Assembly (NCBI GenBank): GCA_022567275.1 | Contig: JADFHH010000001.1 | Coordinates: forward strand, 1 to 27,713 | Direction of reading: 5' to 3' | Length of the DNA: 27,713 nucleotides | Source of the DNA: Pseudomonadota bacterium | Lineage (GTDB): Bacteria > Pseudomonadota > Alphaproteobacteria > Rhizobiales > Methyloligellaceae | Shown: positions 1 through 27,713 of the stretch, piece after piece | Numbering within the stretch: position 1 is the stretch's first letter | Layout: each line of letters opens with the position of its first letter | The notes under the pieces: generated by a model | What the model was told of the DNA's origin: nothing | Seen by the model: only the letters and a program-made list of their open reading frames with translations | Database searches by the model: none | Program-made: the position numbers and the translations under genes

Positions 1-2
1 TG

Positions 3-1409
3 GTGACCCGGTTTGCCCCCTCGCCCAGCGGATTTTTGCATATCGGCGGGGCGCGTACGGCGCTGTTCAACTGGCTCTATGCCAAGGCCAATGGCGGGCG
101 AATGCTGTTGCGTATCGAAGATACCGACAGAACGCGCGCAACGCCGGGGGCGCTCGACGCCATTCTCGACGGTCTCACCTGGCTGGGACTCGAGTGGGAC
201 GGCGAGCCGGTCTATCAGCACAAATGCGCAAACCGGCACGTGCAAATCGTGCAACGGCTTCTCTCGCAGGGCAAAGCCTACAAATGCTATACGACGCCGG
301 AAGATCTGGAAAAAATGCGTGAGCGCGCGCATGCTCAAGGACGCACGTCGGTCTATGACGGAACCTGGCGCGAGCGCGATCCGGGCGACGCGCCCCCCGG
401 CGCTCAACCGGTGATTCGCTTCAAGGCCCCCTTGGAGGGTGAAACGGTTCTTGATGATCAGGTGCAGGGCGAGATCATTGTGGCGAACAAGGATCTCGAC
501 GATCTGGTGATCCTGCGCTCCGACGGCTCGCCGACATATAATCTCGCGGTGGTGGTGGACGATCACGATATGGGCATAACTCATGTGATCCGCGGTGCGG
601 ACCATCTCACCAACGCCAGCCGGCAGGCGCAGATTTATGCGGCTCTTGGCTGGAAACAGCCGGTGTTCGCCCATGTCCCGCTGATCCACGGTCCCGATGG
701 CGCAAAACTGTCGAAACGGCATGGCGCGCTCGGCGTGGAGGCCTACCGGGCGATGGGGTATTTGCCGGAAGCGTTGCGCAATTATCTGGTGCGTCTTGGC
801 TGGAGCCATGGCGACGATGAAATATTCTCCACCGCGCAAATGATCGAATGGTTCGATTTGCCGGAAATCGGCCGCTCCCCTGCCCGGTTCGATTTCGCCA
901 GGCTGGAAAATCTCAACGGGCATTATATCCGCGCCACGGATGACGAGACGCTCGCTGCGCTGGCGCGTACAATTGTTCCTGAACTGCCAGCAGACAAACG
1001 CCCGCCCAATGCCGGCGGCGAGGAAGCCTGGCGCAGATTATTGCAAGCCATGCCGGGCCTGAAGGCGCGCGCCAAGACCGTGCTCGACATTCTCGATGCG
1101 GGACGTTTCGTGTTCGTCTCGCGGCCGCTCGATATCGATGACAAGGCCGGCGCGCTGCTGGATGATGCTGCGCGCCGTATGCTCAGCGCATTGCTCGAGC
1201 CGCTTGTCGCGCTCGAAGAGTGGAGCGTGCTGGAGATTGAAGTCGTAATACGTGAATTTGCGTCAGCATCCGATCTCAAACTTGGCAAAATCGCACAACC
1301 ATTGCGTGCAGCTCTCACGGGCCGCACCGCCTCGCCCGGCATTTTCGATGTGCTTTTCGTTCTCGGCAAGGACGAAACGCTGGCGCGGATCAGGGATCAG
1401 ATGAAATAA
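3..1409 (+). CDS. gltX: Glutamate--tRNA ligase (GluRS); the first few codons lie outside the window
   Basis: [15 protein letters not shown] (HIGH-type motif), [39 protein letters not shown] (KMSKS equivalent); usual position upstream of gltA in Alphaproteobacteria. Confidence 0.97.
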
Positions 1410-1594
1410 TGTCATTCCCCCTGAAACGCGGCGTTATCCCCATTTTACGCCAAATCTGCCGGTGAAACGGCCATACATCCATTGGCGATCTTGCTCCTGT
1501 CGGGGAAATCGATTAGTCAAAGAGAACTTCTACAATTCAACTTGTAGCTGTCCGGTTCACGCGCGGCGTCCTGGCCAGACATAGGAGATTGCGC

Positions 1595-2929
1595 ATGAGT
1601 TTATCCGGTGATTTCAAAGGCCCTGCATCGGCAACGGACAATCAGAAATCCGCGACGCTGACGCTGGATGGGAAGACTTATGAATTTCCGGTCTATCAGG
1701 GCAGCGTCGGGCCTGACGTCATTGATATCTCAAGCCTCTACAAGGACACCGGGTGTTTCACCTTCGACCCTGGCTTCACATCGACGGCGAGTTGCGAATC
1801 CAAAATCACATTTATCGATGGCGAGAAGGGTATTTTGCTGTATCGGGGTTATCCCATCGATCAACTGGCCGAGAATGGTCACTTTCTCGAAACCTGCTAT
1901 CTGCTGCTCTATGGCGAGTTGCCAAGCAAAGCAGAAATGGAAGATTTTGAACAGCGCGTGACCAGGCACACAATGGTGCACGAGCAGATGAACCGGTTCT
2001 TTACCGGCTTTCGCCGTGACGCGCATCCAATGGCCATTATGGTCGGCGTCGTCGGCGCGTTGTCCGCTTTTTACCACGATTCAACCGATATATCCGATCC
2101 GAAACAGCGGGAAATCGCCGCCATCCGGATGATCGCGAAGATGCCGACCATTGCCGCCATGGCGTATAAATACTCCATTGGCCAGCCCTTCGTGTATCCG
2201 CGCAACGATCTCGATTATGCGGCTAATTTCCTGCACATGTGCTTTGCCGTACCGTGCGAAGACTATGAGCCTGATCCTGTCCTGGCAGCCGCCATGGACA
2301 ATATTTTCATTCTCCATGCCGATCATGAACAAAATGCCTCGACATCGACGGTCCGGCTGGCCGGATCGTCGGCCGCCAACCCGTTTGCCTGTATCTCGGC
2401 CGGGATCGCCTCTTTGTGGGGGCCGGCTCATGGCGGCGCCAATGAGGCCGCCCTGAAAATGCTGGAGGAAATCGGCAGTGTCGATAACATCCCGGCATAT
2501 GTGAAACGGGCCAAGGACAAGGACGATCCCTTCCGGCTGATGGGTTTTGGCCATCGCGTCTACAAGAATTACGACCCGCGCGCCAAGATCATGCAACAAA
2601 ACTGTCACGAGGTGCTCGAGGCCGTAGGCGTGGACAAGGACCCGACTTTGCAGATCGCCAGAAAACTTGAGAAGATTGCGCTCGAGGACGACTATTTCGT
2701 CGAGCGCAAGCTCTATCCGAATATCGATTTTTATTCCGGCATCACCTTGCGCGCGCTTGGCTTCCCCACATCCATGTTTACCGTCCTGTTCGCTGTCGCA
2801 CGCACAGTCGGATGGATCGCGCAATGGAGAGAAATGATCGAGGATCCCGAGCAACGCATTGGCCGTCCGCGCCAGCTTTATACCGGTTCGGCGGAACGTC
2901 CCTATGTGCCGGTTGAGAAGCGAGGCTGA
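1595..2929 (+). CDS. gltA: Citrate synthase, type II (hexameric)
   Basis: [61 protein letters not shown]; SD AGGAG at 1583-1587 supports ATG 1595 over the ORF-track TTG at 1589. Confidence 0.98.
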
Positions 2930-2961
2930 GGCAGATCAGGCTTGGTTATGTCTCCCGGTCC

Positions 2962-4140
2962 TTATCGTTTTATCTGAGACAGGATAATTTCAGCCGCCCG
3001 TTCGCTCGGCGTTCCGCTGCCAAGCGTCATGCGGGAACTCAGGCCGCTCAGCGCATCGATCTGGCGTTTTCGTTCCACACCGTCCTTATCCAGCAGAGCC
3101 AGCAGAGCGCGGGAAAGATTGTCCGCTGAACAGGCCGCATGGACGAATTCGGGAAATATATTTTCTCCCAGAATGAGGTTCGGCAGGACGATGGAATGTG
3201 CCTTCAGCATCCAGTGGAACGGCGCGACTATGGCCTCCATCCGGTAGCCGACAACCATCGGTGTGCCGGCCAGCGCCAGTTCCAGCGTGACGGTGCCCGA
3301 CGTGGCGAGCGCCGCATCGGCGAGCCGGAAGGCCTGGAATTTTTTCTCTTCCCCGGTGATCAGATGCGGGGTCAGCGGCCAGCCGGCGAGGGCGGTGCGG
3401 ATCAGCTCTTCAACGCCGGGCGCGAGCGGAACTATCACATTCAACGGGCCGGCTGCGTCCATGACGCGCCCCAGGGCGCCGCCATAGGCGGCCATCACGC
3501 GTCTCACTTCGCTGGACCGGCTGCCCGGTAGAACAACGATCACAGGCAGGCCTGCTTTCAGACCCAATGATTTTGCCAGCTTGGCCGGCTGGCGCGATCT
3601 GATCCACGCAAGGCGTTCAATGAGCGGATGACCGACATAGCTGCAATCGGGACCGCCAAGCCGTTCATGCGCCGCCGGTTCAAATGGGAGAATGGCCAGC
3701 ACATGGTCGATGTAGCGACGCATCTTGCGCGCCCTGCCCGGCCGCCAGGCCCAGATACTCGGCGAGACGTAATCGATAACCGGTATTCCGGGCAATCGGC
3801 GCTTCACGCGTCTGGCGATAGGATGAGTAAATTCGGGGCTATCGAGGATGACCAGGGCATCGGGCTTCATCGCCACCGCTGCGTCAACGCTCTGATAGAC
3901 GCGTTTTATAATCGTGCGCAACTGGGCGAGTATCGCCAACGGCCCCATCACCGCGACATCGGAAAGCGGAAACAGCGAAACACACCCCTGCGCGGCCATG
4001 GCTTCGCCGCCTACTCCGGAAATTTCAACCTCTCGTCCAGCCAACTTGCGAAGGGCGGGAATGAGTTTGCCGCCGAGCTGATCGCCGGAAAGCTCGCCCG
4101 CCACGACAAACAGCCGTAACGGCTCCTGAGGTTCGGTCAT
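2962..4140 (-). CDS. lpxB: Lipid-A-disaccharide synthase
   Basis: VAGELSGDQLG, DYVSPSIWAWRPGR, YVGHPL, LPGSRSSE, SGTVTLELAL motifs; ATGA overlap with lpxI stop. Confidence 0.96.
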   Translation of the reverse strand: MTEPQEPLRLFVVAGELSGDQLGGKLIPALRKLAGREVEISGVGGEAMAAQGCVSLFPLSDVAVMGPLAILAQLRTIIKRVYQSVDAAVAMKPDALVILDSPEFTHPIARRVKRRLPGIPVIDYVSPSIWAWRPGRARKMRRYIDHVLAILPFEPAAHERLGGPDCSYVGHPLIERLAWIRSRQPAKLAKSLGLKAGLPVIVVLPGSRSSEVRRVMAAYGGALGRVMDAAGPLNVIVPLAPGVEELIRTALAGWPLTPHLITGEEKKFQAFRLADAALATSGTVTLELALAGTPMVVGYRMEAIVAPFHWMLKAHSIVLPNLILGENIFPEFVHAACSADNLSRALLALLDKDGVERKRQIDALSGLSSRMTLGSGTPSERAAEIILSQIKR

Positions 4141-5009
4141 ACCTGCTTGCCGTCACTCATCTCGACGCCGACGATAAACAGACCGGCATCGTTGGCGCTC
4201 TTTACGAATCTCTCGCGATCGACAATCAGGACATCATTGGCGGCAATGGCAATACCAGCCAGTCCGGCTGCCGATGCATGGCGTACGGTCTCCGGTCCGA
4301 CCGTCGGCAAATCAATCCGCCGTTCCTGGCCAGGTTTTGCGCATTTGACAAGAACGCCTGATCGTTTGCGGCGGCCAATCCTGCCTCGCTTATTCAGCTC
4401 CTTGCAGCGTTGAAGCATCTTGTCGGTGCCTTCCGCCGCCTCGACCGCCAGGACATATTGGTGCGCGACAACGGTTGCCTGCCCGACGTCGAGCGACCCG
4501 AGCGCGGCGAGAACCTCCAGCCCGATGGCGATATCCCTTCGATCCGTCTTGCCCGGACGCCGTTTGCTGAATACGCCTTTGCCGGCAATCAGCTCAGGTG
4601 CGATTTCATGGGCTCCCACGACCCTAAACCCCTTGCTTTCAAAAAAACCGATTATACCTGTCAGCACGCTATTGTCGCCGCCTGCCAACCATCCAAGAAG
4701 CGATGGCAGGTTTACCAAGGCCCCGAAATCTATTCTCAACTCCGATAGCCTGGGCCTTCTGACCCCCCCAACGATAACCATTTCCCGGCAATTCGCGGTC
4801 TTCGATACAGACAGGACCTTGCCGATATGACCGAAGTTGATCCAGCTATGGGGAAATTTCTCTATTCCAGGATCAGTCACCCCTCTAATGCCGAAAATAT
4901 GAATGCTGCGCCCGGCGGAGATAGCGGCATTGGCGACTCTGAGCGGCATTGCACCACTACCTGCGATGATGCTGAGACCGCTCGGGCTATGTACGGGTGC
5001 GATGGCCAT
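4137..5009 (-). CDS. lpxI: UDP-2,3-diacylglucosamine pyrophosphatase LpxI (DUF1009)
   Basis: IIAGSGAMP N-terminus, LDVGQATVV, LAVEAAEGTD, VLVKCAKPGQERRIDLPTVG; lies between lpxA and lpxB as in other Alphaproteobacteria. Confidence 0.93.
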   Translation of the reverse strand: MAIAPVHSPSGLSIIAGSGAMPLRVANAAISAGRSIHIFGIRGVTDPGIEKFPHSWINFGHIGKVLSVSKTANCREMVIVGGVRRPRLSELRIDFGALVNLPSLLGWLAGGDNSVLTGIIGFFESKGFRVVGAHEIAPELIAGKGVFSKRRPGKTDRRDIAIGLEVLAALGSLDVGQATVVAHQYVLAVEAAEGTDKMLQRCKELNKRGRIGRRKRSGVLVKCAKPGQERRIDLPTVGPETVRHASAAGLAGIAIAANDVLIVDRERFVKSANDAGLFIVGVEMSDGKQV

Positions 5010-5037
5010 TTTCCCAAGGAGACCAAAAGGTCGTGGA

Positions 5038-5835
5038 CTATTCCACGTTCTGTTTAGGCATGGTGATGGAGCGCGAGGTATCCGACTTGATGAAATCGAT
5101 GATCCGCATCACGCATTCCTCGCCAGCAAACCCCTGCTCCACTTTCTCCGTTCTTTCTGCAAGCGTGCCTGCTGATGAAAACAGCAGATCGTAAGCCTCG
5201 CGTAGCTGTTTGAGTTGCGTGCGATTGAGACCGCCCCGTTTGATCCCGATAATGTTCAGACCTTTCAGCGCCGCGCGCGGGCCGACGACCATCCCATAGG
5301 GTATGACGTCATTCTCGACACCGGACATACCGCCGATAAAGGCATATTCGCCGATCCGCACAAACTGGTGAACCGCGGACAACCCGCCCAGGATCGCATG
5401 ATCGCCAACCTCGCAATGACCGGCGAGCGTTGCCCCATTCACCAGGATGACATGATCGCCAATCTGGCAATCATGGGCGACATGGGCCTGGGCCATGAAC
5501 AAACAGTGCGACCCCACGCGCGTCACCAGCCCTCCGCCCTGGGTACCGGGATTCATGGTGACATATTCACGCATAATATTGTCGCTGCCGATTTCGAGCC
5601 TGCTCTCTTCACCGCGATATTTCATGTCCTGCGGAATATGCCCCAATGACGCGAAGGGAAAGACCTCGCAATTCGTGCCCAGCAGGCTATGGCCTTCGAT
5701 CACCACATGAGAATGAAGCTTGCATCCGCCGCCGAGCTTGACGTTCGGCCCGACCAGGCAGAAAGGGCCGATCTCGACATCCGTCCCCAGTTGGGCTTTT
5801 GGGTCGACGACGGCGCTGGAATGGATATTGGTCAT
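5038..5835 (-). CDS. lpxA: Acyl-ACP--UDP-N-acetylglucosamine O-acyltransferase
   Basis: Hexapeptide-repeat beta-helix; IHSSAVVDP, PQDMKYRGE, HVAHDCQIGD, LAGHCEVGD, VHQFVRIG. Confidence 0.97.
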   Translation of the reverse strand: MTNIHSSAVVDPKAQLGTDVEIGPFCLVGPNVKLGGGCKLHSHVVIEGHSLLGTNCEVFPFASLGHIPQDMKYRGEESRLEIGSDNIMREYVTMNPGTQGGGLVTRVGSHCLFMAQAHVAHDCQIGDHVILVNGATLAGHCEVGDHAILGGLSAVHQFVRIGEYAFIGGMSGVENDVIPYGMVVGPRAALKGLNIIGIKRGGLNRTQLKQLREAYDLLFSSAGTLAERTEKVEQGFAGEECVMRIIDFIKSDTSRSITMPKQNVE

Positions 5836-5851
5836 TTGGGTGCCGTACTGA

Positions 5852-6322
5852 TCAGGGAGCTTTCACGATCATTGCGCTGATCTCGGACTCGGCAACAATC
5901 TTGCCATCGACCTTCGCCTCGCCTTTGAAGCGCCAGACACGGCCACGATTGCGGATTTTTTTCATGTGATAATAGACCGTGTCTCCAGGCACCACGGGCC
6001 TGCGGAAGCGGGCCCGGTCGATAGCCATGAAATAGACCAGATGGGGTTCGTAGTTCTCTTCCAGGTTGGCGACGCACAACGCGCCGGCGGTTTGCGCCAT
6101 GCCTTCGATCAAGAGCACGCCGGGCATGACCGGATGGGTTGGGAAATGCCCCTGAAAGAAATGTTCATTGATTGTGACATTCTTGACTCCAATCGCTGAA
6201 TGATCGCCATCCATCTCGATGATCCGGTCGATCAGCAAGAACGGATGCCGGTGCGGGAGGAGCTCCATTATGCGCTGGATATCCGCGCTTTTCAGCTGCT
6301 TTGACCCGCTTTTGTCGTTCAT
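5852..6322 (-). CDS. fabZ: 3-hydroxyacyl-ACP dehydratase
   Basis: [41 protein letters not shown]. Confidence 0.97.
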
Positions 6323-6369
6323 TTCTTGCGCTCCATTTTCCCGTTAGCTACGCGTTCCCGTGCGGGCTG

Positions 6370-7428
6370 TCAGCGGCTGTCGTTTTTCAACGCCGCCGTC
6401 CGGTCCTTGACGAGTTTCTTCACCAGAGCTATTTCCCGGAACAATTGTGATAGTGGTTTGGCGGGTGTGCCTCCCCATTTTGCTCCGGCAGGGACATCGC
6501 AGAGTACGCTGCTGGTTGCGGCGATTTGCGCTCCAGCGCCTACGTTGACATGCCCGCTAACGCCAGCCTGACCGCCCAGGGCAACCCCATCACCCAATTC
6601 AACCGAACCTGCGATGCCAACCTGGGACACAAGGACACAGTGGCGTCCTATCACCACGTTGTGCCCGATTTGAACAAGATTATCAATTCTTGTTCCTTCA
6701 CCGATAATCGTGTCTTTCAAGGCGCCGCGATCAATCGCGCAATTGGCGCCAATTTCAACATTATCCTGAATCACGACACGTCCGATCTGGGGAACTTTCA
6801 AATGACCCTTCGCTCCCATCGCAAAGCCGAATCCGTCCTGTCCGATACTTATTCCGGCATGCAGTATCACCTGGTTACCGAGAAGCGCATGTGTGAGCGT
6901 GGTGTTCGGGCCAATATAGCAATCGCGCCCGATACAGACCCGGTAACCGATGGTGGCGCCCGCGGCGATTATGGTGCCTTTTCCGATATGGACTTCTGGG
7001 CCGATAACAGCGCCAGGTTCCACCGTAACATTCTCCTCAACTTTAGCCGAAGGATGTATGCCATCAGTGAAGCCTTCATCCGCTGAACCCATTGTTGCAG
7101 GGCGCAGCGCCTGTGGATAGAACATCGCCAGCGCCAGGGCAAAGGACCGGTAGGGATTCTCCGTAACAAGAGGAGTAACGCCCTTCGGTGCGCGCTCGGC
7201 ATAGCGCTCCGCGACAAAACAGGCCGCGGCGCGGGTTTTCGTATAGCTCTTCAGATATTTAGGGCTGTCGAAGAATGTCACGTGATTTTGTCCGGCGACA
7301 TCCAGCGGCATGACAGCGTGGATTTCCAGATTTGTATCGGCATCCGGCCCGGCCCCGGCTTCCGCGTTTTTCACCAGTTCGCCGAGCAAAAAAGGCCCTG
7401 CATTTTCAAAAAAACCTGGATGTTCCAT
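6370..7428 (-). CDS. lpxD: UDP-3-O-(3-hydroxyacyl)glucosamine N-acyltransferase
   Basis: N-terminal LpxD domain (HVTFFDSPKY…NPYRSFA), hexapeptide repeats, IGQDGFGF, KVPQIGRV, IDNLVQIGHN. Confidence 0.96.
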   Translation of the reverse strand: MEHPGFFENAGPFLLGELVKNAEAGAGPDADTNLEIHAVMPLDVAGQNHVTFFDSPKYLKSYTKTRAAACFVAERYAERAPKGVTPLVTENPYRSFALALAMFYPQALRPATMGSADEGFTDGIHPSAKVEENVTVEPGAVIGPEVHIGKGTIIAAGATIGYRVCIGRDCYIGPNTTLTHALLGNQVILHAGISIGQDGFGFAMGAKGHLKVPQIGRVVIQDNVEIGANCAIDRGALKDTIIGEGTRIDNLVQIGHNVVIGRHCVLVSQVGIAGSVELGDGVALGGQAGVSGHVNVGAGAQIAATSSVLCDVPAGAKWGGTPAKPLSQLFREIALVKKLVKDRTAALKNDSR

Positions 7429-7504
7429 CGCGCGTATTCTTCATCCAAATACCACTCTTGATCCATCTCGGGAATTGTTGAAGAGACCTGGCGTCAAAAC
7501 CCGT

Positions 7505-9835
7505 TTAAAACCGGGCCGCTGCGCCAAAGTGGAATAATGTCTTTTTATCATAAGGGGTGGACGTGAGCGCCTGGGCAATATCGGCACGTAACGGTCCGAT
7601 TGGTGATTGCCAGATCAGACTGAACCCAACCGATGACCTGATCGTACTGTCATCGCCAATGCTTGCCACTAACGAGCTGGCACTATCACTTACATCAAAC
7701 AGCGTTGCCGCATCAAAAAAAACAGCGGCCGAAATACCTATTTTTTCAGGCACCAGGGGGATAGGAAAGCGCAGTTCGAGCGAACTCGCAGCAAAAAACT
7801 TGCCGCCAAGCGCGTCTGTCGTGCCCAGATCACGGGGTCCTATACCTGAGGTATCAAATCCTCGAATTGTCTCCGACCCCTTGAAAAACAAATCAACGAT
7901 GCGCACGTCATCTCCGCCAAGTCCGCTGATATATCCGCCGTGAACGCGTCCCGCCAGGGTCACTTTTTTGCGAACAGGATAAAACGCCCGGGCATCGGCC
8001 CGTGTACGCAGGTATTTTACGTCACCTCCGATTCCGGCCAGATCCTGCGCGAATTGAAAATAGACGCCGCGCGAGGGGTTTTTAACATTATTGCGTGTAT
8101 CGAAGGTGAGCGCATAACTGACCGACGACACTATGGTCGCGCCGGCTGCGTCCTTGATCGCCGGGGATGCATCGGCCTCAACATCGAATATGTCTTGTTG
8201 CAGCAGGCTATAGCTTGTGCCCAGAGTCCAATTATCGTTGAGCGGTATGCCAAAGCGGATAGTGCCGCCAACTTTTTTAATTTTGTAAGAGGACTCATCG
8301 CTGAGATCGTTTTCCGTAAAGAAAATGTCGAATCCAGCCGACATGTTCCGGCCCATGAATTTCGGTTCGGTAAAAGAGAATTCCACATTGAGGCTCTCGA
8401 ACCCGCCGCGCGCCCTGAGGCGAATAAATTGGCCGCGGCCGAGCAGGTTTCTTTCACTCAGAGAGATATCAATGACCGGACCGCTTGAGCTCGACCAGCC
8501 GCCGCCCAGGGAAAGCTCTCCTGTAGCTTGCTCGACGACCCTGACAATGATGATCACGCGGTCCGGCGCGCTTCCTGGCTCATTGCGAACCGAGACACTC
8601 TTGAAATATTGCAACCTGGCCAGCCGCCGGCGTGCGGTGTCCACCAGCAGTCGATTATAGGCATCGCCTTCCGCGAGGCGGAATTCTCGGCGAATGACTT
8701 TATCTAGCGTGCGCACATTGCCGATGATTTCTATGCGCTCGATATAAACCCTTGGTCCCTCCTCAATCACATAGGTGATTGAAATCACCCGGGCGACCGT
8801 ATCGCGATCGACGCGTGGACGAACGCGGGCAAATGCATAGCCGAGAGCCGTAACCTCGAGTGTGATTTTCTCAAGCGATTTGTCGATCTTCGCGGCATCG
8901 TATATTTTTCCCGTGCGGGTTTGGATTTTGTTGCGGACCGCTTCTGGATCGAGCGAAGCGAGATTGGTCTCAATGTCTATGGCGCCGAATTTGTAAATCT
9001 CTCCTTCCTCAATAGTAAAGTTGATGAAGAACCCTTTCCCGTCGCGGTCAAGATCGGCTGTCGCGGAGGTAACACGTGCGTCGGCATAACCGTTCTTGAG
9101 GTAGTATTGCCGCAACAACTCCCTATCCAGATTGAGCCGGTCGGGATCATAAATATTGGTCGGGTTGAGGAAGCTCAGCAGTCCGGTTTCAGTTGTCGTA
9201 ATGACTTCGCGGAGCTGCGAATCGGTGAAGGAATCATTGCCCACGAAACTGATGCTGCGGATGGTTGTCTTGGGACCTTCCTGGATCTCGAAGACAAGAT
9301 CCACACGGCTGTGTTCCTGTTTGATAATCTTTGGATCGACCCGCGCGGCAAATCGCCCCGAACGGCGGTAAAGGTTCAGGATTCTCTGCACATCCGCCTG
9401 TACTCTGGCGCGTGTGAACACGGCTCGGGATTTCATCCGAATTTCCGTCTTGAGCGTTTCGTCATCAATCTCGTCGTTCCCCTCAAATGCGACCTTGTTC
9501 ACAATGGGGTTTTCGACGACCTTGACGATTACCGTATTTGCCTGAAGCCGGATTCTGACATCGGAAAACAGTCCAGTGGCGAAAAGCGCCTTCAGGGACT
9601 CATCGACTTTGCGTGGATCGTAGCGCGCGCCAGTTGAGAATCGCAGATAGGAGCGCACGGTCTCGGGCTCGACGCGGCGGTTGCCTTGCACCTGAATTGA
9701 GCGGATTACAGCTGATGATTGCGCCAACGCGGCTGTTCCGCCTGCTGAAATGCCGATAAGCACGCAAACCGGCGCAGCCGCGAACAGCAGCAGGAGTATG
9801 ATCAGCCCCCCGGCCCCTGACTTTTTTACGCCCAT
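7505..9835 (-). CDS. bamA: Outer membrane protein assembly factor BamA
   Basis: Signal peptide, POTRA repeats (IQVQGNRRVEPETV…, IEIIGNVRTLDKVIRRE), beta-barrel with IRGF motif, C-terminal Phe. Confidence 0.97.
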   Translation of the reverse strand: MGVKKSGAGGLIILLLLFAAAPVCVLIGISAGGTAALAQSSAVIRSIQVQGNRRVEPETVRSYLRFSTGARYDPRKVDESLKALFATGLFSDVRIRLQANTVIVKVVENPIVNKVAFEGNDEIDDETLKTEIRMKSRAVFTRARVQADVQRILNLYRRSGRFAARVDPKIIKQEHSRVDLVFEIQEGPKTTIRSISFVGNDSFTDSQLREVITTTETGLLSFLNPTNIYDPDRLNLDRELLRQYYLKNGYADARVTSATADLDRDGKGFFINFTIEEGEIYKFGAIDIETNLASLDPEAVRNKIQTRTGKIYDAAKIDKSLEKITLEVTALGYAFARVRPRVDRDTVARVISITYVIEEGPRVYIERIEIIGNVRTLDKVIRREFRLAEGDAYNRLLVDTARRRLARLQYFKSVSVRNEPGSAPDRVIIIVRVVEQATGELSLGGGWSSSSGPVIDISLSERNLLGRGQFIRLRARGGFESLNVEFSFTEPKFMGRNMSAGFDIFFTENDLSDESSYKIKKVGGTIRFGIPLNDNWTLGTSYSLLQQDIFDVEADASPAIKDAAGATIVSSVSYALTFDTRNNVKNPSRGVYFQFAQDLAGIGGDVKYLRTRADARAFYPVRKKVTLAGRVHGGYISGLGGDDVRIVDLFFKGSETIRGFDTSGIGPRDLGTTDALGGKFFAASSLELRFPIPLVPEKIGISAAVFFDAATLFDVSDSASSLVASIGDDSTIRSSVGFSLIWQSPIGPLRADIAQALTSTPYDKKTLFHFGAAARF

Positions 9836-9988
9836 TCGAAGCTTCTGTCCCCTGCTACGCTAAGGCCCAATGACCCAGCGACACGCTGGGCCAGAAGGCC
9901 ATTCCATTGTGGCCGTTTTTTGTTCGTTTTTATCAGCCCTAACAAGTAGTTGCCTAAGTTCAGGCCTGGCAGGCCGGAAGTTCCGAAC

Positions 9989-11134
9989 TCAGAGCGAAGT
10001 CAGGTGAATCAGGTCGTTCCAGGTGGCAAACACCATTAGCATAAGCACCAGCGCCAAACCAATTCTAAAGCCAATTTCCTGAGTGCGGTCGCTCAGTGGC
10101 CGTCCGCGTATCGCTTCTATGGCATAGAACAATAGATGGCCACCGTCCAACATGGGAATAGGGAAAAGGTTAATGAGACCAATGCTGACCGAGAGGACCG
10201 CGGCAAGATTTAACAGGGCGAGGAAACCCATGGAGGCGACTTGCCCGGAAACCTGCGCGATACGAATGGGACCACCGAGCTGATCGGCATTTTCCCGCCC
10301 CGAAACCACCTCATAGAGATAATACAGCGTCCGCGAGATCACGAAATAGGTCTCCTCGCATCCCTTCCAGAGTGCGGTTAGCGGATCATATGTTTTCAGC
10401 ACCCAGTCATCAGGAGAAGCGCTGCGGCGAATGCCCAGCAGACCACGGCGAATTGTATTGCCAAACGCGTCTTTCGTTTCCTGCTTGTACGGCGTCGCCT
10501 TGAGGGCCAGTTGCGAACCGGCGCGATCAACGAAAATAGTCAGTTCCTGACCAGCGCTGATGCTGACAATGCGCTGTATATCGGTAAAACTCTCAATGGA
10601 TTTACCATCGATGCTGCGGATGCGGTCGCCAGCTTTGAAGCCGGCTTGTTCAGCCGCGCTGCCGGGCGTCACCGCATCGACGATCGGTAATGTCTGGCGC
10701 TGGCCGACGAAGGCGAACATGAAGGCGAAAATAGCAATGGCCAGCAAGAAGTTCGCAATTGGTCCGGCCACAACGACGGCGGCGCGGGCGGCCAGCGGTT
10801 TGGCGTGAAAACTGCCCGCCTGTTCCTGTTCTGTCATTCCCTCCAATGAGTCGCGATCCGGCTTACTGGCGGCATTCTCGTCGCCAAGGAATTTTACGTA
10901 ACCGCCAAGGGGAATCCAGGACAGACGCCAGCGGGTTCCTTTTTTATCATTGAATCCGAATATCTCTCCGCCAAATCCAATCGAGAAGGTCTGTACCGAT
11001 ACCTTACACCAGCGTGCCACAATGAAATGACCGAGCTCATGAAAGAACACAACAACCGTCAAAACGAACAAGAATGGCAGGAGATAGGACATCATGGAAC
11101 CTCCAAAACTGGTAATACTCGCTAATAATTCCAT
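9989..11134 (-). CDS. rseP: RIP metalloprotease RseP (site-2 protease with PDZ domain)
   Basis: HELGH zinc motif, PLGGYVKF, GPIANF, NLFPIPMLDGGH; SD AGGAG ahead of ATG 11134 (ORF track runs to 11161). Confidence 0.95.
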   Translation of the reverse strand: MELLASITSFGGSMMSYLLPFLFVLTVVVFFHELGHFIVARWCKVSVQTFSIGFGGEIFGFNDKKGTRWRLSWIPLGGYVKFLGDENAASKPDRDSLEGMTEQEQAGSFHAKPLAARAAVVVAGPIANFLLAIAIFAFMFAFVGQRQTLPIVDAVTPGSAAEQAGFKAGDRIRSIDGKSIESFTDIQRIVSISAGQELTIFVDRAGSQLALKATPYKQETKDAFGNTIRRGLLGIRRSASPDDWVLKTYDPLTALWKGCEETYFVISRTLYYLYEVVSGRENADQLGGPIRIAQVSGQVASMGFLALLNLAAVLSVSIGLINLFPIPMLDGGHLLFYAIEAIRGRPLSDRTQEIGFRIGLALVLMLMVFATWNDLIHLTSL

Positions 11135-11180
11135 TAAGTTAGCTCTCCTATCCACGAACATGCGCGCATGTGCGCCAAAA

Positions 11181-12389
11181 TCATACCAGTTCTGTCAGCA
11201 ATGAACGTGCCAACATGCGGCTACGCTTATCGAGCTCCAGAACCTCATCGAGCGATTTGGGTTTCGACAGTCCTGCGCGAACCGCCGCTTCCATTGTCTC
11301 GGCGACAAGCACGCAAATCGACAGCAGTCCTAGCCTGCGCCCCAGAAATGCGTCAACCGCTATCTCGTTGGCGGCGTTCAATACCGTCGTCGCGCCATTG
11401 TCGCTCTCCAGCGCCTCACGGGCGATCCGTAACGCCGGAAACCGTTCATAATCGGGGCTCTCGAAGGTGAGCGATCCGATTTTAGCCAAATCGAGACGTT
11501 CGGTCGGGGCCCACATGCGCTCGGGCCAGGCCAGCGAATAGGCAATCGGTGTGCGCATGTCCGGCGAGCTCATTTGCGCAATAACGGACCCGTCTGAATA
11601 TTCAACAAGACAATGCACGATGGATTGGGGATGGATCACCACGTCGAGCTGTTCGGGCTCCACGGGAAACAGATGATAAGCCTCGATGAGTTCCAGGCCC
11701 TTGTTCATTAATGTGGCTGAATCGATGGTGAGCTTTTGGCCCATGGACCAGTTCGGGTGTTTCAGGGCGTCCTCCGGTGAGGCATCCTTCATTTGCTCAA
11801 GCGTCCATGTGCGGAACGGACCACCCGAAGCGGTGAGAGTGATTTTTTCAATGGAGATGCTGACTTTGGGGTCAATCGCCTGGAATCCGGCGGAATGCTC
11901 CGAATCGACCGGAAGCAGTTGTGTGCCGGATTTGGCCACGGCCTGCATGAAAATGTCGCCGGCCGAGACAAGACATTCCTTATTGGCCAGCGCCACAGTC
12001 GTGCCTTGGCGGACAGCTTCGAGTGTCGGACGCAAGCCCGCCGAACCAACAATAGCGGCCATGGTCCACTCGACCGGATGCGCGACCGCTTCCATCAGTG
12101 CGTCATCGCCTGCCGCGGCTTCAATGGACGTTCCCGCCAGTGCCGCCTTCAGCTCATTATACCGGGAAGGATCAGCCAGAACGGCCAACTCGGCATTATG
12201 CGCGATGGCCTGTGCGGCGAGCAATTCAGCGTTGCGGTTGCCGGTGAGCGCGACCACATGATAGCGCGCCGGGTCGCGGCCGATAAGATCCAGAGTGGAT
12301 CGGCCAATCGAGCCGGTTGCACCCAATATGCTGATCCGTCGTGGAGGTTGCGATTGCAATGACTTGGCGTATGCAGTTGCTGTGCTCAA
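11181..12389 (-). CDS. dxr: 1-deoxy-D-xylulose-5-phosphate reductoisomerase (MEP pathway)
   Basis: ILGATGSIG, ALANKECLV, PVDSEHSA, LTASGGPFR, HPNWSMGQKLTIDSAT; TTG start preceded by GAGGTG. Confidence 0.97.
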   Translation of the reverse strand: MSTATAYAKSLQSQPPRRISILGATGSIGRSTLDLIGRDPARYHVVALTGNRNAELLAAQAIAHNAELAVLADPSRYNELKAALAGTSIEAAAGDDALMEAVAHPVEWTMAAIVGSAGLRPTLEAVRQGTTVALANKECLVSAGDIFMQAVAKSGTQLLPVDSEHSAGFQAIDPKVSISIEKITLTASGGPFRTWTLEQMKDASPEDALKHPNWSMGQKLTIDSATLMNKGLELIEAYHLFPVEPEQLDVVIHPQSIVHCLVEYSDGSVIAQMSSPDMRTPIAYSLAWPERMWAPTERLDLAKIGSLTFESPDYERFPALRIAREALESDNGATTVLNAANEIAVDAFLGRRLGLLSICVLVAETMEAAVRAGLSKPKSLDEVLELDKRSRMLARSLLTELV

Positions 12390-12441
12390 TTGCCCACCTC
12401 GTTCCTCGCTTTCGCCAGCATAATCCTTGATGGCGCTATAA

Positions 12442-13299
12442 TCATGGCCACATCAGGAGCGCTCTGCCCGGTTCAGGAAACCCGCGGGCCACGGCGATAC
12501 AACCCGCGGCAAGGGCCGTCCCGATCATCCCGTCGACACGATCGAACAGACCCCCATGGCCCGGCAGCAGTTGCCCCGAATCCTTGACATGAAACTTTCG
12601 TTTGATGGCGGACTCCGTCAAATCGCCAATTTGACAGGCGAGCGCCAGTCCCGCGCCCAGAAGTGCAAGTCCCGGTGCCCATGTGCCGCCAAGCCATAGC
12701 GCAAATCCATAAGCCAGCATAGTGGGGAGCGCCAGCCCGCCAACCAGTCCCGACCAGGTCTTTCCCGGCGATATAACCGGCGCGAGTTTCGCTCCGCCAA
12801 TGGTGCGTCCTGTGAAGTAGGCGGCAATGTCAGCCGACCAGACCACAAGGAACAGAAAAAAGATGGCGCTAACCCCAAATGCGGCATCCGACCGGAAGAA
12901 AACAAGCAAGATAGCCGGTACTCCGAGATAGATGACGCCGAGTGCGGACCATAGCCGTGTCCCGGGGGAACCCGATGTGAATGCGGCGGCAAGGGCGCCG
13001 GCGCCAAGCGCCAGCATTGCCAACCAGGCTGAACCCATGCCGGCACATATACAGGCAGCTATAGTCGCTGCCCCATGCACATAGAATGCGCCATCCAAGG
13101 CCTCACCACGGACCAGCCGTCCCCATTCCCAGGCAAGCACGGCGCTGGCGGCGGCAATCATTACGGTGAAGGGCCAAAGGCCGGAATAAGTCAGAACACC
13201 GGCCATTGCGGCGAGAACGAGCGCACTAAGGGTTCGCTTCGCATTTTCACTATATGATCGCGATGCACGCTGGTCCCGGCAGCGGCGTTTGCCGCTCAC
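12442..13299 (-). CDS. cdsA: Phosphatidate cytidylyltransferase
   Basis: Polytopic hydrophobic protein; ISPGKTWSG, KDSGQLLPGHGGLFDRVD; GTGA overlap with the uppS stop. Confidence 0.94.
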   Translation of the reverse strand: MSGKRRCRDQRASRSYSENAKRTLSALVLAAMAGVLTYSGLWPFTVMIAAASAVLAWEWGRLVRGEALDGAFYVHGAATIAACICAGMGSAWLAMLALGAGALAAAFTSGSPGTRLWSALGVIYLGVPAILLVFFRSDAAFGVSAIFFLFLVVWSADIAAYFTGRTIGGAKLAPVISPGKTWSGLVGGLALPTMLAYGFALWLGGTWAPGLALLGAGLALACQIGDLTESAIKRKFHVKDSGQLLPGHGGLFDRVDGMIGTALAAGCIAVARGFPEPGRALLMWP

Positions 13300-14054
13300 G
13301 CGCTGGAACCCGCGCGCAGGCCGCCAAATCTGCGTTCCCGGTCATGGAATGTCTCGATCGCCGAAAGCAGCGTCTCACGCGTAAAATCCGGCCAGTAGCT
13401 GTCGAGGAAGACAAGTTCCGTATAAGCGCATTGCCAGAGCAGGAAGTTGGACAGGCGAACTTCACCGCTGGTGCGGATCAATAAGTCCGGATCGGGCAGT
13501 CCGGAGGTGTCGAGAAAGTCACTCAGGGAATCTACTGTTATATCTTGCGGATCGAGCGTGCCCTCCTTGACCTGCTCAGCCATGCGCTTCGCCGCGCGGG
13601 CAATCTCGTCACGTGAGCCATAGTTGAAGGCCACGGTCAGTTGCAGGCCGGTATTGCCGGATGTAAGCGTAACCGCATCTTCGAACAGCCGGATAATATC
13701 GCCTTCGATGCCTTCGCGCGCGCCAATGATACGGATGCGCACGGCGTGCTTGTGCAAATCCGTCATATCGGTGCGGATAAAGCGGCGCAGCAGCGTCATG
13801 AGGTCGCGAATTTCAGATTGCGGCCGCGACCAGTTTTCAGACGAAAAACTGAACAGCGTCAGATATTGCAAATCCAGGTCAATGGCTGCCCTTACGGCAG
13901 CGCGCACACTTTCAACGCCGCGTTTGTGACCATCCGAGCGGGACAACCCGCGTTGCGCCGCCCAGCGCCCGTTACCGTCCATGATAATGGCGATATGCCG
14001 AGGCATTTCACGTGCGCAATCTGGCTCTCTGGTATCGTGTTCCGGTATCGACAA
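13296..14054 (-). CDS. uppS: Undecaprenyl diphosphate synthase (isoprenyl transferase)
   Basis: PRHIAIIMDGNGRW, FSSENWSRP, FNYGSRDEI, DLLIRTSGEVRLSNFLLWQ; start uncertain (TTG 14054 or ATG 14006). Confidence 0.95.
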   Translation of the reverse strand: MSIPEHDTREPDCAREMPRHIAIIMDGNGRWAAQRGLSRSDGHKRGVESVRAAVRAAIDLDLQYLTLFSFSSENWSRPQSEIRDLMTLLRRFIRTDMTDLHKHAVRIRIIGAREGIEGDIIRLFEDAVTLTSGNTGLQLTVAFNYGSRDEIARAAKRMAEQVKEGTLDPQDITVDSLSDFLDTSGLPDPDLLIRTSGEVRLSNFLLWQCAYTELVFLDSYWPDFTRETLLSAIETFHDRERRFGGLRAGSSA

Positions 14055-14117
14055 GGGAGACGTGTTCCACTTAAATTTTCATGCGATTTTCGTACGCTCT
14101 TTCAGTAGCATGCGAGA

Positions 14118-14675
14118 TCAGATTTGCATGATATCCTGTTCTTTGGCTGACAGCGCGTCATCAATCTTTTTGATGACGGCGTCGGTGACTTCCTGAACCT
14201 CGGCGCCGTGGGTGTGTTGCTCATCCTGACCGATCTCACCCTCTTTTTCCTGACGCTTGAGCTGTTCCATACCATCGCGCCGCACATTACGAACCGCAAC
14301 GCGCGACTGTTCGGCATATTTGCCCGCAAGCTTGACCATTTCCCGACGCCGTTCTTCATTCAATTCCGGTATGGGAATGCGCAACACCAGGCCTTCGCCG
14401 ATGGGGTTCAGGCCAAGATCGGCTTCCCGGATCGCCTTGTCGACCGCATCGATGTTCGACTTGTCCCAGACCTGAACGGAAATCATGCGCGCTTCGGGTG
14501 CCGTGATGGTTGCCAGCTGATTCAGAGGCATTGGCGTACCATAGGCGTCCACCGTCACCGGGTCGAGAAGGCTGGCGTTCGCCCGTCCCGTTCTCAAGCT
14601 GCCAAACTCCTGCTGAAGCACATTCAGCGCACCGTTCATACGCCTCTCGATATCCTTGAGATCATACCCGGACAT
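14118..14675 (-). CDS. frr: Ribosome recycling factor (185 aa)
   Basis: [35 protein letters not shown]; strong SD AGGAGG just upstream of ATG 14675 gives the canonical length. Confidence 0.97.
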
Positions 14676-14699
14676 TATCGCCCTCCTTCTGCACGACTC

Positions 14700-14822
14700 G
14701 CATATTATGCTCCAACGCCACATCAAGACAGCGTTCGCCAGCACATTCAATGACCAAATTATGTGTATTGTGCCCTCACGGGCAAGAGCGATTGCCATAG
14801 ATGTGCGTAATGACGTGAGGCC
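14700..14822 (-). pseudogene. pyrH: Probable eroded 3' remnant of UMP kinase pyrH
   Basis: Occupies the usual pyrH slot between tsf and frr. Minus-strand translation [33 protein letters not shown]… resembles the recalled alphaproteobacterial PyrH C-terminus GLxVMDxxAxALARENxIPIIVFSI. Only ~40 codons, compared by eye. Confidence 0.55.
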
Positions 14823-14837
14823 CCGAGGGATGCAGGG

Positions 14838-15764
14838 CTAGTTTCCCGATGCCGCGGCCGCGACCTCGGCGGCAAAATCGTCTGTTTTCTTCTCCACCCC
14901 TTCACCCAGGGCAAAGCGCACAAATCCGGTGATTTTTATCTCACTGCCAATGCCGGATGCCGCTGCCTCTACCGCTTGCTCCACCTTGCTTTCGCCGTCA
15001 ATAACATAGACTTGAGACAGCAGCGCGACTTCCGCATAGAATTTTCGCAAGCGTCCTTCTACCATTTTGCCGATAATGTTTTCCGGCTTGCCTGAGTCCC
15101 GGGCCTGCTCTGTCAGCACGGTACGCTCGCGTTCAATGACGGCTGGATCAATGTCTTCCTTGCTGACAGCCAACGGGTTTGCCGCCGCCACATGCATCGC
15201 AAGCTTGCGGCCGAAATCTTCCAGCGCGTCCGTATCGCCCGATGATTCCAGGGCGACCAGAACGCCGATCCTGCCCAGCCCCGGCGCTACACTATTGTGT
15301 ACATAGCTGGCGACCACACCGTGGGTAACCTGGAGCCGCTGACTCCGGCGCAGCACCATATTCTCCCCGAGTGAACCAACCATATTCTTGATCTGATCGG
15401 CCACGCTGAGATCGCCTTCGCCGTAGGGCATGGCGGAGAGTGCATCCGTGTCTTTTGCCTCCAGGGCGAGCCTGGATATGGTCGAAACCATGTTTTGGAA
15501 CCGAGCGTTGCGGGCAACGAAGTCGGTTTCCGAATTGACCTCGACCAAGGCGCCGGAGGTACCGTCCGTTGCCAGCCCAACAAGCCCTTCGGCGGCAACG
15601 CGGTCCGCTTTTTTCGCGGCGCTGGCGAGGCCCTTGGTCCTGAGCCAATCGACAGAAGCTTCCAGATCGCCCTCATTTTCCATCAGCGCCGTCTTGCAAT
15701 CCATCATCCCCGCGCTGGTCTTGTCGCGCAGTTCCTTCACCATCGATGCGGTAATGGCCGTCAT
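14838..15764 (-). CDS. tsf: Translation elongation factor Ts
   Basis: [55 protein letters not shown]. Confidence 0.98.
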
Positions 15765-15827
15765 GTCCTGTTCCTATATTCGTCGCCCTTGGTGCAAGTT
15801 AACGGTGTTTGACAGGCTTGGCCCGCG

Positions 15828-16988
15828 TCAACCGCTCTTCTTCGCCAGTTCCCTGGCCTGTTTGACCCAGTCATCGCTTTCGATGCGGCCCTTTAATGTA
15901 AGCGCATCATCGATCTCCGCTATATCCGACTTTTTCAACGCGGCGATCTGCCGGTAGTGGAAAATACCATAATCATTGAGTTTTGTTTCCAGCGCAGGGC
16001 CAATACCAGTGAACATCTTGAGGTCATCAGCCTCGCCATCCGGCTTTTTGAGTTTCTCAAATCCGGCAGTCTTCTCTGCCGGAGCGGCGTCTTTCTTCTT
16101 TTCGGCTTCTTTCTCGGCTGGTTTCTTCCTGGCTTCAGGTATTTCTGCGGCGTCCCGTTTCTCCGAAGTTTCTTTCGCCTCGGCCTCGGGTTTGGCTTCC
16201 GGTTCGGCTTTTTCTAAGGCCGTATCATCGCTTTTCACAAGCGCTTCTTCGACGGCCGGTTGCGCCGACTCGCCGATATCGATACCAGCGTCGCTTTGTG
16301 CCCGCTCGATACCGTCGATCGCGGCGCGGGAAATCAAATCGCAATACAGCGTGATGGCGCGGGCCGCGTCATCGTTTCCCGGAATTGGATAGGTGATGTG
16401 ATCGGGATCGCAGTTTGTATCGACAATGGCGATCACCGGTATGCCGAGCTTGCGCGCTTCGGCAATGGCAATGGCTTCCTTGTTGGTGTCGATGACAAAC
16501 AAAACATCGGGCAAGCCGCCAATGTCCTTGATGCCGCCAATGGCATGTTCGATCTTGTCGCGCTCGCGCGTAAGCTGCAGCAGTTCTTTTTTGGTGAGAC
16601 CCTCGTCGGATTCTCTATCCAGCGTTTCTTCAAGCTGCCGCAGACGCTTCAGCGATTTAGAAATTGTCTGCCAGTTGGTCAGCGTTCCGCCCAGCCAGCG
16701 GTGATTGATGTAATGTTGCGCGCATTGCCGCGCGCCTTCAGCGATGGCTTCAGAGGCCTGGCGCTTGGTGCCGACAAACAGCAGGCGGCCGCCTTTGGCG
16801 ATTGTGTCCGATACAATGACCAGCGCCTGATGCAGCAACGGCACCGTCTGCGCCAGATCGATGATATGAATATTGTTCCGCGTGCCAAAGATGTAGGTCC
16901 CCATCTTCGGGTTCCAGCGGTGTTTCTGATGGCCAAAATGTACGCCTGCCTCCAAGAGCTGGCGCATGGTGAAATCCGGCAGTGTCAT
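15828..16988 (-). CDS. rpsB: 30S ribosomal protein S2 with a charged linker and C-terminal helix-hairpin-helix-like extension (386 aa)
   Basis: [44 protein letters not shown]; SD AGGAG ahead of ATG 16988; extra domain [17 protein letters not shown]…[15 protein letters not shown]. Confidence 0.97.
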
Positions 16989-17135
16989 GACTGCGCTCCT
17001 TTTCCGGTTCGACCGCCGCGGATGAGTTGACGCCATGTTGAAGAAACATGTCGCACCGGAGAGTGGCGGTGCCTGAAGTCAGGCCGGCATGAGACCGGCT
17101 TAACAGGCCCACCGCTTGGTATCCGCGTGTGAGAT
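16989..17135 (-). promoter_or_regulatory. rpsB 5' leader, probable S2 autogenous-control RNA structure
   Basis: Complementary pairs CGCGGAU (17127-17121)/AUCCGCG (17023-17017) and UCCGGU (17060-17055)/ACCGGA (17008-17003), plus internal hairpins (CAUGUU…AACAUG; GCCGG…CCGGC), directly upstream of the SD. Confidence 0.7.
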
Positions 17136-17142
17136 GGGCTGC

Positions 17143-17171
17143 CTTATAGGCATCAACTCAGGACTTGGCAA
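17143..17171 (-). promoter_or_regulatory. Sigma70-type promoter of the rpsB-tsf operon
   Basis: TTGCCA (17171-17166), exactly 17 bp spacer, TATAAG (17148-17143), followed by GC-rich GCAGCCC; the -35 lies in the last codons of dnaE. Confidence 0.75.
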
Positions 17172-20100
17172 GTGTGAGCGCGGGTGTGCTTCCGGCGTGT
17201 GGGCGCCTGGTTCTGCCGTCTGCGGGAATGGGCTCTATGGATTGTACGCCTTGAATGACACGAAGCGCGCCTGTGCTACGCGGCGATATGTCGTAGCGGC
17301 CGGGAATTTCCACCTCGACTTCACGTCCTATATCGCCAAGGCGCAGGATCAAATGGATGACCGCGTTTCCCTCTTGCGGCAGGCGCGCACGCAATCGTTC
17401 CAGCGAAGAAATATCATCAATTCTGACCCGCAACCCGCTTTGCGTGCGCTGAACGACAGCGTCGAGGGATTCAACATGGGTGATGCGGGCGCGCAAGGAT
17501 TCAGCTTGCTGTTCCGCTTCGATCTTCACCAGAACCGATGTGCCGGGTGAAAAGTCATCGCCATGGCTGGCGAGCAATTCCGAAAATACGATGGCTTCAT
17601 ACTGGCCGCTCTGGTCGGACAGGCCGATAAAGGCATAGCGGTTGCCTTTGGCCGAGCTGCGGTCCTGCCGGTAGGCCACGGTGCCCGCGAGACACGCGGT
17701 GGTGGCGCTTTTCGCCGCCCGGGCGCTGAATTCCGCCCAGCTGATAACACCCTCGCGCTCAAGGATGGATTGATATTCATCTAGCGGATGCCCCGACACG
17801 TAAAAGCCGATGGCTTCCAGCTCGCGCGCCAGGCGTTCGATTGGCAACCAGGGTTCTGCAGCATCGCGCAGGATCAGTTCACGGGCGCTCCCCTCGCCAA
17901 ACAAATCGTTCTGATTGGCATTTTCAGATGTTGCGGCGGCGCGCAAAATACGCTCTGAATTGGCGAACAGTTTGCCGCGATCCGGTTCAAACTCGTCAAG
18001 TGCACCCGCAGCGATGAGCGCCTCAAGTCCACGCTTGTTCACCGCACGGCCTTCCATGCGGCGGGCAAAATCGGCAAGAGAGTCGTAATTGCCGTTGTTC
18101 TCGCGCTCATCGGCAATATGCCCTGCCGCCGCTCGGCCCATATTCTTGAGCGCGCCAAGCGCATAGCGGATGGAATTTTCACCGGCGCTGAAGTCCGCAT
18201 ATGAGGCATTTACACTTGGCGGTTCGATGGTAATTCCCGCCCTTCGCGCATCCTGAACGAAGATATTCAGCTTGTCGGTGTTGCCCATATCCAGGGTCAT
18301 GGACGCGGCGAGAAATTCGACGCGATGGTTGGCCTTCAGATAGGCGGTTTGATAGGCCAGCAATGCATAAGCGGCGGCGTGGGATTTGTTAAAACCGTAA
18401 CCGGCGAATTTCGCCACCAGTGCAAAAATATATTCAGCGTTGCCGCGCTCGACTTTATTGGCTACGGCGCCTTCCACGAACCGCGTCCGCTGCTGGTCCA
18501 TCTCCTTCTTGATTTTCTTGCCCATGGCGCGGCGCAGCAGGTCCGCTTCGCCAAGCGAATAACCTGACAGCACCTGGGCAATCTGCATCACCTGTTCCTG
18601 GTAGATGATGACCCCGTAAGTTTCCTCCAGAATGGGTTTGATGAGAGCATGGAGATAGTCCGGCTCTTCGGTCCCGTGCTTGCGGTTGATGAAAGACTCG
18701 ATGTTGGCCATGGGGCCCGGGCGGTACAGGGCGACCATGGCGATGATGTCTTCAAACCGGTCGGGTTTCAGCTTGCGCAGGGCGTCGCGCATGCCGGTAC
18801 TTTCAAGCTGGAACACGCCAACGGTTTCAGCCTCGCAGAGCAGGGCAAAGGTGCGTTCATCGTCAAGCGGCAGGCGGGCAGGATCGATATCCTCGCCGCG
18901 GTTGGCTATTAACTGCTTGGCCTTTTCAATGACCGTCAGCGTTTTCAGACCGAGAAAATCGAATTTGACGAGACCTGCGGCCTCCACCCATTTCATATTG
19001 AACTGGGTCGCAGGCAGGGAGGAGCGCGCATCGCGATACAGCGGCACCAGCTCGGTGAGAGGCCGGTCGCCGATAACGATACCGGCCGCATGGGTCGAGG
19101 CATGGCGGTAGAGCCCCTCCAGGCGCTGGCCGATATTCAGCAGCCGCGCGACAATAGGTTCGCGGTCACGCTCTTCACGCAATTTGGGTTCCGTGGCGAT
19201 GGCTTCGCCGAGTGTGACAGGATTGGCCGGATCGGCGGGTATCATCTTGCACAACCGGTCGACATGGCCATAGGGCATTTGCAAGACGCGGCCGACGTCC
19301 CGCAACACCGCGCGCGCCTGAAGTTTTCCGAAGGTGATGATCTGGGCCACCCGGTCGTCGCCATATTTCTCCTGAACATAAGCGATCACCTCATCGCGCC
19401 GGTCCTGGCAGAAATCGATATCGAAGTCCGGCATCGACACCCGTTCGGGGTTGAGAAAGCGCTCGAACAGCAAACCGAAGCGAATGGGGTCGAGGTCGGT
19501 AATGGTGAGCGCCCAGGAGACAACCGAACCGGCCCCCGATCCGCGCCCCGGCCCGACCGGGATTTTGGCGTTCTTGGCCCATTTGATAAAATCGGCGACG
19601 ATCAGGAAATAGCCCGCATAGGTCATGCGCGTAATGATTTCCAGCTCGCTCTCAAGACGCTGCCAATAGAGAATTTCCTCAAACCCGGCCGCCGGCCCTT
19701 CTTCGCTCAGCCTTTTGCGCAACCCCTTTTCGGCCTGGGTCTTCAGCTCCCCGGCCTCATCTTCAAGCGAAGCGCTGTGCGGCAATATCGGTTCACGCGT
19801 GCGCGGGCGATAGGCGCAGCGCCGCGCAATCTCGACCGTGTTGTCCAGCGCTTCGGGCAAATCATCGAACAGCGCGGCCATTTCAGCGGCGCTCTTGAAA
19901 TAATGCTGCGGGCTCAGCCGCCGCCGGTCATCGACAGCGATATAACTGCCCTCGGCGATGCAAATAAGCGCATCATGGGCCTCGAAATCATCAGGCGTTG
20001 GGAAAAATGGCTGATTGGTGGCAACCAGCGGGATGTCGAGCGCATAGGCGAGCGACAGCAGCTCCGGCTCGACAAGCTTTTCATCCTCCAGACCATGGCG

Positions 20101-20676
20101 TTGCAGCTCCACATACAACCGGTCGCCGAAAACCGCGGCCAGCCTTTCAAGCCTGGTGCGGGCCAATGCCGCATTTCCAGCCAGCAAAGCCTGATCGAGG
20201 GGCCCTTCCGGCCCGCCGCTCAGCGCTATCAACCCGGTATGATGCTGGTCGAGAACATCAAATGTGACGAACGGGCCGGACGCATCGTCATGGTCAAGGA
20301 AGGCCTTGCTGGAAAGCTGCAACAGATTTGCGTATCCGGCTTCGTCCCTGGCGAGAACAACGAGCGCGCCGCCAGCTTCTTTGGCGGGAATAGCGCTGTC
20401 ATGCCTGGCTTCAAGCTTGCCGCCATTGCGTTTTGCGTCGGCGAAATCCACTCTCAGGGTGCACCCGATGATGGGCTGCACGCCTGCCTGGACAAGCGTT
20501 TCGGAAAATTCCAGGGCGCCAAAGAGGTTATTGCGGTCGGTGATCGCCAGCGCCGGCATTTTGCAGGCCACGGCCAGCTCGGCGAGCCTGGAGATTGGCA
20601 GTGCCCCTTCAAGCAGCGAATAGGCGGAATGAAGGTGCAAATGCACGAACGGGCGTGTGCTCTCCTTCGCTGCCAT
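17158..20676 (-). CDS. dnaE: DNA polymerase III alpha subunit (DnaE1)
   Basis: PHP domain HLHLHSAYSLLEG, GPGRGSGAGS, ERVSMPDFDIDF, STHAAG, KFDFLGLKTLT, GVFQLES, YGFNKSHAAAY; 1172 aa; SD GGGGAG. Confidence 0.98.
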   Translation of the reverse strand: MAAKESTRPFVHLHLHSAYSLLEGALPISRLAELAVACKMPALAITDRNNLFGALEFSETLVQAGVQPIIGCTLRVDFADAKRNGGKLEARHDSAIPAKEAGGALVVLARDEAGYANLLQLSSKAFLDHDDASGPFVTFDVLDQHHTGLIALSGGPEGPLDQALLAGNAALARTRLERLAAVFGDRLYVELQRHGLEDEKLVEPELLSLAYALDIPLVATNQPFFPTPDDFEAHDALICIAEGSYIAVDDRRRLSPQHYFKSAAEMAALFDDLPEALDNTVEIARRCAYRPRTREPILPHSASLEDEAGELKTQAEKGLRKRLSEEGPAAGFEEILYWQRLESELEIITRMTYAGYFLIVADFIKWAKNAKIPVGPGRGSGAGSVVSWALTITDLDPIRFGLLFERFLNPERVSMPDFDIDFCQDRRDEVIAYVQEKYGDDRVAQIITFGKLQARAVLRDVGRVLQMPYGHVDRLCKMIPADPANPVTLGEAIATEPKLREERDREPIVARLLNIGQRLEGLYRHASTHAAGIVIGDRPLTELVPLYRDARSSLPATQFNMKWVEAAGLVKFDFLGLKTLTVIEKAKQLIANRGEDIDPARLPLDDERTFALLCEAETVGVFQLESTGMRDALRKLKPDRFEDIIAMVALYRPGPMANIESFINRKHGTEEPDYLHALIKPILEETYGVIIYQEQVMQIAQVLSGYSLGEADLLRRAMGKKIKKEMDQQRTRFVEGAVANKVERGNAEYIFALVAKFAGYGFNKSHAAAYALLAYQTAYLKANHRVEFLAASMTLDMGNTDKLNIFVQDARRAGITIEPPSVNASYADFSAGENSIRYALGALKNMGRAAAGHIADERENNGNYDSLADFARRMEGRAVNKRGLEALIAAGALDEFEPDRGKLFANSERILRAAATSENANQNDLFGEGSARELILRDAAEPWLPIERLARELEAIGFYVSGHPLDEYQSILEREGVISWAEFSARAAKSATTACLAGTVAYRQDRSSAKGNRYAFIGLSDQSGQYEAIVFSELLASHGDDFSPGTSVLVKIEAEQQAESLRARITHVESLDAVVQRTQSGLRVRIDDISSLERLRARLPQEGNAVIHLILRLGDIGREVEVEIPGRYDISPRSTGALRVIQGVQSIEPIPADGRTRRPHAGSTPALTLAKS

Positions 20677-20753
20677 AATATACTCCCCGGACCCGGTTGA
20701 GGGTCAGAATGCCAGATTCGCCCGATGGGAGAAATCCGGGAACGCCAGTAATC

Positions 20754-21461
20754 CTAGATATCAACAGGGGCGATTTCAGCCAATTTGCCCTGGTCCAGCT
20801 TCCATGTGCGGCTCATGCGCCGGGCCAGATCGAGATTATGGGTGGCGATGATCACCGTGAGGCCGGCGCCGTGCACCAGTTTCAGAAGTTGGTCGAAGAC
20901 GGCGCCCGCCGTTTTCGGGTCGAGATTGCCGGTTGGCTCGTCGGCGAGCAGAAGTTTGGGAGAATTCGCGACAGCGCGGGCAATCGCCACACGCTGTTGT
21001 TCGCCGCCTGAAAGCTGACCGGGGCGATGTTCCAGCCTGTCGGAAAGTCCCAGATCGCCAAGCAACTGGCGGGCGCGGGCTTCGGCCTGGGCTTTGGCAA
21101 CGCCAAGGATCAGCTGCGGCAGAGATACATTTTCCAGCGCGGTGAATTCGGCCAGCAGATGATGAAATTGATAGACGAAGCCGATCTTGGTCCGCCGCAT
21201 CAATGTCCGCTCACGATCGGAAACCGCGAGGCAGTCGATGCCGTCGAGAACAACGCTGCCCTTATTCGGGCGATCGAGAAGCCCCAATATATGAAGCAGC
21301 GAAGATTTACCTGCGCCGGACTGGCCGAGCAGCGCCACCGTTTCGCCGGCAAAAACATCCGCCGACGCCTGCTTGAGAATCTCAATATTCCGGCCGCCCT
21401 GATGAAAGGTCAGGTCGATGTCCCGGAGGCTCAGTAGAGGTATCGCGTCGCGGCTGTCCAA
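20754..21461 (-). CDS. lolD: Lipoprotein-releasing ABC transporter ATP-binding protein
   Basis: Walker A GQSGAGKS, GFVYQFHHLL, LSGGEQQRVAIARA, LADEPTGNLD; directly downstream of lolC/E; TTG start is tentative. Confidence 0.92.
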   Translation of the reverse strand: MDSRDAIPLLSLRDIDLTFHQGGRNIEILKQASADVFAGETVALLGQSGAGKSSLLHILGLLDRPNKGSVVLDGIDCLAVSDRERTLMRRTKIGFVYQFHHLLAEFTALENVSLPQLILGVAKAQAEARARQLLGDLGLSDRLEHRPGQLSGGEQQRVAIARAVANSPKLLLADEPTGNLDPKTAGAVFDQLLKLVHGAGLTVIIATHNLDLARRMSRTWKLDQGKLAEIAPVDI

Positions 21462-21465
21462 AGGC

Positions 21466-22737
21466 TCACTCGTATCGCAGAGCTTCGACAGGGTCGAGCT
21501 GACTTGCCCGCCAGGCGGGATACAAGGTGGCGAGCATGGACAATATCAATGCCATGAGCACCACGGTCGTGACCTCGCCAAGGTCCATTTCAGCGGGAAG
21601 TTGAGAAAGATAATAGAGTTCCGAAGGGAACAGATTGGTGCTGGTCAGATAGGAAATGAACTGGCGGATTGACTCAATATTGAGACACACGGCGACACCG
21701 AGCAGAAGCCCGGCCAGAGTGCCGGCCACGCCGATGCTTGCGCCGGTAATAAAAAACACCCGCATAATCGCGCTGCGTGTCGCGCCCATGGTGCGCAGAA
21801 TGGCGATATCGGCGCCCTTGTCCTTGACCAGCATTATCAGCCCGGAAACAATATTCAGGGCGGCCACCAGAACGATCAGCGTGAGGATGAGAAACATCAC
21901 ATTGCGCTCGACCTGAAGGGCGCTGAAAAAGCTCGAATTGCGCTGGCGCCAGTCGGTTACATAGATCGTGGAACCGCCCGCCTGCAGAATTGCCGGGCGC
22001 AGATCACCAACTTCGTCGGGGTCGTTCAGCATGATTTCCAGCACGGATACAGTTTTCTTTTTGTTGAAATACCGCTGCGCCTCGTTCAGCGGCATGAAGA
22101 TGATGGAATTGTCATACTCCGACATGCCCATTTCGAATATGGCGTTCACATTGTATCGCTTGACCCGTGGCGCGATACCGAAGGGGGTCGATGCGCCGCG
22201 CGGCGCAACCAGGGTCACCTTGTCGCCAACCCTGAGCCGCAACTGGTTGGCAAGCCGCGATCCCATGGCAAGCCCGTTGCCTTTGTCAAACTTGTCCAGT
22301 GTCCCTGACCGGATGTTCCCCGATATGGCGGTGAGGGATTTCAGGCTTGTTTCGGAAAGTCCACGGATCAAGGCGCCAGTCGCCAGTGTCGTGGTGGAGG
22401 CTATGGCTTGTCCCTCGATCAGGGGGAGGACGCTTTTCACGCCCGCCACTTTGCGCAACCGCGCGGTAACGTCTTTATAGTCGGTGAAATTACCCGTCAT
22501 GGAGTGAATGATGACGTGACCGTTCAGCCCGAGGATCTTGTCGAACAGCTCGTTGCGGAATCCGTTCATCACCGAAAGTACAATGATAAGGGTCGCCACT
22601 CCCAGCATGATGCCGAGGAATGAAAATCCGGCAATGACAGAGATAAAGCCTTCCTTGCGCCGCGCGCGCAGATAACGCAGCGCGATCATCCACTCGAACG
22701 CCGCGAATGGCCGCCCGGTATGTTGCGTCGCGTTCAT
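21466..22737 (-). CDS. lolE: Lipoprotein-releasing ABC transporter permease (single LolC/E-type, LolF-like)
   Basis: EWMIALRYLRARRKEGFISVIA, LSVMNGF, KGADIAILRTMGA, YPAWRASQLDPVEALRYE; ATG 22737 preceded by GGTGG. Confidence 0.9.
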   Translation of the reverse strand: MNATQHTGRPFAAFEWMIALRYLRARRKEGFISVIAGFSFLGIMLGVATLIIVLSVMNGFRNELFDKILGLNGHVIIHSMTGNFTDYKDVTARLRKVAGVKSVLPLIEGQAIASTTTLATGALIRGLSETSLKSLTAISGNIRSGTLDKFDKGNGLAMGSRLANQLRLRVGDKVTLVAPRGASTPFGIAPRVKRYNVNAIFEMGMSEYDNSIIFMPLNEAQRYFNKKKTVSVLEIMLNDPDEVGDLRPAILQAGGSTIYVTDWRQRNSSFFSALQVERNVMFLILTLIVLVAALNIVSGLIMLVKDKGADIAILRTMGATRSAIMRVFFITGASIGVAGTLAGLLLGVAVCLNIESIRQFISYLTSTNLFPSELYYLSQLPAEMDLGEVTTVVLMALILSMLATLYPAWRASQLDPVEALRYE

Positions 22738-22767
22738 ATTTCCACCCAAAGTCAATCCGTTAAATTG

Positions 22768-24090
22768 TCAGTGTTCCAGGATACGTGCGAGAGCCGCTTC
22801 CGGTGTCATGGAGTCGCGCTCACCCGTATCGCGCCGTTTGATCTCGACCTCACCCAGTTTTACGCCCCTTGGTCCAACGATGATCTGCCAGGGCAGACCC
22901 AGTAAATCCATTGCCGCGAATTTGGCGCCGGCGCGCTCGTCCTTGTCGTCATATAGAACATCCACTCCGGCATTGCCCAATTGCGAATATAAACTCTCGC
23001 AGGCCGCGTCGGTATCACGGTCTCCAGCCTTCAGATTGACAAGGCCAACCCGGTAAGGCGCGACCGGATCGGGCCAGATGATGCCGTGTTCGTCGTGGCA
23101 GGCTTCGATGATGGCGCCCGCCAGCCGGGATACGCCAATGCCATATGACCCGCAATGGAGTGTCACCATCGAACCGTCAGGCCCCTGCACCTTGCAATTC
23201 ATGGTTTTGGTATATTTTGTCCCGAAGTAAAAAATATGTCCAACTTCGATGCCCCGCGCGGTGACGCGATTTTCCTTCGCGACTTGCCGCTCAAAACGCG
23301 CCGGGTCATGCTTGTCATCGGTGGCGGCATATTTACCGGTCCATTGCTGGACAACAGAGCCGAGATCGGCGCTGTAATCCGTGTCTTCGCCGGGCGCGGA
23401 TCGCTCGATCAGATCGCGGTCGCAATGGACCTGGCTCTCGCCTGTGTCGGCCAGCACGATGAACTCATGGCTGAGATCCCCGCCTATGGGACCGGTGTCA
23501 GCGGCCATGGGAATGGATTTTAGCCCCATGCGCTCGTAAGTGCGTAAATAGGCGACAAACATTTTGTGGTAGGACCGGCGCGCATCCTCCGGCGTCAAGT
23601 CAAACGAGTAAGCGTCTTTCATCAAAAATTCACGCCCGCGCATCACGCCAAAGCGCGGTCTGATCTCGTCGCGGAATTTCCACTGGATGTGATAGAGATT
23701 GCACGGCAGATCGCGGTATGATTTTACCGAGTCCCTGAATATCCCGGTGATGAGTTCCTCATTTGTCGGGCCGTAGAGCATTTCGCGGTCATGGCGATCG
23801 GTGATGCGCAGCATCTCCTTGCCATACTCCTCATAGCGCCCGCTTTCGCGCCAGATACCGGCCGGCTGAATCGTCGGCATGAGCAGCTCTATGGCCCCTG
23901 CCCGGTCCTGTTCTTCGCGGACGATCTGTTCGATTTTGCGCAATACACGCAGGCCGAGTGGCAGCCATGAATAAATCCCCGCACTCGACTGGCGGATCAT
24001 GCCCGCGCGCAGCATCAACCGGTGCGAGACGATCTCCGCTTCCTTGGGATCCTCGCGCAAAATGGGTAAAAAATACCGGCTCAGCCTCAT
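22768..24090 (-). CDS. proS: Proline--tRNA ligase, short form (440 aa)
   Basis: [72 protein letters not shown]. Confidence 0.97.
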
Positions 24091-24209
24091 AGGCGCCGCC
24101 TGTTGAGTGGTGTTGGTCTGGTTTTCGCGATACCCATGGCGGCCACGGCGGGCGCTAAAGCTCGATGGAGTGCCAGCGCTCAGTCTAGGGATGATTGCGC
24201 GCTAATAGC

Positions 24210-24659
24210 TTACTTTGGTGGGGGTAAGCAATCCCGCCGCCAATCGTGCCCGTTGAATGAGAATTGGTTTGTCGCCGGGTCGAACGCGAAAGTGCCGCCA
24301 TACAACTCGATATCCCTGCCGGCAATCTGTTTGGTGCCCAGTTTGACACCAACGCCGACGCCTGCGGGAAACATGCTGCTGAACCCCTTCGGCGGCTCCG
24401 CTGGAATTATCGGTCGGCCCCAGGGATCGCGCCCTGGAATATATTCCGCCCCGGCGCCTGGCGGCAGGGCGACGCAATCGGGGCGTATGATCAGTCCGTA
24501 TTCATGATGCTGGCTGTTCGACCAGCGCGGAGTGAAATGATCGAATGGATCGCTTGTATAGGCGCCGCTGCGCGCCAGGTTCGGTATGAGCGCGACAATG
24601 CTCGCAAAAACGAGCAGATAGATGCCAAAACCCGGTGTGGTGTTTATTCCATGTCTCAT
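24210..24659 (-). CDS. Hypothetical exported protein (149 aa)
   Basis: Fills the gap co-oriented with proS; hydrophobic N-terminal signal-like segment (FGIYLLVFASIVALIPNLARS), two Cys, Pro/Gly-rich AEYIPGRDPWGRPIIPAE segment; -10-like TATACT just upstream. Confidence 0.75.
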   Translation of the reverse strand: MRHGINTTPGFGIYLLVFASIVALIPNLARSGAYTSDPFDHFTPRWSNSQHHEYGLIIRPDCVALPPGAGAEYIPGRDPWGRPIIPAEPPKGFSSMFPAGVGVGVKLGTKQIAGRDIELYGGTFAFDPATNQFSFNGHDWRRDCLPPPK

Positions 24660-24666
24660 CGCCGTC

Positions 24667-24700
24667 AGTATAGGCGCAATGCGATTAAAGGCGCCCTAAC
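24667..24700 (-). promoter_or_regulatory. Putative promoter of the hypothetical gene: -10 TATACT with a CtrA-like box over the -35 region
   Basis: TATACT at 24672-24667 sits 7 nt before ATG 24659; TTAA-N7-CTAAC at 24685-24700 is one mismatch from the CtrA consensus TTAA-N7-TTAAC. Confidence 0.45.
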
Positions 24701-24746
24701 GTCATTTGGCTTAAAGCGAACATTGCGTTTAGCATATTAATGTATT

Positions 24747-24782
24747 GAAAATGCTGAATAATATCCTTCAGTAAGCATTTTC
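24747..24782. repeat. Inverted repeat GAAAATGCT-N18-AGCATTTTC
   Basis: Perfect 9-bp arms at 24747-24755 and 24774-24782 in AT-rich intergenic DNA. Confidence 0.8.
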
Positions 24783-24803
24783 TGCGACCAGCTCAAAAAG
24801 AAA

Positions 24804-24816
24804 ATGACAATGTCAT
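24804..24816. promoter_or_regulatory. Operator-like palindrome ATGACA-A-TGTCAT
   Basis: Perfect 6-bp dyad with 1-nt spacer, just upstream of -10-like TATAGT (24825-24830); regulator unknown. Confidence 0.4.
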
Positions 24817-24836
24817 AACATTCCTATAGTGTGAGC

Positions 24837-25078
24837 GAACAACAACAATGTTGTTCCGGACCATACGTCCTTGCCTCGCAAAGAGGCACATTTCTTGGTC
24901 CAAGTCTTGGGAGGATTGCCGCTCCAAACGCTGCCGGATGGGTTTCGATTTCCACAGCACCTTCCCCACTGAATATTTCTTGCCTGTCTTGCGTAAATGC
25001 AAGGCGTGCACGTTTCAGGGGGATCCGAATGGAGCAGGACGACTAGGAAGCAAGGTCTCGGGCCTTGCTTCTTTTTTT
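24837..25078 (+). ncRNA. Candidate structured small RNA (~240 nt at most; 5' end uncertain)
   Basis: Ends in a + strand intrinsic terminator with no + strand gene upstream; -10-like TATAGT at 24825-24830; many nested helices (GAACAACA/TGTTGTTC, TGCCTC/GAGGCA, GCTCC/GGAGC, CGGAT/ATCCG, CCCC-CTGAA/TTCAG-GGGG, GTCTTGC/GCAAGGC). Confidence 0.6.
25047..25078 (+). terminator. Rho-independent terminator, + strand only
   Basis: GAAGCAAGG-TCTCGGG-CCTTGCTTC followed by T7 (25072-25078); no T-tract on the opposite side. Confidence 0.88.
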
Positions 25079-25094
25079 GGCATCCACGCGGCAC

Positions 25095-25379
25095 TCACTG
25101 CACGCTGGCGGCGTCTTCGAAGCGCGGCAGAAACGGGATGCCGTCAAGCGTGACGACGCCGCCCTCCAACAGCCAGTAAATCACCGCGAATATGACCGCG
25201 GCGGCAATCGTCGTCACAACGAGTTTGGCCACAAGCTTCGGCGCGGCGGGCGCGCTTTCCGGTGTGCCGGGCACAATATCGCCGGCCTCCTGCTGCGTGG
25301 TCACGCCAAAGGGGAGAATCGCGAACAGAATGATCCACCAGCAAATAAAGTAGATGGCGATGGCGAGTACCGGGTTCAT
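25095..25379 (-). CDS. DUF1467-family small membrane protein (94 aa)
   Basis: AIYFICWWIILFAILPFGV, VPGTPESAP, KLVVTT signature as recalled for DUF1467; usual position downstream of mce. Confidence 0.85.
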   Translation of the reverse strand: MNPVLAIAIYFICWWIILFAILPFGVTTQQEAGDIVPGTPESAPAAPKLVAKLVVTTIAAAVIFAVIYWLLEGGVVTLDGIPFLPRFEDAASVQ

Positions 25380-25398
25380 GGGGGTAACATTGTAGCCT

Positions 25399-25803
25399 TC
25401 AGGCCTGCTCCAACTCGACCAGGGTACCATTGAAATCTTTGGGGTGCAGGAACAGCACCGGTTTGCCATGGGCGCCGGGTTTTGGCTGGCCATCGCCGAG
25501 CACGCGCAACCCCTCATTCAGCAGCCGGTCCCGCGCCGCTTCGATGTCATCCACCTCGTAGCAAATATGATGGATGCCGCCAGCTAAATTGCGTTCGAGA
25601 AATTTTGCGATGGGAGAATCCTCCCCCAACGGCTCCAGAAGCTCGATTTTGGTATTTGGCAACTCGATAACCCCGGTCGTGACGCCATGGTCCGGCAGGG
25701 GCACGGGGTCCGACACCTGTGCACCAAGCGCGTCGCGGTACAGGGCCGCGGCGCGCGCAAGATCGGGCACGGCAATGGCCACGTGATTAAGGCGTCCAAT
25801 CAT
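25399..25803 (-). CDS. mce: Methylmalonyl-CoA epimerase (VOC fold, 134 aa)
   Basis: MIGRLNHVAIAVPDL, NTKIELLEPLG, GGIHHICYEVDDI, GAHGKPVLFLHPKDFNGTLVELEQ. Confidence 0.93.
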   Translation of the reverse strand: MIGRLNHVAIAVPDLARAAALYRDALGAQVSDPVPLPDHGVTTGVIELPNTKIELLEPLGEDSPIAKFLERNLAGGIHHICYEVDDIEAARDRLLNEGLRVLGDGQPKPGAHGKPVLFLHPKDFNGTLVELEQA

Positions 25804-25822
25804 GGCTTTAGTAATGGTCTCC

Positions 25823-27505
25823 CTATACAACCGTGACCATAACACTACAGGGCGGTTTTTTGCCCCAATGGGCGTTCACTTGCGCGCGCACGGCCCGGCG
25901 CACCGCTTCGGCGACCATCGCACTGTCACGCCGCCGGGGACGGGGTATCCCGTCCAGCGCGCCATGGATGGCTTGCACAATGACATCTGCGAAAAGTATC
26001 CCGTTCGCCGTGGCGGCGGGAATGCCGATCATCGTGATTTGCGGCTCCGCTACGATATCGCCTTTGGAGGTCAGCACCACAGATACCGCAACCGCGCCGG
26101 CTAATGACAGACGCCGCCGGTCTTCAACCGGCCCATCGCCGGCAACAACCGGCAGCCGGCCATCCATATAGACGCGCCCGGACTGGACCTCGCCGATGAT
26201 CTCCGCCGGGCCGGGGCAGAGGCGGACCAGTGACCCGTTGCGCGGCGTTACGACGGATTTGACGCCAAAGCTCCGGGCCAGATCTGCCTGCGCTTCGAGA
26301 TGACACGCTTCGCCATGCATGGGAACCAGGATATCGGGTTTGAGCCAGCTATACAGCTTCTCCAGTTCTCCACGTCTCGGATGACCGGAAACATGGATCA
26401 AAGCGTCCCTGTCGGTGACCACATCGACACCCAAATCCACAAGCTTGTTCTGCAAATTTCCGACAGCTTTTTCGTTGCCTGGAATGGTTCGGCTGGAAAA
26501 CAGCACCATATCGCCGCGCGAAAAACTCACGCGCGGGTGGTTGTCCGACGCAATGCGTGCGAGCGCCGCGCGGCCCTCTCCCTGGCTGCCCGTACACAGC
26601 GCCATCACCGTTTCTCGCGGCAAATGACCATAATCGTCTTCGCTCAGGATATCGTAGCCCGAAGGCAGATAGCCGGTTTCTTCCGCCACCTGCACCACAC
26701 GCTTCATGGCGCGCCCGACAATCACGATGTGACGGTTTGCCGCCACCGCCGCGTCCATCGCCGAGCGCAGCCGTGCGACGTTGGATGCGAAGGCCGTAAC
26801 CGCCACACGGTGCGGGGCGTTGGCGATAAGCTCGCCAAGTGTCTTCGCCACATCGGCTTCAGAGGGTGAAAGTCCGTCGCGCATGGCGTTGGTGGAATCG
26901 CAAATCAGCGCGTCTACCCCCTGCTTGCCGATCTTTCTGAGCCGCTTCTCGTCCGTCGCCGCCCCGGCCACCGGTGTTGTATCGAGTTTCCAGTCGCTGG
27001 TGTGAAACGCGCTTCCCAACTCGGTTTGAATCAGCAGCCCATTGCTTTCGGGGATCGAGTGCGCCATGTCGACGAGCTCGACATGGAATGGCCCGATATC
27101 GAGTTTTGCGCGCGTCGGGATTTCCTCGATCGGGATGTCGCCCTCCAGCCCCTGCTCGATGAGCTTGGCGCGCAGCAGCGCCGCGGCAAAAGGTGTCGCA
27201 TAGAGCGGGACGCGCAACCTTGGCCAGAGAGATATGACCGCGCCAAAATGATCCTCATGGGCATGGGTGAGGATTATTCCCTCGAGATTGCCGCGCTGCT
27301 CCTCGATGAAGCGGATATCGGGCAGGATGACGTCGATGCCAGGCTCGCCCGGTCCGGCGAAGGTGACGCCAAGATCGACCATCAGCCAGCGGCGTTTGCG
27401 GGCCGGTCCAAACCCGTAAAGATACAGGTTCATGCCAATTTCGCCGATTCCCCCTAATGGGAGAAAAACGAATTCTTTCTGTTGTTTGGTGTTTTTTCTA
27501 GCCAT
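25823..27505 (-). CDS. rnj: Ribonuclease J (beta-CASP metallo-beta-lactamase)
   Basis: FLPLGGIGEIGMN, THAHEDHFG, HSIPE, DSTNA, FASNVAR, TGSQGE, IPGNE, HVSGHP. Confidence 0.96.
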   Translation of the reverse strand: MARKNTKQQKEFVFLPLGGIGEIGMNLYLYGFGPARKRRWLMVDLGVTFAGPGEPGIDVILPDIRFIEEQRGNLEGIILTHAHEDHFGAVISLWPRLRVPLYATPFAAALLRAKLIEQGLEGDIPIEEIPTRAKLDIGPFHVELVDMAHSIPESNGLLIQTELGSAFHTSDWKLDTTPVAGAATDEKRLRKIGKQGVDALICDSTNAMRDGLSPSEADVAKTLGELIANAPHRVAVTAFASNVARLRSAMDAAVAANRHIVIVGRAMKRVVQVAEETGYLPSGYDILSEDDYGHLPRETVMALCTGSQGEGRAALARIASDNHPRVSFSRGDMVLFSSRTIPGNEKAVGNLQNKLVDLGVDVVTDRDALIHVSGHPRRGELEKLYSWLKPDILVPMHGEACHLEAQADLARSFGVKSVVTPRNGSLVRLCPGPAEIIGEVQSGRVYMDGRLPVVAGDGPVEDRRRLSLAGAVAVSVVLTSKGDIVAEPQITMIGIPAATANGILFADVIVQAIHGALDGIPRPRRRDSAMVAEAVRRAVRAQVNAHWGKKPPCSVMVTVV

Positions 27506-27540
27506 GAAGGATTAGGAAACTGCGCGGTTACTCGTGTGCG

Positions 27541-27713
27541 TTATAGCGGGAACACGTCGCCTGTGGTTATATGTTTTTCGCTGCCGTCATCCAGAACCAG
27601 TATGAGCGCGCCTTCCCCCGTGAGGCCGCCATAGACGCCCTGCACCCGGCGGTCGCTGAGTTTGACCTGAAGCGGTGCATTTAAGGGCAGCGCGCGCGCC
27701 ATCCAGCGTTCTC
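27541..27713 (-). CDS. birA: 3' end of biotin--[acetyl-CoA carboxylase] ligase (partial)
   Basis: Manual translation of the window end: ERWMARALPLNAPLQVKLSDRRVQGVYGGLTGEGALILVLDDGSEKHITTGDVFPL* fits the BirA C-terminal SH3-like domain; birA-rnj order is usual in Rhizobiales. Confidence 0.8.
   Translation of the reverse strand, partial: ERWMARALPLNAPLQVKLSDRRVQGVYGGLTGEGALILVLDDGSEKHITTGDVFPL

Follow-up and report, generated by a model that had tools for sequence, protein, structure and literature searches.

Loss of pyrH from the tsf-frr interval of a bacterial genus, a retained 3' remnant with a predicted frr promoter, and Cmk as candidate UMP kinase

In the canonical rpsB-tsf-pyrH-frr cluster, pyrH encodes a kinase of the amino-acid-kinase fold (TIGR02075 / PF00696) that converts UMP to UDP and that, to our knowledge, is regarded as universal among bacteria and essential to them. 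PyrH also serves as a phylogenomic marker and, since eukaryotes lack it, as an antibacterial target; eukaryotes have a bifunctional UMP/CMP kinase. The frr gene of E. coli possesses a promoter of its own that lies downstream of pyrH. Bacterial Cmk phosphorylates UMP at a low level, and in E. coli its over-expression overcomes the otherwise lethal inactivation of pyrH (PMC3603445), in agreement with an earlier sequence-only reading of the DNA analysed here, which had named cmk as a multicopy suppressor. In the literature that we searched, no free-living bacterium was reported to lack pyrH.

We analysed a 27,713-nt stretch of DNA (the window) from an uncultured marine-sediment genus of Hyphomicrobiales, probably of the family Methyloligellaceae. 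The locus is the same as that of the canonical cluster, and 51 nt in it are homologous to pyrH codons. In contrast to the canonical cluster, pyrH itself is gone in all 11 species of the genus, and no paralogue or relocated copy was detected. We favour, with moderate confidence, the explanation that pyrH was deleted ancestrally and has no homologue elsewhere in these genomes, that its stub was kept as a promoter of frr, and that Cmk most likely supplies the UMP kinase activity. With considerably more confidence we propose that a free-living lineage without PyrH runs all of pyrimidine synthesis, its UMP kinase being either a bifunctional UMP/CMP Cmk or a member of a so far unknown family. Three points are new: the loss of pyrH across a whole genus whose ordinary genomes retain pyrF, pyrG and ndk; the gain of no recognisable replacement; and the retention of the stub as a predicted promoter, with a predicted frr promoter encoded inside the pyrH of relatives. 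That a genus with ordinary genomes lives without PyrH indicates that PyrH is replaceable in nature.

The tsf-frr junction and PyrH across the genus

The coordinates of the features at the locus are collected in Table 1. The sequence-only reading had held that pyrH is missing between tsf and frr while the remaining genes of the cluster are present and intact. Both statements were borne out: the gap measures exactly 162 bp and holds no pyrH ORF, and rpsB, tsf and frr are intact by their NCBIfam scores, as are uppS, cdsA, dxr, rseP and bamA, which are also on the minus strand and all above the NCBIfam cut-offs. The product of rpsB has 402 amino acids, and its C-terminal extension of about 150 aa also matches the C-terminal ends of the models for NuoE, L21 and phasin PhaH, so that it looks like a tail domain common to them.

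Table 1 Features of the rpsB-frr region, in positions of the window
Feature	Coordinates	Strand	Evidence
rpsB (ribosomal protein S2, long C-terminal extension), first gene of the cluster	15828..17036	-	NF008966 552 bits, TIGR01011 326 bits
tsf (elongation factor Ts), intact, 308 aa	14838..15764	-	TIGR00116 311 bits over 1-304
tsf-frr spacer, at the place expected for pyrH (~720 bp)	14676..14837	-	162 bp, no pyrH ORF
Remnant of the pyrH 3' end, 51 nt, codons AIALARxxxIPII(V/G)S	14747..14797	-	MAFFT alignment and nhmmer profile
Predicted -35 hexamer of the frr promoter, TTGCCC	14780..14785	-	Promoter scan; CTTGC invariant in 11/11 genus genomes
Predicted -10 hexamer, CATAAT, 16-nt spacer	14758..14763	-	Promoter scan; invariant in 11/11 genus genomes
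frr ribosome-binding site, AAGGAGG, 6 nt before the ATG	14682..14688	-	Read from the sequence; GGAG(G/T)G in all 11 spacers
frr (ribosome recycling factor), intact, 185 aa	14118..14675	-	TIGR00496 215 bits

The window is a contig (C49) of a metagenome-assembled genome (G000) of 2.39 Mb in 484 contigs, which is 81% complete, so that a gene missing from this genome alone would mean little. The survey of the genus covered 11 species genomes, seven of them 95-99% complete. Ten are metagenome bins, and the closed genome (G001, OZ245829.1, 4.92 Mb) is a record that covers 'chromosome 1' only. PyrH (TIGR02075, E <= 1e-10) had no match in any of the 11 genomes, the closed 4.92-Mb chromosome included. 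The best TIGR02075 match in the window genome scored 26 bits against a cut-off of 243.9 bits and did not represent a full-length PyrH of about 240 aa; it came from a 430-aa open frame that matches AA_kinase over its full length as well and is ProB-like by length. When the PF00696 members of five genus genomes were inspected for a divergent PyrH, only ArgB-, LysC- and ProB-sized frames were found, and G004 alone has one extra member, of 325 aa. Nothing PyrH-like, relocated or even partial, was seen in the 11 genomes, five of which were covered by the amino-acid-kinase survey.

In each of the 11 genus genomes tsf and frr lie side by side, separated by 162-517 bp, compared with tsf-frr distances of 800-1200 bp, pyrH included, in 70+ other loci. 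The 517-bp spacer, in G010 (L016), results from a GC-rich insertion of ~290 bp after the tsf stop and upstream of the remnant, which has no similarity to PyrH. In each of the other genera of the family PyrH scored ~290-330 bits, except for one copy truncated at a contig end. Among 80 public loci with the closest Tsf, all loci from outside the genus that hold both tsf and frr keep the order tsf-pyrH-frr. Across the rest of the order, PyrH is present in 398 of 401 genomes that are at least 95% complete and in 145 of 146 genera, and the exceptions order-wide are this genus and one 220-contig assembly. That assembly (G314) and a further genome, G032, gave no pyrH match; the gap in G032 is probably one of assembly, because G042 of the same genus has pyrH. 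In a related metagenome-assembled genome whose Tsf is 70% identical (L046; CAZHLV010000084.1, 3928-6178), rpsB-tsf is followed by unrelated small ORFs, one of them L33-like, in place of pyrH-frr; a rearrangement has broken the cluster there.

A 1.7-kb stretch is near-identical in marine-sediment metagenomes from at least six studies, and independently assembled contigs from two other marine-sediment studies cross the tsf-frr junction without an indel or joint. These contigs, together with the short spacer in 11/11 genomes, uphold the earlier view that the gap is not an assembly break. The absence of pyrH is not an assembly artefact, and it is an old, genus-wide event rather than one private to a single genome. 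The earlier suggestion that pyrH had been relocated or re-acquired is not supported, as neither a PyrH-like gene nor an extra amino-acid-kinase gene shared across the genus was found, the closed chromosome again included. For annotators, a missing TIGR02075 in these bins is biology and not incompleteness.

Routes from UMP to UDP

The genus retains pyrF (OMP decarboxylase) and ndk as well as pyrG, which encodes the UTP-consuming CTP synthase; UMP is therefore synthesised de novo, and its phosphorylation is still required. Around pyrF, cmk and pyrG, the window genome showed nothing suggestive. In that genome pyrG is split over two contigs (C80 and C315), and in C80 it forms two overlapping frame pieces (HMM positions 2-102 and 101-188), which points to a frameshift or to misassembly close to the end of the contig.

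In every genus genome Adk, Cmk, Gmk and Tmk occur as single copies, which is the sister-genus set of NMP kinases minus PyrH. The P-loop surveys covered ADK, Cytidylate_kin, Cytidylate_kin2, Thymidylate_kin, Guanylate_kin, AAA_17, AAA_18, AAA_33 and dNK, and no extra genus-specific kinase was found in PF00406, PF02223, PF00625, PF13189, PF13207, PF13238, PF13671 or PF01712. A second gene of the ADK family, which would correspond to the eukaryote-type UMP/CMP kinase (PF00406), was likewise absent from the genus genomes, where the search returned one Adk and a weak P-loop match that is Cmk itself. The earlier proposal of an adenylate-kinase-family substitute thus found no support; with this and relocation both unsupported, the non-orthologous route to UDP that the same reading had raised is what is left. 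A Walker-A scan of the ORFs of the window genome returned only AroK, CoaA, CobU, MiaA, Tmk, Cmk, CysC and a zeta-like ATPase that was not recovered genus-wide by the family searches. At a distance of about 2.4 kb from ndk there is a 238-aa P-loop ORF of the AAA_33/zeta-toxin-like kind (G000:C187:1006-1407, minus strand). It was rejected as a genus-wide UMP kinase, since a match of similar size was seen only in G008 and in no other genus genome.

Cmk is therefore the candidate UMP kinase and the most likely provider of the activity, because it is the only known pyrimidine ribonucleotide NMP kinase left in the genus; the assignment is by elimination only and is unproven. Every genus genome has a Cmk (TIGR00017, 176-186 bits). 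The Cmk examined against E. coli 1kdo scored 179.5 bits (cut-off 135.55) and, like the E. coli-type enzyme, is a single canonical Cmk with all CMP-binding residues that were inspected (S/T36, R110, R131, D132, D185, R188). Those that contact cytosine (Ser/Thr36, Arg110, Asp132, Asp185 and Arg188) are unchanged. The genus Cmk differs from the E. coli type by clade-fixed D129E, x148E and E177Q. When 82 environmental genus-type sequences were compared with the 38 nearest other Cmks (E. coli numbering), D129E, two residues before the catalytic R131/D132, was fixed in the genus type (82/82), with D in 36/38 of the others; position 148 was E in 81/82 and T in 32/38; and E177Q was found in 82/82, with D/E in 28/38. 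These fixed changes speak for an adaptation of Cmk. Against one, the cytosine contacts are unchanged, and Glu129 is also present in a mycobacterial Cmk (3r8c); mycobacteria keep PyrH, as far as is known. Relative to Frr, Cmk likewise showed no acceleration on the genus branch (genus (g1)/sister ratio of distances to the outgroup, 1.17 versus 1.10) and no tighter constraint within the genus (ratio 1.71 versus 1.56). In contrast to the multicopy suppression in E. coli, the genus Cmk would carry the whole flux from UMP to UDP from a single chromosomal copy. The genus Cmk and the sister Cmk together form a concrete, testable system for the mode of PyrH replacement.

A serious rival to Cmk is that pyrH is truly lost and that the UMP kinase is an unrecognised, non-homologous enzyme, either of a family not yet described or a promiscuous kinase that belongs to none of the NMP-kinase and amino-acid-kinase families known so far. 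The lack of any base-contact change, rate shift or tighter constraint in the genus Cmk fits this reading, as does the fact that HMM surveys find known families only; against it, no genus-specific kinase was seen in the eight P-loop families or in the amino-acid-kinase family, and a side activity of Cmk on UMP is already known (PMC3603445). We regard such an enzyme as possible, though on the unlikely side, and Cmk remains the provider that we prefer.

A mere translocation of pyrH to an unbinned or unassembled replicon is far less probable. Ten of the genomes are metagenome bins and the closed record is a 'chromosome 1', which leaves room for a further replicon, but pyrH is absent from 11/11 genomes, seven of them 95-99% complete, so that the same replicon would have to be lost systematically, and nothing PyrH-like, even partial, appeared in the amino-acid-kinase survey of five genomes or the PyrH searches of 11. 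Slightly more doubtful still are two explanations that do without a dedicated UMP kinase of the usual kind. If UDP or UTP were imported from a host or partner, a UMP kinase would be unneeded; however, pyrF, pyrG and ndk are all intact, host dependence is unlikely for sediment bacteria with genomes of 2.8-5.4 Mb, and no TLC-type nucleotide transporter was found in the genus, in a search that had no positive control. Alternatively, PPK2 could phosphorylate UMP with polyphosphate. Class III PPK2 enzymes can phosphorylate NMPs, and 10/11 genus genomes have PPK2 genes, with 1-5 copies each. The only copy common to the genus is nevertheless closest to class I (ADP/GDP-type), scoring 346 bits against 3czq/6dzg of S. 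meliloti but only about 100 bits against class III references (e.g. 5lc9, 6an9), so that it does not group with class III; it has orthologues in sister genera that retain PyrH, and no PPK2 was found in the window genome (81% complete). We rejected PPK2 as the UMP kinase because the genus-wide copy is class I-like and shared with the sister genera.

The pyrH remnant and the predicted frr promoter

The minus-strand peptide that the sequence-only reading had quoted as resembling the PyrH C-terminus is present in the gap. A PyrH HMM built from 12 relatives and searched against the six frames of the gap aligned at HMM positions 213-227 ('aaaialardnkipii') with 3.3 bits and an E-value of 0.016, which is weak alone. 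A MAFFT alignment of the 11 spacers showed a single conserved block of 51 nt, listed in Table 1. An nhmmer profile of these 51 columns, built from the 11 genus copies, was searched against 545 kb of loci from other genera, and ~40 loci matched at the same place and on the same strand of intact pyrH with E-values of 5e-8 to 1e-2, the best being 5e-8, 4e-7 and 3e-6. The matched pyrH codons encode A-I-A-L-A-R-D-N-x-I-P-I-I-V-F and lie some 70-110 nt ahead of the stop codon of pyrH. The alignment of the gap to PyrH that had been claimed is thus weak as a single protein sequence and significant as a genus-wide DNA profile. On this homology, the 51-nt block genuinely derives from the 3' end of pyrH; the other ~620 bp of pyrH and the tsf-pyrH spacer are gone. 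That the conserved block is instead a promoter whose translation resembles PyrH by chance has the 3.3-bit single-sequence protein match on its side and is next to incredible against a DNA profile that matches the homologous pyrH codons in ~40 loci, without exception in strand or position, and reaches E-values of 5e-8.

The remnant also carries what appears to be a promoter. A promoter scan of positions 14500-15000 returned only one sigma-70-like site, TTGCCC (14785-14780)-16-CATAAT (14763-14758). The invariant bases of the 51-nt block are CTTGC and CATAAT, so that hexamers, spacing within 16-18 nt and conservation among species all agree with a sigma-70 promoter. Transcription is predicted to start near 14751, which leaves about 75 nt before the frr ATG, and no Rfam family matched in the tsf-frr spacer. 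The evidence for this promoter consists of consensus prediction and conservation, the contigs from RNA runs covering only part of tsf. The Tsf proteins of the genus members are 72-80% identical to that of the window, and at such divergence a neutral remnant should have decayed. The description of the gap as an eroded pyrH scar therefore stands in one half: the remnant is supported by the DNA profile (E 5e-8), but neutral decay is not, as the block is conserved genus-wide and carries the apparent frr promoter. The remnant probably persists as the predicted sigma-70 promoter of frr, and we infer that the stub survived because it carries this element.

The same pattern was seen in intact pyrH genes of relatives, in which the sequence reads …gcN-CTT-GCC-cgN-gac-aac-…-att-cc(c/g)-ATA-ATt-gt…, with the hexamers within the Leu-Ala and Pro-Ile-Ile codons. 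In many Hyphomicrobiales/Rhizobiales (L002-L013, L044-L119), CTTGCC-N17-(G/C)ATAAT stands within the final ~100 nt of intact pyrH, spelled with CTT (Leu) and ATA (Ile), both of them rare codons. Codon usage at these sites was skewed among 62 intact pyrH genes: for Ile in the -10 box, the rare codon ATA is used in 23/42 (55%) versus 7% of the other Ile codons of the same genes, and the Leu codon in the -35 box is CTT in 40/62 (65%) versus a background of 16.5%, with binomial p values of 4e-16 and 4e-17, respectively, that treat related genomes as independent and are thus overstated. These data suggest that a conserved frr promoter is embedded in the pyrH coding sequence of relatives in much of the order. 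As in E. coli, and in the manner of promoters embedded in the coding end of an upstream gene, frr apparently has its own sigma-70 promoter, independent of rpsB-tsf. Unlike that of E. coli, the predicted promoter in this order lies inside pyrH codons, where it would constrain synonymous sites, and it appears to have outlived its host gene.

According to the favoured explanation, the pyrH genes of the family would already have contained the frr promoter among their codons when the loss occurred. pyrH was deleted between tsf and frr in the common ancestor of the genus, and a deletion removing pyrH could have been fixed only if the frr promoter was spared; the ~50 nt of the pyrH 3' end that survive would have been kept through the predicted promoter TTGCCC-16-CATAAT. 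UMP would since have been converted to UDP most likely by Cmk, as judged by elimination. If so, a regulatory element hidden in a coding sequence can outlive its host gene.

In the window genome only, a 226-aa ORF that starts at ATG 14798 runs in frame into frr (14118-14798, minus strand). In most other species of the genus, the frame of the remnant runs into a stop codon before frr. This 'long frr' was rejected as a real extension, being specific to this genome and interrupted by stops in most other species; gene callers may annotate a spurious 226-aa frr here, which is an artefact.

Follow-up and report, generated by a model that had tools for sequence, protein, structure and literature searches.

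Our results indicate that pyrH has been lost from an entire genus of uncultured bacteria in the family of Methyloligella (order Hyphomicrobiales), and we regard this loss as almost certainly real and genus-wide. The gene is missing from its place between tsf and frr, tsf directly adjoins frr, and PyrH is found in none of the 11 genus genomes, in agreement with an earlier note on this DNA, which had proposed that pyrH was deleted from the tsf-pyrH-frr cluster. On balance, we favor a history in which pyrH was deleted in the ancestor of the genus, a probable promoter of frr embedded in the gene was spared, and Cmk, as the likeliest candidate, may have become the UMP kinase. The whole stretch of DNA that was analysed, referred to here as the window, is 27,713 nucleotides (27.7 kb) long and corresponds to contig 49 of a MAG (G000; 2.39 Mb, 484 contigs, 80.7% complete). 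Because of this completeness, the absence of pyrH from G000 alone would mean little.

The minus strand of the window carries a long gene cluster of the kind usual in alphaproteobacteria (Table 1), which starts with RNase J, a glyoxalase-family gene, DUF1467, proS, lolC/E-like, lolD-like, dnaE, rpsB and tsf, and continues with frr, uppS, cdsA, dxr, rseP, bamA, lpxD, fabZ, lpxA, lpxI and lpxB; gltX and gltA are on the plus strand, at the left end of the window. The earlier note had placed the tsf stop and the frr start 162 bp apart with no pyrH between them and the rest of the rpsB-to-lpxB cluster present. These coordinates and the gene content are correct, as is the minus-strand frame 0 translation that it gave for the gap. 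Besides the pyrH region, the window contains no kinase-like or unexplained gene able to serve as a substitute, and the tsf-frr gap has no Rfam match and an RNA fold that is not unusual (z = 0.64). Several other features of the window deserve a brief mention. S2, the product of rpsB, has a C-terminal extension of about 150 aa that cross-matches the low-complexity tails of the NuoE, L21 and phasin models, and its best model is NF008966 (long alphaproteobacterial S2). The lipid A cluster carries lpxI (LpxI_N and LpxI_C domains; 4137-5009, minus strand), not lpxH, as is usual in alphaproteobacteria. Finally, ORFs of 134-158 aa without a Pfam match are found on both strands at 24103-24740, between proS and DUF1467.

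Table 1. Features of the tsf-frr region and neighboring genes, in window coordinates
Feature	Position	Strand	Remarks
dnaE	17158-20676	minus	
rpsB	15828-17036	minus	402 aa; NF008966 552 bits
tsf (elongation factor Ts)	14838-15764	minus	intact, 308 aa; TIGR00116 311 bits, cut-off 104
tsf stop codon TAG	14838-14840	minus	
tsf-frr gap	14676-14837	minus	162 bp; relatives have pyrH of ~720 bp there
pyrH remnant	14757-14796	minus	pyrH bases ~597-637; codons (A)AIALAR-xx-x-I-x-II; from DNA and protein profiles
-35-like hexamer CTTGCC	14781-14786	minus	CTTGC invariant in 11/11 species
-10-like hexamer CATAAT	14758-14763	minus	invariant in 11/11 species; 17 nt after CTTGCC, 82 nt before frr ATG
frr Shine-Dalgarno AGGAGG	14682-14687	minus	6 nt before ATG; read from the sequence
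frr (ribosome recycling factor)	14118-14675	minus	185 aa, ATG at 14675; TIGR00496 214 bits
uppS	13296-14054	minus	downstream of frr; NF011408 383 bits

The genus is represented by 11 species, all of them MAGs, of which the named ones come from at least three projects. The genomes range from 2.8 to 5.4 Mb in size; seven are 95-99% complete, and one (G001) is a closed chromosome in a single contig of 4,920,361 bp (OZ245829.1). With one genome per species, tsf and frr are adjacent in 11 of 11, separated by 162-517 bp overall and by 220-517 bp in the 10 species other than that of the window. In G000, the best match to TIGR02075 reached 26 bits against a curated cut-off of 243.9 and lay in a 430-aa aspartokinase-like ORF, and a local PyrH profile run with filters off yielded no match among all G000 ORFs. 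The same model recovered no PyrH in the 10 congeners, where the sole matches (E ~1e-8) were ORFs of aspartokinase size (420-510 aa). On the closed chromosome, three ORFs make up the whole amino-acid-kinase family, and their sizes are those of ArgB, LysC and ProB. Every other genus of the family, by comparison, contains a TIGR02075 match at E ~1e-93, and at a threshold of E<=1e-15 PyrH was detected in 127 of the 130 other family genomes versus 0 of 11 in the genus; the three family genomes outside the genus that had no PyrH match are MAGs of 63-84% completeness. The deletion is old, being common to all 11 species, among which Tsf differs by ~21% on average. The genus retains both pyrF and pyrG; UMP is therefore made and UTP needed, so that a UMP kinase activity is still required.

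Apparent pyrH losses elsewhere did not withstand closer inspection. In G032, a member of another family, frr is absent along with pyrH and the genome is 94% complete, which identifies the case as an assembly gap and not a second loss. A 104-codon piece of pyrH in G018 was rejected as a deletion intermediate, since it is cut by a contig end. The L047 genome (G040 = G157), which belongs to another family and has a Tsf 70% identical, was likewise discounted, as the linkage of tsf and pyrH is broken there and pyrH-frr is kept elsewhere. At this locus (L047, 3928-6178), where the cluster is broken, tsf is followed by a DUF1489-like ORF, rpmG and a MerR-type regulator; pyrH-frr-uppS lie on a separate contig of the same genome.

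A small part of pyrH can still be recognized in the gap. When the window was searched by nhmmer with a DNA profile of full-length pyrH genes from 17 relatives, the best match in the whole 27.7 kb was the remnant, at profile positions 597-636 (E 0.0099). Among the 10 other genus genomes, 9 had a match to the same positions in the gap, with E values ranging from 4e-5 to ~1. At the protein level, positions 200-215 of the PyrH profile (aaialardnkipiiv) were matched in 8 of 11 genus gaps. The remnant of G000 reads GGCAATCGCTCTTGCCCGTGAGGGCACAATACACATAATT (14796-14757, minus strand), and the closest relatives have GCG ATC GCG CTT GCC CGC GAC AAC GAT ATC CCG ATA ATT GT at this site. Upstream of AIALAR and downstream of IPII, similarity to pyrH in the gap is not significant. 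The detectable pyrH is confined to ~40 nt of ~720, and an alignment of the 11 genus gaps reveals one conserved block and almost nothing besides. Judged by these profile matches, part of the PyrH C-terminal region does survive in the gap; the resemblance to the PyrH C-terminus pointed out in the earlier note is real, if short. In the source genome, the profile search places the TIGR00496 match at residues 52-226 of a longer ORF (14118-14798, 226 aa). The in-frame extension of frr up to the ATG at 14798 is non-coding, and in 8 of 11 genus species its frame is broken or out of frame with frr. In G000, G001 and G002 the relic is open and in frame with frr, producing a spurious 226-aa 'long Frr' ORF, and for this reason gene callers may misplace the frr start within this ORF.

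The pattern of conservation within the remnant is that of a promoter. Alphaproteobacterial sigma-70 promoters have the consensus CTTGAC-N17-CTATAT. In all 11 genus species the block comprises two near-consensus hexamers separated by a variable spacer within the 16-18 nt range of sigma-70-type promoters: CTTGC[CT]-N17-CATAAT recurs in each of them with no indel, and invariance at 11 of its 12 hexamer positions contrasts with free variation across the 17-nt spacer. A search of the window for CTTGCY-N17-CATAAT returned this one site, and 100 shuffles gave no match. A promoter scan lists TTGCCC-16-CATAAT at 14785-14758; as a single site it scores 9/12, a level at which a stretch of 3.3 kb is expected to contain 1.6 sites. 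In the genus species, 44-56 nt separate the block from the preceding tsf stop and 82-200 nt from the following frr start; the exception is G010, where it follows the tsf stop by 314 nt because of an insertion. The gap of this species (L015) is 517 bp long and includes an insertion of ~260 bp upstream of the promoter block, within the first ~300 nt after tsf. Its ends form a 20-nt inverted repeat (AGCAACTTCCGACCATACGG ... CCGTATGGTCGGAAGTTGCT), by virtue of which it has the look of a small mobile or MITE-like element.

The same bases also stand out in pyrH genes that are intact. Among 79 distinct intact pyrH genes of Hyphomicrobiales and neighbors, codon usage deviates most strongly at the Leu of AIALAR, whose codon forms part of CTTGC: 45 of 79 genes have CTT there, compared to 18% of all pyrH Leu codons (G = 65). 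The first of the two Ile codons of II coincides with the -10 site, and there the rare ATA accounts for 42% of Ile codons versus 9% overall in pyrH. From the invariant hexamers, the drift of spacer and reading frame, and the synonymous-codon bias in intact pyrH, we infer that the 40-nt relic is, with good probability, a promoter of frr that was once embedded in pyrH. A recognizable 'protein' fragment would thus persist because the embedded element outlived its host gene. The earlier note had regarded the gap as an eroded scar, the product of old decay and not of an assembly break. The age that it assigned is upheld by the sharing of the deletion among 11 species with Tsf ~21% apart, whereas the neutral erosion is not: two invariant hexamers, a variable 17-nt spacer and a frame that is not conserved fit a promoter and not a decaying coding sequence.

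To identify enzymes that could phosphorylate UMP, the known nucleoside-monophosphate kinase families were searched in the genus and in pyrH-bearing relatives. The AK-type UMP/CMP kinase (TIGR01359), one of the replacements envisaged by the earlier note, had no match at cut-off, and each genus genome has a single adk-like locus. tmk is single copy in the genus. Profiles of small P-loop kinases (AAA_18 and AAA_33) retrieved nothing genus-specific; they matched shikimate kinase, CysC-type proteins, PhnN encoded in a phn operon, and a protein of ~530 aa that outgroups also have. A carbamate-kinase-like fourth member of the amino-acid-kinase family is present in G004 and G009 and absent from G001, and was dismissed as the substitute. 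G009 alone among the genus genomes searched encodes a 334-aa protein with an archaeal-type Cytidylate_kin2 domain (PF13189, 66 bits; L160, G009:C8, 611-1612, plus strand), which is therefore not a general substitute and appears to be an odd accessory kinase. A zeta-toxin-like P-loop ORF on contig C187 of G000 was judged an unlikely candidate. As for cmk, every genus genome has one copy above cut-off and no paralogue of the kind sought by the earlier note. The elimination of the other known families, together with the precedent in Escherichia coli, makes Cmk the leading candidate.

By its profile matches, the Cmk of the genus is of the standard bacterial type (TIGR00017 179.5 bits, cut-off 135.6; PF02224 185 bits). 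Aligned to 1KDO, it has the CMP-contact residues conserved, and its cytosine, ribose and phosphate contacts are the same as those of pyrH-bearing relatives: S36 (Thr in both), Y40, R41, R110, R131, D132, D185 and R188. Substitutions fixed in the genus are found beside the contacts, namely, D129E (in the DGRD motif), L175H, E/D177Q, a Glu at E. coli position 148 and A191S, with L175H and E/D177Q sitting just before R181-R188. Two of these genus-specific residues (in EGRD and SPL) also occur in the mycobacterial Cmk 3r8c (PDB), and mycobacteria retain pyrH. Genus-fixed changes at outgroup-invariant sites number 3/78 in Cmk, 2/128 in Tsf and 1/85 in Frr, too few to separate the proteins; the stem branch relative to crown depth is 1.14 for Cmk and 1.10 for Frr, so that the Cmk branch is not the longer one; and the pairwise distance ratios of Cmk are flat. 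Hence, neither fixed differences nor distance ratios nor stem/crown branch ratios reveal a clear signature of Cmk adaptation in the genus. With regard to the surroundings of the gene, the upstream ORF in G000 (o5997), which we take to be aroA, is separate and ends 3 nt before cmk. In six relatives (G012, G014, G017, G020, G023 and G024; L138, L140, L143, L146, L149 and L150, respectively), the stop-to-stop frame of cmk extends to 330-680 aa, so that cmk may share a reading frame, or form a fusion, with the gene before it.

The precedent in question is experimental. In E. coli, pyrH can be deleted completely when cmk is overexpressed from a plasmid, and the cells grow even if this expression is merely leaky (Bergmiller et al. 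2012, PMC3386227). E. coli Cmk has a low UMP kinase activity (PMC3603445), and the rescue of E. coli pyrH by multicopy cmk is credited to Yamanaka et al. 1992 in the passage of PMC3603445 that cites it. From the elimination and this precedent we infer that Cmk might act as the substitute UMP kinase of the genus, a candidacy that we hold tentatively. The broadened Cmk put forward in the earlier note thus stays the leading option, with no clear sign of broadening: the cytosine-contact residues are unchanged and no acceleration of the rate was detected.

These conclusions have to be weighed against several other readings of the same data. G000 is a fragmented assembly of 484 contigs, and mis-assembly or faulty binning in this genome alone could in principle have produced the tsf-frr junction. 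The probability of this is negligible, since an identical junction is found in 10 other species, on contigs of up to 4.9 Mb, and the shared junction, combined with the PyrH count of 0/11 versus 127/130, refutes the artefact for practical purposes. A related concern is that pyrH has been relocated and not lost, residing on a replicon or in a region systematically missing from the assemblies; all 11 genus genomes are MAGs, that of the window being incomplete, and extra replicons are often left unbinned. We consider this very improbable, because no pyrH fragment exists in any of the seven genomes of 95-99% completeness or in the closed chromosome, because pyrH is seen in 127 of 130 same-family genomes of similar quality, and because the ancestral locus is deleted throughout the genus. 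As far as the assemblies show, the case is not one of simple translocation, for which the earlier note had allowed, given that there is no native pyrH elsewhere, even in the closed chromosome. As to the 40-nt block, its homology to pyrH and its chance in-frame position relative to frr in G000 would also suit a functionless, neutral leftover that is still visible because decay is slow. This appears unlikely when the surrounding gap is barely alignable among species with Tsf ~21% different and the hexamers are nevertheless invariant at fixed spacing, and when the same bases are constrained at synonymous sites of intact pyrH genes.

Concerning the kinase, UDP could be produced from UMP by a class III, NMP-phosphorylating PPK2, and genus genomes do possess 3-5 PPK2 genes. 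Three of the G001 proteins have scores like those of the PPK2 in G004 and G009. Compared with solved structures, these three come nearest to class I enzymes (Francisella 5LL0 and Sinorhizobium 3CZQ/6DZG, E 1e-85 to 1e-115), and their similarity to class III is much lower (E 1e-26 to 1e-38). PPK2 genes also occur in outgroups, in similar numbers in the pyrH-bearing relative G016, and G004 and G009 lack the two additional copies that G001 has. There is thus scant probability that PPK2 fills the role. A more serious alternative, if still an unlikely one in our estimate, is that the ancestor of the genus acquired or co-opted an unrecognized, non-homologous UMP kinase, from a family with no known link to this activity, so that pyrH could be dispensed with and Cmk kept its ordinary role. 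The unchanged base-contact residues of Cmk and its lack of acceleration are compatible with such an enzyme, as is the fact that the searches spanned known kinase families only. On the other side, no candidate emerged, the families searched contain no genus-specific small P-loop kinase, and the E. coli experiment demonstrates that Cmk alone can suffice.

Based on these considerations, we propose the following history, with the spared promoter and the takeover by Cmk as its conjectural elements. In the common ancestor of the genus, ~600 bp of pyrH would have been deleted from tsf-pyrH-frr, and ~80 coding bases following the surviving block would later have decayed into a 5' leader. The 40-nt block itself would have been spared by the deletion and held by selection ever since, presumably because it acts as a sigma-70-type promoter (CTTGCC-N17-CATAAT). 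This promoter would have lain within the 3' part of pyrH before the deletion, and it would drive frr and probably also the subsequent genes. Either the deletion had to spare this promoter or only deletions sparing it survived. With UMP still made de novo and UTP needed for CTP synthase, a non-orthologous enzyme would phosphorylate UMP, and the single-copy Cmk, as the only remaining member of a known NMP kinase family with documented UMP activity, would be the most likely substitute.

Bacteria are generally assumed to have PyrH without exception and to depend on it, and the enzyme is a proposed antibiotic target that has no known eukaryotic homologue. The literature, of which our coverage was partial, contained no report of a bacterial lineage without pyrH, which is weak evidence of novelty. 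A natural, ancient and genus-wide loss in bacteria with ordinary genome sizes and an intact de novo pyrimidine pathway shows that the UMP kinase step can be re-routed in nature, and which other enzymes can be UMP kinases becomes a question testable with a handful of genes. It is conceivable, though we have doubts, that this genus, which is free-living as far as the genome sizes suggest, employs an enzyme family new to UMP phosphorylation or a Cmk retuned without change in the known specificity residues. Regulation of pyrimidine nucleotide synthesis must differ in the genus, because the loss of PyrH removes its known GTP/UTP allosteric control point. Two points reach beyond this genus: a 'protein-like' scar can long persist as a regulatory element embedded in a gene, which constitutes a general trap, and, as a general rule, hosted promoters shape gene deletions. 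In practical terms, pyrH is a phylogenomic marker gene (TIGR02075, a GTDB bac120 marker), and genome-quality tools will always find the genus one marker short.

Finally, the system can be placed alongside those already known. With respect to the bacterial PyrH (TIGR02075), the relic derives, by its profile matches, from this gene, whereas the gene itself is gone and the ~40 bases are untranslated. E. coli frr has transcripts that start independently of tsf and pyrH (PMC6131387), and the promoter-like element upstream of frr described here is akin to that arrangement. Compared to other promoters embedded in upstream genes, the putative element of the genus and its relatives lies within pyrH codons ~199-212, and in the genus it has outlived its host gene. 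The eukaryotic UMP/CMP kinase (AK family, TIGR01359), one enzyme acting on both UMP and CMP, offers a model for what Cmk may do in this genus, although the genus has no member of that family beyond the ordinary adk. The closest counterpart is the E. coli pyrH deletion carrying multicopy cmk: both are without the essential amino-acid-kinase-family UMP kinase, and what is left that could phosphorylate UMP is an unrelated P-loop CMP kinase. Unlike in the plasmid-supplied E. coli case, there is no demonstrated change to Cmk in the genus. The E. coli strain is a laboratory construct with cmk on a plasmid, whereas the condition of the genus is natural, ancient and fixed, with cmk in single copy.
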